In this document: piece after piece, positions 1 to 64,000 of the stretch
Layout of the letters: each line of letters begins with the position of its first letter
Numbering within the stretch: position 1 is the first letter of the stretch
IMG/VR virus record: IMGVR_UViG_3300020048_000118
Length of the DNA: 64,000 nt
Source of the DNA: an uncultured virus (IMG/VR IMGVR_UViG_3300020048_000118)
Taxonomy: Duplodnaviria; Heunggongvirae; Uroviricota; Caudoviricetes; Crassvirales
Strand: one strand, 5' to 3'
Position numbers and translations under genes: made by a program
The notes under the pieces: model-generated
Databases searched by the model: none
The model's input: the letters and a program-made list of their open reading frames with translations, nothing else
What the model was told of the DNA's origin: nothing

Positions 1-503
1 TGAAAAGGAGACTGGTAATTAACGATGACATGACCACCTGCTACAGGTACGACTGGAAGAGGGTCATGCTTGCAAGCGTTCTGCTGAACTTGGGGATGGG
101 CCTTGGATTTGTGTACATGGCCAACCTGCCGGAAAAGATACGACACGTGTACCATTCCGTGATAGTGAACGAAGAAAGCAATGACATGGCACTGACCGAT
201 AGCGGTCTGACCGCTGAGTTGGTTGCCAGCGGAGTTCTACTACCAAACGTAGCGGTTGCACAGGCAACGATCGAGTCTGGACTAGGCAAGTCCAAGGTTG
301 GACGTGAGGCCAAGAACCTGTTCGGTATTGTGTTCCACAGGTGCAAGCACGTGGCAGGCCAGTACGGAGCATACGCCAAGTACAATAGCTACAAGGACAA
401 CGTCAAGTGCTACGCTCACATACAGGGCCGTTACTTGAAGAACATCAACGGATCTTACGCCTCTGATCCTAGTTACGTAAACAAACTAAAAGAAATGAAA
501 TGA
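1..503 (+). CDS. GH73 glucosaminidase-family peptidoglycan hydrolase with N-terminal transmembrane segment (start probably 1 nt before the window)
   Basis: Motif AVAQATIESGLGKS...NLFGI and C-terminal YASDPSY typical of GH73/FlgJ; hydrophobic VMLASVLLNLGMGLGFVYM; frame open from window edge (tg-aaa-agg...), ORF track start at 30. Confidence 0.75.
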   Translation, partial: KRRLVINDDMTTCYRYDWKRVMLASVLLNLGMGLGFVYMANLPEKIRHVYHSVIVNEESNDMALTDSGLTAELVASGVLLPNVAVAQATIESGLGKSKVGREAKNLFGIVFHRCKHVAGQYGAYAKYNSYKDNVKCYAHIQGRYLKNINGSYASDPSYVNKLKEMK

Positions 504-649
504 GAAAGGCATTCGTTATCATAATGGTACTCGGGCTAGGTGCGATGAGCCTACCGCTGATAGTATGCGAGGAGATAATATCATTTATAAATGTAAAGAT
601 GAATCAACTAATAGAAAAAATACAAGACTATGGTGAAAAGATTAAATAG
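500..649 (+). CDS. Small hypothetical membrane protein (49 aa, MRKAFVIIMVLGLGAM...)
   Basis: Hand-translated; ATGA overlap with upstream stop and overlaps next start. Confidence 0.5.
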   Translation: MRKAFVIIMVLGLGAMSLPLIVCEEIISFINVKMNQLIEKIQDYGEKIK

Positions 650-929
650 ACAAGAAAAGTGGCAGATCGCACTTGAGACACTGATCAACAAGATGTTCGA
701 GATTGCAGGACACGATGTGACATTCAATGACATCGTTGACAGGAAAGACAACTGGTTCCAAGATTGGACCATGACCCCAGATCAGAACGACGAGTGGTGC
801 AAGTGGGGCAAGAAATACCTCATGAAATACATGAGGCTTTATGCCAAGACAGCACAGCGTGAGATGTTGATGATATCGTTAAATTGGGGGCTAAAATTAT
901 CTGAAAGTCCTTGGAAATCAGACAACTAA
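630..929 (+). CDS. Hypothetical phage protein
   Basis: ORF in tight operon, codon usage like neighbours. Confidence 0.6.
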   Translation: MVKRLNRQEKWQIALETLINKMFEIAGHDVTFNDIVDRKDNWFQDWTMTPDQNDEWCKWGKKYLMKYMRLYAKTAQREMLMISLNWGLKLSESPWKSDN

Positions 930-944
930 TGGTTAAATTTGTAT

Positions 945-1166
945 ATGAGTTTTGACAGCGTAAACAAGCCAAAGCACTACAACCAAGGTAAGGTTGAGGC
1001 AATCGATGCAATTGAATCGGCAACGATCGGAAAGACAGGTATCCAAGCAGTGTGCACTGCAAATGTGATCAAGTATTTATGGAGATTCGAGGACAAGGGC
1101 GGCTTCGAAGATATTAAGAAAGCCCAGTGGTACTTAAACAAATTAATAGATACATATGAAATTTAA
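945..1166 (+). CDS. DUF3310 family protein (T7 gp1.7-like nucleotide kinase family)
   Basis: VNKPKHYNQGKVEAIDAI...NVIKYLWR...EDIKKAQWYL pattern; TAAATTTG promoter at 934-941 supports ATG 945. Confidence 0.8.
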   Translation: MSFDSVNKPKHYNQGKVEAIDAIESATIGKTGIQAVCTANVIKYLWRFEDKGGFEDIKKAQWYLNKLIDTYEI

Positions 1167-1734
1167 AGAATTAAATTCAATCAACGTCAACAAGATGACG
1201 GAGAAAAAGGGCAATTTAACCTATTTGTCTTGGGCCTATGCATGGCAAGAGACAATGAAGGTTTGCCCAGACATGACACGTAAAGTGTATGAGAACGATC
1301 ATGGATGGAACTACCACACAGACGGCAGGACGTCATGGGTCAAGGTTGGTATCACCATTGACGGGCAAGAGCACATCGACTACCTACCAATCATGGACGC
1401 CAAGAACAAGGCCATCCCATTGGAGCAGGTTACATCGTTTGATGTGAACAAGGCGATCCAAAGGTCTACCACCAAGGCGATCGGATTACACGGACTGGGT
1501 CTTTATATCTATGCCGGCGAGGACATGCCAGACGATGAGAAGACAGCCAAGGCCACACCAACTGAAGGTGTTGTGATCGACCTAGAGATCGGTGATGAGA
1601 ACTGGGTAAGGGTTATGAACTTCTTAAATGCCAACAAGAAGAAGGGATCTAAGTTTATCCTTGAGCAGTTGGCCAAGAAGTACAACATCACAGACGTGAT
1701 CAGAACAGAGGTTAACAAGGAGGTTGCATCGTGA
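1156..1734 (+). CDS. Sak3/DUF1071-like single-strand annealing protein
   Basis: EKKGNLTYLSWAYAW...LPIMD...FDVNKAIQRSTTKAIGLHGLGLYIYAGED signature. Confidence 0.85.
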   Translation: MKFKELNSINVNKMTEKKGNLTYLSWAYAWQETMKVCPDMTRKVYENDHGWNYHTDGRTSWVKVGITIDGQEHIDYLPIMDAKNKAIPLEQVTSFDVNKAIQRSTTKAIGLHGLGLYIYAGEDMPDDEKTAKATPTEGVVIDLEIGDENWVRVMNFLNANKKKGSKFILEQLAKKYNITDVIRTEVNKEVAS

Positions 1735-2465
1735 CCCAAGAAATCCTAACAAGACTGAACAGCGACTCTGAGTATTACGGGGACTTCGGTAAGAAGTTCC
1801 TGTCTAACTCAGACATTGGCACACTTCTAAAGGACCCGTCATCGTATGGCAAGGACAAGGAGAAGACAGTACCCATGGTACAGGGATCTTACTTCCACAC
1901 CGCATTGCTGGAGCCACAGAAGATGGTAGACTTCTTGATCTGTGACGTATCATCTCGAAATACCAACAAGTACAAGGAGATGTGCGAGGCACACGGAACA
2001 GACATCATCCTACTATCCAAGGAGGTTGAGGAACTGGACTCGATGGTAGACTCAATCAAGGGACGAATGGACTTCTTTGACATGATCTACGAAGAGGGTA
2101 ACCTTTACGAACAGCCCGGCATTTCAAATGTATTGGGCGAGATATGGAAGGGAAAGGCTGACATCATTTCATCTGATTTTGTCATCGACCTCAAGACCAC
2201 ATCAAACATCGAGGATTTCAAGTACTCTGCAAGGAAGTACAACTACGACTCACAGGCCTACATCTACAACCAGATCTTCGGCAAGCCGGTCATCTTTATC
2301 GCTGTAGAGAAGGGCACCAACAAGACAGGACTATTCGATTGCTCGGAAGAGTTCCTAGACAGAGGAAAAGAGAAAGTGCAAAGAGCAGTAGAAGTATGGC
2401 GCAAGTTCTTCGGGCCAAATAAAACGGAGGACATCACACAATATTACACAAAAGAAACACTATGA
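1731..2465 (+). CDS. PD-(D/E)XK exonuclease (exonuclease VIII/DUF3799-like)
   Basis: LSNS, GSYFHTALLEP, KGKAD...IDLKTT, YDSQAYIY motifs; adjacent to annealase. Confidence 0.8.
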   Translation: MTQEILTRLNSDSEYYGDFGKKFLSNSDIGTLLKDPSSYGKDKEKTVPMVQGSYFHTALLEPQKMVDFLICDVSSRNTNKYKEMCEAHGTDIILLSKEVEELDSMVDSIKGRMDFFDMIYEEGNLYEQPGISNVLGEIWKGKADIISSDFVIDLKTTSNIEDFKYSARKYNYDSQAYIYNQIFGKPVIFIAVEKGTNKTGLFDCSEEFLDRGKEKVQRAVEVWRKFFGPNKTEDITQYYTKETL

Positions 2466-2752
2466 GTACACTAATCAGTTTATCAATCGACGTGACTAAG
2501 ATCACGAAAAGCAAAATCAAGGACGGAAAGTACCTTGACGTAACCATCTCTGTAGACGATGCAACGAACCAGTGGGGCAAGAACGCTTCCATCTACGAGT
2601 CGCAGACAAAAGAGGAACGCGAAGCGAAGGCCCCTAAAGCCTACATCGGAGGCGGAAAGGTAGTTTGGACTGACGGAAGCATTAAAGTGGCTGAGAAGTC
2701 CTCTAATGAGCCCAAGAAGGACAGCGCACCATCCGAAGAGTTACCGTTCTAA
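2462..2752 (+). CDS. Putative single-stranded DNA-binding protein
   Basis: Small beta-rich protein with acidic EELPF C-terminal tip; follows annealase and exonuclease. Confidence 0.7.
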   Translation: MSTLISLSIDVTKITKSKIKDGKYLDVTISVDDATNQWGKNASIYESQTKEEREAKAPKAYIGGGKVVWTDGSIKVAEKSSNEPKKDSAPSEELPF

Positions 2753-2760
2753 GAAACCAA

Positions 2761-3006
2761 GACACAGGCACATGGGACTGCCCCATGTGTCGTTGTGTCG
2801 GTTTTTAGGTCCCCTACTCTATATATATAAAATTGTATTCTATATATATTTTTTTTAAATTACTAATAAGTATAGTAAAAATCGACACAAAATAGCTAAG
2901 TAGAAGAAATTCAATGAGTTTGGTTGTGTCGGTTCATTTTAAAATCGACACTAAGTCGACACAAACCCCAAAAAATCGACACAAAATGCAAAAAATCGAC
3001 ACAAAA
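2761..3006. promoter_or_regulatory. Putative replication origin A: hairpin, AT-rich core and (T)CGACAC iterons
   Basis: Hairpin gacacaggcacatggg-actgc-cccatgtgtcgttgtgtc (2761-2799); AT core 2814-2880; TCGACAC at about 2882, 2945, 2956, 2976, 2996 and inverted GTGTCG copies; lies upstream of primase-helicase; homologous copy at 59.8 kb. Confidence 0.6.
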
Positions 3007-3351
3007 ACCATACCTTCGAACACTCAAATCGTGAGAGCGACAGTAAATGACAAGAGGAAAATAAGAGTTTACGTGAACATGGAGAGGGTAAGAGAGTTTG
3101 ACACAATACAAGAAGCAATTAAATTTATGATAGAAGCAAAAATCAAGGCCAAGGAGATGGTCGAGTATTACATGAAGAACAGGAGCTTTAAGATTAGCGA
3201 CGACTCACGTATTGAGTGGCCTACCGCAAAGCTGTTCGCAACCAAAGAAATTCAGAGCATGCTCGGAGTGGCATTCACGTTCACTGGAAAGCAAGCCGAC
3301 GAAATGTATGAGTACCTTCACAGAGTAAGACAAGAGATCGATAACTTATGA
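2986..3351 (+). CDS. Hypothetical protein (start uncertain: 2986 or later)
   Basis: ORF overlapping next gene; the 2914 start runs through the iterons. Confidence 0.5.
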   Translation: MQKIDTKTIPSNTQIVRATVNDKRKIRVYVNMERVREFDTIQEAIKFMIEAKIKAKEMVEYYMKNRSFKISDDSRIEWPTAKLFATKEIQSMLGVAFTFTGKQADEMYEYLHRVRQEIDNL

Positions 3352-3551
3352 GCGATATAACTAAATGCAAAGGAGAGGGATGTCCCATGAAGGAGACATG
3401 CCACAGGTTCACGGACCCAGCGACTGAGTATCAGTCATACTTCACTGAGTCCCCGATCATAGACGGCAAGTGCAGCATGTACTGGGGACAGACACAGCAG
3501 GACATCATGGACGTGTTGCAAGACATCATAAATGGTTCTGCATATAAATGA
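3348..3551 (+). CDS. Small Cys-containing phage protein (DITKCKGEGCPMKETCHRF)
   Basis: ATGA-coupled ORF with clustered Cys pattern. Confidence 0.65.
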   Translation: MSDITKCKGEGCPMKETCHRFTDPATEYQSYFTESPIIDGKCSMYWGQTQQDIMDVLQDIINGSAYK

Positions 3552-5962
3552 ACAAATCAAATCCAATGGGAAACATAACAATATTCAAGAGCATCAAGGA
3601 CACGTCGGCACCATTCTACAGGTCGGTCGACTACATCATTCACAGGATCAAGGAGGGCAAGTCTAAGGACATCGTCAAGCGGATCAGAGAGGAGAAGGAC
3701 AAGGAGAAACGAAACCAGATCAAGAAGGAGCTACCGGCTATCTGCTTCTCTGGTGAGTTCACACGCAGGGAAGACTCTGCACTGGTCTCTCACTCTGGCG
3801 TGATCTGCTTAGACTTCGATGGCTTCTCAAAGAAGGCAGACATGCTTGCCAAGAAGGAGGAGTTCACTAAGGACAAGTACACCCTATCAGTGTTCATATC
3901 GCCATCTGGCGATGGGCTCAAGTTGTTGGTTAAGATACCGGCAGACGAGGACAAGCACAAGAGCTACTTCAAGTCACTAGAGAAGTACTACAACTGCGAG
4001 CAGTTTGACAAGACATCGAAGAACATCTCCCGTGTGTGCTATGAGTCTTACGATCCATTGATATTCCATAACCCAGAGTCTAAGGAATGGGACAAGGTAT
4101 CAGAGGAAGAGTTCGAGCAGATCAAGAGGCCAGACAACGAACGCACTATCACGCTTACGGACCAAAACGAAATTGTACGCAGGCTCCGCCTTTGGTGGGA
4201 GCGCCAGTACGGGATCGTGGTTGGAGAGAGAAACGCCAACGTATACATCCTAGCATCTGCATTCAATGACTTTGGTGTCAACAAGGAGCTAGCGAGCTAC
4301 GTACTAGGAGAGTTTGCACACGATGACTTCCCGCTTTCTGAGATCAAGACCACAATCGACAGCGCTTACCGTAAGGAGCAGAACTTCAATACCAAGTTCT
4401 TCGAGGACCGGGACGCTATCGACAGCGTGAGAAGGCAGATCAAGAAGGGCGTGCCAAAAAAGGAGATCCGTCAACAGCTTAGAGATTCCGGGCTGAGTGA
4501 CGGTGTGTCTGATGCCGTAATGGTAAAGATAGAGGAGGACTCATCAAGCAAAGAATTTTGGACCAAGTCATCGAAGGGTGCGGTCAGTGTTGTACATTAT
4601 TTATTAAAAGAATTTCTAGAAGACAATGGTTACTTTAAGTATTCGCCGGAGGGCACAAAAAACTATATTTTTGTTAAGGTTACGAATAACCTTATTTCTA
4701 ATGCATCTGAAGATGAAATCAAGGACTTTGTTCTAGAGTATCTCTTCAACATGGAAGACCTTTCCATCTACAACCACTTTGCAGACAAGACTAGATACTT
4801 CAAGGAAGACTTCCTGTCTCTGCTGTCGCCGGTCGACGTGTACTTTGTAGAGGACGACAAGGACAATGCATACCTGTACTACAGGAACTGCGCTGTCAAG
4901 GCCAACTGCAACGAGATCGTTATGATCGACTACATCGACCTTGGTGGTTACGTGTGGAAGGATCAGGTAATCGATAGGGACTTTGAGATATGCGATGCAC
5001 ATGACTGCGACTTCAAGACATTCATCTCCAACATATCTGGAGGAGAGAGGGACCGTGTAAGATCGGTAGAGAGTACAGTTGGTTTCTTGCTTCACAGCTA
5101 CAAGAACCACGGGTACTGCCCTGCGGTTATCATCAATGACGAGGTCATCACCGACAACCCAGAGGGTGGTACAGGTAAGGGACTATTCATGAACGCCATC
5201 TCTAGGATGAAAAAGTCATCGGTGATCGACGGAAAGAGTTTCAACTTCGAGAGGAGCTTCGCTTACCAGACCGTGTCAACCGATACACAGATTATCGTGT
5301 TTGATGACGTGAGAAGGAACTTTGACTTTGAGAGGTTGTTCTCTATCGTTACCGAGGGTATCACTCTTGAGAAGAAGAACAAAGACGCCATCAAGATACC
5401 GTTCCACAAGTCGCCGAAGGTGGTTATCACGACCAACTACGCGATCAAGGGAAAGGGTAACTCATTCGAGAGACGCAAGTGGGAGCTAGAGTTCAAGCAA
5501 TACTACAACAAGGACTTCACGCCACACGTAGAGTTTGGCCGGTTGCTGTTCGAGGACTGGAACGATGACGATTGGTGTAAGTTTGACAACTACATGGTCA
5601 ATAACCTAAAGAACTACCTATGCTTTGGATTTATTAAGTCTGACTTTAAGAATCTTAAGACACGTAAGTTTATCGCAGAGACAGACCACAGCTTCTGGGA
5701 GTGGATGACAGACAGCGAGAACAGGTACCTAAGAACAAACTCTAAGATCTACAAGGAGGACGTGTACAAGGACTTCGTGTTGGACAACCCTGACTTTGGT
5801 CAGAGAGGAAAGACATCGATATCGTTGAACAAGTTCTACAAGTGGCTCGAGTCGTTCGGTATGTTCTACACCGGAGAGACCGTAGAGCAGGGACGTGATG
5901 GTTCTGGACGATGGATCAAGTTTATCAAGAAAGAGCCAGAGCAATCTGAATTTGAATTCTGA
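3548..5962 (+). CDS. Primase-helicase: BT4734/VirE-N-like primase-polymerase domain, primase C-terminal domain, SF3/D5-like helicase
   Basis: KKELPAICFSG, CLDFD, ISPSGDGLK, SRVCYESYDP (BT4734-like); GERN; Walker A GGTGKG, Walker B IIVFDD, VITTN. Confidence 0.85.
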   Translation: MNKSNPMGNITIFKSIKDTSAPFYRSVDYIIHRIKEGKSKDIVKRIREEKDKEKRNQIKKELPAICFSGEFTRREDSALVSHSGVICLDFDGFSKKADMLAKKEEFTKDKYTLSVFISPSGDGLKLLVKIPADEDKHKSYFKSLEKYYNCEQFDKTSKNISRVCYESYDPLIFHNPESKEWDKVSEEEFEQIKRPDNERTITLTDQNEIVRRLRLWWERQYGIVVGERNANVYILASAFNDFGVNKELASYVLGEFAHDDFPLSEIKTTIDSAYRKEQNFNTKFFEDRDAIDSVRRQIKKGVPKKEIRQQLRDSGLSDGVSDAVMVKIEEDSSSKEFWTKSSKGAVSVVHYLLKEFLEDNGYFKYSPEGTKNYIFVKVTNNLISNASEDEIKDFVLEYLFNMEDLSIYNHFADKTRYFKEDFLSLLSPVDVYFVEDDKDNAYLYYRNCAVKANCNEIVMIDYIDLGGYVWKDQVIDRDFEICDAHDCDFKTFISNISGGERDRVRSVESTVGFLLHSYKNHGYCPAVIINDEVITDNPEGGTGKGLFMNAISRMKKSSVIDGKSFNFERSFAYQTVSTDTQIIVFDDVRRNFDFERLFSIVTEGITLEKKNKDAIKIPFHKSPKVVITTNYAIKGKGNSFERRKWELEFKQYYNKDFTPHVEFGRLLFEDWNDDDWCKFDNYMVNNLKNYLCFGFIKSDFKNLKTRKFIAETDHSFWEWMTDSENRYLRTNSKIYKEDVYKDFVLDNPDFGQRGKTSISLNKFYKWLESFGMFYTGETVEQGRDGSGRWIKFIKKEPEQSEFEF

Positions 5963-7212
5963 TGGAAAATAAAATCACATTAAGACCATACCAGCAGGAC
6001 ATAGTGGAAAAAACTTGCAAATTATTGAGGGGAGCCCCTCGTTTTGCATATCTTTCCATGGAAGTTAGGACGGGCAAGACCTTGACGGCCTTGTCTGCCC
6101 TTGACTGTGTCGGTGACATATCCACAGTTCTATTTGTCACCAAGAAGAAGGCCATCACTGGTATTCAGAAAGACTACAAGGCATTGGCCCCATCTTACAG
6201 CTGCGAGTTTATCAACTACGAGAGCTTGCATAAGATAGACATTGAAAAGATAGACGCAGTTATATTTGACGAGGCACACAGCATGGGAGCATTTCCTAAG
6301 CCATCAAATAGAACGTTGCAGGCTCGTTATCTGGTTCACAAGCATAACCCTTACGTTATCTTTCTGTCTGGAACACCATCACCGGAGTCATACTCACAGA
6401 TGTACCATCAGATGTGGGTTCTTGGGGACAGGTCTCCATTCTATGAGATTAACTTTTACAAGTGGGCACATGGCTACGTAAAAATATGGGAGCGGATGAT
6501 CAATGGGTTTCGTGTTAACGACTACTCGAATGGAATTAAGGAGAGCATCATGCCTGCGGTACAGCCCTACATGATCAGCTACACACAGTCAGAGGCCGGG
6601 TTCACGTCCAAGGTAAACGAGCACATCCTAAAGGTTACCATGTCTGACATGACGTACAACATTGCTGACAGGCTGAAGCGTGACCTATTGTTTGAGGGAA
6701 AGGATGACGTGATACTTGCGGACACACCGGTAAAGCTGATGCAGAAGTTACACCAGATCTACAGCGGAACTGTCATCTTAGAGTCAGGAAAAGCAATTGT
6801 GCTTGACAAGACCAAGGCTGAGTTTATCAAGGAGCGCTTTAAGGGAAAACGCATAGCGGTGTTCTATAAGTTCCAAGCTGAGCTAGAAAGCTTGTTGTCT
6901 GTATATCAAGAAGATATGACCACCGATTTAGGAAAATTTCATGCAGGTGAGTGTAACAATTTCGCAATACAAATTGTTACCGGGCGTGAGGGGATATCTC
7001 TGAAGGAGGCCGACTACTTAGTCTACTACAACATTGATTTCTCGGCCACGTCTTACTGGCAGAGCCGGGATCGCCTAACTACGATGGACAGGCCGGAGAA
7101 CAATGTGTACTGGATCTTTGCTGAGGGTGGTATCGAGGAGAAAATTTATAAGGTTGTTCAAGGAAAGAAGCCGTACACAGTTTCACACTTTAAGCGTGAT
7201 ATTTTGAAGTAA
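5962..7212 (+). CDS. SF2 (SNF2-like) DNA helicase
   Basis: LRPYQ, RTGKT, FDEAH, LSGTP, GREGISL, QSRDR motifs. Confidence 0.85.
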   Translation: MENKITLRPYQQDIVEKTCKLLRGAPRFAYLSMEVRTGKTLTALSALDCVGDISTVLFVTKKKAITGIQKDYKALAPSYSCEFINYESLHKIDIEKIDAVIFDEAHSMGAFPKPSNRTLQARYLVHKHNPYVIFLSGTPSPESYSQMYHQMWVLGDRSPFYEINFYKWAHGYVKIWERMINGFRVNDYSNGIKESIMPAVQPYMISYTQSEAGFTSKVNEHILKVTMSDMTYNIADRLKRDLLFEGKDDVILADTPVKLMQKLHQIYSGTVILESGKAIVLDKTKAEFIKERFKGKRIAVFYKFQAELESLLSVYQEDMTTDLGKFHAGECNNFAIQIVTGREGISLKEADYLVYYNIDFSATSYWQSRDRLTTMDRPENNVYWIFAEGGIEEKIYKVVQGKKPYTVSHFKRDILK

Positions 7213-7218
7213 AGGTGC

Positions 7219-7226
7219 TATATTTG
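7219..7226 (+). promoter_or_regulatory. Bacteroidota sigma70 -7 element TATATTTG
   Basis: Matches TAnnTTTG, 7 nt before ATG 7234. Confidence 0.65.
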
Positions 7227-7233
7227 CAACCCC

Positions 7234-7494
7234 ATGTTAGAATCTAAGCTGCAATCAAAGATGATCAAGCTTGCTGAGGAAAACGGGTGGTACGTCCTAA
7301 AACTTTTGAGCACTAATAAACCAGGGATCCCCGATCTGTACATGTATCGGGATGGAAGAACTGTCTTTGTTGAGGTCAAGAGAGAGGGAGGTAAAGCCCG
7401 GCCACTGCAAGAGTATCGGATTAAAGAATTAAAAGAGATAGGAGTCGAGGCCTTAGTCTGCGACTCAATTGAAAAATTTAAAGAACTATTATGA
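7234..7494 (+). CDS. VRR-NUC domain nuclease
   Basis: ESKLQ...GIPDL...FVEVKREGGKARPLQ motif. Confidence 0.85.
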   Translation: MLESKLQSKMIKLAEENGWYVLKLLSTNKPGIPDLYMYRDGRTVFVEVKREGGKARPLQEYRIKELKEIGVEALVCDSIEKFKELL

Positions 7495-7892
7495 AAAACC
7501 TAATAACACAAGCACATGAAATGGCCAAGAGCAAAGGCTTTTGGGACGGAGAAGAACGAAACATTCCGCAAGCATTATTATTAATTATCTCAGAGGTTTC
7601 TGAGGCTACAGAAGCGCTGCGAAAAGACCACTACGCAGACAAGGCTGCCGTAGAGTCATTGTCTCAAGACCTTGAGTTAGACAGGACAGACGAGGAATTC
7701 TTGCTAAAAGCAATCAATTGGAAGACATCGTTTGAGCAAGGCGTTAAGTCGTCTTTTGAAGACGAAATCGCAGACGTAGCTATCCGATTATTCGACCTAT
7801 GTGGTGGTCTTGGTGTGGACCTTGAAAAACACATCGAATTAAAAATGATGTACAACTCAATGCGTGGATACAAACACGGTAAGAAATTTTAA
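7491..7892 (+). CDS. MazG-like NTP pyrophosphohydrolase
   Basis: SEVSEATEA...EDEIADVAIRLFDL, KMMYN. Confidence 0.8.
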   Translation: MKNLITQAHEMAKSKGFWDGEERNIPQALLLIISEVSEATEALRKDHYADKAAVESLSQDLELDRTDEEFLLKAINWKTSFEQGVKSSFEDEIADVAIRLFDLCGGLGVDLEKHIELKMMYNSMRGYKHGKKF

Positions 7893-7895
7893 GTT

Positions 7896-9752
7896 ATGAA
7901 ACTAGAGAAAGAAATACTATCGGATATCGTAATTTGGAGCAAATACGCCCGCTTCGTACCTGAGTTGAACAGAAGAGAGACGTGGACCGAACTTGTTACA
8001 CGCAACAAGGAAATGCACTTGAGAAAGTTTCCTCAGATGACCGCCTTGATCGAGAGAGCTTATGAGTTGGTATATGCCAAGAAGATCCTCCCATCTATGC
8101 GTTCGCTTCAGTTTGGTGGAAGGCCAATCGAGGTAAACAACACTCGTTTGTTTAACTGCTCTTACTTGTCGGTTGACGATTACCGTGCGTTCTCAGAGAC
8201 CATGTTTCTACTTCTTTGCGGAACTGGTGTTGGATACTCAGTACAGTCATTCAACATTGAGAAGCTTCCGGCAATTTCCAAGGGAACCAAGACCCGCAGG
8301 TACTTAGTTGGTGACTCTATCGAGGGTTGGGCTGACGCTGTAAAGGTTTTGATCAAGGGTTACTTAGGCCTTAGCGCCACGGTACCTACGTTTGACTTCC
8401 GTGCGATCAGACCAAAGGGAGAAAGACTTATCACATCTGGTGGTGTTGCCCCAGGTCCTGAGCCATTGAAGATCTGCTTGATGCACATCCAGTCAATCTT
8501 GGACCGCAAGTCTGACGGTGACAGGCTTACATCTGTAGAGTGTCACGACATCATGTGCTTTATCGCAGATGCGGTATTAAGTGGTGGTATCAGACGCAGT
8601 GCGATGATCGCTTTGTTTGACCTTTACGACGAGGACATGCTCACATCTAAGTTCGGCAACTGGTGGGAACTAAACCCACAGCGTGCACGTGCCAATAACT
8701 CTGCTATCCTAAAGCGTGATAGTGTATCTAAAGAGGAGTTCCTTGGTCTATGGAAAAAAATTGAGCTTAGCAATTCTGGTGAGCCCGGTTTTTACTTCAG
8801 CGATAACGAGACCATGGGCACCAACCCCTGCGCTGAGATTGCATTGAACCCGTTCCAGTTCTGTAACTTGGTAGAGGTGAACGCATCTGACATCAAGGAC
8901 CAGGACGACTTGAATGACCGTGTGTACTGGGCCTCTGTTATTGGAACCATGCAGGCAAGCTACACTGACTTCCATTACCTGCGTCCGATCTGGAAAGAGA
9001 CTACGGAGCGCGAGGCATTACTGGGAATCGGGATGACCGGTATCGCTAGTGGTGCTGTGATGAAGATGAACCTTCAGCTGGCCGTTAACCAAGCGATATA
9101 CGCAAACGTGTCTGTGTCTGAGATGATCGGAATCAACCCGGCAGCTCGCATCACGTGCGTGAAGCCATCTGGGACCTCTTCCTTGGTCTTGGGGACTTCG
9201 TCTGGTATCCATGCATGGCACGACGAGTATTACGTCCGCAGGATGCGTATTGGAAAGAATGAGGCGATGTACACGTACCTGTCGATCTACCATCCTGAGA
9301 TGTTGGAGGACGACGTGTTCAAGCCACAGCAGCAAGCTGTCGTGTCTGTTCCGCAGTCTGCACCGGTTGGTGCCATCACTAGGAAGGATGAGACCGCTAT
9401 TGAGTTCTTAGAGCGTGTCAAGTACTTCCACGAGTTCTGGATCACACCTGGACACATGCGTGGAGATAATACACACAACGTGAGTGCTACTGTGACCATG
9501 GGTCAGACCGAGTGGCCAGCAGTTGGAGAGTGGTTATGGGAGAACAAGCAGTTCTTTAACGGACTTTCTTTCTTGCCGGAGGACCTTGGCACTTACGTTC
9601 AGACTCCATTCGAGACCATTACAAAGGAGAAGTACGATCAACTCGTTACAAATCTTAACGCTTTGGATGTCGCAAAGATTGTAGAGATTAGCGACAAGAC
9701 AAATCTCATGGACCAAGCCGCTTGCGCTGGCGGTGCTTGTGAAGTTTCATAG
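7896..9752 (+). CDS. nrdJ: Class II (adenosylcobalamin-dependent) ribonucleotide reductase, monomeric type
   Basis: PSMRSL, FNCS, GGIRRSA, TNPCAEI, CVKPSGT motifs and C-terminal CAGGAC; no beta-subunit gene present. Confidence 0.9.
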   Translation: MKLEKEILSDIVIWSKYARFVPELNRRETWTELVTRNKEMHLRKFPQMTALIERAYELVYAKKILPSMRSLQFGGRPIEVNNTRLFNCSYLSVDDYRAFSETMFLLLCGTGVGYSVQSFNIEKLPAISKGTKTRRYLVGDSIEGWADAVKVLIKGYLGLSATVPTFDFRAIRPKGERLITSGGVAPGPEPLKICLMHIQSILDRKSDGDRLTSVECHDIMCFIADAVLSGGIRRSAMIALFDLYDEDMLTSKFGNWWELNPQRARANNSAILKRDSVSKEEFLGLWKKIELSNSGEPGFYFSDNETMGTNPCAEIALNPFQFCNLVEVNASDIKDQDDLNDRVYWASVIGTMQASYTDFHYLRPIWKETTEREALLGIGMTGIASGAVMKMNLQLAVNQAIYANVSVSEMIGINPAARITCVKPSGTSSLVLGTSSGIHAWHDEYYVRRMRIGKNEAMYTYLSIYHPEMLEDDVFKPQQQAVVSVPQSAPVGAITRKDETAIEFLERVKYFHEFWITPGHMRGDNTHNVSATVTMGQTEWPAVGEWLWENKQFFNGLSFLPEDLGTYVQTPFETITKEKYDQLVTNLNALDVAKIVEISDKTNLMDQAACAGGACEVS

Positions 9753-10351
9753 TCCAGTTTTTATGTAAATAAACTGGACATTACTCGGTAATTATCCGTA
9801 TAACCTGCCAAAACTTGACAACAAAACGAGTTTTGGCGGAATATACGTTCATTAGTGCAGCAAAATGCATATAATGATGTATAAATCAGACAAATTATAC
9901 CCGAACGCATATAAAGTGTCTTATATAGCACAAATTCGTACCCTTTTGGGTGTCTTAAAGGACATTATTGTACAATAATTGCACATTATAATGGTTAAAT
10001 GTGACCAAAATAGCACAAATTGCACATTATAATGGTTATTTTTCACAAAAATGGCAAATAAGGATTTTGCACAAGGTATTGCTTTTCGCTACTTTGTGCA
10101 TATATTTGCATCGAAAGTCCCCGCCTGCATACCGTAAGATCTGCTCGTGGGGCTTTTTCTTTTTTCCCCGAACTTTTCCCCGAACTTTTCCCCGAACTAT
10201 AATGCGGCAGAATTACTCACAATTGCCAGTAAATAGAAATAGTGGCAAATGTTTGCGTACAATTTGTTGATAACTCAGGACATAGTCTGATTATCTTTGC
10301 CTTGTTCATATCTCGTTGGGTAACATTGGGGTTTGGAATTTTCCGGCCCCA
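9752..10351. repeat. Non-coding array of many different short inverted repeats/palindromes plus short direct and tandem repeats
   Basis: e.g. GTCCAGTTT-N10-AAACTGGAC (9752-9779), perfect ATTATTGTACAATAAT (9964-9979), 21-nt direct repeat AATTGCACATTATAATGGTTA (9977, 10018), (TTTTCCCCGAAC)x3 (10162-10197). Confidence 0.8.
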
Positions 10352-10365
10352 TTGTTTTAAATACC

Positions 10366-10551
10366 ATGAAACCAGAACATAAAAACATATCTAATTACGT
10401 CAACTCGGTTATGGATGAGTTGAACAGCCTGTCTACAGACCTCTACGAGGCTATGATGGACCAGGAAAACAAGGAAGTGAAGAAGATTGTTGAGGCTATG
10501 ATACCTTTGTTAAAGGATATTCAAGCGACCCACACAAATGAAATCATATAA
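10366..10551 (+). CDS. Hypothetical helical protein
   Basis: ATG 10366 after TATCTTTG (10292-10299); overlaps next gene. Confidence 0.6.
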   Translation: MKPEHKNISNYVNSVMDELNSLSTDLYEAMMDQENKEVKKIVEAMIPLLKDIQATHTNEII

Positions 10552-11650
10552 ACAAGAGGCTGTTGAGCTTTTTGCCGAAGGCAAACTCAATAAGACCCAG
10601 ATTGCTAAGTCCCTAAAGGACAAGTACAATCTGCCGATGTCTGAAGAGACAGTGAGGAAAGAGGTATGCAGACAAATCACCAAGCACAGAGCCTTGGTTG
10701 AAGAGTGCAACGTAATAGGAGTTCCCGTTGACAAGGTAAAGTATTACTGGCACAAGGGAAAGAACTTCTCTATGAACGTAAAGGGAGACGCTGCCCCATC
10801 TTACGAGGAGATCAGAGATGATATCATCGATCAGATGAAGTCTTACTCTCCGCAATACCAACACATCCACAGAAGTCAAAGTAAGGACGGGCACCTACTA
10901 GTGATCGATCCTGCAGACATTCACATTGGAAAGCTCGCTAGCTCTTTTGAGACAGGCGAGGACTACAATAACCAAATTGCTGTCCAAAGAGTCAGAGAGG
11001 GAGTCAAGGGAATCCTAGACAAGACCGCTGGATTCAATATTGATAAGATCTTATTTATTGCTGGAAACGATATCCTGCACATCGACACGCCAAGGAGGAC
11101 CACTACGTCTGGTACGTTTCAGGACACCGATGGAATGTGGTACGATAACTTCTTGATCGCCAAGCAGCTTTACATTGAGATACTCGAGATGCTGGTAACG
11201 GTTGCAGATGTACACTTCTGCTTCAATCCGTCTAACCACGATTACACTAATGGATTCTTTTTGGCCGACACGATTCAGTCATGGTTCTCAAAGTGCGATA
11301 ACATTACCTTCGACTGCTCTATAGCACACAGAAAGTATTACACGTACGGTACCAATATGATTGGATCTACACATGGAGATGGTGCCAAGGCACAGGACTT
11401 GCCATTGCTTATGGCTCAAGAGTCACCGATGTCATGGTCACAGACCAAGCATCGCTATGTGTATACACACCACGTACACCACAAGACGTCTAAGGACTAC
11501 ATCGGTGTCACTGTGGAGAGTCTTCGATCACCGTCTGGAACAGATAGCTGGCACCACAGAAATGGTTACACCGGCTCACCCAAGGCGGTGGAAGGCTTCC
11601 TCCACCACCCCGAGCACGGGCAGGTCGCTAGAATCACTCACTTGTTCTAG
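10538..11650 (+). CDS. Calcineurin-like metallophosphoesterase with N-terminal HTH-like region
   Basis: DIHIG, GND, SNHD, HGD, HHVHH metal-binding motifs. Confidence 0.8.
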   Translation: MKSYKQEAVELFAEGKLNKTQIAKSLKDKYNLPMSEETVRKEVCRQITKHRALVEECNVIGVPVDKVKYYWHKGKNFSMNVKGDAAPSYEEIRDDIIDQMKSYSPQYQHIHRSQSKDGHLLVIDPADIHIGKLASSFETGEDYNNQIAVQRVREGVKGILDKTAGFNIDKILFIAGNDILHIDTPRRTTTSGTFQDTDGMWYDNFLIAKQLYIEILEMLVTVADVHFCFNPSNHDYTNGFFLADTIQSWFSKCDNITFDCSIAHRKYYTYGTNMIGSTHGDGAKAQDLPLLMAQESPMSWSQTKHRYVYTHHVHHKTSKDYIGVTVESLRSPSGTDSWHHRNGYTGSPKAVEGFLHHPEHGQVARITHLF

Positions 11651-14600
11651 TCCTCGTCTACCTGCTCTGCTCTTTTCTGAATCTTCTTGTTCATTATGTT
11701 GACGATGTTCGCCATGTCTGATGGTAACATACCTCCATAATAAGCAGTCATAATAACAGCATTCATTCTAGCTATATCAAGGTCCTCTTCCATGAGGGCC
11801 TTTTTTACTTTATTGCCGTTGTACTCTTTGGTGAACTCACCATCGATAGCAGCGTCATAGTATTCGATTAGCTCAAGAGCCTTCTCTGCCGCGATACCCT
11901 GTGTGCCAAGCATATCTAAGTAACCTTGGTTCATCTTGTCGTACAGCCTGAACTTCTGCTCCTCGTCCTCGATACCGTACCACTTGTATGGCAACTCGTC
12001 AGATAGGCCCGTCTCGTCTAAAAGGTAATTGACACCCTTGCTAGCTAAGATGTCCATTCCCGGGATCGGTGGCAAGAAGAAGTCCTTCATGAATGCCTGA
12101 GCAGTGGATTGAGACTGTCTCATCTTTCTGATCTTCTTTTCCTCTTCGTCCTCATCTTCGCCCATGATGGCAGCGGCTACTAAATTGTAAAGCTCCTTGA
12201 ACGCAAGCACTATGCCCTGGAATGCTACTAACTCGATCAATGCTCCAGACAAAGACTTAGCCGCCTCTACCTTGTCATCTTTTGACGACACGTCATTTGA
12301 AAGGGTTCTTACGTCAGACCATATACGAGTCTTTTGGTTTAAGGTAAATGTCATCAACGGAAGGATAGCACGTCTCAAGAACACGGTAGCTGGCTGCTTG
12401 CTAGCAAAGATCTCGCCCTGCATGTCAGTGTCACTGATATTCTGCTGAGAGTCGACCATTGCCTGTGCGTAGTCGGCCGCACCTTTGTTTAGCTCGTGAG
12501 TATTGAAGTCTATTCCAGAGATATTTACACCATCCTTCTTCAACTTGCTCAAGTAAAAAGAAAGCCAAGAGGCACGTGCAGCAAAAATATCCGGATTCTT
12601 AAGTGTAATTTCAAGAGTCTTATTGCTAAATTCCGCAACACCATCTAGTCCACGCATGGCCAAGTTCTTCTCAGCCTCTACCAACTGTCTGTTGATAGAC
12701 TTAAGTTCACCCTGAGATGCAACACCACGGTTAGCAATAGGATAACCAGAGCTGTCGATAAAGCCCATTCCGCCATTGTACAGCAACTTGTTTAAGTCAA
12801 ACCTACCTGTCTGAACAAAAGTGTTTATCATTGGAGGAAAGAACTGCTTAAATGGCTGTGACACACTGAACAATGCCTTAGCAACACCAAATGATGCAAT
12901 GGTATTGATTGTTCTATTTATCTTTGCAAGCTCGGTCTGGTCCACATAAGACCCACCTTTTACACGGCTAACGTACGTGATTAGTCTCTTCTTATAAAGG
13001 TTTTTGTCGTTCTTGTTTGAGAAAAGCTTTGAGAAGTTTTTAGATGTCACAAAGCCTTTCAGCTGCATCACAGAGCTAGCAGTCTCTACGTCTACCATTG
13101 CACTTGTTAGTGCGTTAACGTTGTTCACGTCAAAGTCAAGGTTAACGATACGCTTTCTAACACCATTCTTGTCCTTTGGAAGGGTCTTGATACGGTTGTT
13201 TTGACGAAGCGATCCAGACTTAGATGTGTCAACATACTCAAAGTTTCCAAAGAAACCAGAATCAAAGTCTTCCTCTACCGCTGTTGGCGCCTCTTTCATT
13301 TGGAACCTGTCAGGAGTATAGTTTATGTCTCTAGACAATTGTGTGTTGTATACGTTTCTAGAAACCTCATCGATCCTGTCAAAATTCTCAGACCACTTTT
13401 TAGTCCACCAGTTTACAGCGTCTTGGTTAATTTTACTTACATTTTTCTTTACATCATCAATATTCTTGGCATCCTTCAATACCTTGTCGTACACCTTTTG
13501 GATGACTTCGCCCTTCTTGATCTCTGCGTCTGTATTGTTGTCTACGTCTTTTAGCGCCTGGATTGTCTCCTCGATGAGTGTTTTGCGCCTATTAAATTCG
13601 TCTTGCGCCTGGAATTCATCGCCGATCACGTTTCTAGACATAAATGCAAGCATACCACGCTCGACAACATTTTCACTTGACAAGAAGTCCTTGGTCTTTG
13701 AGAACAGCTTTACGTACTGTTTAACGGCCGTATCAACCATCTTTAAGGCCTTGGCCTTACCATTTGACACTCCGTTTATTCCAGCCTTCTCAGATACCAT
13801 TATAGCACGTCTTGTGTTACCCCATAGCAACTTGTTAAGCATTGGAAGTGTTGCAAACCCTTCTCCCCAAACTCTCCCAACCAACTTAGAGAAGTACTTG
13901 CTTAGTGGGATAGACTTGATGCCATCATCAACTAGTTCTCCGGCATTTAATCCTCCTTGGTAAATACTTACCATTCCATCGATACCAGAGGTGATGCCAT
14001 TTGCAACAAAGTTGTTTGCATACTCAAGGACCTGCAATGCCTCTGACAATGAAAGACTGTCGGTGTCCATCTTGGTCAATGCGATCAATGACTTCTTCTC
14101 GTCCTGTGTAAGTGTGATAGGCTCGCCCGTGAACGGATCTTCTCCGGTCTTAACGATCTGCACAATCAATGGAGATACCTCGGCCATCATGTCCTTGACA
14201 GCGGCCTTGGCCTTCTCTTCTTTGGCAACAGACTCGTTGTCATTCTCCTCGATCGCGGCTATTACCTTCTTGATTTCGTTGATGGTCATGTCGCTTGACA
14301 ATACACCAGCGTCAACCAATTCCTTGTACTTGTCTAGTAGCTCGTTCTTAATCTGCTCTCTTTGAGATTCTATTTCTGTCTCAATATAAGATGCCATATC
14401 AGCAGCGTTAACAAGGCTACGCATCAATGGGTCTCCAGTCTTTCTGGCCACTGCGTTTAGCATCTGTGTTGCGTTGTTGATATAGTCGTCAATGTTCTCT
14501 ACACGAGACGGGTCGATGTCTCCAAAGTCCTTGGCAAGCTTAGCTATCTCTGCTTGGTTTGCCGGTGACTTCATGGCCTTCTTGATAGACGCTCTAAGCT

Positions 14601-17600
14601 TTGACGCTTCCTTGATCTTGTCCATGTACTCGGCGCTTTGGAATACCCTAGACATGTAATCAACAAAACGGTCACGCATTACAGGGTTCAAGATATTCAT
14701 CTTGTCGTATCGAGAGATAATGGCAGTTGCCTGTCTAGCAGACATCATACCACGGCCAACCATAGACTTCAACCTACCAGAGATGTCCATGCGGAGCTGC
14801 TTTACAAAGGCTGCAGAGTCCTTGGCTGCCTTGGCCTCCAACTTGATCTGATCCTTCAATGCTGTGCTCTCTTTTACGGTAACCTGCTTCACGTCCTTTA
14901 TCTGGCCCATGATCTTGGCTACGGATGGAGCGGTCTTAAACTTCTCTCCTCTGATCTTCTTGAAGTCACGGATGATCTGCTCACGCTGAGAGTCGTCTGC
15001 TTTTTCATAAACAGATGACTTCTGAATGTAGTCAACTGCGTTAGCGCTTGTTTGATTATAAGACCTGCCTCTGTTGATGCTCTTGTCCATGATACCCTCG
15101 ACCTCGTTCATCATTCTGTCGTATCCAGGGATGGTCTTTACCTCTACCTTCTGAGAGCGAGTTGTAACAGACGGCTTGGCCTTCTCGATCATTGTGATCT
15201 TGTAGCTTGTATATGGTGACAACGTGAACTTGCCCGTATCAAATCTTCCGAAGTCGTTTTGGGATTCATACGAAAGGACGTCCCCATCAACAGCTACAAT
15301 AGTAGCATATCTTCCATACAAGAAGACTTCATCGCCTACCTCAAATACCACGGGCTCTGGCTTCTTGAAACCAGTATACTCTGCCTCTGGCTTTAATGCC
15401 TTGGTAGTCTGCGCACGGTAACTATTAGGGCCTCCCCAGTTTGTAACTAGCATGTCGTACCCATTCTCTCCGGCAACCTTGGTCACCCAAGCTGCAGAGT
15501 TGTTTGCGTCAAACGCATACTTTGTTGGCCTGTCCTCGTTTCCACGGTTCCTATAGGCCTGGAATCTTTGTCTTGCCTCTTCCTCGAATCCTTCTGGATC
15601 GTGAGATACTTTTCCTTTTTCTGTGCTTCCGTAGAAGTATACCTTGTCCTTTGGAACTAGAACTGTGTGTGCAACATTCCCAACACCGCTCTCTTTCTGG
15701 CCGGCCTTTGTGTAGTACATCGCAACACCACCTACGGCAGATATCGCAGATACCTCTTCACGGCTTGTGAAGTTGCTCTTAGATCCTGACATTGGCTTGA
15801 TCACGTCTCTATTCTCGTCAGAGTAGTGAACGAAAAGGTAGTTGCCCTTGCCGTCATCGGTAAGAACCTCGTCTACTACTTTTGGTACATTCTTCTGTGA
15901 GCGTGATTCCACTACCTTGGTCTCTAGATCTAAGCCTGGCTCAAGCTTCTTTGCGGTCTTCATGAAACCTTCTGAGGCGTAAGATGCCTTTTCTATAGCA
16001 CCCATCTTCTCATAAAGTCTTTTCTCAAAGTCCCACATTCTTTCTTGAACGTCAGACGGGCTAATATTTAATTTCTTAGCAACTGATTCCCAAGCCTGAT
16101 CTGCAAGTTTTCTTTTCTTCACACCAGCAACAGTGCCAGCTGCCCATGGGTCTGTCATGGCCTTGCCATCTTTTGTCAATGGCTCGCCAACTAGTCTTGC
16201 CATTGTTCTGGCGTACCACATGTCCTTGGTAACCGTAGAGTACTCTCCGATTCGGTTAAGGATATAAGAGCCTAGCTTGGCTCCAGTAAATCCAAAGATA
16301 CCAAAACCACCGTCTTCCTTGCTCAAGTTCTCGTGAGGAGTAAGAGCCTTAGTCCCTTTTAATGGAGTACCCATTACTTCGGATATCTCTTCGTAAGAGT
16401 GGATAGATGTCATCCATTCCATAGCCTTTTCAACATCTCCTTCAAAATGAGATATCATGGCCTTCATTTTATTCAAAGAAGGTACAGCGTAGTGCATTGA
16501 GACTTGAGAGTAAATAGGATTTCCCTCTTTGTCAAACTTTAATTTACCTGTATCTACTTTCTTTCCTTTGTCGTTTAATTCATATATAGTAGCTTGCTTG
16601 TCAGCATAACCAGATAGTTTATTTACATCTGGCTTTCCACCATTCATGTACTTGTCGAATATCTCAAGACCCTTACTAGAGTCAAACATAGGATCTGCCT
16701 GTGGAGATGCAAATCCGCTGACAGCATGGTAAAGAGTTACCTCGCCTGGAGTCAACATCCTTCCGTATCTAGCCTCTGCGAATTTTTGCAATTTAGGATT
16801 AAGGCGATCTACGATATCTCCAACATAGAAGCTTACGTAGTCCTGACCACGAACGCCATCCCAAGCTGCCAACTCTTTCAATGTATGAGACTCGAGTTTC
16901 TTTACAAACTCTTGATCAGATACATCCTTTATGTCTTTTGCAAATATTTTATTCTTCTTAGACCAACCCTCAAGCCAATTGGCTATCTCTGGAAGGGTCT
17001 TGAATGTAGGTACCTTTTCTTCTCCTGTAAATATTTTCTCGGCCTGCTTTCTAGATGTCACGCCTTCCTTTGCCTTTGCCTTCTCTCCTTTTCTAAAGAA
17101 GCTTGACACGTCCTCTCCCTTAGCAACCTTCTCAGAGATGGTCACCATGAACCCAAGGATGTCCTCTGGGGTGGCCTGATCTAAGAACTGCTTCTTGCCA
17201 GTGAACAACTCAGCAAACTTGTTGATGATGTCACCGATCTTCTGTAGCAATGTCTTTTGTTGAGCCGTTAGTGGTCCCTTTCCGAAACCAGCTTCTACCA
17301 ACATACCTCCAAGCTCAGCCATGTACTCCGAGTATTTTACGGCTTCGTATCCCTTCTGGCTAGCAAATGCGTCCAACGCATCAGCGATATCAGCAAACCC
17401 TTGAGCCCTTAGTTGAGAGTCAATGCCCGCTGTAAACTCCTTGAACTTAGCTTGGTCGTTACCGAACGCATCGTTCAGCATTACTTCCCATGCCTCGTGT
17501 CCTGCGGTACGGCTATCTGCAGTAGTCTTGTCGAATACCACAGCGAACGGCTTTCCGTCAACAAAGATCGTCTGACCCTTGGTGCCGGTAGCAAATTCTT

Positions 17601-20112
17601 CAGCTGTCTGCAAGGCTTGTCTTTCACCAACTAATGGTGCGATAGCCTCTACGATACGGTTCTGTACATCGTCTACATTCTCTCCCACTATCACCTTTAA
17701 TCCCGGTGCTACTACGTTAAGCGCCTGAGCAGACTTGTTAACAGCCTCGTCAAAGTTACTTTGCATTGGATACTCGGCCTTGGCTTGCTCCACAAGTTGA
17801 TCACGATACGCCATAGCCTCATTGTAGTCTTCGAACTTCTGCTCTTGAATATCAAGCTTGTTCTGTGGATCGTATACCATTGCTACGACATCCGGTGTTC
17901 CGTGCTTCTCTTTGTTCCATCCTTCTGGAGCGTACTGCTCGTTGAATGGGACTCTAGACACAACCTTAAAACCGGCCTTCTCATATACTGGAGTAAGATA
18001 GTTATCGAAGTTGTCTAACTTAATACCACCAGCTTCAACAGCTTTCTGAAGTAGCTTCTGAGCAACTCCCTTAGCCTTTGACGCCGCCTTCTTAAATAGG
18101 CCTTTAATGTCACCATCTTTAGAAACCACAACGCCACCATCTTCATCTGTGATTACGGTACCTTCTTTAGCTGCTTCTTCTGTTACAGAGTCAACAGACC
18201 AGTACTGTTCTGGATCAGATTGCTTGGTCTCTTGTAGGTCGGCAATATATTGCTGTGCTACTTCTTCTTTGGCTTGACCTTCTTCGGTAACGACTTCAGG
18301 TTCTGTTTGGGGTTTTCCTTCGACCACTTCTTCGCCAACTCTGGCTTCTGGCTGTACAGGTACTTCACTTGTTGCTTGCTCTTGAATGGCATCTCCTTTT
18401 AGTTGTTTTACTTTGTTAGACAATACTTGACCGAGGATTTTCTTCTCTGCTGGACTTTCGGCAGCATTGTACTCGGCCATTGTTTTATTAATATCTTCAA
18501 GAAGTGTATACGCCTCTTGCTTCTTCTCCTCTGACATGCTGTCAAACCCTGGAAAAAACTTATCGTATGCTGTATACTTCTTCTCTCTTTCTTGTGCAAT
18601 TACTCTATCGTACTCGTCCTTAGCAGTTTGGCTTACAGCCTCCTCCTTTAACTTTCTGTACTCGTTTATTTTCTTGGTAGACGCTGCGATTTCAGGATTA
18701 ACCACCATAGCTATGTCGCTCTTGACTTTTAAGTCAGCGTCAGTAGCCAATCTGTCTACGTACTTCTTTTCTACAGCTGTCTTAGCTTTGCTTCCTAAAT
18801 AATTTATTGCTGTAGATGATATTGCTTGAAAAGGCTCGGCTACCATCTCATAAGCAATTTGTCGACCATCTAATTTACCATCAGCAATAGCTTGAGCAGT
18901 GGCCTCTCCAGCTCCACCTAAAACCGCTTGCAAAGCAACTTCTTTTGTAGCTGCTTTAAATACCTGTTTTTTAGTTGCGTTTGCGACGGGCTTGAAAAAT
19001 CCAGACATACCACCACTAATCATGTCGAAAGCGGCAACTGGAATACCCCTTTTAAGTCCATACGACCTAGCCTCAGCCATTTTTTCTGGACTGTTAAACG
19101 CAGCCTTTAATTGATCGGCATCAGTAATATCAACACCGGCATCTCTAAGAGACCCCATCAACGAGCTTGAATATTCAAGAGCTAAAGAAGTTGCTCCTCT
19201 AAAACCAGCGGCCGCACCCAGACTAGTCCCAATTATGGGTACAAAAGATCCAATAGCGGCACCAGTTACAGCACCTTTTACCCCTGTTTCGCTAGCAGCA
19301 ATCATAGAACCAATTGATTGCAAAGCAACCGTAGGTAAGTATTTTAAGAAACCTACAACTCCTTCTTCTTCTTCAATAGCGTTGTCTTGTAGGGTTTTAT
19401 TATATCCAGCCATCTCTTCAAAGTCGAGATCATCTGCATTGGATAGTGTCTCTAATGAATAAACTTTGCTAGCTAATAGTCCGTTAGCAGTAGTTGTATT
19501 TACAATTTTATCTATATAGCTACCCTCTTTTGGACCCTCTACGGCTGCCAACACCTCTTTAGCATAAGCCTTAGATTCGGGCTTCTCTTTAATAATACCA
19601 GCAGTAAACGCATCGCCCTCTGGGCTTTTCTTTGTTAATACACTAGCAGCTCTTTTAACATCTTCCGCAAATGGATTCGGCTGTTCAGCCGGTACATCAC
19701 CAAGCACATTCGTCTGTTCGGGAGTGCCCATGAAGGGCATCATCATGTCTAGATCTTTTTGAGTAAGCTGAGCGACTGGCTTTGTAGGTTGAGCAGGCTC
19801 TACCTTCTGGCCTGTTACATCATAGCGTTTCCTTGCAGAAGGCGCCGAAGGCCCAGCTTTCGGTGTCTCTCCAGAAACCGAGAAAATATCTTTTTGAGCC
19901 CCTTGAGAAAGAGACTCCGTACTTTTTTTTTTAAATCCGTATGCCTCGTCAAAGTCGTCGATAGACTTCACGTCATACTCAGGTGCAATTACTTCCTTAA
20001 AAAACAACTGCCTCTTTTTGGGGTCGGCCAAATATTTCTTAAAGTCGTCAATCGAACCTACTTCGTATGACTTGGATACTTCTGAGTAAAGAGCGTCTAT
20101 TTTATTTGGCAT
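11647..20112 (-). CDS. Large polyvalent virion/ejection protein (2821 aa)
   Basis: Last gene of structural arm after two ejection-like genes; contains GNAT-like, zincin-like, HhH-like and ART-like segments recognised by eye. Confidence 0.7.
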   Translation of the reverse strand: MPNKIDALYSEVSKSYEVGSIDDFKKYLADPKKRQLFFKEVIAPEYDVKSIDDFDEAYGFKKKSTESLSQGAQKDIFSVSGETPKAGPSAPSARKRYDVTGQKVEPAQPTKPVAQLTQKDLDMMMPFMGTPEQTNVLGDVPAEQPNPFAEDVKRAASVLTKKSPEGDAFTAGIIKEKPESKAYAKEVLAAVEGPKEGSYIDKIVNTTTANGLLASKVYSLETLSNADDLDFEEMAGYNKTLQDNAIEEEEGVVGFLKYLPTVALQSIGSMIAASETGVKGAVTGAAIGSFVPIIGTSLGAAAGFRGATSLALEYSSSLMGSLRDAGVDITDADQLKAAFNSPEKMAEARSYGLKRGIPVAAFDMISGGMSGFFKPVANATKKQVFKAATKEVALQAVLGGAGEATAQAIADGKLDGRQIAYEMVAEPFQAISSTAINYLGSKAKTAVEKKYVDRLATDADLKVKSDIAMVVNPEIAASTKKINEYRKLKEEAVSQTAKDEYDRVIAQEREKKYTAYDKFFPGFDSMSEEKKQEAYTLLEDINKTMAEYNAAESPAEKKILGQVLSNKVKQLKGDAIQEQATSEVPVQPEARVGEEVVEGKPQTEPEVVTEEGQAKEEVAQQYIADLQETKQSDPEQYWSVDSVTEEAAKEGTVITDEDGGVVVSKDGDIKGLFKKAASKAKGVAQKLLQKAVEAGGIKLDNFDNYLTPVYEKAGFKVVSRVPFNEQYAPEGWNKEKHGTPDVVAMVYDPQNKLDIQEQKFEDYNEAMAYRDQLVEQAKAEYPMQSNFDEAVNKSAQALNVVAPGLKVIVGENVDDVQNRIVEAIAPLVGERQALQTAEEFATGTKGQTIFVDGKPFAVVFDKTTADSRTAGHEAWEVMLNDAFGNDQAKFKEFTAGIDSQLRAQGFADIADALDAFASQKGYEAVKYSEYMAELGGMLVEAGFGKGPLTAQQKTLLQKIGDIINKFAELFTGKKQFLDQATPEDILGFMVTISEKVAKGEDVSSFFRKGEKAKAKEGVTSRKQAEKIFTGEEKVPTFKTLPEIANWLEGWSKKNKIFAKDIKDVSDQEFVKKLESHTLKELAAWDGVRGQDYVSFYVGDIVDRLNPKLQKFAEARYGRMLTPGEVTLYHAVSGFASPQADPMFDSSKGLEIFDKYMNGGKPDVNKLSGYADKQATIYELNDKGKKVDTGKLKFDKEGNPIYSQVSMHYAVPSLNKMKAMISHFEGDVEKAMEWMTSIHSYEEISEVMGTPLKGTKALTPHENLSKEDGGFGIFGFTGAKLGSYILNRIGEYSTVTKDMWYARTMARLVGEPLTKDGKAMTDPWAAGTVAGVKKRKLADQAWESVAKKLNISPSDVQERMWDFEKRLYEKMGAIEKASYASEGFMKTAKKLEPGLDLETKVVESRSQKNVPKVVDEVLTDDGKGNYLFVHYSDENRDVIKPMSGSKSNFTSREEVSAISAVGGVAMYYTKAGQKESGVGNVAHTVLVPKDKVYFYGSTEKGKVSHDPEGFEEEARQRFQAYRNRGNEDRPTKYAFDANNSAAWVTKVAGENGYDMLVTNWGGPNSYRAQTTKALKPEAEYTGFKKPEPVVFEVGDEVFLYGRYATIVAVDGDVLSYESQNDFGRFDTGKFTLSPYTSYKITMIEKAKPSVTTRSQKVEVKTIPGYDRMMNEVEGIMDKSINRGRSYNQTSANAVDYIQKSSVYEKADDSQREQIIRDFKKIRGEKFKTAPSVAKIMGQIKDVKQVTVKESTALKDQIKLEAKAAKDSAAFVKQLRMDISGRLKSMVGRGMMSARQATAIISRYDKMNILNPVMRDRFVDYMSRVFQSAEYMDKIKEASKLRASIKKAMKSPANQAEIAKLAKDFGDIDPSRVENIDDYINNATQMLNAVARKTGDPLMRSLVNAADMASYIETEIESQREQIKNELLDKYKELVDAGVLSSDMTINEIKKVIAAIEENDNESVAKEEKAKAAVKDMMAEVSPLIVQIVKTGEDPFTGEPITLTQDEKKSLIALTKMDTDSLSLSEALQVLEYANNFVANGITSGIDGMVSIYQGGLNAGELVDDGIKSIPLSKYFSKLVGRVWGEGFATLPMLNKLLWGNTRRAIMVSEKAGINGVSNGKAKALKMVDTAVKQYVKLFSKTKDFLSSENVVERGMLAFMSRNVIGDEFQAQDEFNRRKTLIEETIQALKDVDNNTDAEIKKGEVIQKVYDKVLKDAKNIDDVKKNVSKINQDAVNWWTKKWSENFDRIDEVSRNVYNTQLSRDINYTPDRFQMKEAPTAVEEDFDSGFFGNFEYVDTSKSGSLRQNNRIKTLPKDKNGVRKRIVNLDFDVNNVNALTSAMVDVETASSVMQLKGFVTSKNFSKLFSNKNDKNLYKKRLITYVSRVKGGSYVDQTELAKINRTINTIASFGVAKALFSVSQPFKQFFPPMINTFVQTGRFDLNKLLYNGGMGFIDSSGYPIANRGVASQGELKSINRQLVEAEKNLAMRGLDGVAEFSNKTLEITLKNPDIFAARASWLSFYLSKLKKDGVNISGIDFNTHELNKGAADYAQAMVDSQQNISDTDMQGEIFASKQPATVFLRRAILPLMTFTLNQKTRIWSDVRTLSNDVSSKDDKVEAAKSLSGALIELVAFQGIVLAFKELYNLVAAAIMGEDEDEEEKKIRKMRQSQSTAQAFMKDFFLPPIPGMDILASKGVNYLLDETGLSDELPYKWYGIEDEEQKFRLYDKMNQGYLDMLGTQGIAAEKALELIEYYDAAIDGEFTKEYNGNKVKKALMEEDLDIARMNAVIMTAYYGGMLPSDMANIVNIMNKKIQKRAEQVDED

Positions 20113-20114
20113 GT

Positions 20115-21527
20115 TTATGTTCCTGGTAATTTTTTCTTTTGAGTTGTACTTGTATTAGGCCTGTAAGATTGACCCCCTCTGACATAACTTTGGTTATAGT
20201 CCTGTGGTAATATCCCTTGATTCCATGCCTCGTTCTTGTCTACAGACTGTGATTTTGCTAGGATGTCCGCAAACACACTTCTAACTTGCGATGCATTTAC
20301 AACTCTAGTAACAACAGCCTTACTTGGTTTTGGACGCTCTCCTTTTGCCTTCTCTTTTTCGGTTGGCTCTGAGTAACCGTACGTATAAAACCTGTATTTA
20401 CCATCACTGCCCCGTTCTACTTTTTCTACAAAAGAGTTCGGCTCTCCAGGGATTGCTCTAGACTTCAATATAGCATTTGCAAAAACTGGATCTTGTGCAG
20501 CAAACGATGCATAATCCATTATTAAATTAGGAGTTTTAGCCCCTCCACTTCCTCCATCTCCACCGCTACTACTAGCTGCTCTGATAGGCTCTGGCTGTTC
20601 TCTGAGCTTTTCTACCTCTGCATCTACCTGTCTTTCGATTACAGCTTGAGCTGCCTTTAATTGCTCTGGGGTGAGCTTAGGAGTAGCAATACCATTTGGT
20701 CCCATGACCAACTGAATGCCCTTTCCTGCTGGGATATTCTTCTTCTGCTGCTCGGTCTCGTAGAACTCGTAATCTCCAACATAGTCAGATAATATGCTTG
20801 CAGCTGACCTTGGATTCTTTAACAAAGAAGATGCAAAGTTTTGCTTTGCCTTTGTGTATGCAGGGTTCAACTGAGCAGACTTAGTCCAGAAACCTTTATC
20901 GTATCCAGTAACAGCGCCTAGGTTTTTTGTAAAACCAGCAACCTGACCTAACAAGTCCACCTTCTCTGGTGTTTGGTTTTCTGGTATAAGAAGAGATTTA
21001 AAGTCAACAACCATTCCAGTATTTGGATCCGTCATTAGAATTCCATTTGTATTGGGATCTACAACTAATTGCTTATTAGCAACGTCAGCAAGGTTAGCCT
21101 GCTTTTGTAAAAAGTATTCACCAAGGGCGGATGCCTTTGGATCATTTAAGTATTCAACCTGCTTATTTACAATATCATTATAAGACTTAGCATAGTCTCC
21201 TAGGTATTTCCAGTCCTCAGACATTCTACCAACACGAGTTTTATACTCAGTAGGAGTAATCCTTCCAGCCATCAATTCCTTCTTTAGGTCTAGCGTATTA
21301 GTTCTTACACGGTCTGCACCGCTCAAGATCAAATTATTAAAGCTACCTGACTGCCCTGGCTTGTACTCTTTAGATGCAGAGACTAGATCATCAGCTGACT
21401 TCTCAAGAGCAGCACGCTGTGCCTCACGGTCTTTTTTAATTACCTCTAAACCAGTAATAGCCTTGTCGGCTATTCCAGCCCAATCAACGCCTTCTGGCCT
21501 TCCTTGATAACCTAAGTATTCTGCCAT
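20115..21527 (-). CDS. Putative internal virion/ejection protein
   Basis: Position between pilot-like gene and giant protein; helical composition. Confidence 0.55.
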   Translation of the reverse strand: MAEYLGYQGRPEGVDWAGIADKAITGLEVIKKDREAQRAALEKSADDLVSASKEYKPGQSGSFNNLILSGADRVRTNTLDLKKELMAGRITPTEYKTRVGRMSEDWKYLGDYAKSYNDIVNKQVEYLNDPKASALGEYFLQKQANLADVANKQLVVDPNTNGILMTDPNTGMVVDFKSLLIPENQTPEKVDLLGQVAGFTKNLGAVTGYDKGFWTKSAQLNPAYTKAKQNFASSLLKNPRSAASILSDYVGDYEFYETEQQKKNIPAGKGIQLVMGPNGIATPKLTPEQLKAAQAVIERQVDAEVEKLREQPEPIRAASSSGGDGGSGGAKTPNLIMDYASFAAQDPVFANAILKSRAIPGEPNSFVEKVERGSDGKYRFYTYGYSEPTEKEKAKGERPKPSKAVVTRVVNASQVRSVFADILAKSQSVDKNEAWNQGILPQDYNQSYVRGGQSYRPNTSTTQKKKLPGT

Positions 21528-22300
21528 TATCTTTTAAATGGTGTTGTTAAACCAGGGTAGTATCCATAAGGACTGTATCCTGGAGCGTATGAGCTGTCAC
21601 CAAAAATATTTGTACCTGCTGGAGCCGCACCCATTTCTGGAGCAGGACCATAAGTCTTTGCCATTGGAGTTCCCTTTTTTTGTAATAAAGAAGAAGTAGG
21701 AGCTTTAAATGCGTTTCTACTATCTATTGGAGCCTCTGTTTTTGCTTGGTTTTTATACAAATCTTGGTTTGCTGCAATAGACTCTCCCATTGATGTTAGC
21801 CCAGAGAATGCTCCGGAAATACCTTGGTTTACCATCTGCTTGTTTTGAAGTGCAGACATTTGAGCTCCCTGCAATTCACTTGCGCCTAAGTCAAACTCTC
21901 TTTCCATTCTTCTGCCCTCAATTCCCTGCCTGTTCTGTGAACGGTACAAGTCTCTGTTGTACTCGGCTTGCTGAAGGTCTGCAGATAACTGAAGCTGTGC
22001 TTCATTAGCAGCTTGGTTCATTGATGGAACACCACCGATAACACCAGCGGCCCCAGCCTCTTGCAAGGCCTGTATTCCAGATGCTTGTTGTTGTTGGATT
22101 CCCTGCTGAGCTAAGTCGTATCCCATTGTTGGGACTTGAAGACCAGCTGAGTAGTCAGTCTCTGTTAAACCACGAAGACGTGATGCGGCTTCTCTAGCTG
22201 CTACCTCGTCTTTCTTTCTTCTTTGATTGGCTGCAATCGCCTGTCCAGCACTTGCTGCTGCGCTTGCTCCGGCTATGATGGCTGATGTTGCTACTGGCAT
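21527..22300 (-). CDS. Putative DNA ejection/pilot protein (Ala/Gly/Gln-rich)
   Basis: N-terminal AIIAGASAAASAG and Q-rich helices typical of podovirus ejection proteins. Confidence 0.6.
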   Translation of the reverse strand: MPVATSAIIAGASAAASAGQAIAANQRRKKDEVAAREAASRLRGLTETDYSAGLQVPTMGYDLAQQGIQQQQASGIQALQEAGAAGVIGGVPSMNQAANEAQLQLSADLQQAEYNRDLYRSQNRQGIEGRRMEREFDLGASELQGAQMSALQNKQMVNQGISGAFSGLTSMGESIAANQDLYKNQAKTEAPIDSRNAFKAPTSSLLQKKGTPMAKTYGPAPEMGAAPAGTNIFGDSSYAPGYSPYGYYPGLTTPFKR

Positions 22301-22301
22301 T

Positions 22302-22709
22302 TTATAATGTTTTTATGAGCTCCGTACAACCAACGCTGCCCTGTTGAAAGCCACACTCAATAAACTTATTGATCAGTGGCTGGCTCTTCAAAGAAACATA
22401 AGCGTACTTCGCTCCGTTTAGTTTCGCATATTCAGTCAATGTGTCAACCAAAAACATAATAGCTTGCTTCCTATCCTTGTCCTTGTAATTGATATTAGAT
22501 ACCACAAACTCTACCCATACTGCTTTAGAATTGGTAAAGTAAAGATATCCAGCACAGATGTCGGCACCGTCTTTTGATACGATAACTCCACCATTGCCAT
22601 TGTCTGGCAAGAAGTCTTTGGAAGGAGGCGTCCATCTCCAATCAGACCACCATCCACATAAGATGTTGTCGTAATCGTTCTCTGTAAGAAACCTTGCCTG
22701 AAAACCCAT
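22302..22709 (-). CDS. GNAT-fold acetyltransferase-like morphogenesis protein
   Basis: GNAT-like pattern ending LINKFIECGF; position equivalent to T7 gp13/P22 gp14. Confidence 0.6.
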   Translation of the reverse strand: MGFQARFLTENDYDNILCGWWSDWRWTPPSKDFLPDNGNGGVIVSKDGADICAGYLYFTNSKAVWVEFVVSNINYKDKDRKQAIMFLVDTLTEYAKLNGAKYAYVSLKSQPLINKFIECGFQQGSVGCTELIKTL

Positions 22710-22730
22710 TGCTACGCAAAGATAGCGAAG

Positions 22731-23525
22731 TTATGGGTAACTTTTAAATATCTGTGAAGAAATTGCAAATAATTCAACAGCCTCTGTATCAGTGTTTGTG
22801 AGTGTAGTTTCCATGTAGTACCCTCTAGCTCCGTAAGACTCAGCAACTGCGTTCTTAATGACATAAGCAAAGTCGTTAATATTTGCTACATTGGTTGGGA
22901 CCTTAACAACTATTTTGTTACCAGTGCTTGGGTCATTGACTATCTCGTCAACATTTCCAATCAACTTAATAACGTTAGTAATTGCGTCTACAATGTACAA
23001 TACATCACCTCCACTTGGCGGCGATATCGCAGGGTCAAACACGCTTATAGAGTTTGGTATCTCAAAGTTAAAGAACACGCTAAGGTAACCTGTTCCTGGA
23101 GCGATAGTAGCCGCAGATACCTTTCCAATACCCTGTGTAGACAGAGCCTTAAAGTCAATGGTGTTTGGATCCCTTCTTACATATGTAAAGAAACCACCCT
23201 CTTTCTCTTCAAAGTAGCTGCTAGCCATTGAGCCGGCGCTTAGATCCGTGATTACAGAAGCACTCCACCTGTGGGTCGAGTCGTAAGACAGAGTCTTAAA
23301 CATCTTGGTCTCAATTGGAGAGTCATTTAGTAAAACGGTAATAGTCGATGGGTAGTTCGTTCCATACCAATTATTTCTACTTGCATTGGTGTTGTGTTTC
23401 CACATCTCCCCGTTCTTGAATGTATACATGAAACTGTTCATGTGTTCCATCCACTCTGGAAAATATGAGTGGAACGATGTCCACCCTTCAAGCGCTGGTG
23501 AGTATGTGAGAGTATAATTAGCCAT
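22731..23525 (-). CDS. Tail/stabilisation protein
   Basis: GWTSFHSY, FEEKEG, RGYYM motifs seen in crAss-like tail proteins; synteny. Confidence 0.6.
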   Translation of the reverse strand: MANYTLTYSPALEGWTSFHSYFPEWMEHMNSFMYTFKNGEMWKHNTNASRNNWYGTNYPSTITVLLNDSPIETKMFKTLSYDSTHRWSASVITDLSAGSMASSYFEEKEGGFFTYVRRDPNTIDFKALSTQGIGKVSAATIAPGTGYLSVFFNFEIPNSISVFDPAISPPSGGDVLYIVDAITNVIKLIGNVDEIVNDPSTGNKIVVKVPTNVANINDFAYVIKNAVAESYGARGYYMETTLTNTDTEAVELFAISSQIFKSYP

Positions 23526-23542
23526 TATGCAAAGTTACGATA

Positions 23543-26500
23543 TTAACAAGCTTCTGTCAGTGTCCAAGCGGTCCCGCTCCAGTAATGTGCATTTGCTGGG
23601 GCTGCCTGATTCTTATAGTATCCAGATGGCGCTACAACTGTTCCAGATGAGTTCATGTACAATATTCCGCTAGTTCCTACAGTTCCATCGGTCCAGTAAG
23701 AGTAGTAGTTAGGCGATGCACACACAGCAGACTTAGTACCAGAATCTGTCAAGAATACCTCTGTAAGGGCAGGAGATGTACCAGTGCACGTTGCACAGCT
23801 TGCGAATGTCACGATAGTAGTTGGTATGTTGAAGCTAGTTGATATTGGAAGAATAGAAGCTCCTACTGTCCAACAGTTACCATCCGTAGTCTTCAACTTA
23901 GTTCCAGACGCAACAACACGGCTCACAGCATCGTAAAGGACGGCACTGTATGTACTATTACATAGAACAGCGGTGTAGTAGTTTCCAGCTGGAGGTGTTG
24001 GAGGTGTTGGAGGCGTTGAGCCGCAGTTGAATACCGAAGTGACAACCCCATCATCGCTGATCTGAATTGCTTGATTATTATTGATAGCATACCATAAATT
24101 ATTACCGTCAAAAGTATTTCCGCCCCTAGACTGGATGTAAACCGTGTCACCAAGTATTGGATACGTGTAGTATCCGTTATGGTAAAGATTAACCCAAACC
24201 TCTGGAACTAGTGCACATGCAGCTGCTGCACTAATTTGATCGTCTGCGTTGATTTGGAATGCTGTTGCCGGCAAGTCTAATTCAACAGAAGAGATATTTA
24301 CAGTAGTGTTTGGTCCTGTACCAAAGCAGTTTGTAGCATTGAATGTAGCTTTGTACTGTCCCTGACCAGCAGCAACTCCAGACAATACACCGCTCGTGCT
24401 GTCGAATACAATGCCAAATGGCAAAGACGTTTCACCGCAAGACCCGGTGGCCTCTAATGTAGCATCTGCTGATCCAGATAATTTAGTCACAGTTCCAGCC
24501 GTAAAGCACTTGGTATTTGTTCCATAAGCAGATACCGGGAATGTCTCGTAGTATCCTGTCTCACAGTTTGCACCATAAAATACAGCACCACTAGTCCCTC
24601 CATACAATGTGAAATTTGTACACGTAGTAACCAAGTTGTAGCTTGTAGGATTGTTTGTAGCAGCAACTTTAATAGATACTGAAGCCCCTATTCCAATCTC
24701 AAGGTCAGACATTGTCACAATCGGAGAGAAAGTCTCAGAGCATACACAAGATCCTATTTCGGTAATAATACCAGAAGATGTGATGAATGCGTAAGATGTG
24801 CCAAACTTGTGGTATGCATTTCCTCCGTTGTAAACAGTTGTGCCGGTGGACTCGTTGTATACAACTACGCCAACTGTAGGAGTAGCAGAAGGCCCGTTAT
24901 GATACTTTGTAGTAGCTGGTGTTTGAGCACAAACATTTGCCAATGTACCATTTGTGGTATCAATTGTTACAGTACTCAAGCTTGCACATGCAGTAACAAC
25001 GCTCCATCCATTTGATGATAGTGGAGAGTAAACGGTAAGCGTAGGGTCGCCAGCTTGCGTTTTGGTGAACTTCAATGTGCCTGTGCTATTGTTTACAAGA
25101 CCATCATAAGGAGATACCAACTTGATGTCGCTAGATGAAACTCCAGCTGCAATCAGTGCGTTATAGTTAGCCGAGCTATTAAGTCCAACATATCCGCTGT
25201 CTGCAACTATAGCTCCGTTCAAGGTGATAACGAACCTGTCTGGAGTAGACTGAGCGTCATAGTTGAATGTAACGTTTCCGTTTGCGGATCCAGTTGTAAC
25301 TGTAGTATTGGAAGTAAGTGCTGTACCAGAGTAAGATGCAGTAGCTCCACACGCTATAATATTTCTGTAGTCCCAAAGCAAGTACAAGTACTGCTCATTG
25401 GATGGTGTAAGATACGTGAATGTTCCACTGTACTCAGAACCAGCTAGGGTCATTGTTACCGGAGTAGCAAGTGAAAGCATAGTCACATAGTCTTGACTAG
25501 TATACTGCGTATTAGAAACTAGGTAGTATGCTTTGTTTCCAAGGCCTGGAAGGAATGGATTCGCTGGATCTCCAGCAATGCCACCTGTTGTGTTGTATGC
25601 GTATAATGTAACTGTGTCGCTAGGGCTTGGCACGCCATTAGTTCCTGCAGGGGCTCCAAGTGTGTCAAACATACTTACAGCTCCGTTAGTGAATGATGTG
25701 TCTGTAAAGGCATATCCTAGCGCTCCAGAGCTACTATAGTTATACTTTTGAGAACTAACTGTACCCTTGTCTGTTGTAGACCCAACAACGACAGATGCTC
25801 TTCTGACAACAACTGTTGCGGTCTGAGTAACAACAACAGTCACCACATTACCACAAGATGCAGTAATCGTAAGGGTAGCTGTTCTTGTAGACCCTGTAGA
25901 GTTGGCCGCAAAGTCAGCTCTTACATCTTGGTCTCCCGTTCCGCTTGAAGGGGATACTGTCATCCAAACAGGAATACCAGTGATAACCCATCCAGAGTTA
26001 GATGATATGTCAAATATATTAGCCGTTTGAGCTGTCCTGTCAACAGTCACAGATGTAGGAGACACAGACAATTGGCATGGGCTAGAAGTATTGTCGTTTG
26101 AAGTAAGCACGTACATTTGACTGTACGGGTCTAAAACTCCAATCTTTTGCTTGTTAGTGCCGGCAATGAATAAGTCTCTAAACCAGTCCTTCATCCCTTG
26201 AATAGAAATCTCCCCTAGGTCGTTTCCAGATATGGTCAATACAACGCCACGCCTTGCGTCTGTAAAGAACATGTCGTTACCCCATGTAGCAAAGCTTTCT
26301 GGATTCAAACTGATACCATACTCGCCAACAAAGGAGATCTGCGTTCCTAGAACCTCTGGTATGCTAGCGATAGCTCCTCCACCAGTAGAGTCACTTAGCA
26401 AGTTCTTTCCGTAGAGCACGGTAGATATCTTGTCCTCTTGGAATACAATCAAGTTTGTGTCACGAGCGTACAGCTTTTGAATGCTTCCAAAGAAACGGTC

Positions 26501-29437
26501 AACGTACTTAAAGTTGGCGGTAGATAGGTTGAACTCGTTTAGTCTGTTTGTACCTGTGTCCTGCCTGAATACACCACTATATGTTAATCCGTGTGGAACA
26601 TGTTCCTGCTCATAATTCTCAATCGTAGAAGAAACACGTGGACTGTACTGCATGTACGATCCATTAAAGTCGTCACGAATACGATCGCTCTCAACACCAT
26701 TTCTAAAGCAATATGCATTATATACATTGTCTAAAGTTAAAATTGCCGGGGCTTGAGTGCTTCCAGCTCCACCACGAGTTTGATTCTGAATGTTTCCAGA
26801 GTGAAGACCATTGGTAACATTGAATGTTTCTGTCTCATGGTATATGTCAATGTCAGTGTCGTTAGGCTGAGTCTCGATTATGGTCTTGTTATTTGTTTGC
26901 GTTATAGTGAACTCAACACGAAGTATCGCTCTTGAGCAGTCCTTGCTATCTGCTTGGAACTCTGGAGAAACAGCGTTAGCATGTCCACGAATAAACATCC
27001 TGACTTTTCCAGTTGTAGAAGTTGATGAAGATTGTGTTGCCTGCGTCAATTGTTGAGAGCCTGATCCAACAGTCCTATAACCTTCACAAGTTCTAAAGAA
27101 AATTGTTGTAGAACCTTGGTTTTGATTTCTGGCTGTCATTACGAACTTTTCGTAAATAGAGTCCTCAAAGAACCACTCCTCTATGTTTACATAATCTCTA
27201 GAAGATATGAATGTTTGTTCTGGTTGATTTTCGCCACCACCAACTCTGCTCTCGCTTATTTTAAAAGAAATAACAGCTCCACCGTTAATTGCAGTAGGCT
27301 CGGAAGGTACAATTGCAACACCTCCAAAACCATCGTTTTCTCCACTCCATGATATAGTTCCGCCAAAAATACCAGCGGCTTCATTGAATGAGTTTGATCT
27401 AACGTTAACTCTCCAAGAATCTCCAATAGTATGTCCATTTGAGCTGAAAAAAGATATCTTGCAAATTAAAATTCCAGAAACTATTATATCTTGAGTACCT
27501 GCGGTAATAGGTATATTTTGCTGTGCCCAACCACCTGGGCCAATTCCCATTACAGAATATCTAAATGTATCAATACCAGCCGCTGTTCTGCCATCAATCT
27601 CAACGGTAACCCTACAGTCTTGAGAAGGCGTTATTTGTGGCAATGGCCTAGACAAGTCATTTTTCCCTGTTCCATAAAAAATAGGGTACTCTACAACGCC
27701 AAATCTATTCAATAACGGATCAATCGTCTTGTCTGAAAGAGAACACTTTGTAGATGATTTTCTAGCAGAGTTCGCTCCAACGCTTGTTGTTTTGTTTATT
27801 ATTACGTTAGAAGGAGAGAATGCAGTTATACCATTTGTCTTTACCTTCATGTAAACACCAGTCACTTGAGACTTTGAATTTCCCAAGAAGTCCTTTGGTT
27901 TTACTCCAACCTCTAATACTTTATACTGTTCGTTTGAGTATGTAATTCCTGTTGGATTGACCTTAAATACAATGTAGTCATTGGCGTGAACCTTATCCAC
28001 GTCAGACTCATTAATCATAAAGTATGTGTAAATCCCTTCAGTATAGAAAATGTTAGGAAATATAGTATAGTACTGACCCTTTGATTGCTTTACAAATACT
28101 CTATACTTAGTTGCAAATGCCGGAGCTTCGTTTTTAATCGTAAGCTTCAAGTAGTTACTTGTATCAGAATTTAACGATGAAACATTTGTTGTATTTGTTG
28201 TAGAAGTCAATACGGTACTCATTCTACCATAGTCATCCATGTAGCAGATACCAACTTCATAGTCCCTATCAGAGTGAAGAGTCTTTACAGGGCTATTAAC
28301 AATATAATTAATGCTAAGCTTGCTTTCACTAATAATACTCGCTGAGTAAGTTGGTATAATTTTTCTACCAAAAATATCAACAATGTTATAGAACTGAGTA
28401 TAGTTTCCATAAATAATTCTACTACTAATTAGTTCTTGAGCCTTTGCTTTTAAAGGCACGTTGTCAAATAGTCTTGTGAGTTGGTTCGATGGCAACACAC
28501 CATAAACCTTGTTGTTAGCAAAACCAGCAAAGGTAGCAGTAGTTCCAACTACCGTTACACCCTGTACGTTGAATGGAAGGTCTGCCCTTACTATGTTCTC
28601 AATTACTTTTACATTTGTACTTGCAGAGTCCTTGAACAACAACTGGATCTCCTTAATGTTTGATCCACCAATAGAGAATGAAATGTCTATTACGTTTTTT
28701 TTGTTCTGCATTGACTTGTTTACACCAGTCCCGTAGTCAAATGTAAACGTATCTGGCTTAAATCCAACTTCAGAGAATGGAGAAAAAGAAGAGTACTCGT
28801 TATTAAAATATTTATACCTATAAGCAAAGTATAAGAACTTGTCTTTGATGTTGTTCGAAACACTAGTATCTTCTCTAAAAACTAGTGTAGGAGCACTTAA
28901 TGGTGGCTTTACAATGACATTTATGCTTTCCTCTGTAAAGTTGTTGAAGGCGTAAAAAGCCTTTGTGTCAATTCTCCTAGGTGGGTTTAAGTTATCTGTC
29001 CAGAATAATAGACCACTAATGTAGTTTACACCAGTAATTAAGTAGTCAGCATTAAAGTTTAAAACATTACTAGATCCGGCTCTAGTGTCCATAGCAATAA
29101 CAGACGTAAGTCCTGTCTGTGAATTGTAAGACGCAACGATACTACCAGTAGAAGCTTTTACAAACCAGAAGATCAAGAACTCAGCAGGAACAGCTATAGA
29201 GCCAATTGTCTTAGCCCCAGACAAAGAGAATGCATTGTTCCCAGAAAATGCCCTAGCAGCCTCTAATAGAGTGCTTGCCTTGGTATTGCCTAGCTCGTTA
29301 GCTACAGCTCCAACACCGGCCTCCTCAGAGGTTCCTACCGTTACGTTCAGAGCATCACGATACTGCCCGTTTGGAACTAGACGCTCGTCTAAGTCCTTAT
29401 TCATTATGCCGGATACCAGCGTTCTTGTTATTTGCAT
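23543..29437 (-). CDS. Tail nozzle/stabilisation protein with C-terminal BACON, Ig-like and Cys-rich domains
   Basis: N-terminal MNKDLDERLVPNGQYRDALN, LFWTDNLNPPRRI, YGISLNPESFA; BACON-like segment at about 25825-26080. Confidence 0.75.
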   Translation of the reverse strand: MQITRTLVSGIMNKDLDERLVPNGQYRDALNVTVGTSEEAGVGAVANELGNTKASTLLEAARAFSGNNAFSLSGAKTIGSIAVPAEFLIFWFVKASTGSIVASYNSQTGLTSVIAMDTRAGSSNVLNFNADYLITGVNYISGLLFWTDNLNPPRRIDTKAFYAFNNFTEESINVIVKPPLSAPTLVFREDTSVSNNIKDKFLYFAYRYKYFNNEYSSFSPFSEVGFKPDTFTFDYGTGVNKSMQNKKNVIDISFSIGGSNIKEIQLLFKDSASTNVKVIENIVRADLPFNVQGVTVVGTTATFAGFANNKVYGVLPSNQLTRLFDNVPLKAKAQELISSRIIYGNYTQFYNIVDIFGRKIIPTYSASIISESKLSINYIVNSPVKTLHSDRDYEVGICYMDDYGRMSTVLTSTTNTTNVSSLNSDTSNYLKLTIKNEAPAFATKYRVFVKQSKGQYYTIFPNIFYTEGIYTYFMINESDVDKVHANDYIVFKVNPTGITYSNEQYKVLEVGVKPKDFLGNSKSQVTGVYMKVKTNGITAFSPSNVIINKTTSVGANSARKSSTKCSLSDKTIDPLLNRFGVVEYPIFYGTGKNDLSRPLPQITPSQDCRVTVEIDGRTAAGIDTFRYSVMGIGPGGWAQQNIPITAGTQDIIVSGILICKISFFSSNGHTIGDSWRVNVRSNSFNEAAGIFGGTISWSGENDGFGGVAIVPSEPTAINGGAVISFKISESRVGGGENQPEQTFISSRDYVNIEEWFFEDSIYEKFVMTARNQNQGSTTIFFRTCEGYRTVGSGSQQLTQATQSSSTSTTGKVRMFIRGHANAVSPEFQADSKDCSRAILRVEFTITQTNNKTIIETQPNDTDIDIYHETETFNVTNGLHSGNIQNQTRGGAGSTQAPAILTLDNVYNAYCFRNGVESDRIRDDFNGSYMQYSPRVSSTIENYEQEHVPHGLTYSGVFRQDTGTNRLNEFNLSTANFKYVDRFFGSIQKLYARDTNLIVFQEDKISTVLYGKNLLSDSTGGGAIASIPEVLGTQISFVGEYGISLNPESFATWGNDMFFTDARRGVVLTISGNDLGEISIQGMKDWFRDLFIAGTNKQKIGVLDPYSQMYVLTSNDNTSSPCQLSVSPTSVTVDRTAQTANIFDISSNSGWVITGIPVWMTVSPSSGTGDQDVRADFAANSTGSTRTATLTITASCGNVVTVVVTQTATVVVRRASVVVGSTTDKGTVSSQKYNYSSSGALGYAFTDTSFTNGAVSMFDTLGAPAGTNGVPSPSDTVTLYAYNTTGGIAGDPANPFLPGLGNKAYYLVSNTQYTSQDYVTMLSLATPVTMTLAGSEYSGTFTYLTPSNEQYLYLLWDYRNIIACGATASYSGTALTSNTTVTTGSANGNVTFNYDAQSTPDRFVITLNGAIVADSGYVGLNSSANYNALIAAGVSSSDIKLVSPYDGLVNNSTGTLKFTKTQAGDPTLTVYSPLSSNGWSVVTACASLSTVTIDTTNGTLANVCAQTPATTKYHNGPSATPTVGVVVYNESTGTTVYNGGNAYHKFGTSYAFITSSGIITEIGSCVCSETFSPIVTMSDLEIGIGASVSIKVAATNNPTSYNLVTTCTNFTLYGGTSGAVFYGANCETGYYETFPVSAYGTNTKCFTAGTVTKLSGSADATLEATGSCGETSLPFGIVFDSTSGVLSGVAAGQGQYKATFNATNCFGTGPNTTVNISSVELDLPATAFQINADDQISAAAACALVPEVWVNLYHNGYYTYPILGDTVYIQSRGGNTFDGNNLWYAINNNQAIQISDDGVVTSVFNCGSTPPTPPTPPAGNYYTAVLCNSTYSAVLYDAVSRVVASGTKLKTTDGNCWTVGASILPISTSFNIPTTIVTFASCATCTGTSPALTEVFLTDSGTKSAVCASPNYYSYWTDGTVGTSGILYMNSSGTVVAPSGYYKNQAAPANAHYWSGTAWTLTEAC

Positions 29438-30336
29438 TATTTAATCCAGTTAGATTGATTCCGTAATACCATCAACAATCTACCAGAGTGCAAGTTGCTC
29501 ATTCTAATCTTTGCGTTACGAAGAAGGGCTGACTTCTCTTCTCTCGCTCTACGAACAATGTACTCCTGTACTCCAACACGATTGTTTAAAATACACCATT
29601 TGATATAGCTATACATGAAGTCCTCGGCAAACTTGTTTACCTTAACCAATGAGTCGTCACCGTTCTCAAGACCATCGGAGATGTACTCCATCACCAATAA
29701 CTGGTCAGACATCTGAGAGCTGAAGTTAATCACGCCAGAACCTTGATCGATTCTGAAGTTTGGATTAGAGTTAGCAGTCTCTCCGTTCAGGCCAAAGTAT
29801 CCACCTAGATCGTAGTTGAAGTACCAATAACCATCTACAAGCCATCCATATCTTCCGTTCGCCCAAGCGTCTCCAGTGAACAATGCTCTTGGATATCCTT
29901 GGATTCTCTTCATGTCAAGCTCAGACGTGCCCGTAATAACTTCTCCGTTCTGATCGTATAGGATATTGTCACTAGAGTCCTTTAAGTATGTCTGTGCGTA
30001 GTTTACAGTCTTGCTTTCAAACAATGGGAACAGCACTCCCTCTTTCTCCAAGGAGATACGAACATAGTTTACATAGTCAGGTGGCAATATCAACTTAAGG
30101 TCTGGTCCAATCCTAAACTCAAGAACACGGACATTTCTAGCCGCATCGTAGTTTAGCTCCTGGATTGCACGCTTTGCGTAGAACAGCACATTGTACCTAT
30201 TCACGGTTCCGATCAACTTGTCGTCACCAACATACATAAGCATGAAGTTATTCACTACGTCAGCAAGGCTGACATACTGGTATTCCCCGTTGTTATTGGG
30301 GTCCGAGTAGTATTGTTGGTTGCTTATATATGCCAT
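29437..30336 (-). CDS. Tail ring/adaptor protein
   Basis: LPPDYVNYVRIS and YISDG motifs; synteny. Confidence 0.6.
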   Translation of the reverse strand: MAYISNQQYYSDPNNNGEYQYVSLADVVNNFMLMYVGDDKLIGTVNRYNVLFYAKRAIQELNYDAARNVRVLEFRIGPDLKLILPPDYVNYVRISLEKEGVLFPLFESKTVNYAQTYLKDSSDNILYDQNGEVITGTSELDMKRIQGYPRALFTGDAWANGRYGWLVDGYWYFNYDLGGYFGLNGETANSNPNFRIDQGSGVINFSSQMSDQLLVMEYISDGLENGDDSLVKVNKFAEDFMYSYIKWCILNNRVGVQEYIVRRAREEKSALLRNAKIRMSNLHSGRLLMVLRNQSNWIK

Positions 30337-31028
30337 TATGATTTATTGGTTTGATCTGCATTTTCTCCGGCCATTGCGAACTGAACTACATCAGACTCAC
30401 GAATGTTAACACCAGCGTATGAAAGGATCTTGAAAACTAAGTCGTTTTGTGAGCTTTCCGAAAGCTCAAAGTCTTGATAGTCAGCAGCTGACTGGTTGAA
30501 TATAGGCGATCCCGACACGACAGAGTATGTCCACTTAGGATCAACAGGATAGCGAACGTGCAGAGCGCTGACATTTGTTTGGATTGTGCTCGGATATACA
30601 TAATAAAGATTCTCCTTCTCATAGTACGCAGGGTACGATGTAGTAGGTGTCGTCAAGTTTGACGAGATAAGGTTCATAATCTTGGTGTGAGCCACGTACT
30701 CAATTTCTTTGTTAGCGTAAAGTAGAACGTTAACAAAATAAGAATTAGAAGGTGCAGCAAAAGCGCCGGCACCAGAATTGTACGTAAGAGTCGCTTGCTC
30801 GCTAAATCTATCAATTTTTTCTGCAATTTGTTTTTGAATGTCAGAGTAGCCATCGTTAGCCATCCGGGCGTTTCTTTTGTTAACCCAGTTTGTGTAATTG
30901 TAAAAGTATTGTTCAAATATCTCTAGCTGAGCCTGCTTAGCAAACAAGTTGAACTCATCCGGTGTAATATAACCGTTGTTGTCCTTGTTTATGATAGCCA
31001 TAACAGTATTTCTAACCGTGTTAATCAT
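30336..31028 (-). CDS. Head-tail connector/ring protein
   Basis: NKDNNGYITPDEFNLFAKQAQ; start reassigned to 31028 behind TATCTTTG (31036-31043). Confidence 0.6.
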   Translation of the reverse strand: MINTVRNTVMAIINKDNNGYITPDEFNLFAKQAQLEIFEQYFYNYTNWVNKRNARMANDGYSDIQKQIAEKIDRFSEQATLTYNSGAGAFAAPSNSYFVNVLLYANKEIEYVAHTKIMNLISSNLTTPTTSYPAYYEKENLYYVYPSTIQTNVSALHVRYPVDPKWTYSVVSGSPIFNQSAADYQDFELSESSQNDLVFKILSYAGVNIRESDVVQFAMAGENADQTNKS

Positions 31029-31044
31029 GTTCTCACAAAGATAA

Positions 31045-31078
31045 CAAAAAAAGGCCACCCCTTCCGAGATGGCCTTAG
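31045..31078 (-). terminator. Intrinsic terminator abutting a -7 promoter element
   Basis: AAGGCCATC-TCGGAAG-GGGTGGCCTT stem-loop then T-run. Confidence 0.75.
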
Positions 31079-31097
31079 TTTTAAATAGTCTTAATGT

Positions 31098-31379
31098 TTA
31101 CGCTACAGCAATTCCACTAACTGCGTATGGAAGGCTTGATACACTGTATGCAACATGAGTCCAAGAAGTCTGCAAAGCAGCAACTACGGCATTTTGAATT
31201 GCATCGCGCTGTGTTTCGTCTCCTGAACCAGCAGTAGCATGTGTAAGTGTAACCACTTTTCCACCGCCGTAAGCGATAGTAACGGTTGTTGTAGAGGCTT
31301 GTTCAATCAAAATGATTCCTGTAGCCTGAACTAGCTGATTTTGTTCGCTAGTAACTGGGATGCTTAAAAATTTTTCCAT
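31098..31379 (-). CDS. Small putative virion protein
   Basis: ORF with own promoter and terminator in capsid block. Confidence 0.6.
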   Translation of the reverse strand: MEKFLSIPVTSEQNQLVQATGIILIEQASTTTVTIAYGGGKVVTLTHATAGSGDETQRDAIQNAVVAALQTSWTHVAYSVSSLPYAVSGIAVA

Positions 31380-31398
31380 ACAACAAATATACGTATAA

Positions 31399-32142
31399 TT
31401 ACGATAACTTAGATTTTACCATCTCAAGAACTTCTTTTCCTTCAGCAGACTCTAAGTATGCAGTCAAAACATACACAGCGTCTTCGCCCTGCTGCACGTT
31501 CATTAACTTACGCTTGTTTCCGGTCATGTTAAACCAGATCTCACGGTTATTGTTACGCATACTGAACAAGCCCTCAGAAAGTGCCTTAGAGGCTAAAGCT
31601 GTCTCGGTCAATGATGGGTCATTCAACATCTCTAGCAACTGAATTGGATACTCTCTTGCATACAATAATACATCTCTCTTTAACTCTGGAGTTGTCATTG
31701 TGTCAACAACAGGTCCCCACACCAATCTAGCTACAGCTAACATGGTATCTAAGTCCATATTTCTAGCAGCGATCTGAGCGTCTAGCTCTATATTCATGTC
31801 TTCAATGTTAGTCATAGCTTCTTTTTCTGGATTCAACTCCATAAAGATTTGGCCATTCAATGGATGCATATCCAAGAACTGTGACAAGATAGGATTGTTT
31901 GCTGGAACTACCAAGGCTCCATCTTCAAAGATAACAGGCTCGACAATTGCATTGTCGTCTTGTTCGTCTTCAAATACAGACTTTTGGTTCCTTGCGTAGC
32001 GTAGTGCACGGTTAGTCTTTCCATCGAAGTGGAGCAGTGAAAATCTTTTAGTGTTACGAGATGGCAACACATAAGTTAACGGTGAGGTGCTGGAGGTAAG
32101 GACAAATACCCTGTCCTTGAGCTCATTTGTAGATTTTATCAT
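31399..32142 (-). CDS. Conserved structural-module protein
   Basis: RALRYARNQKSVFEDEQ; follows MCP; start reassigned to 32142. Confidence 0.6.
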   Translation of the reverse strand: MIKSTNELKDRVFVLTSSTSPLTYVLPSRNTKRFSLLHFDGKTNRALRYARNQKSVFEDEQDDNAIVEPVIFEDGALVVPANNPILSQFLDMHPLNGQIFMELNPEKEAMTNIEDMNIELDAQIAARNMDLDTMLAVARLVWGPVVDTMTTPELKRDVLLYAREYPIQLLEMLNDPSLTETALASKALSEGLFSMRNNNREIWFNMTGNKRKLMNVQQGEDAVYVLTAYLESAEGKEVLEMVKSKLS

Positions 32143-32174
32143 AAGTAGATTTAATTGTTGGTACAAATATAAAC

Positions 32175-32205
32175 AAAAAGGGTGAGTACATTGTACCCAC
32201 CCCTT
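32175..32205 (-). terminator. Intrinsic terminator after major capsid gene
   Basis: GGGTGGGTACA/TGTACTCACCC stem followed by TTTTTG. Confidence 0.75.
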
Positions 32206-32227
32206 ATGTGTGATAACCTATTTAAGA

Positions 32228-33628
32228 TTATGCACTTTTAAATAAGAAAAAGTTGTTCGCGCCCAAGGTGCACAATGCACGCTCAGACAAGAAACTAACT
32301 TTCATTGCATCCAAGTCACTAGTAGCAGCGCCACCAGCAGAACCTGTGATCCAAGTCTTGTATCTACGATTCTCAGTTTCGCTAGCACGGTAGCGAACGT
32401 GCAAGAATGGACGCTTAGCGTTCTTACCCATAACTTGATCGTAAACAGTAGTTGAACCAGCAGGTACTAATACACCGTTGATTTCACCACCAGTGATACC
32501 ACCACGAAGAGTAGCATCGTTTAAGTATTTCCAATCAGTTTTGTAGAACTCATATCCACGCTTAAATCCAGAGAAGCCCAAAGTCAAGGCCATTTTCTCG
32601 TCGTTGTTGAACAAACCGTAGCTAGTTCCACCAGCACCGTAGCTGTTTTGAGCAGCCAACATATCATCGATATCAAAGCTGAAGTTACGGTTCAAGAACA
32701 ATACGTTCTCTTGGATAGCACCTTGCTTGTCCAAACGTTGAATGATAGCATCGAAGTCAGCCAAAGTACTTGGATTTCCACCAGCCCAAATGTTTCCACG
32801 CTGTTCAACTGTGTAGAACAAACCTTTAGTTCCTTTGTTACCAACATCACCAGTTACTGCGATAGCACCAGAAGATGCTTCAGCAGGAACACCTTCTACC
32901 ATGGCCATTTCCATGTAGTCTTCGAAACGCAAACGAGTTTCGTGCTCAGACTTGATGTACCACAAGTAACCAGTTGCACCATTTTCAGTAGAAACTTCTA
33001 CCCATCCGATCTGAGCCATGTCAGAACCAGATACTTCGTAGTTGTCCTTGATGATGATAGGAGAGTTGTCGAAGAAACTATCTTCAGCCTCCAAAGAACC
33101 AGTCATACCGTTAGCTCCTTTTTTGAATTCAGAACCATAAACAAAAGCAGTAGAAGTAGTTGATACAGGGATAGTTTGTCCACCACCAGCATAGTAAGCA
33201 ACGGTGAAAGTCAATCCAGATACTGCGGTGATGATAGCTTTGTCGCTTTGGGTACCACCAGAGTTACGAGACAAGAATACAGTTTGACCAACACGGAAGT
33301 TACATGCAGTAATACCTGAGTCAGCAACTGTCCAAGTAGCGGTGTCAGAAGCAGCGGCAGCAGCTGAAGTACAGCTTACATACTTAGTATGCAAACGACC
33401 TTGTTCTGCCCATTTGATAAGGTCAGAGTTAGAAGGCATCTCAGCTCCTACTTGACGTAAGAAAGATGCGATAGAGCGATTACCATAACGCTCGAATTCT
33501 TTTTCGTAGGTATCAGGAAGATACTGGTTTAAGAAATCGAAGTTGGTAATGTAGTTAGAAGGCAATGTTGCCTTAACGGATGAGGGGGTTATAGCAAACC
33601 CGGGACTCACTTGAACTGATCCAGCCAT
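32228..33628 (-). CDS. Major capsid protein
   Basis: 466 aa, strongly biased codons, WAEQGRLH, follows scaffold and portal, ends at a terminator. Confidence 0.8.
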   Translation of the reverse strand: MAGSVQVSPGFAITPSSVKATLPSNYITNFDFLNQYLPDTYEKEFERYGNRSIASFLRQVGAEMPSNSDLIKWAEQGRLHTKYVSCTSAAAAASDTATWTVADSGITACNFRVGQTVFLSRNSGGTQSDKAIITAVSGLTFTVAYYAGGGQTIPVSTTSTAFVYGSEFKKGANGMTGSLEAEDSFFDNSPIIIKDNYEVSGSDMAQIGWVEVSTENGATGYLWYIKSEHETRLRFEDYMEMAMVEGVPAEASSGAIAVTGDVGNKGTKGLFYTVEQRGNIWAGGNPSTLADFDAIIQRLDKQGAIQENVLFLNRNFSFDIDDMLAAQNSYGAGGTSYGLFNNDEKMALTLGFSGFKRGYEFYKTDWKYLNDATLRGGITGGEINGVLVPAGSTTVYDQVMGKNAKRPFLHVRYRASETENRRYKTWITGSAGGAATSDLDAMKVSFLSERALCTLGANNFFLFKSA

Positions 33629-33653
33629 AGTTTTGTTTTTTTAGTTTTTTTGT

Positions 33654-34781
33654 TTAGTTACGTGTTTTTATGCGTAGTCCAGAGCCGTGGTCGGAGTCGA
33701 GTGCAGTTACTTTGAATCCACCTGTCGCTGTAGGCTGCGGTGTCTGTCTGATATCCATCTGGATATTCTTAGACTCCTTGCTTACTTGATCGATGGCAGA
33801 TGCTTTTCCTTGCTCGTAAAAGAACTTGGCAAAGCTGTCTGGGTTCATTGCAACAGCAATTGACTTGTGATATGCTTCAGCGTTTTTAATAAAACCATTC
33901 TCATCTAAGAACGATCCAATAAATTGGCTTACATCAGACTGAGCTTTCTTCATTTGTTCGGGATTGCTAGGTTTGAAAGATACTTCACCCTCACCGACAT
34001 TGAATTCAAAACCTTTGAACTTATCGTTGAAGACTTCTTCTGTCTTCTTTGCAAAGAACTCTGAGCGCTCCATCTGCTGCTTTTGCATTTCCTCGGTCTC
34101 TTTGGAATACTTCTTGAAAGCCTCGTAGTTACCTTTTTCATTTTCCGGAACAAAGCCTTCTCTTGACTCAAGAGGAATCTTGTACTGTTCTTTCTGTTTA
34201 TTAAAGTACTCTTTGGCCTTAGCAAGATCTTTTTTCATTGCGATCTGTTTTGACTTTACCTCCTTGGCATCGTCATACTCGGCATCGTATGCATACCTGG
34301 TCTCTACCTCGAACTTGATGTCTTCATCGTCTAGGTCGGGATTGGTCTGCTTAAGATACTCGACTAACAAATCATTGGCGGGAATTGTATCGTAGTCCTT
34401 GTTGATTTTAACAAAGTCTTCGAAACCACGGCCTGTATCCTTCTTGAACTTCAAGAATGCAGATACGTCCTCTGGTAATTCCTCGGCCTCTTTTCTTGCG
34501 GAAAACAACTCGTCTACTGAGTTGATCTCCTTGTTGTACCGATTTTTAAGATATGTAAGAACGTCTGTGTCTTCTAATTCTCTTGGGGTTGTCCCAGGAG
34601 TCTCTTCAACACTTTCTTTTTCAATCGTGCCATCCGATGCCACCACTGTGGTCTCTACTGGCGTTTCCTCTGAAGAGATGCCATTCTTCTCTTCGTGTTC
34701 CTTTAGTAGTTGTGCCTCGATCTCTTGAACGGATTTCTCCTCATCAAAAGAGACAGCACGAACTTTCATTTCGTTTGTCAT
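33654..34781 (-). CDS. Capsid scaffolding protein
   Basis: Acidic coiled-coil protein between portal and MCP; FFYEQGKA motif. Confidence 0.65.
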   Translation of the reverse strand: MTNEMKVRAVSFDEEKSVQEIEAQLLKEHEEKNGISSEETPVETTVVASDGTIEKESVEETPGTTPRELEDTDVLTYLKNRYNKEINSVDELFSARKEAEELPEDVSAFLKFKKDTGRGFEDFVKINKDYDTIPANDLLVEYLKQTNPDLDDEDIKFEVETRYAYDAEYDDAKEVKSKQIAMKKDLAKAKEYFNKQKEQYKIPLESREGFVPENEKGNYEAFKKYSKETEEMQKQQMERSEFFAKKTEEVFNDKFKGFEFNVGEGEVSFKPSNPEQMKKAQSDVSQFIGSFLDENGFIKNAEAYHKSIAVAMNPDSFAKFFYEQGKASAIDQVSKESKNIQMDIRQTPQPTATGGFKVTALDSDHGSGLRIKTRN

Positions 34782-34828
34782 ATTAGATTTAATTATTTGG
34801 TCACAAATTTACAAATAAATGTGACACA

Positions 34829-34849
34829 CTATTTTGGCTCAAATTCACC
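34829..34849 (-). pseudogene. Orphan remnant of portal 3' end (GEFEPK-stop)
   Basis: GGTGAATTTGAGCCAAAATAG directly after the endonuclease stop; matches portal end ASFEPR-stop. Confidence 0.7.
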
Positions 34850-35548
34850 CTATGCATATACCAAGTGTGTCTTATTTTTTCTATGTCCTATTAGGTAGTT
34901 GTTAAGCGTATTTCTGTTGATTCCATAACATTCAGCAGCCTCTGCAATACAACCATAAAACACACCATTCTGGGTGTTTACAATAAGTTTTGCTTTGCAG
35001 TTGTTTGCCCCAGAGATTGTCTTACTTCTTTTCTCAAGGGCCTCTTTTGATATCTTCCTTCCTTTTAGTGCCTCGGATATTTTTCGAGCCGTCTCAGCAG
35101 AGCGATGTTTATTCTTATTAGATTCAGATATCTTGCGTCTCGTTTCTTTCGATACCGGCCTTCCGATTAGTCCCTTAGATATCTTAGTCCTGCTTTCTTC
35201 AGTATGTCTAAACCCTGTTAAAGAATTTGATATTCTTGATTTCATTTCGTCAGACAAAACCTTATGCAAAGAATCAGTTGACACCAACAAGCAGTTTAAT
35301 CCTTCTTTTCCGAGAACATTATAAAAATCCTGCCAATGCCTCTCTCTTTCGTTAAGTGAATCGGCTGAGCATTCCTCTACTATTTCAAACACGTGATTGT
35401 CAACACCGTATTTAATAAACGAATTGTATATCCTTAACTGTGGCTTACACTTAAGTCTATTATAACATAAAAACCTATAATCAATATCTGTAGACTGTCC
35501 TATATACACACGGCCTACTGGAGATGTTATCTTATAGATACCTATCAT
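34850..35548 (-). mobile_element. Free-standing GIY-YIG homing endonuclease with NUMOD3-type repeats
   Basis: MIGIYKIT...VYIGQS; repeats HTEESRTKIS, SKETRRKIS, SAETARKIS; more AT-rich than flanks. Confidence 0.9.
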
Positions 35549-37977
35549 CTTGGTTCAAAAGATGCCAAATCAAATCCGTTAAGAGTATCATTTTCATTAC
35601 TCTCAAAGTCTACCGGTGGCAAATTGTTTTTTCTTTGGTCGATCAACTTTGATTGTTGTGTATTCTGTAAAGATACTCTCTTGTCTTTTGCTTCTTCCTT
35701 CATCGCTTCCTTGTCGTTGACGATCTGGTTGTCCATGCCCTTTAACTGCATGTTCATTTGGAATTCCTCTCTCATAAGACCAAGCTTGATCTGAGCTTCT
35801 TGTCTCATCTTCTCCACTTCGAACTCTACCTCAGCCCTCTTAATCTCGATCTTAGACTGAGTCTCAGCATTGATCTGTTCCATGGTAGCCTGAGCTGTAG
35901 CCTGAGCTGCTTCGATGTTAGCTTGAGATTGGAATTGAGAGATCTGCTGCTGCTTCTCCATTTCCTTCTTGTCCTTCTCCTTGCGCTTAACCTTCAACAA
36001 TTGGTTTGCAAGCTTCAAGTTCTTGATCTCACGGATATCAATTGCATCCTCTAGGCCGATCTGGTCTCTAGACAATGCCATCTGGATGTTAGCCTCAAGC
36101 TGTTGTTTCTCTTCTTCGTCTGGAGATACTTCAATGAAGATACCAAAGTCATGCAAGTAAAGGTCCTTGATGCTCTCTAGGATCTGTACGTTGTATTTGC
36201 CGATCTGGTTTGCGAACTCCTCACGGAAGTCAGCGTACTCCAAGATGTCAGACACACGACCAGATACACAGGTAGATAACCTTCTTGTGATGAATAGTGC
36301 TGCGTCAAGGATGTGCCTTGTGGCAGTATTTGAGTTAGCGGCAGCCAATTTCTGAACACCAACTAGTGCGTCAGACGATGGCATAGATCCGTCACGAGCC
36401 TCGTTAAGGCCTGTAACGTCCCTGATCATAGACAGGTAATGGTTATATGTACCGATCAAGCTAGAAATCTTAGCCTGACCAGAGTTAGAGTTTAGCTCTT
36501 GAATTGGAACACGTGCATTGTTGAACTCACCGTCAGATGTATAGCTTCTACCGATAACACTACCGGTCTGGAAGTACATGCGTAGAGCGTCTTCTGGGTT
36601 GTAAGCGGCACCATTGCCTAGGTCAACGTCAACAAGTCCGTCAGCATCGATAAATACACCATCTGGAACGATCTTAGTAAGTACCTGCTGCAACTTGAGG
36701 TGTGTCATCTGAATCAAGTCAGCGAATGTAATCATCCTGCGTACCAATGACTCAACAACGCCCTTGTAAAGACGAGGTGCACACATTACGTAGTTAGAGT
36801 ATGCGTACTGAGACGCAGACTTTGGTCTTACCATGTTCTTGGAAAGTTCCCACTTGATCAAGTGGTTCGATCCCATAACCAAGATACCCTCGTACCAAAC
36901 GTCAATTCTCTTCTCTACCTTCTCGAACCTGTCCTCTGGAGTTACCTCTGGGTTAAAGTTTTCGTCCTTGCGGATAACACGCTCACCTCCGTTCTCCAAG
37001 AACTTCTTCTTGTAAACGAATTTCTTGTCTGTCTTGTAGTTGAAATAAAGAAGCGTTACATTGTCCTTATCGAAGATATCGTTACGGTATGCACGCATGA
37101 TGCCATAGTAATTATACCAAGCAGAGCCTAGCTGAGATATTTCTTCTAGCTCTTCCTTGGTAATGTCTGGCTTGATCTTGATCAGCTCTGTGATCGGGAC
37201 CTGCTTTACTTCACCATAGTAAAAGCAATCTTCAAATGTTGGTGACTCGGTGTAACTATAGACCAAGTTGGCTGGGTCAACGTACTCGACCTTAACACCT
37301 GCCCCTGGTAAAAAGCTGTGCTTTGCCCCACCCACACCCAGTACTGCCAAGTCATAGTTGATTCTTTTCTTAATGTCTGCATAGTTGTTTTGTTCTAGGA
37401 TTGTATTAATAGCCTCTTCTTCAGCAATCTCGATGCTAGGCTTGTAGTTTAATTGCATGTAAAGCTGCAACTCCTCGTCATTTGATGGAAGGTTCTCAAC
37501 GTCTGTGTTGAAAGCGTCCACACCAAACTGCTCCTTTGTCTGAAGCAAGAAGTCCTTTGCAACCATGTCTCCCTCGATCATGTCCTGGAACTGAGACCTC
37601 TTCTCAGCGGCCATCGCATCCTGTGCAACTGCCTTTACGCTGAAGTTTCTGTCTGCCATTCCATTGACAACGATGTCAACGAACTTAGGAATAATAGGAA
37701 CTGGAGTCCAAGACAAGTTTAAGTACGACAGGTCTCCGTCAAATGACATCTCCTTCTTGTACTTGTCAACGGCCTGCTCACCACGGGCGTACAAACGCAA
37801 GCGGTGGAACTCTGTCCACTGGTTATAGTAACGACAAGAACCCGCATCTCTGCGAAACCATTCGTATTGAATAGAGTTGCCTATCTTTAGGCCGTACTCT
37901 TTTGAGGCCTTTTCGGCATCCGTAGCCAACTGACTTGGAAAGCTAGTTGGGCTTATTGCAATGATTGGTTCTGTCAT
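35545..37977 (-). CDS. Portal protein
   Basis: 810 aa directly after TerL; PIIPKFVDIVVNG, IRDVTGLNEARDG, C-terminal coiled coil. Confidence 0.85.
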   Translation of the reverse strand: MTEPIIAISPTSFPSQLATDAEKASKEYGLKIGNSIQYEWFRRDAGSCRYYNQWTEFHRLRLYARGEQAVDKYKKEMSFDGDLSYLNLSWTPVPIIPKFVDIVVNGMADRNFSVKAVAQDAMAAEKRSQFQDMIEGDMVAKDFLLQTKEQFGVDAFNTDVENLPSNDEELQLYMQLNYKPSIEIAEEEAINTILEQNNYADIKKRINYDLAVLGVGGAKHSFLPGAGVKVEYVDPANLVYSYTESPTFEDCFYYGEVKQVPITELIKIKPDITKEELEEISQLGSAWYNYYGIMRAYRNDIFDKDNVTLLYFNYKTDKKFVYKKKFLENGGERVIRKDENFNPEVTPEDRFEKVEKRIDVWYEGILVMGSNHLIKWELSKNMVRPKSASQYAYSNYVMCAPRLYKGVVESLVRRMITFADLIQMTHLKLQQVLTKIVPDGVFIDADGLVDVDLGNGAAYNPEDALRMYFQTGSVIGRSYTSDGEFNNARVPIQELNSNSGQAKISSLIGTYNHYLSMIRDVTGLNEARDGSMPSSDALVGVQKLAAANSNTATRHILDAALFITRRLSTCVSGRVSDILEYADFREEFANQIGKYNVQILESIKDLYLHDFGIFIEVSPDEEEKQQLEANIQMALSRDQIGLEDAIDIREIKNLKLANQLLKVKRKEKDKKEMEKQQQISQFQSQANIEAAQATAQATMEQINAETQSKIEIKRAEVEFEVEKMRQEAQIKLGLMREEFQMNMQLKGMDNQIVNDKEAMKEEAKDKRVSLQNTQQSKLIDQRKNNLPPVDFESNENDTLNGFDLASFEPR

Positions 37978-40181
37978 TATCTTATCAAATGGCTTTGAGA
38001 GCCTTTATTATCGTATTGTGCAAATTTAACGCTTATTTTCGACTTCTGTACGGCCTTTAAATATAAGTGTTTTTGATTAGCCATAATTGCAAGACCTGAG
38101 CTGATAGAAGCATCGTGCTTTGTTCGGTTGTTGATATCGAATCTTGCCCAGTCCTCAAGCGTCCTAGTGAACGGCATCACGCCCATCTCGTCCGATGGCC
38201 TATAAGTACCCTCCATGTCTATGCCAACGTGCTGCTCGATATAACTCTCGATAGCCGATGCGTGAGCCTGCTTAATGTCCTCAGAGGTGTTGGGTATCCC
38301 CCCGATCTCTATCTCTGTCTTAGACAGCTTAGCAATGGGCTTGTCAGGCCTGTTCGTAGCGAACGCCCTGTATCCCCTGTTCTTAAAGTGGTAAAGTAGT
38401 CTTGGCTTGTTATTCTCCGCTAGTACCGGCATGCCATAGAACACGCACGCCATCAGAACGTCCTCAAAGAATATCTCCGCTGTCTGTGGCCTTGCGATAT
38501 ACTCTAGAAAGAATTGGTTGCACGGACCGCTGTCCATGTGGAACTTAGTCATTCCGTGTAGAGATCCGTTAGATCCACCACCGCCTACGGTACCCGAGAT
38601 ATCATAAGGATCGCATCCGAATGTGCCCATGTGCTCGTTGCCCGGCTTCTTTCTTCCGTTGATGTCGATGACATTATTGGGCTTGTCAGGGAACCAAGAG
38701 ATGTAGAACCTTCCTGTATTCTCTGGAGTCCAAACAACCTCTCCGTCCTTCTCTCCATTCTTCCAGTGGAAGTTACCACGGGTAATCATCTGTCCCTTGA
38801 TCATGGAGTCATTGTAGTCGATCTGTTGGTATATCTTGGTCAGGTTGAACAGAGACTGCTTGCTCTCGTCACGGAATGCGTGTGACTCTGTGCGTGGGAA
38901 CTGACGATAGAATTCGTTCAGTGCGTCCGAGTCAGACTTTAAAGACTGTACCTCATTCTCCCAGTAGTTGATAACGCTGTCCTGTATCCAACCCCCGTCT
39001 ATGCCCTTGATCGGCTCTACCGGCTTCTCAAGTACAGGCCATCCATGCTCATCGATAAATCCCTCGAAGTTCCACTCCATTGGAATAAAGAGTGCGTATA
39101 ACCCGCTCTTTGTCTGACCGTTTTGGCTTCGCTTCCTTGGGTCTGAGTCATTGTAAAGGTCCTTGTAACCAGATCCGCCCTTGTCCATTGCGTTAGAGGT
39201 AGACCCCATCATACACTTTCCGATGATCCTAGAACCCAAACGAAGACATGTCTTTGTTACACGCCAGTTACTCTCGATGTTATTCGGTGGTGTCCACTTG
39301 GCCGCCTCGTCATGTATTAGTAGTTTTAGCTTCTCTCCATCATAGGAGTTGTCAGCTGTGTTCTTCCAGTCGATGGACGTGTCTAGACCCTCTATGTCCT
39401 CCTCATTCTTGTCCATGTTATTGCGTGTGATCTTGGACGCAGGCACACGGAAACCTAGCTCCGTCTTAGGCTTGTCCATACCATCCTGCACAGGCTTGAA
39501 GAAGAACGGGTAATTTGTAGATATAGGCACGACCTTGTCCGTGAACATGATCTTGGCATCGGATCCGGTCTTAGACAGGATACCAAGCCTTGCATTCTTT
39601 GTGATGGTACCAATGTTCACTAGCTCGGATGAGCTCATAAACGAGAATCCAGAACGTCTGTTCTTGAGGTAGCACATGCCAAAGCATCGTGTGTCAGCCT
39701 TACAAGCCTCCCAGTAAATAAAGAATATACGGTTAGACTCACGGAACTCAGGAAGACCAACGTCAATCTTGGTCCACTGCAAGTACATGTAGTGAGTACC
39801 CGTGATATAGGTCTTCTGCTTCTTGTTAAGGAACCAGAAACCATTCTCACGCCTGTCAAACTCTGTCTCGATGTAGTCTACCCACTTGCCCTTGAACTGG
39901 TTGTCGTACTTGTTCCAGTCGAATATCGTCTTTAACTTAGAAAGCTCCTTTGGATACTCCTGTGGAACCCACTTGCCTCCACGGTCCTCTACGTGCTTTG
40001 GAAACGGCAACGCTATCTTGAGCCCGTTAATCTCGTAAACAGGGCCTATTGTCCCGTCTCTAGATATAATAATGACATCGTACTTAGGATTATATCCATA
40101 CTCCCAAGAGCCTTCCTTGTTGCCCTTGGCTACAACGTCCTTTGGTATAGGATCCTTTATGACCTCGTACAGCCTGCTCAT
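37977..40181 (-). CDS. terL: Terminase large subunit
   Basis: Walker A-like KNRRSGFS, Walker B LIHDEAAK, GSTSN, nuclease GCDPYD. Confidence 0.9.
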   Translation of the reverse strand: MSRLYEVIKDPIPKDVVAKGNKEGSWEYGYNPKYDVIIISRDGTIGPVYEINGLKIALPFPKHVEDRGGKWVPQEYPKELSKLKTIFDWNKYDNQFKGKWVDYIETEFDRRENGFWFLNKKQKTYITGTHYMYLQWTKIDVGLPEFRESNRIFFIYWEACKADTRCFGMCYLKNRRSGFSFMSSSELVNIGTITKNARLGILSKTGSDAKIMFTDKVVPISTNYPFFFKPVQDGMDKPKTELGFRVPASKITRNNMDKNEEDIEGLDTSIDWKNTADNSYDGEKLKLLIHDEAAKWTPPNNIESNWRVTKTCLRLGSRIIGKCMMGSTSNAMDKGGSGYKDLYNDSDPRKRSQNGQTKSGLYALFIPMEWNFEGFIDEHGWPVLEKPVEPIKGIDGGWIQDSVINYWENEVQSLKSDSDALNEFYRQFPRTESHAFRDESKQSLFNLTKIYQQIDYNDSMIKGQMITRGNFHWKNGEKDGEVVWTPENTGRFYISWFPDKPNNVIDINGRKKPGNEHMGTFGCDPYDISGTVGGGGSNGSLHGMTKFHMDSGPCNQFFLEYIARPQTAEIFFEDVLMACVFYGMPVLAENNKPRLLYHFKNRGYRAFATNRPDKPIAKLSKTEIEIGGIPNTSEDIKQAHASAIESYIEQHVGIDMEGTYRPSDEMGVMPFTRTLEDWARFDINNRTKHDASISSGLAIMANQKHLYLKAVQKSKISVKFAQYDNKGSQSHLIR

Positions 40182-40474
40182 TTAGAGAATCTTTCTGCAA
40201 AGCCCTTCTTGGTGTCCACAGACGCAGATACCTTAACCTCTGGTGTCTCCAGCATGTTACGCTCCTCTTGTATCCTCTTTAGGATATCGAAGGCGTCCAT
40301 GATGGCCAGTTTCTTGGTAGCTGCAGCGTTCTTTAGCTTGTCCGCAGACAGGTCCGTCTCTGAGTTGTTGTTCAGGATCGGCTCCTTTGCCACTGCGATT
40401 AGCTCGTGTATGGCCTTCTCTGCAGCGTCTATAATCTTTTCCTTGAATTCTTTCTCCGTCATAAGGCTACGCAT
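40178..40474 (-). CDS. Putative terminase small subunit
   Basis: Small helical protein immediately upstream of TerL. Confidence 0.45.
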   Translation of the reverse strand: MRSLMTEKEFKEKIIDAAEKAIHELIAVAKEPILNNNSETDLSADKLKNAAATKKLAIMDAFDILKRIQEERNMLETPEVKVSASVDTKKGFAERFSK

Positions 40475-41016
40475 ATGTTCTTGCTAAACATCCGGTACAG
40501 CTTCTCTCCGTCCACGGTGAACGGATACTCGCTCTCTGGCTGGAAACTAATCATGTCTCCATCCTTCAGTCCCTTAGAGTAAAGATACTCATTTCCGTAC
40601 TTTAGAATCCCAACTAGCGGGTTCTCCATGTCAGTACTCTTGATGATAGTGGAGTTATCGTTCTCCACTGGCTTGACCATGCAGTAAGGGTGAGGTGCCT
40701 TCCACACGTCATCGTGCTTGTACAGGAAGAACTGATCGAAGTCGATGAAGAAGGTGCTGTCCCTAAAGTGAGACGGCCCGTACTTCTCCTTTCCACGTAC
40801 ATCGAAGTACTTTCTGAACACGTTGTGGTGTACCATGAGTATGTCACCAGGGACGATTTCCCCAGTGTAACCGATTGGAGTGGCGATGACCGTGGCAAAT
40901 CGATTGGTTGCAGTGTGGTCCTCCTTTGATGCGCTCAATATGAGCCCGTAATCTGTTGTGCTGTCGTAAAGCTTGTCGCCAACAGGCTCTACCACAAAGT
41001 AGAGCGGTGATTTCAT
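40459..41016 (-). CDS. Tandem GroES-like co-chaperonin
   Basis: Two GroES-like units: FVVEP...GLIL...ATVIATP...IVPGDILMV and MVKP...GILKYG...LKDGDMISF...TVDGEKLYRM. Confidence 0.6.
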   Translation of the reverse strand: MKSPLYFVVEPVGDKLYDSTTDYGLILSASKEDHTATNRFATVIATPIGYTGEIVPGDILMVHHNVFRKYFDVRGKEKYGPSHFRDSTFFIDFDQFFLYKHDDVWKAPHPYCMVKPVENDNSTIIKSTDMENPLVGILKYGNEYLYSKGLKDGDMISFQPESEYPFTVDGEKLYRMFSKNICVAL

Positions 41017-41021
41017 TTTAT

Positions 41022-41243
41022 TTAAAAGTCTATATCGTATTCAATTGAGATAGGCATGTTGCTGTTGAAGGTCTTCCAAAGCATCATGCCAGAGGTATTC
41101 TTGATCCAAATGTCAACAGTGCCATCATCCTTTAATAGCATAAGAGATATCTTGTACTCGCCACGCAATACGTCCTGACCAAGCACATAGTGCATGGCAT
41201 CAGACTTATAGTCTTGGCCGATAGATACCTTTCTTACGATCAT
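41022..41243 (-). CDS. Hypothetical protein
   Basis: IVRKVSIGQDYK...MPISIEY ORF in operon. Confidence 0.6.
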   Translation of the reverse strand: MIVRKVSIGQDYKSDAMHYVLGQDVLRGEYKISLMLLKDDGTVDIWIKNTSGMMLWKTFNSNMPISIEYDIDF

Positions 41244-41503
41244 AGAGCGATCCAGCCTGTAGACTTGTATTGGTATGTACCCTCGGTAGCGTCTGTCTGG
41301 TACACCAACTGACCAACAACTGGAGAAACGATCGCCAATCTTTGGGCCTGTGTAACCTTTGGAGCACCTGCACCAAATGTGTAGACAGCAACCGCATCAA
41401 CGGTCGTGTTATTTGTCGCACCACCGGCGGGTGTGTTAGACATCAAAAGTTTTTCAGTACCCACCAATGCGGTGTCTACTGTATAGTTATTAATATTGCC
41501 CAT
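41240..41503 (-). CDS. Small virion/fibre-associated protein
   Basis: PKVTQAQRLAI...GQLVYQTD...W motif seen in fibre domains. Confidence 0.55.
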   Translation of the reverse strand: MGNINNYTVDTALVGTEKLLMSNTPAGGATNNTTVDAVAVYTFGAGAPKVTQAQRLAIVSPVVGQLVYQTDATEGTYQYKSTGWIAL

Positions 41504-41738
41504 CTTTTATTTCTCCTGTGTTTAGATCGATAAGCACGTTACCGTACTTCTCTTGCAATTCTCCTTGCAGGCTTGTCAACTCCTCGGCGGTGTTCTCAAT
41601 ATCAAAGATAAGAGCAGGCTTACGGTTGTTCAAGCGAGACAAGTTTACTTCAATGTCAGCAATCTCTTCCTTCAAGGACTTTACCTTTGAGCTCAAAGAT
41701 CTAAGTGACTCTAATTCTTGTGTTTCTAACGATTTCAT
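41490..41738 (-). CDS. Coiled-coil hypothetical protein (paralogue of 42708-42977)
   Basis: Ends KYGNVLIDLNTGEI; compare TYGKGQLNLDTFEF. Confidence 0.6.
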   Translation of the reverse strand: MKSLETQELESLRSLSSKVKSLKEEIADIEVNLSRLNNRKPALIFDIENTAEELTSLQGELQEKYGNVLIDLNTGEIKDGQY

Positions 41739-42151
41739 TTAAGTACAAATCTAATCATAATAATTAACAATAACAAGGTACCGAACGCAATTGCCAAAGA
41801 TTTCCAGAAAGGATCGTTCTTGTACGATACTGTTGGTGGCAAATTGAATGGGATCTTTGTAGTAATACGGACTGTATCTGACTTACACTTGGTGTAAACT
41901 TTAATTACATTGTCCCTTCGGATCACCTTGGTATAGACAAAGCTGTCCTCCATTACAATTGTGTCGTAGCACGTGGTAAAGAAGCTATCTGTTAGTATTC
42001 TTTCCTTTGTTACAAACTGGGTGTCATGAACCAATACAGTGTCCCTACTCAAGAGTAGGGAAGGGTCTTTTTTAATTGCACGCTTCAAGTGCCAGTTGGC
42101 ACTGCATGAGGTTAGCAACAATATAGCAATAGCGTATTTTAACATTTCCAT
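41735..42151 (-). CDS. Lipoprotein with C-terminal TM helix, possible unimolecular spanin
   Basis: Lipobox LLTSC plus C-terminal hydrophobic helix; near holin candidate. Confidence 0.55.
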   Translation of the reverse strand: MEMLKYAIAILLLTSCSANWHLKRAIKKDPSLLLSRDTVLVHDTQFVTKERILTDSFFTTCYDTIVMEDSFVYTKVIRRDNVIKVYTKCKSDTVRITTKIPFNLPPTVSYKNDPFWKSLAIAFGTLLLLIIMIRFVLK

Positions 42152-42426
42152 CTTTTACGTGCCTGTCTAAGGCGTGAGTTAGGATCGTTTGCTGCGGCTG
42201 GGAACATCTTCATCTGTCCAGCACTGCGTGCACAGAATGACTTGCGTCTCTTTGCATCTGCGCTACCAGCCTTTACCTTTCCAGTTACAGCAGTCTTTAG
42301 CTTGCTGCCTGGATTGGCCTTGCGATACGCTGCTACGCCCTTAGCGGTCATGCCTGCACCCTTGCTCGTTGGCAAGTAGTTGGCACCCTTTCCGGTTGTA
42401 GTCTTTGGTATTGGCTTATCCTTCAT
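42139..42426 (-). CDS. Small basic protein (RRKSFCAR family)
   Basis: GMTAKGVAAYRKANPGSKLK...RRKSFCARS...RWKC; start reassigned to 42426. Confidence 0.65.
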   Translation of the reverse strand: MKDKPIPKTTTGKGANYLPTSKGAGMTAKGVAAYRKANPGSKLKTAVTGKVKAGSADAKRRKSFCARSAGQMKMFPAAANDPNSRLRQARKRWKC

Positions 42427-42640
42427 TTTTATTGGCAAATTTGTCGATGCTTGTGAATCCAAGGCATGCGATCACTACAAACTCAACAGCGGCTACTAGG
42501 TCCTTGCTAGGAGCAATGTCCTGCGGGCTCAAGCTGTTGTGTGCCATAGTTGCAAACAATACAAGTGCACCCACAATACCCACTACACGCTTAGACGAAA
42601 TCTCGCCCTTGTCACCCTTAAACATCTGTAATAATTTCAT
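42416..42640 (-). CDS. Putative holin (2 TM)
   Basis: SSKRVVG followed by two hydrophobic helices and IDKF tail. Confidence 0.55.
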   Translation of the reverse strand: MKLLQMFKGDKGEISSKRVVGIVGALVLFATMAHNSLSPQDIAPSKDLVAAVEFVVIACLGFTSIDKFANKNEG

Positions 42641-42658
42641 TCCTCAAATATACAAAAT

Positions 42659-42684
42659 AAAAAGGCAACCACTTGGGCTGCCTT
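42659..42684 (-). terminator. Intrinsic terminator
   Basis: AAGGCAGCC-CAAGT-GGTTGCCTT plus T-run. Confidence 0.7.
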
Positions 42685-42707
42685 CTTAATGTGTTAAATA
42701 ATAGAGT

Positions 42708-42977
42708 TTACTTTACAACTTCCATTGTAGGTTCAGCAGGGATAAACTCGAAAGTGTCCAAGTTTAATTGACCCTTGCCATAAGTTGATTCGATGGTCTT
42801 GAAGAACTCGTTTTGGTCAGCAGCTAGAGTAGCTTTTGCTTCCATTACTTTTCCTTTCATTTCTTCCAAGTCAGAGATCTGGAAAGAGATGCGACCTAAA
42901 TCACCAATGATGGCGTTTGTTTGTTTTTGGAAACCTTTAACGGCTTCTACTTCTTCTTCGGTTAATTTGATTGACAT
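42708..42977 (-). CDS. Coiled-coil hypothetical protein
   Basis: ORF with biased codons; paralogue of 41490-41738. Confidence 0.6.
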   Translation of the reverse strand: MSIKLTEEEVEAVKGFQKQTNAIIGDLGRISFQISDLEEMKGKVMEAKATLAADQNEFFKTIESTYGKGQLNLDTFEFIPAEPTMEVVK

Positions 42978-43014
42978 ATATTTTTCTAATTAGTGATGCG
43001 AATATAGTACAAAA

Positions 43015-43497
43015 TTAGCAATCTACCACTTTACTTGCGCCATATAAAGAAACTAATTTTTCTTTAAGTTTGCCGTAAGCGTAAGCGAAGATGTCTACAC
43101 TTTGTAGTGGAGACAAGTCAACAACCATGCTCTTACGCATCTCGGTCACTTCCTTTTCTACTGGTACCATTTCCTTAACGGTCTCAGAGATTTCTTCTCC
43201 TGCTTCATTGGTGTATGTCTTTACAACATCCTTTTGCTCTTGAACTGTCTGGGTGTAGGTGTAAGCCTCTTCTACTTCTTTCATCAAGGAAACACTTAGG
43301 TATTCTCCGATTTCAAAGTTTTGAGCCTGAGACCCGTTCATCATCCCATTTTCTTTTGCAGCCGCTTCGTCCATATACAATTGGATGCGGAAGTTTGCGT
43401 TTCCAGACTTGCTGATCTGGTAATCTGCGATACGAACGTAAGCTTCGCTACTTATGCCCCTGTTGGTTCCGATAGATTTAGTTATCTTTAATGCCAT
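43015..43497 (-). CDS. Hypothetical protein, possibly tail-fibre associated
   Basis: Start reassigned to MALKITK behind TATATTTG (43502-43509). Confidence 0.55.
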   Translation of the reverse strand: MALKITKSIGTNRGISSEAYVRIADYQISKSGNANFRIQLYMDEAAAKENGMMNGSQAQNFEIGEYLSVSLMKEVEEAYTYTQTVQEQKDVVKTYTNEAGEEISETVKEMVPVEKEVTEMRKSMVVDLSPLQSVDIFAYAYGKLKEKLVSLYGASKVVDC

Positions 43498-43527
43498 ACT
43501 ACAAATATACTCAATATTTAACAAAAA

Positions 43528-44097
43528 TCAATAGACTCTAATATATATGCTCTGACCGTTTGGTGTGTGGTCTATTGCACCAGACGATGCACTACCTCCT
43601 GGTAAAACTTGGAACGGGGCTCCAGGGAATGAGGTCCACGAAGATCCGTTGTACGAGTAGTCTATGCTTACAGTCGGGAACGGAGGTGGGCCTGGATTCA
43701 CGTTAAAGTTAACCTGCAGAGTAACTTGGTCCCAGTGAGGAACTCCACCACCACCTTGTGTAGTATTTGGTGGTACATTGTTTACCGAGAATGGACTAGT
43801 TGCTGGATTTGAACCTGACGTTCCTGTACCCGTGGCGCTATTGACTGAGAAGTCGCAGCTGTTTAAACTCGCAGGCACGGATGACTGAACTTGGAAAGAG
43901 TAGCTGACCTTAGCCTCTAGGTCGTAGAACCCGCTCATCTTGATCGTTGACTGATCGACATATCCGTAGGCATCAGCGTAACCATCAAACAGCTTGTATG
44001 CGTCAAACTGAGAGAATAGAGCAGGACTTGGAGTGCTTATCCCCAAGTCCGTTATTAAGTCCCCTACCAGTATTACTCCAGATGTTGGCGTGCTCAT
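43528..44097 (-). CDS. Putative fibre-tip/adhesin protein
   Basis: PTSGVILVGDL...IKMSGFY N-terminus reminiscent of gp38-type adhesin attachment domain; follows S74 fibre. Confidence 0.5.
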   Translation of the reverse strand: MSTPTSGVILVGDLITDLGISTPSPALFSQFDAYKLFDGYADAYGYVDQSTIKMSGFYDLEAKVSYSFQVQSSVPASLNSCDFSVNSATGTGTSGSNPATSPFSVNNVPPNTTQGGGGVPHWDQVTLQVNFNVNPGPPPFPTVSIDYSYNGSSWTSFPGAPFQVLPGGSASSGAIDHTPNGQSIYIRVY

Positions 44098-47000
44098 TTC
44101 TTAAGTAGTTTCTTAAGTTCGTCAATTTCTTTCTGTTGCTCTTTCATTCCTTCAATTAATAGTGCGATCATGTTAGAGTAGGCCACGTTCAGAGTGCCGT
44201 CTGGGTTAGCAGATACAACCTCTGGCAGTACCTTTTGTACTTCCTGTGCGATAACACCGGCCCTTCTTGTTCCTGTCTCATCGTCTGTACGTACGTAGGT
44301 GTAACCGTTCAGCTCCTTTACCTTCTCGATGGCATTCTCAATTCTCTTAACCTCTTTCTTAACTGTGATATCAGAGAACGCTGCGATGTCATGAGACGCA
44401 TAGATAGAGATACCAGATACGTTGCCTTCTACGTGTAGGTTGTATGATGGACTAGTAGTACCGATACCTACGTTGCCTGCGCTGGTGATGCGCATCTTTT
44501 CAGATGAGTTGGTGCCAAATACCAACGGAACAGCCGCAATGCTTCTTAACTGTACTTCGGAGGCATTATTGTATAATTGCCCAAATCCAACTCCAGCCCT
44601 GCTTAATTGAATAAGACCACCGTTAGTTGCATTATTAATATCTAAAGATGTGTATCCGCTTATTGACACTGGACTAGTAGTACCAATACCTACGTTACCG
44701 TTTTGTAAAATACGCATACGTTCGGTGTTACCTGCATAAAACGCTAATGTTCTTGATGTAGATGCACCTGAGCTCCCTAATATTGTTACTGCGCTGTTGT
44801 CGGTTTGTAGCAAAGCCTCTCCTTGATAATCTCTGAATATACCTTGAGATCTAATATCACCGTTTGCATAAATATTTCCCTGTACATCTAACTTAGCAGC
44901 TGGACTAGTAGTGCCTATACCTACGTTGCCTACACTATCTATTGTCAATCTATTTGATGTATTTCCAATATTGAATTTACCAGATCCATCTCTTTCGTTT
45001 CTTAAATACCAAGCAACAGTGCCAGATTCTGTCATAGCAAAACCACTTCCCACTCCAGATGCTGGTGTGTTAGCATTGTCCACGGCTATATATGTATACG
45101 CTGCTTGATTTTTTCTAACATCTAGTAAGTAGGCAGGACTAGTAGTACCTATTCCTACGTTGCCTGAAGTGTTTATTCTAACTCTTTCTACACCACCCGC
45201 ATTAAAGACAACCATATCTGTTGCAGCACCCGAGCCAATATTTATACCCGGAAGCGTACTGGAGTAACCAATAATTGAATTATCACCAGCTTTACGTATA
45301 GGTTGGTCTGCATCAATACTAATACTTCCTCCAACAACTTGAAGTTTTGTCACAGGACTAGTAGTACCAATACCTACGTTCCCTCCACTCGTTAGTGTTA
45401 AATAGTCTGCAATTTGATAAACTCCTATGTACAATTTTCCATCTGTCCAAGAGTTCATTTGCCATTTTACCCCAGAACCAGAAGTTGCTTCTAATATTGC
45501 TCTTCCGCCTCCTGATTTTGCAATATGCAGTGCTTCTACTGGACTAGTAGTGCCAATACCTACGTTGCCGCCATTTGTCATTGTTAACCTACTAGTTAAG
45601 TTAGAGGCACTTCCTGCGGTTATTCCTGTCCCTGTACTAATATCTAATGCGCCATCATTAAAATTTAATACCGCTGATTTATAGGCACTGTATTTATTAA
45701 CCCATCCTGATGCTCCGTAAACGGTATTAAATGTTATATAGGCATCATAATCGTTTCTAAACAATACTCCAAACCCACCAGAATTAAATGAATTGTATGA
45801 AGAGTTAGTTGTAGTATAAGAACCACTACCTAGCTGTAATATACTAGAAGGACTACTAGTACCTATACCTACGTTTCCGTCAGAGGCAATACGCATTCTT
45901 TCAGTAGAGTTTGTATTAAACCCTAATAATCCTGTTGCACTAGTAGCTGAAATTGCAAACGTATCTGAGCTTGATCCAATTTCTAAAAGTCCTTTTGTTA
46001 CACCGCTTCTTTGAATTGCAATGCCTGTGCTATTGCCTGCAGAGTTTACAGTTAATTCATCAGATGGACTAGTAGTACCAATACCTACGTTACCTGACGT
46101 GGAAATGTACATCGGTACTGTAAATGAAGTTCCGTTATATAAATACCAAGTGAAATTACCATTTGATGTGTTATTGGTTGATAAAAAGTAACTGGTTCCT
46201 CCGTTGTGTCCAACATCAAGAAATTGATTTGTTCCATCTAAATCTTGAATTCTAACTACAGATTCACCACTAGAAGATACATGAAGTTTAGATTGAGGAC
46301 TAGTAGTACCAATACCGACATTGCCACCTGCAGTAATACGCATACGTTCGGTAGCATTAGTACCAAATAATATTGGGTAAGCTCCGTATCCATACACAAA
46401 ACTTTCACCAGCTCCATTTGCCCCGATGTCAATATAATGGCCTGAGTTTGAAGTATTCGTATACCTAGTAAATGTATTTCCTGATCCGTTAATGTGTAAT
46501 AGAGTTTCGGGACTAGTAGTGCCTATTCCTACATGACCGTTTCCAATAATACGCATTCTTTCAGTAGGGGTAAATGATGCACCGGCTGTTTTTGAAGCTA
46601 AATTGTCAACGAAGAATTTAAGTACTCCATTTAATCCACCACCTGTGCCACTTACAGAAATGCCTGCTGCCCCATAAGAAGCTGTTAGAGATGTTTTGTA
46701 TCCACTTGATCCTACATTACCGTAAAAGTTTGACGATAACCACAAATCCCCCGAACTATATTCGCTAAATATGTTACTGTAATCTTCCCAAGTTATCCTA
46801 TGTCCTTGTGATGCTGACCCTAGACTTAACCTAGCAGAAGGACTAGTAGTCCCAATACCTACGTTGCCTCCACTTTGGATATAAACAGCGGTTGGAGAAA
46901 GACGTGTTCCGAATGATAAGTCAGTAGCTCCAGTGCTGTAATAATGAAGTTTTATGTTTCCAAGTTCAGTAGCGGCATTTGAATCTTGCGAAAACCTAAT

Positions 47001-50000
47001 TCCCGTAAAGTTTCCATCACTAATACCACCAGCATTATTTATATTTAATTGATAAGCGGCAGCTTGTGTAGGCCTGCTCAAACTTAATAAATGTGTAGGA
47101 CTAGTAGTACCAATCCCTACGTTGCCTGATGAATCTATTGTTAGGCGGTTTGCTGAAGCGGTATAGTCATATATTTCAAGATTTGAATTAGAAAGACCCA
47201 TATTGGCACCAATCCCCCACGTCCTAGCTGTAGTTATAAACTTTAGTGTTGAGTTTTGACCAGCTGTAGTTGATTGAATAATCTGAAGTGCATTTGATCC
47301 AACAATGTGTAGTTTCTCAGTAGGACTAGTAGTGCCAATACCTACGTTGCCGCCATCAGAAACATAAAGCGGAACTGCCCCATCGGTAACATTAAATATA
47401 GATAATCCAGCATTTGTCACACCTGGTACAGATGGTATTATTTCCCAAATCTTAGCCGCTGCGGTATTTTGTAGTCTTAGAGCAGCTCTATCGTTTGCTG
47501 CTGCAACGTGTAGTTTACTTTGTGGACTAGTTGTTCCTACACCCAAGTTGTCATAAACAATTAAACTATCTTCAACAGTTGTTAGCTGGTTTACAAATAA
47601 TGTTTCGTTTATATATACGTTTCCAGATACGTGAAGTTTATAGTTAGGTGTACCAGTACCTATCCCTACGTTTCCCGTATCTCCATTTACTGCAAATTGC
47701 GAAGTATTTATATCGAAAATAATCCCCGTAGCATTTGGAGCAGAACTCGTAATACGAAAACCATTATTATTGTTTAACTGAGTAAATGTAAATTTACCTG
47801 TAGCATTGTTATTTCCTAAACGGAAGGTTTCAGTAGACCCATAACCAAAAGACATCTGATAGGCTCTTGAGTTGTTGGTGTCAAATATTGATAGCTGAGC
47901 TCCAGGACTAGTAGTACCAATACCTACGTTGCCCGTGGAGGTAATACGCATACGTTCATCTCCTGCTGCCCTAAACAAAATATTAGAACCTGCAGCTGCA
48001 GCATTTATTTGTATGTCGCTTGTATTTGCAATACTTATAGTTTGATTACTATTTGAAATGTTATACTGCGTTGCTGTTACACTACTTGAGAATGTAGCTG
48101 CGCCTGTAGAATTTGATAGTCTAAATACAGGACTTGTACCATCATTGTTGTGACTAATTGAAAAGTCTTGAATTGTATCTCCAGATATGCCAGATGTTAA
48201 AAACCATTTAGCTGCAGTTGAATATCCTTGCAAGCCTACAGATGCATAACCATTTGTTGCATGGTATATATCCAACATTGCACTCGGACTAGTAGTACCT
48301 ATTCCTACGTTACCGTTATTATTAAGAATTGTTAATTTAGTTCCAAGAGTGTTGTTAATATAAAGATTGGTGTCGTTATATGAGTAAAAATCCCAATTGG
48401 TCCCATTTGTATTTCCTAAACGAAGACTAAGATTTGTTGACGAGGTTTGAACATCTAGTTTAGCAGCAGGACTAGTAGTACCAATACCTACGTTACCAGA
48501 GTTATTAACATAAAATAAACTACTAAAATTTTTATATACTGCAAAGGGAACACCTGTTGAACTTGCTCCGATATTAACATACATCCCATTTGCATTAGTA
48601 GTACCTAAATTGTCTACACTAACTGCCCAATCTGAATTTAATGTGCCTCCTAAAAGAGAAGCCCCATTGACTTGTAACCTTGCCCCTGGACTAGTAGTAC
48701 CAATACCTACATTACCAGTATTTCCGGCAACAGTAATTTGAGTTCCATCACAACCGTAATATGCTTTACCTCCATATGCATCAATAGTTGCAGTACCGTT
48801 TGTGTTTTGTCCTATTGCAACTGCACCTACTACGTGTAATTTTGCGGCTGGATTAGCAATACCGATACCTACGTTACCTCCATTAGCAATGGTCATATAA
48901 TCAGCAATCCCAGTTCTACCAAAAATAAGATTTCCAGTATCTGCAGAATAGATTGAATAATTCAGTCCATTTGTTGATGTATTCAGTAATAATAAACGAG
49001 TATTAGCACCGCTTGAAACCCTTAAATCTCCACCATTTACGTCTAATTTATAAGCAGGACTAGTAGTGCCAATACCCACGTTTGGAGATGATGTTCTTGT
49101 AATAGACATAGCATTATAGAATGTCCCATTTTGAAGAACGTCAAATGCTAAACCTCTAACTAAATTATCATCAGTATAAATTTTAGCTCCGTAACCTGCA
49201 TTATATATTAAAAAGTTTATACCTGCCGTGTTTGTACTACCACCAGCTGCACCTACACTTATAAATTCATCTCTTACTGCTACGGAACTATTTTGATCGT
49301 ATCCTACATACAATCTTGTTGACAAACCAGTGTATGGAGAGCTTGTTGCAATACCTACTACCCCACCACTTGTGATACGCATACGTTCGGTCTGACTAGT
49401 CCACATAGACATCCCGTCTGAACCATATAATCCAAGTCCGTCCGCATTTCCTCCGTTGTGGTCAATAGGAGTAATACCTACACCTCCAGAGCCATTATTA
49501 GCAAAACCTGTACGTAGACGAATCTCTGTGCCACTATTTAAAGCACCCATAGACAAAATTCCTCCTGCTAAATCTAAGCGAGTATCAGGACTAGTAGTAC
49601 CTATACCTACGTTGCCGTTAGTATCGATAAGCATATCGTAACGACTGTCACTATTGTTATAAAAGTACCATCCTGATGAATCTAATCCAATACTCCTTGT
49701 TTCGTATGGAGACCTTTCAAATAGTATACCCTGTGATTTTATACTTCCATTTACATTTAATTTATAACCATCATCTGTTGTTGTACCAATAAGTACGTTA
49801 CCGCCAGAGGTAATACGCATACGTTCGGTAGCCGCAATAGGGTAAACGTCTCCTGCAGTATATGATGTAGCAGATGTATGAAATGTTATACCCTCGCTAT
49901 AATATTGTTTAATCATAGATGAATACCATCCACTATTAACGACATTTACTTGATTGGCAACCGAATTACTGGCTCTAAGATTATGACCAAGTATGCCCAT

Positions 50001-50912
50001 AACACCAGAGATGGTCTGGCTATAAAAATTATAACCTCCAACATTCAATCCCAACGGAGATGATGAAATGTCTCCATTAACATCTAACTTTGCCCCTGGA
50101 CTAGTAGTACCTATACCTACGTTACCAGTTGCTCCTTTAATTCTAAGTACGTCAGCCATTGATCCACCGGTATTCATCAACTGAATTCCTAAATCAGCTT
50201 CAAGATTATTTGTTGGGTTTATATTTTGAAACCTTACTGTTACTGCAGCATCACTATAATTAGACTCTAAAAATGTAAATGGATTACCCATAGATGGAAA
50301 TCCTGTTGTTTTAATTCCTCCATTCCATACGTGTAGTTTTGATGTGGGAGCAGTAGTACCTATACCTACGTTGCCGCTGCCATTAAAATAAAGTCTTGCT
50401 GTACCTGCATTAATTGGGTCACCACCACCAGAATTACTTTGATAAATACCAAAATCACTTGCTGCTAAGTTTGTTGTTGCAAATCCCCAACTGGTAGTAC
50501 CGCTTGTTGACCTCATTTTAAATGTTGCTACATCTGGCGTTATAATTGTTATGCCATTATATGTAGATGCTACAACTTGAAGTTTATCTGCAGGACTAGT
50601 AGTTCCAATCCCTATATTGCCATTGTCTTGCATCACCATGTGCCAAGACGTACCGGCATTGTTTCCGATGTACATCTGACCATTGTAGTAATCCATTTGA
50701 AAACCGTCTCCCCCACCGTCAGCAGCAAAAAGAAAGTCCCCTGAGTTTATAGTAATACTGCCACTAGTATATACAGGAGAGTATATAGTTCCTTCTACAT
50801 GAAGTTTATAGCTAGGCGTACTAGTTCCAATCCCTACCGTTCCCAATACATAGGCATTCTGTTCCACGCCAAGGTTAGCCTTGGCGAGTATGTCAGTTAT
50901 AAATTTTCTCAT
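44094..50912 (-). CDS. Long modular tail fibre with about 28 GNVGIGTTSP-type repeats and C-terminal peptidase S74 chaperone
   Basis: Repeats visible in protein and DNA; FSDITVKK...GVIAQEVQKVLPEVV...LLIEGMKEQQ S74 signature. Confidence 0.9.
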   Translation of the reverse strand: MRKFITDILAKANLGVEQNAYVLGTVGIGTSTPSYKLHVEGTIYSPVYTSGSITINSGDFLFAADGGGDGFQMDYYNGQMYIGNNAGTSWHMVMQDNGNIGIGTTSPADKLQVVASTYNGITIITPDVATFKMRSTSGTTSWGFATTNLAASDFGIYQSNSGGGDPINAGTARLYFNGSGNVGIGTTAPTSKLHVWNGGIKTTGFPSMGNPFTFLESNYSDAAVTVRFQNINPTNNLEADLGIQLMNTGGSMADVLRIKGATGNVGIGTTSPGAKLDVNGDISSSPLGLNVGGYNFYSQTISGVMGILGHNLRASNSVANQVNVVNSGWYSSMIKQYYSEGITFHTSATSYTAGDVYPIAATERMRITSGGNVLIGTTTDDGYKLNVNGSIKSQGILFERSPYETRSIGLDSSGWYFYNNSDSRYDMLIDTNGNVGIGTTSPDTRLDLAGGILSMGALNSGTEIRLRTGFANNGSGGVGITPIDHNGGNADGLGLYGSDGMSMWTSQTERMRITSGGVVGIATSSPYTGLSTRLYVGYDQNSSVAVRDEFISVGAAGGSTNTAGINFLIYNAGYGAKIYTDDNLVRGLAFDVLQNGTFYNAMSITRTSSPNVGIGTTSPAYKLDVNGGDLRVSSGANTRLLLLNTSTNGLNYSIYSADTGNLIFGRTGIADYMTIANGGNVGIGIANPAAKLHVVGAVAIGQNTNGTATIDAYGGKAYYGCDGTQITVAGNTGNVGIGTTSPGARLQVNGASLLGGTLNSDWAVSVDNLGTTNANGMYVNIGASSTGVPFAVYKNFSSLFYVNNSGNVGIGTTSPAAKLDVQTSSTNLSLRLGNTNGTNWDFYSYNDTNLYINNTLGTKLTILNNNGNVGIGTTSPSAMLDIYHATNGYASVGLQGYSTAAKWFLTSGISGDTIQDFSISHNNDGTSPVFRLSNSTGAATFSSSVTATQYNISNSNQTISIANTSDIQINAAAAGSNILFRAAGDERMRITSTGNVGIGTTSPGAQLSIFDTNNSRAYQMSFGYGSTETFRLGNNNATGKFTFTQLNNNNGFRITSSAPNATGIIFDINTSQFAVNGDTGNVGIGTGTPNYKLHVSGNVYINETLFVNQLTTVEDSLIVYDNLGVGTTSPQSKLHVAAANDRAALRLQNTAAAKIWEIIPSVPGVTNAGLSIFNVTDGAVPLYVSDGGNVGIGTTSPTEKLHIVGSNALQIIQSTTAGQNSTLKFITTARTWGIGANMGLSNSNLEIYDYTASANRLTIDSSGNVGIGTTSPTHLLSLSRPTQAAAYQLNINNAGGISDGNFTGIRFSQDSNAATELGNIKLHYYSTGATDLSFGTRLSPTAVYIQSGGNVGIGTTSPSARLSLGSASQGHRITWEDYSNIFSEYSSGDLWLSSNFYGNVGSSGYKTSLTASYGAAGISVSGTGGGLNGVLKFFVDNLASKTAGASFTPTERMRIIGNGHVGIGTTSPETLLHINGSGNTFTRYTNTSNSGHYIDIGANGAGESFVYGYGAYPILFGTNATERMRITAGGNVGIGTTSPQSKLHVSSSGESVVRIQDLDGTNQFLDVGHNGGTSYFLSTNNTSNGNFTWYLYNGTSFTVPMYISTSGNVGIGTTSPSDELTVNSAGNSTGIAIQRSGVTKGLLEIGSSSDTFAISATSATGLLGFNTNSTERMRIASDGNVGIGTSSPSSILQLGSGSYTTTNSSYNSFNSGGFGVLFRNDYDAYITFNTVYGASGWVNKYSAYKSAVLNFNDGALDISTGTGITAGSASNLTSRLTMTNGGNVGIGTTSPVEALHIAKSGGGRAILEATSGSGVKWQMNSWTDGKLYIGVYQIADYLTLTSGGNVGIGTTSPVTKLQVVGGSISIDADQPIRKAGDNSIIGYSSTLPGINIGSGAATDMVVFNAGGVERVRINTSGNVGIGTTSPAYLLDVRKNQAAYTYIAVDNANTPASGVGSGFAMTESGTVAWYLRNERDGSGKFNIGNTSNRLTIDSVGNVGIGTTSPAAKLDVQGNIYANGDIRSQGIFRDYQGEALLQTDNSAVTILGSSGASTSRTLAFYAGNTERMRILQNGNVGIGTTSPVSISGYTSLDINNATNGGLIQLSRAGVGFGQLYNNASEVQLRSIAAVPLVFGTNSSEKMRITSAGNVGIGTTSPSYNLHVEGNVSGISIYASHDIAAFSDITVKKEVKRIENAIEKVKELNGYTYVRTDDETGTRRAGVIAQEVQKVLPEVVSANPDGTLNVAYSNMIALLIEGMKEQQKEIDELKKLLKK

Positions 50913-50921
50913 CGAGTGATA

Positions 50922-52355
50922 TTATGCTATTTTGATTACAAGTACTCTTAGTGTGTTAATTGGTTGTGGTAAAGCGAATCCTAGTGTCACTACGTTTGTA
51001 GTAGTGCGAATCATGTCGCACTCGATATTATCACCAGTTGCTATCTCGTATACCTGCACCATGACGTCTAGCGTTCCCAAGTTATGAGTGACGACCATGC
51101 TAGTTGCTAAAGAAGCAGGCCCTGTTGCAGCGTACCTAAGTCCCGCTAGTCCAGAAGGAGTGACTACAACCGTGCTACTGCTCAAGGCGTTTACCTCAGC
51201 TGTAGTAGCTAGCTCAACAACTCCGACTGCGGTAGTCGTAGCATTTGTTCCAGCGATACCGATAGACGTTGTACCCGATCCAGTTACAGCGACCCCATTA
51301 GATCCTGTGATTGAAATGTTGGCAATAACATCACCGGCTAGATCAGCTGCAGTCAAGTACTCAACTACACCTCCATCAGACACTAAGTACTTATTGCCAG
51401 AGTATGCGGCACCTGCGTCAGCAATCGATCCAATCTGGAAAGGCTTGTCAACAGTTGACCAGTACCCGCCAGACTCGATCCACAAGAAAGAAACGTTTGG
51501 ACTAGTTCCACGCTCAATCTCAATACCTGCGTTCAGAGATGGAGTTCCAGTCTCGTTCTTGTTTAATACAATGATGTTGTCACCAATCTCTAGCGTGGTA
51601 GAGTTGATATATGTAACCGTTCCGTTTACCGTCAAGTTACCACCGATGGTAACAGTGGTACCGTTATCCGTGATAGTGCTATTTACTAGCTGAGACCCGT
51701 TCCACTTAGTTAAAGTGTTAGCGGTCAAAGATCCTGCACCGGCAAGTGCTACATCGTCAGCGTTGACCGTGATACCTGTCCCTGCACCTACTGTGAATGT
51801 GCGAGATGTTGTGATGTCTCCGCCACCTGTCAAACCTGCACCAGCTGTAAGTACTACAGCCGAGTGGTCAGTGTTACGGGTAGAGGCAGTGTCCAACGCT
51901 ACATCGTCAGCGTTAACGGTAATGCCCGTTCCTGCTCCGATGTTCAGAGTAGTTGAGCTACCCAAGGCAACTGACCCACCACCAGTAAGACCAGACCCCG
52001 CTGTTACTGTCAGTGCAGAGTTGACCAACATTGCGTTGGTAACACCGCTAGCCTTAATGAACAATTGGTTCGATCCGTTTACTCCGATAGACGAATCATC
52101 GTACACCGTGTTTACAGTGATGTCACGAGTACCGGTTACAGATATACCCATACCAGCCACGATAGACCTCAAGTCACCGCCTACATCGATCCATGCAGTT
52201 CCGTCCCAGAAGTAGATAGACTTGTCGCCAACACTACTGTCGTAGTAAATCTGACCCTCTACTGGAGTTGATGGTGCTGTGGCAAGGTTTTGGATCCTTG
52301 CGTTTTGTAGTTCGTTTTGGTTTAAGTCTAGGGAGACTAAAAATTTTCTTGCCAT
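50922..52355 (-). CDS. Tail fibre/baseplate-like protein
   Basis: AGSGLTGGG/GAGTGITVNADDVAL repeats, NSTTLEIGDNIIVLN, VTHNLGT. Confidence 0.7.
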   Translation of the reverse strand: MARKFLVSLDLNQNELQNARIQNLATAPSTPVEGQIYYDSSVGDKSIYFWDGTAWIDVGGDLRSIVAGMGISVTGTRDITVNTVYDDSSIGVNGSNQLFIKASGVTNAMLVNSALTVTAGSGLTGGGSVALGSSTTLNIGAGTGITVNADDVALDTASTRNTDHSAVVLTAGAGLTGGGDITTSRTFTVGAGTGITVNADDVALAGAGSLTANTLTKWNGSQLVNSTITDNGTTVTIGGNLTVNGTVTYINSTTLEIGDNIIVLNKNETGTPSLNAGIEIERGTSPNVSFLWIESGGYWSTVDKPFQIGSIADAGAAYSGNKYLVSDGGVVEYLTAADLAGDVIANISITGSNGVAVTGSGTTSIGIAGTNATTTAVGVVELATTAEVNALSSSTVVVTPSGLAGLRYAATGPASLATSMVVTHNLGTLDVMVQVYEIATGDNIECDMIRTTTNVVTLGFALPQPINTLRVLVIKIA

Positions 52356-52356
52356 G

Positions 52357-52725
52357 TTAGTTTAGATATGCCTTGCCGGCGAATGATGATGAAAAAGTTA
52401 TTGTTAAATTGTTTACGTCAATGAAATGAACGTCTCCTTCGACCTCGTTGTTTGCCGAGTCGACAACGCTCACTGATGGGAACTTGTCTAGCCCGTGGCT
52501 AACGTTCCATGTACTAGACGGAGCTCCTTGTGTGAACACAAAGTTCTTGTCCGTCCCTAATGCAGATATAGTTACAATGCCCTCGCCAGAGCCAGGACTG
52601 ATGGTAATGTTAGCGCCGGCAACAATCTTAGACACGTACTTTGCGTTGACACGCTTTAGTATGTAGTCTATAGATTTCCTTACATCAATTAAGTATTCGG
52701 AGTATTTGGTTGGCGGCCTAAACAT
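52357..52725 (-). CDS. Small virion protein
   Basis: WNVSHGLDKFPSVSVVDS...GKAYLN motif. Confidence 0.6.
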   Translation of the reverse strand: MFRPPTKYSEYLIDVRKSIDYILKRVNAKYVSKIVAGANITISPGSGEGIVTISALGTDKNFVFTQGAPSSTWNVSHGLDKFPSVSVVDSANNEVEGDVHFIDVNNLTITFSSSFAGKAYLN

Positions 52726-52756
52726 TTACACAAAGATAACCAACTATTGCGTTAGT

Positions 52757-53026
52757 TTACTTCTTTGTTGATTTTCCGTTTGACCCCTGCCTTGCTCGGT
52801 TTTTTGACTTATTCTCGAGCACCATCTTGCCATCTTTTTTGTGGCTCAAGTCAAGAGATTTTGAAGCTCTCTTGCCGTAGATACCTCTCTCTCGTGCCTC
52901 TGCGTTCAGCTCACTGCGATACGCTACGCGTTTCGCGGTAGACTGGTATGCCTTCTCCTTAGAGTAGTCACGCCCTGTGGCCTTGTTACTGCCCGGCCTA
53001 GTGTTTTTCCCTGTAATCTTTGCCAT
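52757..53026 (-). CDS. Small basic protein with degenerate HNH-like motif
   Basis: RDYSKE...DLSHKKDG...SKNRAR. Confidence 0.5.
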   Translation of the reverse strand: MAKITGKNTRPGSNKATGRDYSKEKAYQSTAKRVAYRSELNAEARERGIYGKRASKSLDLSHKKDGKMVLENKSKNRARQGSNGKSTKK

Positions 53027-53107
53027 CCAAGTACTCTCCTATAATGTATGAAATTCCAATCGTAAAGGTAATGAATAATAGCCCGAACAAGAATCCCTCG
53101 AGCATCA

Positions 53108-53254
53108 TTATTTCTTCTTAGCTGTCTTCGCTGACTGTTTGAATGCTTTCGCTGTCGGTGCACCCTTGGTGCCCGGCTTTCTCATTGTCTCACCGCTACC
53201 GGCTGCAATGCGCTTCTTCTTAGCGTTAATGTTTGCGTAAAGTCCGTTTTTCAT
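53108..53254 (-). CDS. Small basic protein (48 aa, MKNGLYANINAKKKRIAAGSGETMRKPG...)
   Basis: Hand-translated; ATGA-coupled. Confidence 0.7.
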   Translation of the reverse strand: MKNGLYANINAKKKRIAAGSGETMRKPGTKGAPTAKAFKQSAKTAKKK

Positions 53255-53373
53255 CCTTGTCTGTTATATGGCTTTGAGCTGTTGTGCTTGTTAGCGTGCT
53301 TGGTGTGCCTGCGCAATTTCTTGCGTGGCTTTGCTCTGAAGGTAGAGACGTTTGATTTTACCTTGGCCGCCAT
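53251..53373 (-). CDS. Small basic protein (40 aa, MAAKVKSN...KPYNRQG)
   Basis: Hand-translated; overlapping starts and stops. Confidence 0.65.
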   Translation of the reverse strand: MAAKVKSNVSTFRAKPRKKLRRHTKHANKHNSSKPYNRQG

Positions 53374-53552
53374 CAGTTCTTTTTAAATATCCCTTTGATG
53401 TAATAGATACTTGCCAATACCCCTGACACGATTCCGATCAGGCCAACTACCAATGAAATGATAGGCTGCCACGACGTGGCGAAAGATGCTACGGCTGCTA
53501 CACCAGAGACGGTGGCAAGCGTGTTAGCTACTGAGTCAGTTTGTTGAATCAT
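53373..53552 (-). CDS. Small 2-TM membrane protein, holin-like (59 aa)
   Basis: Hand-translated MIQQTDSVANTLATVSGVAAVASF...IYYIKGIFKKN. Confidence 0.55.
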   Translation of the reverse strand: MIQQTDSVANTLATVSGVAAVASFATSWQPIISLVVGLIGIVSGVLASIYYIKGIFKKN

Positions 53553-53698
53553 TGCTCTAACTCTCCAAATTCTGGCTGTTCGTTTACAACTTCAATTGCC
53601 TTTACGATATTCGTAACCTCTACTAGGTTAAAGCAACCCTTTAATACGGCTATATTCATAGCCTCGGCAATTACTTGTTTTGCTGTACTTATGTCCAT
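53549..53698 (-). CDS. Small hypothetical protein (49 aa, MDISTAKQVIAEAM...)
   Basis: Hand-translated; coupled to neighbours. Confidence 0.6.
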   Translation of the reverse strand: MDISTAKQVIAEAMNIAVLKGCFNLVEVTNIVKAIEVVNEQPEFGELEQ

Positions 53699-54015
53699 GG
53701 GAGTGGCGTATTTTCTGGTGAAACAGGTGGGTTGATCTGTGAATCGATCTGTCCCTGGATTGACTCCTCGTAGTTGGCCACGGTGTCAGGCCCAAGTACT
53801 GACTTGATCCATCCGATAACGATATCATTTGTCAACTCTTCGTAAGGGATAAAGTTGTCTACGTTCACTGTGCTGAACATTGACGAGTCCGAGATGCTAG
53901 AAGAGTACTCTCCGTCAACACCGGTCACATCATAGTTTGCAATTACTACATAGTCTTTCTCACCGTCAATCTCTTGAGTGAATAGCTGATTTACTGTCCA
54001 GGTATAAGTTGTCAT
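53689..54015 (-). CDS. Tail-fibre-associated small protein
   Basis: YTWTV...FIPYEELT...VIGW...LPW pattern typical of genes following fibres. Confidence 0.65.
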   Translation of the reverse strand: MTTYTWTVNQLFTQEIDGEKDYVVIANYDVTGVDGEYSSSISDSSMFSTVNVDNFIPYEELTNDIVIGWIKSVLGPDTVANYEESIQGQIDSQINPPVSPENTPLPWT

Positions 54016-55847
54016 TATGCTTTTAATAAGATCTTGTATGCTGTTCCGTTAATTCTCACACTCCAAGTTGCATCAGTTACTACTGTCTCTGATGTTACTG
54101 CTCCTGCTGGAGTCCCTGTGCTACCTACTACAAATTGATTATTTGCAGTTGCTACTGCATCTTTACCAAGAATAGTAGAACCACTAAAGTTTCCCGATTG
54201 AGTATTGAAACCTAAAGCAGTATTATTGGCTCCTGATGTATTTAAATTTAAAGCGCTCAATCCAATTGCTGTGTTACTTGCACCCGTTGTGTTTGACGAT
54301 AAAGCACCATATCCTAAAGCAGTATTATTGGCTCCTGTTGTGTTTGCTGCTAGTGCAGATAAACCTACTGCAGTATTATTATTTCCTGTTGAAAGAGTTA
54401 ATGCCTGATAACCTACAGCAGTGATGCCTGTTCCACTTGTGTTTGCGTTTGCCGCCTGATAACCTATTGCTGTGTTGTTAGAGGCTGTGTTTGCCGAAAG
54501 TGCAGAAGTACCTAAAGCGGTATTATTTGCTCCAGTTATGTTGTCTTTTAAAGCACTAGCACCAATTGCAGTATTACTTGATGCAGTAGTATTATTTAAT
54601 AAAGCCTGATTACCTACAGCAGTATTAACTGTTCCTGTTGTATTTAATTGAAGTGTATTAGAACCTACTGCTGTATTGTTAGATGCAGTGTTTGTTCTTA
54701 ATGCTAAATAACCAAGAGCAGTAAGACCCGTCCCACTTGTATTAGTCAAAGCAGCTTCATAACCTATGGCAATGTTGTTGGATGCAGTGTTATTATATAA
54801 AGCAACAGTTCCTATAGCGGTATTATTCGCTCCTGACGTATTAGAAAATAATGCCCTATCTCCTAGAGCCGTATTGTTATTACCCGTACTCAATTTCAAC
54901 GCTTGATACCCTATCGCAGTTATACCCGTTCCAGTTGTATTGGTTGTAGCCGCCTCATAACCTACGGCTGTGTTGTTAGAGGCGGTATTGCCTTGTAAAG
55001 CACTAACACCAAACGCAGAATTATTACTTCCCGTAAAGTTGTTAAAAGAAGCGTTTACACCTATGGCAACATTATTAATACCAGTTGAGTTTCTAAATGC
55101 TGACCAATAACCTACTGCCGTATTACTATTACCTGTTGAATTACGTAACGCTTGATAACCTATTGCTGTAAGGTTTGTTCCAGCCGTATTGGTAATAAGA
55201 GCACTATCGCCAAATGCCGTGTTTCCTGCTACGCTACCGCCACCTAAATTGAAAACACTACCCGCATCATTTACTTGCAAACTTGAAAGTCCCGCACTAT
55301 TCTGCACCAAAAGCGATGTCGTGGCGGATGTTGATCCGCTGCCTACTACCTGTAATTTAGCCGTACCCGTAATTGTATTGATACCTACGTTTCCTGTACT
55401 CCTTTTAATAAATACAGTCGTACTCAACAAAGTTCCTGCATCATTATAAGCACGTACAGCAAAATCACTACCTGCATTAGAACCACTTTCAGCAGTATTG
55501 TTAACGTATAATCCGAATCTTTGTAATCCTGCTGTACGATATGTGATAATTTTACTCTGTCCTGCATCACCATCCATTACCATGCGTGTAGTAGCAGCAG
55601 TGCTTTTAAGATGTAAAATACCTAAAGGAGTAGTAGTACCAATCCCCACCCTTTTATTGGCGTTGTCCCAATTCAAGCCAGTTGCCCCACCGATCTGCAA
55701 TGCAGTGGTGGAGATGCTAAGCATTGTATCGTTTCCGGCACCGTCAGATAGTGCCTTTAATGATGCTGAAAGTGCAGCGTTGTCTCCAAACTTTATTAAC
55801 CCAGAGTATGTGTTCTGAGGAAGTAATCCGATTAAACTTGTTCCCAT
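54015..55847 (-). CDS. Tail fibre/adhesin with NTAIG(Y)xAL beta-helix repeats
   Basis: More than 20 NTAxGxxAL repeats; start reassigned to MGTSL (55847) behind TATCTTTG (55852-55859). Confidence 0.8.
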   Translation of the reverse strand: MGTSLIGLLPQNTYSGLIKFGDNAALSASLKALSDGAGNDTMLSISTTALQIGGATGLNWDNANKRVGIGTTTPLGILHLKSTAATTRMVMDGDAGQSKIITYRTAGLQRFGLYVNNTAESGSNAGSDFAVRAYNDAGTLLSTTVFIKRSTGNVGINTITGTAKLQVVGSGSTSATTSLLVQNSAGLSSLQVNDAGSVFNLGGGSVAGNTAFGDSALITNTAGTNLTAIGYQALRNSTGNSNTAVGYWSAFRNSTGINNVAIGVNASFNNFTGSNNSAFGVSALQGNTASNNTAVGYEAATTNTTGTGITAIGYQALKLSTGNNNTALGDRALFSNTSGANNTAIGTVALYNNTASNNIAIGYEAALTNTSGTGLTALGYLALRTNTASNNTAVGSNTLQLNTTGTVNTAVGNQALLNNTTASSNTAIGASALKDNITGANNTALGTSALSANTASNNTAIGYQAANANTSGTGITAVGYQALTLSTGNNNTAVGLSALAANTTGANNTALGYGALSSNTTGASNTAIGLSALNLNTSGANNTALGFNTQSGNFSGSTILGKDAVATANNQFVVGSTGTPAGAVTSETVVTDATWSVRINGTAYKILLKA

Positions 55848-55864
55848 TGTACAAAGATAACAAT

Positions 55865-56005
55865 TTAACAGACATTCCACGGAGTGGAGACAGAGCTCCA
55901 AGCAACCGAAGATAATTCCCACGCAGTATTAGCAAAGCAAGATCCTGGAGGATAAGATCCAACAAGGCTAGCCCTTCCTACGTATATCCCTATCGATATG
56001 ATCAT
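55865..56005 (-). CDS. Small hypothetical protein (46 aa) with W-x6-W-x6-W repeat
   Basis: Hand-translated MIISIGIYVGR...AWELSSVAWSSVSTPWNVC. Confidence 0.5.
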   Translation of the reverse strand: MIISIGIYVGRASLVGSYPPGSCFANTAWELSSVAWSSVSTPWNVC

Positions 56006-56006
56006 C

Positions 56007-56264
56007 TTACCAAAGGGCTACGATGCTTGTCGCACTTGTTCCTGTAGCGTACACACGTGTAACGTTTACTGGGATAAAAGAACCACCAAGTACACCGGTA
56101 AATGTAACTGTATCTCCGCCAATTGTGTCAACGGTCAAGTCACCAGAACCACCTACGTACAATACGCAGCCATTGTTGCTGGTGCCTCCAGATACTGATG
56201 GAATGTCTACTGTGTTTGATGGAGTTACCGCAGCGGCACGTCCAGCTTGTAGTTTAAAATTCAT
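56007..56264 (-). CDS. Head-spike base-like protein (RcGTA Rcc01079-like)
   Basis: AAAVTPS...LYVGGSGDL...GSFIPVNVTRVYATGTSATSIVALW. Confidence 0.65.
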   Translation of the reverse strand: MNFKLQAGRAAAVTPSNTVDIPSVSGGTSNNGCVLYVGGSGDLTVDTIGGDTVTFTGVLGGSFIPVNVTRVYATGTSATSIVALW

Positions 56265-56304
56265 ATTGCAAATATAATGATATTATACGACTCTGTCACA
56301 TAAT

Positions 56305-56466
56305 CTACTTCTTGGTGTCTTTTGAGTAAGGCACCAGCTTGTTCAGCTTTTCCTGCCTCACGTCGCAACCGCAATTCTCTCCGAAGATGCTCTTTACCAG
56401 CATCTCGATGCCGGTGGCCTTGGTAATGGCGGCTACGGTGTCGCCCAATCCCTTTTGCTTGTCCAT
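56305..56466 (-). CDS. Small phage protein (GLGDT...CGC...RQEKLN family)
   Basis: Hand-translated MDKQKGLGDTVAAITKATGI...NCGCDVRQEKLNKLVPY. Confidence 0.7.
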   Translation of the reverse strand: MDKQKGLGDTVAAITKATGIEMLVKSIFGENCGCDVRQEKLNKLVPYSKDTKK

Positions 56467-56539
56467 GTAACAAAAATAGGCTAAATTTGTTAATCTTTTC
56501 GTACCAAAGGTACGACAAGATTACTAAAATTAGACTCAA

Positions 56540-57007
56540 ATGGACTCAATTGAAATGGCCCGGTACGTCAGGTACCTGCCGATTATTAAAAGACTTTACA
56601 TGGAGAAGTATGACCTGTCCTCCACACAGGTCGATATCCTGATCTTCATCCACGGTACACGGACATTCCGCCTAAGAGTGCTGTACGACTTCGCGTCTAC
56701 CATGAAGTGGCAGGCAAGGCTCTTCTCGGACATGAAGTCTCGTGGATTTATTAAGTTCCACAAGGACTCGTCCCGTAAGCTCGGTGTTATCTACCAGTGC
56801 TCTGTCAAGACAGACAAGATAATGAAGGAATTGTTTGATCTGGTACTAGAGCAGACCAAGTTCTCAGATGATCCTGCTGAGAACCCGATCCACAAGAGAG
56901 AAAATTACACGCAGAAGTACCACTCCCTTTTCATGAAGAGGATCAATCTAGAACGAGAACAACGTCCCGCTCAAGTATTATATGATACTGACGACTCTGA
57001 ATTCTAA
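56540..57007 (+). CDS. Winged-helix (MarR-like) DNA-binding protein
   Basis: KYDLSSTQVDILIFI...MKSRGFI...IYQCS pattern; only + strand gene in the late arm; TAAATTTG at 56482-56489. Confidence 0.55.
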   Translation: MDSIEMARYVRYLPIIKRLYMEKYDLSSTQVDILIFIHGTRTFRLRVLYDFASTMKWQARLFSDMKSRGFIKFHKDSSRKLGVIYQCSVKTDKIMKELFDLVLEQTKFSDDPAENPIHKRENYTQKYHSLFMKRINLEREQRPAQVLYDTDDSEF

Positions 57008-57206
57008 CGCCGTGGCCAGCGCGTCTATCGTAGTATACGATAGACTCACTCGCTATGTCAGATACAACATCCCCGCCCACGTGTACTACGTGGGCCTTGC
57101 CGTACCTGAGCTCGTTCTCATCGTCGTTTGTCATGATCAGACCTGACTGAGACTTGGTCTCCTCAAATATCGGATCAATCACGATGTACTTTCCTATAGC
57201 TCTCAT
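56943..57206 (-). CDS. groES: Co-chaperonin GroES
   Basis: IVIDP...TKSQSGLIM...VVHVG...YHIILERDVVLV; coupled to groEL. Confidence 0.8.
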   Translation of the reverse strand: MRAIGKYIVIDPIFEETKSQSGLIMTNDDENELRYGKAHVVHVGGDVVSDIASESIVYYDRRAGHGVRIQSRQYHIILERDVVLVLD

Positions 57207-58774
57207 TTTGCTCTTACGTTAGTAATGATACAGTTGGTGCTCAAGATCGTTGTTGCAACGCTGACAGCGTTCTCCAGAGCACTCTTGGTAACCTTTAGCG
57301 GGTCGATGATGCCCATCTCGATCATATTTCCTACAACACCCTCTTTCACGTCGAAGCCGTAACCGAAACTATTTTGATAGTTTAGGGCAATGTCACCCTT
57401 TACCTCGTTCGGGTCATACCCGCCGTTCTCTAGGATCGTGTTGAATGGCTGCTGCAGTGCGTACTTGATGATGCTCTTAGCTGTAGAGCATCCGCAGATC
57501 TCACCGGCTATGTTCAGCAAAGCAATACCACCACCAGGCAGAATTCCGCCCTCCATCGCTGCCTTGGTCGCATACACTGCGTCCTCGACACGGTCCCTCT
57601 TCTCCTTCATCTCGACATCGCTCTGCGCTCCGACGTAGATAACGCCAACGCCGCCCGCAAGGTTAGCGAGCCTCTCCTCCAAGAACTTCTTCAGTCCCTC
57701 GTTGGTAGCCTCTGCCAAGTTATTGCGGATGCCCTCAATCCTCATCGATAGATCGTCAGACAGATCGTTGTCGGTGATAATGATCGTAGACTCCTTTCCG
57801 ACCACCACCTTCTGGGCATGGCCCAGGTCGGTGAATGATACAAGTCCTAAATTGTCTCCGGTTCCGTCAGAGATGAATCGTGCTCCGGTAGCGGCAGCGA
57901 TGTCCTCCATGATCTCGGAACGCATCTGCCCGAAGCTCGGTGGAACGATGGCGCATGCTTTGATCACACCCTTGAGCCTGTTAAGGTTGAGTGAGTTCAG
58001 TGCGTTCTCCGACATCTCGGCGATAATAAGTATGCTCTTTCCGCTCTGCACCACTGGTGCCAAAAGGTGCTCGATATTGTTCAATGACGTGATCTCCTGG
58101 TCAGAGATTAAGATGTAACAGTCCTCTAGGATCGCCTCGTTCTTCTTCTGGTCCGTCACGAAGTACTTTGACATCCATCCGCGCCCAAGCTTCATGCCAG
58201 ATACCACCTCAGAGTAAGTCTTTGAGCTTTGAGACGTCTCAACAGTTACCACACCGTCTTTACCGACCATGCTGTAAGCGTCTGAAATGATCTGCCCTAG
58301 TTCTGGGTCATTGTTGGCGGAGATCGTGGCTACAGAGGCCATAGAATCGTCTGTAACGGGGATAGCCATGCTGTCCAATGCCTGTGCAACTGACAGTGCT
58401 AGCTCTTTTACCTCTCTCAACACCTTTGTTGGGTTGTCCTCGGCCTTCATAAACTGCTGTGAGCCATGAATCAGACCCTGTGTTAGCACAATCGAGGTAG
58501 TGGTACCGTCACCAGCAGCTGTTGCCGTCTTCTCGGATGCCTCTTTTACCATTTGTACCGCAAGGTTCTGCGTTGGGTCGTCCAAAACAATGGACCTTGC
58601 AACACTTACACCGTCTTTTGTGATGTGGATACCGTGTGTGTACTGGTCTGACTCGATCAGAACGGTCTGTCCACGTGCACCCAAGGTGCTCTTGACGGCA
58701 TTTGCTATAATGTCTATACCAGACACTAGCTTTTCACGGGCCTCGGCCCCAAATTCAACTTGTTTAACGATCAT
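57203..58774 (-). CDS. groEL: Chaperonin GroEL
   Basis: VKSTLGARG, ITKDGVSVA, AGDGTTT, ISANND, GGGIAL, GIIDP; lacks GGM tail; start reassigned to 58774. Confidence 0.95.
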   Translation of the reverse strand: MIVKQVEFGAEAREKLVSGIDIIANAVKSTLGARGQTVLIESDQYTHGIHITKDGVSVARSIVLDDPTQNLAVQMVKEASEKTATAAGDGTTTSIVLTQGLIHGSQQFMKAEDNPTKVLREVKELALSVAQALDSMAIPVTDDSMASVATISANNDPELGQIISDAYSMVGKDGVVTVETSQSSKTYSEVVSGMKLGRGWMSKYFVTDQKKNEAILEDCYILISDQEITSLNNIEHLLAPVVQSGKSILIIAEMSENALNSLNLNRLKGVIKACAIVPPSFGQMRSEIMEDIAAATGARFISDGTGDNLGLVSFTDLGHAQKVVVGKESTIIITDNDLSDDLSMRIEGIRNNLAEATNEGLKKFLEERLANLAGGVGVIYVGAQSDVEMKEKRDRVEDAVYATKAAMEGGILPGGGIALLNIAGEICGCSTAKSIIKYALQQPFNTILENGGYDPNEVKGDIALNYQNSFGYGFDVKEGVVGNMIEMGIIDPLKVTKSALENAVSVATTILSTNCIITNVRAK

Positions 58775-58802
58775 ATTTGATTTAATTTGTGCAAATATAA
58801 AC

Positions 58803-58827
58803 AAAAAAGGGACCATTGGCCCCCTTT
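58803..58827 (-). terminator. Intrinsic terminator abutting groEL promoter
   Basis: GGGGGCC-AAT-GGTCCCT stem plus T-run, then TATATTTG (58792-58799). Confidence 0.7.
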
Positions 58828-58846
58828 CTGTCAAATTGTCGTAAAA

Positions 58847-58972
58847 TTACTTCTTTTTAGTGATTACACCCTTGGCAATCAATACATCTTTCTTGGTTAC
58901 CTTGCCGTCCTTGTTCATGTCAGGGAAGGATTTCTTCGCAGCCTTTCCGGCGCTCTTCATTACTTTTTTCAT
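58847..58972 (-). CDS. Small basic protein with EF-hand/dockerin-like loop DMNKDGKVTKKD (41 aa)
   Basis: Hand-translated. Confidence 0.65.
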   Translation of the reverse strand: MKKVMKSAGKAAKKSFPDMNKDGKVTKKDVLIAKGVITKKK

Positions 58973-59142
58973 TTCTTTTTTATTTTTATAGTGTCAGTTG
59001 CAACAGCCTTTACAAAGGTTCTGTTCTTGCCCTTTGGCTTTAAGTTCGGATCTCTTGTGATATTAAACGCAGCAACGCTGTCCTGGTAGCTCTTTGACGG
59101 TGCACTCAATTTGTACACGTTTGTCTTCTTTGGAGGAGTCAT
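58969..59142 (-). CDS. Small basic protein (57 aa, MTPPKKTNVYK...)
   Basis: Hand-translated; TATCTTTG at 59147-59154. Confidence 0.55.
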   Translation of the reverse strand: MTPPKKTNVYKLSAPSKSYQDSVAAFNITRDPNLKPKGKNRTFVKAVATDTIKIKKK

Positions 59143-59155
59143 AGTACAAAGATAA

Positions 59156-59743
59156 TTATAAATCTTTACTCTCGATCAATGTGTACGTGAAGCTGTTCCC
59201 ATGCATCTTGGCCGATTTCTCGACAATAACCATGAATGCAGCGAAATCTTTTATTCTCTTGAACACTTGGCATCCATGCGACCATTCGCCAATAAGGACG
59301 GAGTCCGCTCCAGCATGGTGGATATTGATACCATCAAGGTTGCTGTCAACGATCTTGTCTGTGTCGTACTCTAGATCCTTGTCGGCGTCCCTGTACAAGC
59401 GTAGCTTTCCCTTCTGCTTCAACGCACGGTACTTGCCTTGGTGTAGTCCAATCATGTGGCTACCCGGATATTGTCCCGGCACAACTCTCGCAGTTCCTCG
59501 TCCGTTATTTCCACGAAGCATTGGATCCTTTCCTGGGTCCGTGGTCGCAGACCAACTGAAGAACTTCCATACACCGCCGTCCTTGTAAGAGATCGTCATC
59601 CAATCGTCAAAAGCGTTAGTAACTGCGTTACCAACAGTTGAATTTCTGATACCAATAATGTTGACGTTGAAGTCTCCATTCTCAAAATACTTGTGACCCA
59701 ATTTATAGCAAGCAGCCATGACGGTCTCTCTTGTTAGCTCCAT
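59156..59743 (-). CDS. YkuD/L,D-transpeptidase-like cell-wall enzyme, possible endolysin
   Basis: ATTDPG and GINIHHAG...WSHGCQV (H...S-x-G-C catalytic motif). Confidence 0.65.
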   Translation of the reverse strand: MELTRETVMAACYKLGHKYFENGDFNVNIIGIRNSTVGNAVTNAFDDWMTISYKDGGVWKFFSWSATTDPGKDPMLRGNNGRGTARVVPGQYPGSHMIGLHQGKYRALKQKGKLRLYRDADKDLEYDTDKIVDSNLDGINIHHAGADSVLIGEWSHGCQVFKRIKDFAAFMVIVEKSAKMHGNSFTYTLIESKDL

Positions 59744-59777
59744 GGATCAAAGATAAGAAAACTTGATCAATCAGCAC

Positions 59778-60016
59778 GGAGACATGAAAAACGTCTCCAT
59801 ACCGATATGTCGATTTTCGGTGTCTCTACTCTATATATATAAAAACTGTATTCTATATATATTTTTTTTTATTACTAATGAACAGAGAAAAAACGACACA
59901 AAAGAAATAAGATATTAAAGATCAATTAGTTAACCCATGTCACCTACAGTGTCACTTTAAGTAGAATCGACACTTGTCAACACAAAACCGACACTTGTCC
60001 ACAAATATCGACACAA
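59778..60016. promoter_or_regulatory. Putative replication origin B (homologue of 2761-3006)
   Basis: Hairpin GGAGAC...GTCTCC, core CTACTCTATATATATAAAAACTGTATTCTATATATATTTTTTTTTATTACTAAT, CGACAC iterons. Confidence 0.6.
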
Positions 60017-60040
60017 AAAAAGAGCTTTTTAGGGCTCTTT
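60015..60040 (-). terminator. Intrinsic terminator
   Basis: AAAGAGC/GCTCTTT stem plus T-run. Confidence 0.65.
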
Positions 60041-60062
60041 TAATTAAGGTGGTCGAATTTTA

Positions 60063-60236
60063 CTACTTACCGCAGCTGCCTTTCACCTTCATGTTGTCCT
60101 TCATCTTCGATGCCATTGTCATGGCTTCTGCCATCATCATGGTCTTTTTCATCTGCTTCATCTGTGACTTGGCCTCGGCCATTTTAGCAATGCCAGACAT
60201 CTGTGGTGGCATCGGATTGTTTAGTGGTTTCTTCAT
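60063..60236 (-). CDS. Small Met/Lys-rich protein (57 aa)
   Basis: Hand-translated MKKPLNNPMPPQMSGIAKMAEAKSQMKQMKKTMMMAEAM...; TATCTTTG at 60241-60248. Confidence 0.65.
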   Translation of the reverse strand: MKKPLNNPMPPQMSGIAKMAEAKSQMKQMKKTMMMAEAMTMASKMKDNMKVKGSCGK

Positions 60237-60252
60237 AATGCAAAGATAGGGA

Positions 60253-60387
60253 CTACCACATGAACGTGATACGGAAGAAAAGTAAGTTTATGTCGATCTC
60301 GTTTGTCTCTCCGGGGTAGTTAGACTCAAAGTACTCGATCCCAAGTAAGATCGCGTCCGGTACAAGTAATGATATTTCTATAGCCAT
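60253..60387 (-). CDS. Small hypothetical protein (44 aa, MAIEISLLVPDAILLGIEY...ITFMW)
   Basis: Hand-translated; TATATTTG at 60392-60399. Confidence 0.6.
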   Translation of the reverse strand: MAIEISLLVPDAILLGIEYFESNYPGETNEIDINLLFFRITFMW

Positions 60388-60840
60388 GTGGCAAATATAG
60401 ATATAAGGCGCCAGACTTATAAGTGCCAATTATCAACCTACAGGTTAATAATCGACCATGTGGTTTATACCTATGAGTATAATACCAGGAACTAGATATG
60501 CTGAGGTTTTGGGTAATACCCCCATATTGCGTCACGCCGGCCGCGGGGAAAACCGATTATTTTTGCCCCATGGGTTGTCGGTGTGTCGGCCTTGCCCCAA
60601 ATTTTTGGCCTTTTGCCCGTGCGCTCCGCATGGGCTAACAGCCCGCCCGCTCCCTAGGTGGGCGCCCCGTCATGCTAAGGAAACTGCGGAAACGCTCAGA
60701 GTTTCCATTACACCCCGCACATGGTCGCATCATGAATCTGCCATCTGTAAGGCCTTGATAGTCACTTGCGATAATCCGTACAAGGTTTTCAAATCAGTTG
60801 CGAAAATCCGTAAACAAAGTTGAAAATAAATGTTGACATG

Positions 60841-60872
60841 TTTGGTGTTGTCAACAATCGGTCGTAACATTG
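60841..60872 (+). promoter_or_regulatory. Early promoter P1: TTTG-N20-TAACATTG
   Basis: Bacteroidota -33/-7 architecture; same architecture at 61664 and 63503. Confidence 0.7.
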
Positions 60873-60896
60873 TATTGTAATAAAACACAAACGGAT

Positions 60897-61163
60897 ATGA
60901 TAAACTACAGCAAATTGATGAGCCACAACCCTACCTCTTATGGGGTAATGATGAACGACAAAGGACAGCAGATTGAGTTCTTCGAGCACCCAACATTGGG
61001 AGACGAGAGCGACATCATCTGCGCTTGCCACGAACTACAAGTAGCCGATTACTCGGGCTTCTACGAGACTGACGACATGATTGCTGAGCACGGCGAATAT
61101 CAGCCATGGTTCAACGAGGACGGCCAGTTGCAAATGGGAGAACTTGGGAGCCCAAACGAATAA
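60897..61163 (+). CDS. Early acidic hypothetical protein
   Basis: ATG 60897 after P1; FFEHPTLGDES motif. Confidence 0.7.
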   Translation: MINYSKLMSHNPTSYGVMMNDKGQQIEFFEHPTLGDESDIICACHELQVADYSGFYETDDMIAEHGEYQPWFNEDGQLQMGELGSPNE

Positions 61164-61230
61164 GGTTAACTGACGAGTCCTAAATGGACGAAACATGGGT
61201 GAGCATAGCGAACTCATCCATGTCTTAACC
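61164..61230 (+). ncRNA. Hammerhead ribozyme, type I (HHR1)
   Basis: Stem I GGTTAA/TTAACC; core CTGACGA; stem II GTCC-TAAAT-GGAC; GAAA; stem III ACATGGGTGAG...CTCATCCATGT; GTC cleavage triplet at 61222-61224. Confidence 0.92.
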
Positions 61231-61244
61231 AAAACAACAACGAT

Positions 61245-61463
61245 ATGAACAACAATCAAAAATCATCAGCAGACCACATCATCGAGCAACTAAAGTCAAT
61301 TGACATTGATGGAGAGACAATGGAGTACATCATCAACGGAGTTGGCATGAGTTATCAAATGCTAAGACAATTGATAATAAATTCAAGCGACTTTGACATC
61401 AACAACATCATCTCAGAGAGGGATGAAATTCACGACCAAGGAAGAAACAAGCATTTAGGTTAA
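61245..61463 (+). CDS. Early hypothetical protein flanked by two hammerheads
   Basis: 72-aa ORF; its stop TAA is part of HHR2 stem I. Confidence 0.7.
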   Translation: MNNNQKSSADHIIEQLKSIDIDGETMEYIINGVGMSYQMLRQLIINSSDFDINNIISERDEIHDQGRNKHLG

Positions 61464-61511
61464 CTGATGAGGTCTTAATGACCGAAACGGGGCTCACGCC
61501 CCGTCTTAACC
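61458..61511 (+). ncRNA. Hammerhead ribozyme, type I (HHR2)
   Basis: Stem I GGTTAA/TTAACC; core CTGATGA; stem II GGTC-TTAAT-GACC; GAAA; stem III ACGGGGC-TCAC-GCCCCGT; GTC at 61503-61505. Confidence 0.93.
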
Positions 61512-61524
61512 AAAAAACATAGAC

Positions 61525-61653
61525 ATGAAATATTACATCCAAGACAACATCGACGAAACGAGAATGCCCGTAGTGTTCGACAACCACAGCGACGCGCTCG
61601 ACTACATTTTCGACAATGACCTAACAATGACTCACGAAATAATTGCAGAATAA
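61525..61653 (+). CDS. Early small acidic protein (42 aa, MKYYIQDNIDETRMPVVF...)
   Basis: Hand-translated; A-rich leader after HHR2. Confidence 0.6.
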   Translation: MKYYIQDNIDETRMPVVFDNHSDALDYIFDNDLTMTHEIIAE

Positions 61654-61663
61654 CGAAAATAAA

Positions 61664-61695
61664 TTTGCATAATACGTATATTATAACTAACATTG
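61664..61695 (+). promoter_or_regulatory. Early promoter P2: TTTG-N20-TAACATTG
   Basis: Same architecture as P1. Confidence 0.7.
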
Positions 61696-61718
61696 TGAAC
61701 ACTTTAATAACAAACGAC

Positions 61719-62435
61719 ATGAATACACCACAAACCCTCATCGCACACTTGCGTAACGCTGAAACAAACCACATCGGTTTCTCTTACAACATCAACACGG
61801 GCGACCACAACCCCGACCAAGGCTTCATGGTATCTATCAAGGGATACGAGGAGACGGCTCCAAGTGGTTGCGACCTTATCGCATTCGGTAGGTCTTACTT
61901 CTTGCGCCATGCCGAGCATTTGGCCAACCCGAACTACTACATGGGATGTTGGGTCAATGCGGGACGATTTGTCTTTGACATCTCAGAGAACGTACAGACC
62001 AAGGAGGTCGCCATCGTTCTAGGACAGCACCATGACCAAGAGGCCATATGGGACTGCGCTAGTGGGTCAGAGTACAGATTAATGAGAGAGGGAGACGAGC
62101 CAAGCCAAAGGCTCGAGGAGTTGAGAGAGGCTCTTAGGTCTGAGTCAATTAGTTATGGCGAACTTGCAGAACTTCAGTCATTGTCAGAGCACATCGACAA
62201 GGACGACGTAGAATTGCTATTTGCCTCGGGGCTTGCAGAGTTCGAGTCAGACGAGAAGTCATTGGGCGACTACACAGATGCCGACTTCGATGCCATGCTA
62301 CACACATTGGACGTGGCGATGGACGAGTTCTCTCAAATCTACAACCACTCAGCCTCGAACGACTTCCGAGAGTACTACGAGATTCACATGACCCAATTGG
62401 ACAACATCATCAACCTAATCAACAAACTAAAATAA
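61719..62435 (+). CDS. Early protein with possible SAM-lyase-like N-terminal domain and acidic C-terminus
   Basis: GCWV...FDIS...AIVLGQHHDQEAIWD; start reassigned to 61719. Confidence 0.5.
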   Translation: MNTPQTLIAHLRNAETNHIGFSYNINTGDHNPDQGFMVSIKGYEETAPSGCDLIAFGRSYFLRHAEHLANPNYYMGCWVNAGRFVFDISENVQTKEVAIVLGQHHDQEAIWDCASGSEYRLMREGDEPSQRLEELREALRSESISYGELAELQSLSEHIDKDDVELLFASGLAEFESDEKSLGDYTDADFDAMLHTLDVAMDEFSQIYNHSASNDFREYYEIHMTQLDNIINLINKLK

Positions 62436-62749
62436 TGAAATACAACGTAGTAATTAGCAGAACCTACGCCACAGAGTTGGTAGTAGATGCAGAGAACATC
62501 CAAGAGGTACATGATTGGTTAGAATCCAACAAGGAGACCATCAACTACCAAGAGTTGGAGCAGTGCAACATCATCGTCGAGGACACCAACATCGAGTTGG
62601 TCAGCCCAAGCCCGAACGAGGCAAGCGAACTGCAAGACCTAGTATGGCACATCAAGGGCAAGTTAAAAGAGTACAGCCACGTCGAGGACTTCATCCCCAA
62701 GGATTTGTACAAGGCCTTGGAGCAGATGCTCGGACACGACGAGGACTAA
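62435..62749 (+). CDS. Early acidic hypothetical protein
   Basis: MKYNVVISRTYATELVVDAEN pattern; coupled to upstream stop. Confidence 0.65.
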   Translation: MKYNVVISRTYATELVVDAENIQEVHDWLESNKETINYQELEQCNIIVEDTNIELVSPSPNEASELQDLVWHIKGKLKEYSHVEDFIPKDLYKALEQMLGHDED

Positions 62750-62793
62750 CCAATAAAGGAAACGAGAGGGGTTCAATTCCCCTCATTGGTTCA
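62748..62793 (+). ncRNA. tRNA-like element (acceptor-like stem plus T-arm)
   Basis: AACCAAT/ATTGGTT 7-bp stem stacked on GAGGGG-TTCAATT-CCCCTC T-arm. Confidence 0.55.
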
Positions 62794-62811
62794 AATTAAA
62801 ATCAAATAGAC

Positions 62812-63024
62812 ATGAACAACAAAAACTTTATCACCGACTCTTGCCTATCATGGCACGCCAATGACATGCGAAATGCAATTGAAATGGCCAACGGAATTCC
62901 TCCATCATTAAATGATGAGGACTGCAATCAGATGTTAACAAAATTCTTTTCAGAATATAGACAAACAATCATTGGTGAAATAAATGAACTTATGGTTATA
63001 TGGGTTAAAGAAAACAAGATATGA
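62812..63024 (+). CDS. Early hypothetical protein
   Basis: ORF with A-rich leader. Confidence 0.6.
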   Translation: MNNKNFITDSCLSWHANDMRNAIEMANGIPPSLNDEDCNQMLTKFFSEYRQTIIGEINELMVIWVKENKI

Positions 63025-63290
63025 ACATACAAACAATTTACTCAAGACAAAAGTCAGCGGGCGTTGACTACATGCAACGACTCATCAACAACGGCTCGGT
63101 TTGGAAGATGGAAGGCTCAATGGGACGCGAGGCAATGCGACTGCTCGAGATGGGCATCTGCATGCTACCAAAGAAATCATTCACCGACTACTACGGAAAC
63201 GTCATCCCATCACGGGACGATTTGAAAGGATGCACAAAGGGAACGTACGCCAACGCTGTAAGGTACTGGTCTAATGGATGGGAGGACTAA
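63021..63290 (+). CDS. Early hypothetical protein
   Basis: QRLINNGSVWKMEGSMGREAMRLLEMG...DYYGNVIPSR. Confidence 0.65.
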   Translation: MNIQTIYSRQKSAGVDYMQRLINNGSVWKMEGSMGREAMRLLEMGICMLPKKSFTDYYGNVIPSRDDLKGCTKGTYANAVRYWSNGWED

Positions 63291-63490
63291 TCATGAGCAA
63301 TTTAACTGCACTACAACTTCGCCAGTTCCTCAATGAGATTGAGGCAGACGGAAACGACCTATCTCTCATCGAGATAAACTTCAGACATGACGAGGACTCA
63401 GACGTAATACCAATCAACTTTGTGTTCGAGGACTTGCACGACGAAAACAATAGCATGCTCACATCAATTGTGCTATTAAATGACAATTAA
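63278..63490 (+). CDS. Early acidic hypothetical protein (start possibly 63293)
   Basis: ORF in operon. Confidence 0.6.
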   Translation: MGGLIMSNLTALQLRQFLNEIEADGNDLSLIEINFRHDEDSDVIPINFVFEDLHDENNSMLTSIVLLNDN

Positions 63491-63502
63491 ATGACAAATA
63501 AA

Positions 63503-63534
63503 TTAGGTTATACACAAGATAGTAACTAATATTG
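63503..63534 (+). promoter_or_regulatory. Early promoter P3: TTAG-N20-TAATATTG
   Basis: Variant of P1/P2 with identical spacing. Confidence 0.55.
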
Positions 63535-63549
63535 TACATGCAAAACGAT

Positions 63550-63963
63550 ATGAACACAATGACAACACAAGACGGATTTACATGGTACGTTCTGCAACCC
63601 AAGGTTGCCAAGTACCTACACGAGGCCAACTACGAGGTCTATGAACTACACGACGACGAGAGCGAGTCTCTTTGCATCGATGGTCGTAAAATTAAGGATG
63701 ATAGTGGCGTAAGATACGGCATCGAGTCACCACTAGACAAGCAAATAGTTCACGCACTATGCGGAGCGGAACTGGTTCATGTATACGAGATAGTCAGAGA
63801 CTTCGAGGTATGCTACGAGATTATCTTTGAGAAAAGAAGGGGTGACCTTGTATTCTTCTCTCCCCTTGCTAAGCCAAAGGCAGTCATCGACAACTTACGT
63901 GGATGTAACGCAGTAACATTCATCAGCCCAGAAGACTTCTTAAGAATTTTAAGACATGGTTGA
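63550..63963 (+). CDS. Early hypothetical protein
   Basis: EVYELHDDESESL motif; start reassigned to 63550. Confidence 0.6.
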   Translation: MNTMTTQDGFTWYVLQPKVAKYLHEANYEVYELHDDESESLCIDGRKIKDDSGVRYGIESPLDKQIVHALCGAELVHVYEIVRDFEVCYEIIFEKRRGDLVFFSPLAKPKAVIDNLRGCNAVTFISPEDFLRILRHG

Positions 63964-64000
63964 ATTTAAGATTATATACCAAGACGAGGATGGTAACGAC

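Follow-up and report, generated by a model that had tools for sequence, protein, structure and literature searches.

The 64,000-nucleotide stretch of freshwater-phage DNA analysed here (the window) contains a single long gap without genes, at positions 9753–10365, which carries two elements known from the control of abortive-infection genes in Bacteroidota. One is a DNA dyad identical to the inverted repeat over abiEi–abiEii promoters, the other a small hairpin whose apex and fold recur in the leader RNA of abiF genes. Both are stand-alone copies of control elements with which the likely bacterial hosts restrain suicide-type anti-phage toxins, which suggests that the phage uses them as decoys. 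On balance we consider it probable, if only just, that the gap is modular and non-coding, in a phage using Bacteroidota-type promoters, and that its two inserts are orphan regulatory parts of host abortive-infection toxin–antitoxin systems put to this use.

Layout and conservation of the gap

The features of the gap and its borders are as follows.

7896–9752, + strand: class II (B12-type) ribonucleotide reductase (RNR) gene, left border (phrog_367, E 1.7e-128; Pfam PF02867 and PF21995).
9752–9779, no strand assigned: hp1, dyad GTCCAGTTT-N10-AAACTGGAC, overlapping the RNR stop codon; orphan copy of the abiE inverted repeat.
9784–9798, no strand assigned: conserved CGG-N7-CCG element TCGGTAATTATCCG.
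9805–9839, + strand: hp2, 3'-terminal RNA hairpin of the RNR message (CTGCCAAAACT / AGTTTTGGCGG), whose TTGACA loop is conserved.
9840–9965, no strand assigned: variable segment with five of the dyads listed previously (9842, 9895, 9916, 9940 and 9951).
9977–10056, + strand: two direct repeats of 39–41 nt upstream of P1, each with CATTATAATG; exact 18-mers at 9979–9996 and 10020–10037.
10068–10100, no strand assigned: dyad TGCACAAGGTA-N11-TACTTTGTGCA, overlapping the −33 region of P1.
10101–10108, + strand: −7 box of promoter P1, TATATTTG, of the Bacteroidota TAnnTTTG type, retained in all relatives that have the block.
10113–10165, + strand: orphan AbiF-leader/antitoxin-like hairpin RNA, with closing stem, bulged U, 6-bp stem, GCA/UGC, 12-nt apex and U-run.
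10162–10198, + strand: three tandem copies of TTTTCCCCGAAC at an empty cargo slot (two copies in relative L093).
10188–10256, + strand: block F, TTGCCA-N14-TGGCAA, conserved in five of six more distant relatives.
10269–10299, + strand: promoter P2, dyad GATAACTCAG-N8-CTGATTATC over the −7 box TATCTTTG (10292–10299).
10300–10365, + strand: leader of the next operon, with a hairpin at 10324–10354 (CATTGGGG / CCCCATTG) followed by TTTT; the ATG is at 10366.
10366–11650, + strand: ORF of 61 amino acids (10366–10551) and exonuclease gene, right border (phrog_32863 and phrog_704).

The synteny of the 61-amino-acid ORF and the exonuclease gene is kept across 11 relatives, and the closest relatives of the exonuclease include Flavobacterium phages. 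The GC content is 0.33–0.41 in the gap, compared with 0.45–0.54 in the flanking genes. A preliminary description of this DNA had called the genome nearly devoid of intergenic space, and a greedy ORF map confirmed its compactness, with only four other gaps of at least 80 nt (126, 346, 84 and 81 nt). The same map placed two ORFs inside the gap, at 9761–9931 (− strand) and 10001–10270 (+ strand). Neither matched a Pfam or PHROG family and both are disrupted by indels in relatives, so that a conserved ORF across the region, which the description had named as an observation that would speak against its reading, was ruled out. No tRNAs and no Rfam families at the gathering score were found within the window, an Rfam search of the gap at E ≤ 10 returned nothing relevant, and no close DNA relatives were found among deposited phages. 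An assembled RNA-library contig spanning 10192–10438 covers block F; no such contig covers positions 9753–10191, which are hence uninformative on transcription of hp1 or the small RNA.

Among 15 relatives (identified by L numbers) the gap measures 258–973 nt, and it contains blocks that are 90–100% conserved where silent sites are 56–62% identical. A comparison of related phages for turnover of units had been suggested; ours shows a modular locus, some segments of which (9840–9965 and the part upstream of P2) differ between relatives. The variable segment 9840–9965 is gapped or unlike in four to six of the six more distant relatives, its dyads are limited to the closest relatives, and it had no credible host match in a BLAST search of 301 Bacteroidota genomes. 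The frame of the gap appears ordinary: a hairpin would end the RNR message, P1 would drive a tiny RNA, a cargo slot would follow, and P2 with its structured leader would drive the next operon.

The hairpin hp2 is likely a terminator or 3' stabiliser. Its stem exists in three versions in relatives with pairing kept (AAAAC/GTTTT, ATTAT/GTAAT and CCCACA/TGTGGG), and its T·G and G·T pairs fit the + strand only, so that this dyad (9807) behaves as a + strand RNA hairpin. A T-run follows hp2 in L081, L084, L085, L088 and L352 and is absent in the window, where a terminator scan made no call for hp2. The window's version of hp2 was found in only three viral contigs, all of the same clade. The CGG-N7-CCG element accompanies hp1 in every relative that has hp1, and is missing from L078, L086 and L087.

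The −7 boxes of the putative promoters P1 and P2, at 10101 and 10292, are conserved; their candidate −33 elements (TTTG/TTG, expected about 20 nt upstream) were read by eye. The P2 box is invariant in all 17 relatives compared, and the part upstream of it exists in three alternative versions. In the window, a sense TAnnTTTG motif is found before 16 of 60 gene starts, whereas about 2.3 would be expected and the antisense control has 3. The dyad at 10068–10100 is a candidate operator of the small-RNA promoter, and both of its arms changed together in L078 and L087 (GCACAA/TTGTGC to GCGAAA/TTTCGC). The leader at 10300–10365 is identical in six of six sequences in most columns, compared with 56–62% identity at third codon positions of the flanking genes. 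The 39–41-nt direct repeats are candidate regulator sites; the unit is present in one to three copies in relatives and is specific to the clade (three viral contigs). At the cargo slot, relatives carry tRNA-like genes (L010, L005), a DUF5856 ORF (L089, L091, L093) or a phrog_29004 ORF (L080, L095). Block F was found in 10 viral contigs, eight of which were traced to RNR-clade contigs and two were not.

A region of low GC content with direct repeats (41 nt twice, 12 nt three times), adjacent to primase, helicase, RNR and exonuclease genes, could also be an A/T-rich origin of replication with iterons. We regard this as very improbable for the gap: the repeat number varies, one relative lacks P1 and the slot and has a gap of just 258 nt, and no origin-specific feature was found in the region, whose GC skew is uninformative.

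Dyads of the gap and their host counterparts

The preliminary description had interpreted the whole 600 bp as a sponge, a collection of unrelated, captured host operators that titrates many host regulators as phage DNA amplifies. The dyads on which it relied exist where they had been placed, and the proposed shuffle check confirms that dyads are in excess over 300 dinucleotide-preserving shuffles, although the 2–5-fold excess is inflated because a long dyad contributes several overlapping windows to the count. With exact arms of 6 nt and spacers of up to 20 nt, 22 dyads were counted (6.3 ± 3.5 in shuffles), and with arms of 9 nt and at most one mismatch 17 (3.0 ± 2.5), numbers reached by none of the 300 shuffles in either case. 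Exact 7-nt arms gave 8 (1.7 in shuffles; reached by 5 of 300), and the signal was weaker for short-spacer palindromes (6-nt arms, spacer up to 4 nt: 5 versus 1.6; reached by 13 of 300). Some of the dyads listed have arms of only 3–6 nt, and they are not all unrelated as had been stated, given that the words GCACAA/TGCACA and TATAATG recur among them.

The host side of the proposal holds for a single dyad. The dyad at 9752 equals the inverted repeat of the abiE operon, whereas the capture of host operators finds no support in the other 12 or so; in the samples searched, host counterparts were thus limited to one of the roughly 13 dyads listed. In the BLAST search against 301 Bacteroidota genomes the rest of the gap had no credible match: once hp1 and the abiF leader are set apart, the remaining hits were weak, with the strongest two (in genomes G189 and G240) lying inside coding sequence. 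Pattern scans covered the 9807 dyad, the 16-bp palindrome ATTATTGTACAATAAT, the 41-nt unit, block F and hp1, and the dyads at 9842–9965, 10068 and 10269 were covered by the gap BLAST only. Apart from hp1, the elements scanned showed no spread in viral DNA beyond the phage clade or above chance.

We consider a multi-operator sponge improbable on these grounds. In its favour, the dyads are in excess, one of them equals a host toxin–antitoxin operator, and relatives have different dyad-bearing sequence in place of 9840–9965 and of the stretch upstream of P2; however, the gap BLAST and the viral scans left a single dyad with a host counterpart, hp2 behaves as RNA, and the dyads at 10068 and 10269 lend no support because they overlap the phage's own promoters. 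Rare operators may have gone unnoticed, given the small samples and the failure of BLAST to find dyads whose spacers vary.

Two further candidates were set aside. The 16-bp palindrome had 48 viral hits, giant-virus bins included, and was judged to be at chance level as a spread element; DnaA-box-like words noticed by eye were dropped, as they are not conserved in relatives. Recurrence of 11-mers of the dyads elsewhere in the window yielded nothing noteworthy.

The abiE-type dyad and the abiF-type hairpin

The dyad hp1, present in one copy in the window, is letter for letter the inverted repeat over abiEi–abiEii (type IV toxin–antitoxin) promoters in Bacteroidota. It was found in 12 of 401 sampled Bacteroidota genomes, with a spacer of invariably 10 nt, compared with one of 401 for a reversed-pattern control. 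Ten of the 12 bacterial copies adjoin AbiEi, lying 30–45 nt upstream of abiEi, and nine of these ten also have AbiEii. At the Bacteroidota loci the dyad ends 7–8 nt before the −7 box and overlaps the −33 region of the abiEi–abiEii promoters. AbiEi is described as an autorepressor of the winged-helix type, which binds to inverted repeats located across its promoter (PMC3985639). By analogy with the AbiEi of S. agalactiae, the Bacteroidota protein is expected to bind hp1-type dyads, and hp1 would be a copy of the presumptive AbiEi operator. As in the operator reported by Dy et al. 2014 (PMC3985639), the Bacteroidota repeat overlaps the −35/−33 region just upstream of abiEi; the dyad shared by Bacteroidota and phage differs from S. 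agalactiae IR1/IR2 in sequence and spacing, and the phage copy lacks a promoter.

In the window the sequence is thus the same but the copy is orphaned: no −7 box follows hp1, and an abiE gene is absent (best tblastn E 0.35 for an AbiEi-like protein). In viral DNA hp1 occurs in at least 120 stretches, with 107 distinct contexts among the matches listed. A −7 box follows 6 of the 12 bacterial copies, versus 2 of 120 viral copies among the matches listed.

The dyad is far commoner in viral contigs than in the sampled host genomes, as would also be the case if hp1 were a phage motif that host AbiE had evolved to recognise. AbiEi would then be drawn to phage DNA, repression would be lifted and the toxin freed, making hp1 a trigger and not a counter-defence. 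This proposal, opposite to a decoy, in which viral DNA sequestering AbiEi would activate the toxin, is made in the discussion of a preprint (bioRxiv 10.64898/2026.01.19.700257). We think it improbable here, since one would expect a motif that provokes abortive infection to disappear if it had no strong function of its own, and no such function was identified; moreover, the spacer varies freely (80% A/T, many versions).

At the RNA level, the gap holds a second decoy-like element that is absent from the preliminary list of dyads, an orphan hairpin of the abiF leader/antitoxin type. The cassette at 10101–10165 consists of promoter, hairpin (core 10127–10145) and U-run. The hairpin at 10113–10165 folds at −17.6 kcal/mol (z −3.5), has a 19-nt apex and a fold in common with the leader RNA preceding Bacteroidota abiF genes, and combines the apex, covarying stem and U-run of that leader. 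The 19-nt core is found in 79 genome stretches, almost all of Bacteroidota; within 120 nt downstream, an abiF gene starts at 53 of the 79 loci and hsdR at 5, with neither at 21. The proteins of the abiF loci match Pfam Abi_2 (E 1e-47 to 1e-55), PADLOC AbiD (E 1e-64 to 1e-70) and PDB 8vz6_A (E 6e-40), and the alignment of bacterial leaders contains compensatory changes in 5 of 12 pairs. A model (R1) based on 38 bacterial leaders linked to abiF, and on no viral ones, gave a single full-length hit on the window, at 10106–10169 (52.7 bits, E 1e-10; runner-up 10.7 bits). In the R1 alignment, the distance from the P1 −7 box to the hairpin is the same as in bacterial abiF leaders.

The core also occurs in at least 120 viral contigs; among the matches listed, 119 of 120 are without abiF and 35 of 120 have tRNA genes. 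Applied to 100 of these at least 120 viral loci, R1 matched 98 at E ≤ 0.01, of which 47 reached 40 bits or more. On the viral matches 96.9% of cells form pairs, versus 77.4% when shuffled (0 of 500) and 28–45% in slid controls; because the exact-pattern scans force the core to be invariant, only the flanks count as independent evidence. The element seems rare in hosts; R1 gave no matches on 150 other sampled Bacteroidota genomes, under strict filters that left few candidates to be scored, a result that says nothing on absence. The Rfam family abiF (RF03085), like all other families, had no match at E ≤ 10 in the gap, and at the same threshold RF03085 did not match five bacterial abiF loci either.

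The window encodes neither the AbiE nor the AbiF toxin. No abiF gene was detected in it (best tblastn E 1.4), and the gene next to the cassette is the 61-amino-acid ORF, 200 nt away, so the cassette is an orphan copy of one that in bacteria stands directly upstream of abiF. A host-antitoxin look-alike without a toxin gene is, in terms of sequence, what a phage RNA antitoxin mimic would look like. A distance of 400 nt or less between the two elements was seen in members of the clade alone (three loci). Taken singly, each is found in over a hundred viral contigs that are unrelated, and the RNA copies are often located inside tRNA clusters.

Ordinary regulation could explain a good deal of this. 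Promoters, leaders and terminator account for most of the gap, in viral contigs hp1 is frequent where genes or tRNAs end, and the small hairpin ends in a U-run; hp1 could be a terminator, or a phage-regulator site sharing the specificity of AbiEi, and the hairpin a terminator or attenuator that hosts and phages exchange. The abiF-type leader also precedes hsdR at five loci, and may be a general defence-gene leader and not an AbiF-specific ligand. We nevertheless rate a purely regulatory gap as unlikely, though deserving of some weight. Terminator stems normally drift, yet the 18 fixed arm bases of hp1 recur in at least 120 viral stretches; the 12 host genomes with hp1 compare with roughly one expected (a rough estimate); the apex of the hairpin is kept while the stems covary; and a phage regulator resembling AbiEi is not encoded in the window.

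Possible decoy functions and comparison with known systems

What the data show is identity of sequence and fold, the contexts in hosts, the lack of the toxin genes beside the phage copies, and a wide spread among viral contigs; from these we infer transcription, binding and a benefit to the phage, and mimicry as a putative counter-defence. The P1 promoter, hairpin and U-run (10101–10165) reproduce the promoter–leader cassette directly before Bacteroidota abiF (Abi2), where the cis-encoded RNA would be the antitoxin of the AbiF RNase. The phage would transcribe a look-alike of about 50 nt during infection, and this RNA would bind AbiF in trans and keep it silent once the host's own antitoxin RNA runs down, an RNA antitoxin mimicry like that of pseudo-ToxI. 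At the DNA level, replicating phage DNA would offer the 28-bp dyad at 9752–9779 as many promoter-less copies that bind the AbiE regulator and disturb its control. The benefit of hp1 to the phage is not obvious, because titrating an autorepressor raises toxin and antitoxin together. We propose only tentatively, as a possibility that we hold to be somewhat doubtful, that the gap is an anti-abortive-infection mimicry island combining an AbiEi-operator DNA decoy with a self-expressed AbiF-antitoxin RNA decoy.

According to PMC12737573, PDB 8VZ6 represents PbAbiF bound to its antitoxin RNA, and AbiF is a forerunner or ancestor of Cas13. The C. difficile AbiF RNA neutralises the toxin in cis as well as in trans (bioRxiv 10.1101/2025.04.15.648962). 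The systems most similar to the window cassette are PbAbiF–AbiFr (8VZ6) and C. difficile AbiF–RCd22. Like RCd22, the bacterial counterparts of the window hairpin lie between promoter and abiF and end in a terminator, and the proteins downstream of them are homologues of PbAbiF (8vz6_A). The hairpin fold with a conserved unpaired part is likewise shared with AbiF antitoxin RNA. Unlike these systems, the window has the RNA cassette without abiF, and a single hairpin instead of two motifs. There is no match to RF03085 at E ≤ 10, and identity with the solved AbiFr RNA is presumptive.

The pseudo-ToxI of phage PhiTE is reportedly an RNA that mimics a type III antitoxin. ToxI itself consists of 36-nt repeats in an array, which the toxin processes. 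The window element resembles pseudo-ToxI as a phage-borne look-alike of a host antitoxin RNA with no toxin gene beside it, and differs from it in being a single hairpin that has a promoter and a terminator to itself. The RNA anti-CRISPRs (Racr) are solitary repeat-like phage RNAs. They too are orphan versions, carried by phages, of an RNA that partners a defence nuclease of the host, whereas the putative target of the window element is a toxin–antitoxin RNase and not a CRISPR effector; Racr are mentioned in PMC12737573. As for the setting, the crAss-like phage phi14:2 is described as having long intergenic regions that are highly transcribed (bioRxiv 10.1101/2020.03.07.982082). By that account phi14:2, a large phage of a Bacteroidota host, has long non-coding gaps and host-type promoters often placed before tRNA genes, a likeness in layout.

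In the literature searched, which did not extend to the primary PbAbiF paper, we found no description of a phage countermeasure to AbiF or AbiE; a cyanophage with an Rfam abiF hit is listed in one paper, which does not interpret it. For annotation, our results mean that a recurrent small-RNA family missing from Rfam 15 resides in the tRNA clusters and long gene-free gaps of Bacteroidota phages. If the proposed mimicry island is real, two firsts would follow from it: a counter-defence directed at the AbiF/Abi2 family, and a DNA-operator decoy of natural origin that acts against a type IV toxin–antitoxin system. The presence of an exact AbiEi-operator look-alike in many phages makes the sequestration of AbiEi by viral DNA testable, whichever side benefits from it.

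A dyad-rich, modular gap in a Bacteroidota-type phage

The window is a portion of a large tailed phage. From its promoters, the phage is regarded as Bacteroidota-type, since the Bacteroidota −7 motif TAnnTTTG lies in sense orientation immediately 5′ of 16 of 60 gene starts (about 2.3 expected if uniform; antisense control, 3). Several −7 boxes are only 5–15 nt 5′ of start codons (934–946, 7219–7234, 61660–61665 and others), as if leaders there were very short or missing altogether. Flavobacterium phages are among the closest exonuclease homologues, and near-identical DNA was found in runs whose labels read aquatic, freshwater or lake water metagenome.

Features of the window and conserved 5′ to 3′ order of the gap (window coordinates)
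Replication/nucleotide block, + strand: BT4734-type primase, SNF2 helicase, VRR-NUC nuclease, MazG-like pyrophosphatase, class II ribonucleotide reductase (RNR), exonuclease
Long block, − strand: terminase, portal, structural proteins, giant ORFs of 2821, 1964 and 2272 aa, GroEL-like gene
57203–58834, − strand: the GroEL-like chaperonin gene (phrog_5725, E 1.6e-138)
9753–10365 (613 nt): gap from the RNR stop codon to the ATG of a 61-aa ORF
9752–9779: hp1, dyad at the stop codon
9805–9839: hp2, hairpin
Next: unit of ~41 nt, 1–3 copies
Next: conserved block GGATTTTGCACAAGGTATTGCTTTTCGCTACTTTGTGCATATATTTGC, terminating in the −7 box (10101–10108) of putative promoter P1
10113–10165: small hairpin after P1, invariant apex, then U-run
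Next: cargo slot
10188–10256: block F, conserved, 3′ of the cargo slot
10292 to ATG: −7 box of putative promoter P2 (10292–10299) and leader hairpin, the most conserved stretch of the gap

The gap is A/T-rich and the sole long gene-free stretch of the window. The preliminary description had reported an array of many operator-like palindromes here, and the observation is real, because dyads exceed shuffles and the ORFs of the gap match no family and are not retained. With 6-nt arms, 22 dyads were counted against 6.3 ± 3.5 in dinucleotide shuffles (0/300 reach 22), and with 9-nt arms and one mismatch permitted 17 against 3.0 (0/300). A conserved ORF spanning the gap was rejected, as both ORFs that can be drawn inside it are without family match and lost in relatives. 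In a near-identical DNA run, contigs stop and overlap at the TTTTCCCCGAAC repeats (10197–10220), and several related viral contigs terminate within or shortly past the RNR gene; the gap seems to be a point at which assemblies break. A contig from an RNA library, a type of library that can contain DNA, spans just 10192–10438.

The RNR-to-exonuclease junction was sought in viral and metagenome contigs (compared loci carry L-numbers). The RNR protein search yielded 77 loci, 11 of them with the same genes downstream, and a metagenome scan for a conserved 20-mer added 6 junctions. Gap length ranged from 258 to 973 nt across 15 relatives. Several gap blocks were 90–100% identical and others replaced or absent, compared with relatives whose flanking genes are 56–62% identical at third codon positions. 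The contents of the cargo slot, between small hairpin and block F, differ: tRNA-like genes with insertions (L010, L005), a 128-aa DUF5856 ORF (L089, L091, L093), a 165-aa phrog_29004 ORF on the opposite strand (L080, L095) or, in the window, merely three tandem TTTTCCCCGAAC units. The tRNA-like genes measure ~110 nt (L010:6157–6266, L010 about 6349–6458, L005 about 6157–6266). One meets the Rfam tRNA threshold (39.6 bits), and ARAGORN calls them only with introns permitted, as Arg-CCG (29-nt insert) and Tyr-GTA (18-nt insert). L001 and L014 hold another tRNA-like element, with acceptor and T arm visible, called by no tool.

The hp2 stem occurs in three versions with pairing kept in each, its departures from Watson-Crick pairing read as T.G or G.T solely on the + strand, and in five relatives a G+C-rich stem is followed by a T-run. 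We read hp2 as an RNA feature, probably a hairpin or terminator at the 3′ end of the RNR message. Two further dyads, at 10068 and 10269, overlap the −33 to −7 regions of P1 and P2, respectively, and both arms of the P1 dyad are changed in pair in L078 and L087. These dyads look like candidate operators of the phage's own promoters.

The hp1 dyad and AbiE loci

Scanned as GTCCAGTTT-N10-AAACTGGAC, hp1 was found in viral stretches numbering at least 120, whose contexts are of 107 distinct kinds and whose A/T-rich spacers differ widely. With spacers of 8–12 nt permitted, 12 of 401 evenly sampled Bacteroidota genomes had a single copy each, invariably with a 10-nt spacer; the reversed control pattern occurred in 1/401. 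Ten of the 12 bacterial dyads lie 30–45 nt 5′ of a gene for AbiEi of 241–254 aa (PADLOC E 1e-54 to 1e-60; Pfam DUF6088), with AbiEii next in nine (PADLOC E 1e-84; Pfam PF08843), the pair forming a type IV toxin-antitoxin; the other two (L433, L440) are unlinked to AbiEi. In 6/12 copies a strict TAnnTTTG begins 7–8 nt past the dyad, which therefore covers the −33 region. A study of S. agalactiae describes AbiEi of that species as an autorepressor with a winged helix, bound to inverted repeats that lie across its promoter, and reports similar repeats before other abiE loci (PMC3985639).

Among the viral matches listed, AbiEi adjoins hp1 in 1/120 contigs (tblastn) and a −7 box follows the dyad in 2/120 copies. 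By HMM, 1/74 ORF fragments adjoining viral hp1 matches AbiEi; the test has power, because a 73-aa fragment still scored E 2e-23. The window holds a single hp1 copy and no abiE gene. We conclude that the viral hp1 is, by its context, an orphaned dyad. A related locus, L019, shares the first 86 nt of the gap at 98.8% identity though its RNR is only 73% identical, and thus the module travels, or is retained, separately from the sequence around it. The gap start, comprising hp1 and the next element, is 98–99% identical at L019:5861–5946 and L017:1566–1618, where the RNR protein is 73–74% identical.

AbiEi would be expected to bind the phage dyad, and such binding would help either the phage, as a decoy, or the host, as a trigger. 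A preprint suggests the trigger reading, in which AbiEi bound by viral DNA benefits the host (bioRxiv 10.64898/2026.01.19.700257).

ORF fragments adjoining viral hp1 (L324, L344, L345, L354, L364, L390) gave weak matches to a type II restriction enzyme model (E 3e-4 to 3e-3), possibly HNH-type nuclease motifs. An 18-kb contig, IMGVR_UViG_3300042387_000824 (L362, L157), carries hp1 and the core of the small hairpin ~0.7 kb apart by coordinates, with hairpin flanks unlike those of the window, and may represent a second lineage with both elements together.

The small hairpin and AbiF leaders

The 19-nt core of the small hairpin (10127–10145), scanned as an exact pattern, gave at least 120 viral stretches, and species-representative genomes added 79. 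Four of the 79 fall within coding sequence outside Bacteroidota and are apparently chance matches, and four more look like phage DNA in bins; the remainder are Bacteroidota (Prevotella, Porphyromonas, Algoriphagus, Chitinophaga-labelled bins, Flavobacteriales, Saprospiraceae, others). Their layout is constant: TAnnTTTG, ~7 nt, AACAGUAC, stem, core, stem, UCAUU, U-run, 17–31 nt, start codon. The gene beginning within 120 nt downstream of the core is abiF/Abi2 in 53/79 and a type I restriction R subunit (hsdR) in 5/79, with a start of neither in 21/79. Downstream proteins match Pfam PF07751 (E down to 4e-55), PADLOC AbiD (down to 8e-70) and REase_I (1e-183).

Abi proteins after the leader match PDB 8vz6_A (E 6e-40 and 2e-37). 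8VZ6 is a Prevotellaceae AbiF, a type III toxin, bound to its cis-encoded antitoxin RNA AbiFr, as given in a review (PMC12737573); another treats the AbiD/F group as a protein plus a short RNA (PMC13064643). A C. difficile preprint describes an RNA upstream of abiF, with its own promoter and terminator, as a repressor of abiF that neutralises the toxin whether supplied in cis or in trans (bioRxiv 10.1101/2025.04.15.648962). Given the 8vz6_A homology and these arrangements, the bacterial hairpin sits where the AbiF antitoxin RNA belongs, and is probably that RNA. Use of the same leader before hsdR is a weak point of the AbiF-mimicry reading; hsdR also lies farther downstream in six abiF loci. 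The hairpin is directly 5′ of hsdR in L229, L271, L285, L263 and L265, and the single contig of L229/L230 has it before both abiF and hsdR. Just 3′ of the core hairpin, L241 and L248 have another promoter-like box and another 'ACAGTAC...' leader, whose apex differs from the first; leaders of this type may form a family that varies in the loop.

A covariance model, R1, was built from 38 distinct bacterial leaders with abiF next, phage sequences being excluded to avoid circularity. Its consensus has a closing G-C, a bulged U, a 7-bp stem, GCA/UGC and a 12-nt apex, with compensatory changes in 5/12 predicted pairs. With filters off, R1 gave one window match, full length at 10106–10169 (52.7 bits, E 1e-10; next best 10.7 bits), in which the core matches by construction, having been the query, and the flanks are independent evidence. 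Because the alignment takes in the final −7 box bases and the U-run without gaps, we consider that the phage carries the entire promoter-leader cassette, ending before the toxin gene. The 64-kb window contains no abiF gene, and Rfam 15 has no family for the hairpin.

Among the viral core loci listed, 96/120 are distinct contexts, 119/120 are without abiF and 35/120 have tRNA genes. On 100 of these loci, R1 matched 98 at E ≤ 0.01, with 47 scoring 40 bits or more. In the model-fitted viral alignment 96.9% of pairing cells are paired, versus 77.4% in shuffles (0/500) and 28–45% with slid partners, and 7/8 outer pairs show changes on both sides.

Many phage copies have a companion hairpin (e.g. 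CCCTAGGGATAGTCTCCCTAGA, then CCGAAAGT) 5′ of the core hairpin (for example L107, L121, L143; also L082, L083, L093, L094), which is missing from the window. In ~25/98 viral matches the core lies inside a different, longer stem. A 'freshwater-1' RNA (RF02979, 84 bits; L101:471–532) stands beside the hairpin in a single viral contig; elsewhere the hairpin has tRNA genes on its flanks (L099, L136).

Look-alikes of antitoxin elements in phages

Regulatory parts of host abortive-infection toxin-antitoxin loci recur in sequence in hp1 and the small hairpin, and the RNA also shares their fold. In phages both elements occur without the toxin genes, and both are widespread. The proposal that the gap is a sponge of a dozen captured operators fails as an array in the host genomes and viral contigs sampled, and survives for one captured-operator look-alike, hp1. 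The gap is best described, from sequence comparison, as an otherwise ordinary, modular regulatory gap holding this look-alike and one of an antitoxin RNA. The literature searched described no means by which phages counter AbiF or AbiE, and gave only an uninterpreted Rfam abiF match in a cyanophage. P1 would transcribe a hairpin of ~50 nt acting as a surrogate AbiF antitoxin, by the same logic as pseudo-ToxI and RNA anti-CRISPRs. The finding would thus represent antitoxin mimicry by phages, which is already known in kind.

Follow-up and report, generated by a model that had tools for sequence, protein, structure and literature searches.

The window, i.e. the whole stretch of 64,000 nt that was analysed, is phage DNA, with genes for a large terminase subunit, a portal, a 2272-aa tail-fibre protein and a GroEL-type chaperonin, in addition to replication genes. 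The terminase shares 68.5% identity with its counterpart in the uncultured podovirus MW202828.1, and about 42% with that in Flavobacterium phage elemo; Cellulophaga phages are among the other records matching the terminase, all of which are below 60% identity. The minus strand carries the late genes, the last of which ends near position 59743. There follows a stretch of about 1.1 kb in which few ORFs are convincing, and at 60897 begins a row of small ORFs on the plus strand, of unknown function. Within this row there are two hammerhead motifs, here called HH1 and HH2, which enclose an ORF of 72 aa (ORF72). The coordinates of all these features are collected in Table 1.

A blastn search of the region 60800-62000 against named phages produced no match, and searches of the early ORFs against Pfam and PHROGs provided no informative function. 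Precisely, the first early ORF matched phrog_11770 (function unknown) with an E-value of 8.4e-12, and ORF72 had no match in either Pfam or PHROGs. Copies of the first ORF, 94-99% identical, are present in two related contigs, in both of which a hammerhead lies directly 3' of it. As a further candidate for structured RNA we considered the conserved ORF-free region 60420-60830, for which RNAalifold on five sequences predicted local hairpins, but with an unfavourable covariation term (+4.08); hence this candidate was rejected.

Two promoter-like sites (P1 and P2 in Table 1) belong to the region of the ribozymes, and P1 resembles the -33/-7 promoter type of Bacteroidota. For the octamer TAAYATTG we counted 13 occurrences in the window versus 5.59 expected. 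Its early-region occurrences at 60865, 61688 and 63527 have the same geometry, with TTTG or TTAG and a distance of 20 nt, and each of these three promoter-like sites precedes an ATG (60897, 61719 and about 63538, respectively) by 25-30 nt. A scan for sigma-70 promoters returned 11 sites versus 8.2 expected, an excess too small to be informative. We considered the promoter-like sites of the early region as putative promoters, as suggested by their sequence and position; if they are read in this way, both HH1 and HH2 fall within the first transcription unit.

Table 1. Coordinates of promoter-like sites, ORFs and RNA elements in the early region of the window
Feature	Position	Strand	Description
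Promoter-like site P1	60841..60872	+	TTTG, 20-nt spacer, TAACATTG; 25 nt before the ATG of the first ORF
First early ORF, 88 aa from ATG	60897..61163	+	UAA at 61161-61163 ends on the conserved A before HH1
HH1, hammerhead type I	61163..61231	+	Cut predicted between C61224 and U61225
HH1 stem I	61164-61169 / 61225-61230	+	GGUUAA/UUAACC, flanked by A61163 and A61231
HH1 core	61170-61176; 61190-61192; 61224	+	CUGACGA; GAA; C17
HH1 stem II	61177-61180 / 61186-61189	+	GUCC/GGAC, loop UAAAU
HH1 stem III	61193-61203 / 61213-61223	+	11 bp
Predicted post-cut 5' leader of the ORF72 mRNA	61225..61244	+	5'-OH UUAACC and 14 A-rich nt, then AUG
ORF72, 72 aa, between the ribozymes	61245..61463	+	UAA at 61461-61463 is the last 3 bases of the 5' strand of HH2 stem I
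HH2, hammerhead type I	61457..61512	+	Cut predicted between C61505 and U61506
HH2 stem I	61458-61463 / 61506-61511	+	GGUUAA/UUAACC, flanked by A61457 and A61512
HH2 core	61464-61470; 61484-61486; 61505	+	CUGAUGA; GAA; C17
HH2 stem II	61471-61474 / 61480-61483	+	GGUC/GACC, loop UUAAU
HH2 stem III	61487-61493 / 61498-61504	+	7 bp
ORF after HH2, 42 aa	61525..61653	+	AUG 13 nt past UUAACC; weak match to phrog_11909, E 3.5e-4
Promoter-like site P2	61664..61695	+	TTTG, 20 nt, TAACATTG; precedes the 238-aa ORF starting at 61719
tRNA-like minihelix	62748..62792	+	In the gap 62750-62811 of the same gene row as the ribozymes

The two hammerheads of the early gene row

The first-pass annotation of this DNA had described two complete type I hammerheads at these positions, and the sequence, a generic motif scanner and the predicted folds all bear this out. 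Both motifs have the defining core of the type I hammerhead, i.e. CUGA-N7-GA, GAA, the A15.1-U16.1 pair and a position 17 other than G. When each motif was folded alone, the hammerhead was both the minimum-energy and the centroid structure, with z-scores of -4.0 for HH1 and -3.8 for HH2; in these isolated folds stems II and III are closed by hairpins and stem I is open, which is the type I topology. The generic scanner looks for the core with GAAA and the A-U pair, for any base but G at position 17 and for helices of a minimum length, and HH1 and HH2 were the sole hammerheads that it found on the two strands of the 64 kb. The mean number of matches in 200 dinucleotide-preserving shuffles was 0.015, with one match in three shuffles and two matches in none. 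The covariance model of the family described below, which was built from sequences that included HH1 and HH2 themselves, assigned 77.9 bits to HH2 and 72.8 bits to HH1 with filters off, and 10.3 bits to the next-best match in the window. It follows from the sequence, as was claimed in the annotation, that the predicted cuts after 61224 and 61505 delimit a piece of 281 nt (61225-61505), which encloses the whole ORF at 61245-61463.

The search with the Rfam hammerhead models, which had been suggested as a check, gave a different outcome. No match at the gathering thresholds of Rfam 15 was obtained in the window, nor in 20 related loci. In E-value mode HH1 reached 25.5 bits with RF00163 (Hammerhead_1; cut-off 34) and 27.0 bits with RF03152 (RAGATH-1-hammerhead; cut-off 56.3), and HH2 reached 16 bits with RF02275 (HH9; cut-off 52). 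HH1 and HH2 are hammerheads by their defining features and are missed by the current Rfam models. We also considered the GC-rich stem III hairpins as possible transcription terminators, and rejected this reading, as the terminator scan was negative at both ribozymes and there is no U-run 3' of either.

The family and its gene layout

To collect relatives we used as an anchor the protein of the neighbouring 256-aa ORF, so that nothing was assumed about the RNA or about stem I. Seven related viral contigs (L001-L007) hold 16 more hammerheads, from one to four per locus, all on the strand of the genes and all with stem I GGUUAA/UUAACC. In the alignment of these with HH1 and HH2 (18 sequences), all the 302 pair cells are occupied by standard pairs and none is broken, with double compensatory changes at 9 of the 17 pairs; as a control, the 3' partners were slid by 1-3 columns, and only 27-43% of the cells were then paired. 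Within this alignment stem I is invariant and the core is kept in all 18 sequences, with variation only at N7 and either C or A at H17. At its base, stem II has the G10.1-C11.1 pair, which is G-C in 18 of 18, and the four-pair stem occurs as GUCC/GGAC, GGUC/GACC, GACU/AGUC, GUCU/AGAC and GGAU/AUCC. The annotation had taken the stems II and III of HH1 and HH2, which differ and yet stay paired, as a sign of selection on structure. The comparative covariation data back this claim and demonstrate, at the level of sequence comparison, that selection acts on the RNA fold.

A strict pattern, in which any base was allowed at N7 and G was excluded at H17, identified at least 128 further stretches in viral contigs. 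Among the 156 unique pattern copies listed, N7 is T in 78, C in 58, A in 14 and G in 6, and H17 is C in 116 and A in 40 and never G, which the pattern excludes. More than 25 complementary versions of stem II are present among these 156 copies, 13 of which lack four contiguous stem II pairs in our own parse; loop II of the copies listed is almost always 5 nt long, in the frame U-N-N-N-U. An A is found on either side of stem I in 99% of the cases (163 contexts). The near-invariance of stem I among the loci derived from the pattern is partly built in by the pattern itself. The covariance model of the 18 sequences gave 124 matches in 87 loci, and the string AGGUUAA/UUAACCA is present in 115 of them. 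The other nine matches include versions of stem I with compensatory changes (GAUUAA/UUAAUC, GUUAUA/UAUAAC and GGUCUA/UAGAUC), and a copy of the same architecture with stem I GGCAAA/UUUGUC (45 bits, E 5.5e-9) is present at 17212-17271 in the record of a cultured phage, Flavobacterium phage elemoB (vB_FspP_elemoB_14-3B), whose host is Flavobacterium sp. BAL314. Since compensatory variants of stem I occur, stem I is a real helix, whose sequence is strongly but not absolutely fixed. The geometry of the motif (6-bp stem I, 4-bp stem II and 5-nt loop), together with the conserved flanking A and the U...U of the loop, would be compatible with a tertiary stem I / loop II contact, of the kind that confers fast cleavage at cellular Mg2+.

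The strict pattern was found also in eight stretches of prokaryote assemblies, four of which are labelled as Bacteroidota (uncultured Bacteroidetes, Agriterribacter, Pedobacter and Paraflavitalea). The family is large and comes from uncultured phages that probably infect Bacteroidota. MW202828.1, the closest named relative of the phage, has no copy of the family according to either the covariance model or the generic scanner, hence the ribozymes are dispensable for phages of this kind. In complete relatives the hammerheads can be clustered, with three within 0.9 kb in a record of 65 kb, and seven within 5 kb at the end of a record of 82.7 kb.

We then considered the position of the ribozymes with respect to stop and start codons in 164 distinct contexts. 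For the upstream gene we counted the longest frame of at least 40 codons. Its stop codon falls between -6 and +10 of the ribozyme start in 129 contexts, and in 98 of these 129 the ribozyme itself supplies the stop, as the UAA in stem I (46), as the UGA in the CUGA core (27) or as a UAG across A-1/G+1 (25). The rest is made up of 20 contexts without a frame of at least 40 codons and 15 with the stop further downstream. On the other side, an AUG opening at least 30 codons is located 12-18 nt past UUAACC in 128 of the 164 contexts, and the leader flank is A-rich and G-poor, without a G-rich block similar to a Shine-Dalgarno sequence. Judged from this layout, the ribozymes are compact gene spacers.

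The same gene row contains a second element with a similar position, the tRNA-like minihelix, which has a 7-bp acceptor-like stem (AACCAAU/AUUGGUU), an 11-nt linker, a T-arm (GAGGGG-UUCAAUU-CCCCUC) and then a C. It has the features expected of a tRNA-like element, i.e. an acceptor-like stem on a T-arm, a UUCRANN loop (here UUCAAUU) and covariation. In fact, its acceptor stem is found in four versions in the window and its relatives, every one fully paired, such as AACCACG/CGUGGUU in four relatives and UCCCAAG/CUUGGGA in two. ARAGORN did not call the minihelix as a tRNA. The element shares 2 nt with the upstream stop codon, and 20 nt separate it from the next AUG. Its sequence makes it a likely processing site for host RNase P / RNase Z, and this geometry, abutting a stop codon and leaving a 20-nt leader as the ribozymes do, points to a general processing layout.

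Probable processing of the early transcript

The explanation that we regard as very probable is that HH1 and HH2 are self-cleaving punctuation, by which the early transcript is split between its genes. During the passage of RNA polymerase, the motif of about 55-70 nt would fold locally and cut after C17 (C61224 in HH1 and C61505 in HH2), and the multi-gene RNA would thereby be divided into mRNAs of one gene each. The piece upstream of each cut would end in the two hairpins of the ribozyme with a 2',3'-cyclic phosphate. The downstream piece would begin with 5'-OH UUAACCA, and its unstructured, A-rich leader would extend for about 19-24 nt up to the AUG; the weakness of the 6-bp stem I (-4.1 kcal/mol) would let this leader go. 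The likely benefit is insulation, with the translation start and the decay of each gene made independent of its neighbours, and genes insulated in this way could be swapped as cassettes among phages without retuning of their expression. In phage T7, RNase III sites between the early genes give rise to single-gene mRNAs ending in a 3' hairpin. The punctuation would be the same here, with the difference that T7 uses a host enzyme whereas here the RNA would cut itself, leaving 5'-OH and cyclic-phosphate ends. Self-processing of the earliest transcript had been proposed also in the annotation, as the more modest part of its interpretation. As a prediction from sequence, it is the best-supported reading, on account of the covariation and of the fixed register with stop and start codons.

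In the equilibrium fold of an 800-nt transcript, the pair probability of stem I is 0.30 for HH1 and 0.008 for HH2. This fold is dominated by a pairing of -14.9 kcal/mol between the segment 61262-61276, early in ORF72, and the 5' strand and core of HH2, which was matched by none of 500 shuffles. Because of this upstream pairing and of the low probability of stem I, HH2 could be slow or conditional. Across 168 contexts of the family we found no enrichment of inhibitory upstream pairing of this kind (11 contexts at p<=0.05 and 5 at p<=0.01). The pairing with HH2 may be due to chance, or it may be peculiar to this phage and render HH2 conditional.

A related reading, which overlaps with punctuation and which we hold only as tentative, is that cleavage mainly turns on translation. 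Before the cut, stem I would hold UUAACC and the start of the leader; after the cut, the freed A-rich 5' leader would load the ribosomes of Bacteroidota, which are poor in Shine-Dalgarno sequences. The fixed distance from UUAACC to the AUG described above agrees with it, as do the A after UUAACC (99% conserved), the base composition of the leader without a Shine-Dalgarno-like block and the similar 20-nt leader left by the tRNA-like minihelix. On the other hand, the promoter-proximal genes of this region have similarly short leaders without any ribozyme, so the shortness of the leader may suffice by itself, and both the host and its mode of initiation are deduced from relatives. An analogue is provided by eukaryotic RNA viruses, in which, according to the accessible part of PMC13725137, self-cleavage by a hammerhead in the 5' UTR is reported as essential for translation.

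The comparison with relatives also indicates where the ribozymes stand with respect to exchanged genes. Colinear homology with L002 (90%) and with L004 (91%) breaks off within HH1 and is found again from the next promoter-like site onwards, and the genes in between are different. HH1 with its leader is 90.9% identical to a copy in L001 that has unrelated genes on both sides. The region that matches the 238/256-aa ORF of the window is interrupted by a hammerhead in L002 and L007, and is there represented by two ORFs, the first of which ends on the UAA of stem I. The number of hammerheads (1-4) and the enclosed genes differ from one related locus to another. As homology breaks at the hammerheads, and as HH1 is shared amid unrelated genes, we considered the hammerheads as marks of cassette boundaries.

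These same observations, together with the different combinations of stem II and stem III versions among the copies of the family, could be accounted for by DNA-level linkers, i.e. by short identical sequences between cassettes that promote recombination in co-infecting phages, with RNA activity being secondary. A parallel to such linkers would be found in the promoter-early stem-loop repeats of T4-type phages. We consider this explanation improbable, since all the bases of the catalytic core are kept and pairing is kept by compensatory changes. Moreover, G-U pairs are retained (four at one position of stem III), which would be mismatches on the other strand, and every copy is on the coding strand of its gene row; neither copies tolerating mutations of the core nor copies on either strand were seen. 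The invariant blocks of 6-13 nt are also short for homologous recombination. Punctuation of the RNA would accommodate the mosaic structure through the insulation of the cassettes.

Proposed circular RNA and known systems

The main claim of the first-pass annotation was that the pair of hammerheads could make a circular coding RNA. In this reading, the 281-nt RNA 61225-61505 would be joined, via the reverse ribozyme reaction or by an RtcB-type ligase of the host, into a circular, translatable ORF72 mRNA, after docking of the 5'-OH UUAACC on the GGUUAA of HH2 beside the 2',3'-cyclic phosphate. A hammerhead cuts 3' of GUC and leaves a 2',3'-cyclic phosphate and a 5'-OH, which are ends suited to ligation, and the released piece contains the whole ORF72 with its leader. 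In the engineered Tornado system, whose principle is that of the proposed circle, two ribozymes flank an RNA and RtcB joins the ends of the product into a circle. To our knowledge, no natural phage counterpart of a ribozyme-flanked circle has been shown. In the literature covered by our search, outside which most subscription journals fall, neither natural phage circular mRNAs nor this hammerhead family were described.

One element of the claim holds by sequence: the 3' strands of both stems I and the next four bases are identical, therefore the joint of 61505 with 61225 would recreate HH2. This is trivial, however, for almost any pair of the family, because 115 of the 124 model matches share the same stem I and flanking bases. 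By the same token any cassette could do likewise: its UUAACC could dock on any ribozyme, and the result could be circles or cassettes re-joined in new orders at the RNA level, an outcome to which we assign very little probability.

That the pair exists in order to make a circle was not supported by the comparative data, and we regard it as highly doubtful. The complete relative G002 has a single hammerhead in 68 kb, and 68 of the 80 pattern loci listed have one strict match within 600 nt. Where hammerheads are neighbours, their stem I strands can be mutually non-pairing, as in L013, L015/L016 and L022. Relatives of ORF72, 47-68% identical, are present in 14 other viral contigs, and no hammerhead was found within 1.5 kb of them in these 14 contigs. 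The predicted probability of the docking helix (-4.1 kcal/mol) is about zero, which is weak evidence, as the same fold model underrates the cis stem I too. A likeness to retrozyme or viroid-like units had been suggested as well, but HH1 and HH2, with their different stems II and III, do not repeat a single unit as the copies in viroids or retrozymes do, and single-copy relatives exist. Finally, in the accessible part of Perreault et al. 2011 (PMC3088659), circular and spliced products of clustered prophage hammerheads were raised as a possibility and sought, and neither was reported as detected.

As far as the accessible part of that paper goes, both the arrangement of phage hammerheads flanking genes and the idea of a circle have been in print since 2011. 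The clustered prophage hammerheads described there flank single genes, and processing into single-gene mRNAs was proposed; they cleave native transcripts of about 2 kb in vitro, and one set cleaves in E. coli. The loci described here are similar, in that several close hammerheads flank small genes of varying identity. In contrast with the prophage clusters, as presented in the accessible text, the copies of this family are type I, have a near-fixed A-GGUUAA...UUAACC-A, a 4-bp stem II and a 5-nt U-N-N-N-U loop, score below the Rfam gathering thresholds and are in a fixed register with stop codon and AUG. The same source (PMC3088659, accessible part) reports HHphage of haloviruses HF1/HF2, which lies 13 nt ahead of an early gene's start codon and for which a transcript 5' end was mapped at most 3 nt from the cut. 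Like the ribozymes described here, it is a phage hammerhead shortly before an early-gene start codon; it differs in being a single-copy, high-salt hammerhead with a variant core, from an archaeal virus, whereas the family described here has canonical cores and arrayed copies. In the supplementary files of PMC3088659 other than the alignment Dataset S1, the stem I strings had no match; sequences of the subfamily may already figure in Dataset S1.

According to the accessible part of a 2019 review (PMC6765202), more work is needed on what ribozymes do in multi-gene transcripts. The family described here is a clean test case for the purpose of phage hammerheads, as it combines at least 128 viral stretches with a strict stop/start register and a position at cassette boundaries. 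The presence of a variant in the cultured Flavobacterium phage elemoB makes cleavage, insulation and effects on translation directly testable.

RiboJ, a synthetic hammerhead placed as an insulator before a gene, standardises the 5' leader; as with Tornado, it is an engineered system.

With respect to the Rfam models, which currently miss a common subfamily of phage hammerheads, the subfamily of HH1 and HH2 is large and, judged from the sequences, has an unusually regular layout of stop codon, ribozyme, leader and start codon. It shares with RF03152 and RF00163 the type I topology and a short stem I. The extra 5' hairpin of RAGATH-1 (RF03152) is not formed here, as the alignment has non-standard pairs at its place. 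Stem II and the loop of HH1 are close to the consensus of RF00163, whereas stem III is much longer here.

Hammerheads and coding sequence

Among the seven related viral contigs, there are two (L002 and L007) in which the region matching the 238/256-aa ORF of the window contains a hammerhead together with a new 5′ coding segment (Table), and in which this region holds two ORFs, versus one in the window. Either a ribozyme cassette split the gene, or the cassette was lost and the two ORFs were then fused. In the cultured Flavobacterium phage elemoB, the deposited start of gp69 is a GTG within hammerhead stem III (locus position 2535), and the true start probably lies 3′ of the ribozyme.

In the window, a plus-strand segment early in the 72-aa ORF (61262-61276) is complementary to 61458-61470, that is, to the stem I 5′ strand and catalytic core of HH2, the second of the two hammerheads enclosing this ORF. 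The pairing (-14.9 kcal/mol, a strength equalled in 0 of 500 shuffles) dominates the predicted equilibrium fold. Because such pairings showed no enrichment over the 168 family contexts compared, it may be due to chance or may act as a local attenuator of HH2.

Minihelices and promoter-like sites

Further tRNA-like minihelices occur in gaps of the same early gene row that holds the hammerheads. In each, a short linker joins a 7-bp acceptor-like stem to a T-arm whose loop is UUCRANN. Differences between phages in the acceptor stem are compensatory, and ARAGORN called no tRNA at the minihelix, which is probably a processing site for host RNase P / RNase Z.

Three promoter-like sites share TTTG/TTAG, a 20-nt spacer and TAAYATTG, with an ATG 25-30 nt downstream. 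We take them to resemble Bacteroidota-type promoters. Their presence suggests that the early genes are divided among at least three transcription units.

Region between the late and early blocks

About 570 nt (60250-60820) lack a credible ORF. This stretch, locally GC-rich at 60520-60720, is 70-90% conserved among relatives and includes strongly conserved blocks, e.g. the hairpin GGAAACUGCGGAAACGCUCAGAGUUUCC near 60680-60707. RNAalifold did not give a convincing global structure for it; it could have a regulatory function, hold an origin or encode a non-coding RNA. In the interval that separates the late from the early genes, we also observed a small minus-strand ORF, for which no family match was found, followed by a terminator-like hairpin.

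Table. Positions of features in the window and related loci
Feature	Sequence	Position	Strand	Remark
Hammerhead region	L002	3055-4003		matches window 61719-62435
Hammerhead region	L007	137-889		matches window 61719-62435
Hammerhead/gp69 start	L162, elemoB (NC_062741.1)	2493-2556		deposited annotation
tRNA-like minihelix	window	62748-62792	+	gene gap, early row
tRNA-like minihelix	L001	4069-4111		gene gap
tRNA-like minihelix	L002	4535-4578		gene gap
tRNA-like minihelix	L003	4749-4792		gene gap
tRNA-like minihelices (two)	L005	4122-4165, 5672-5717		gene gaps
tRNA-like minihelices (two)	L006	3769-3812, 5499-5544		gene gaps
tRNA-like minihelix	L007	1468-1511		gene gap
Promoter-like site	window	60841-60872	+	common geometry
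Promoter-like site	window	61664-61695	+	common geometry
Promoter-like site	window	63503-63534	+	common geometry
Small ORF	window	60063-60236	-	57 aa, Met/Lys/Ala-rich
Terminator-like hairpin	window	60018-60041	-	U-run; 3′ of 57-aa ORF
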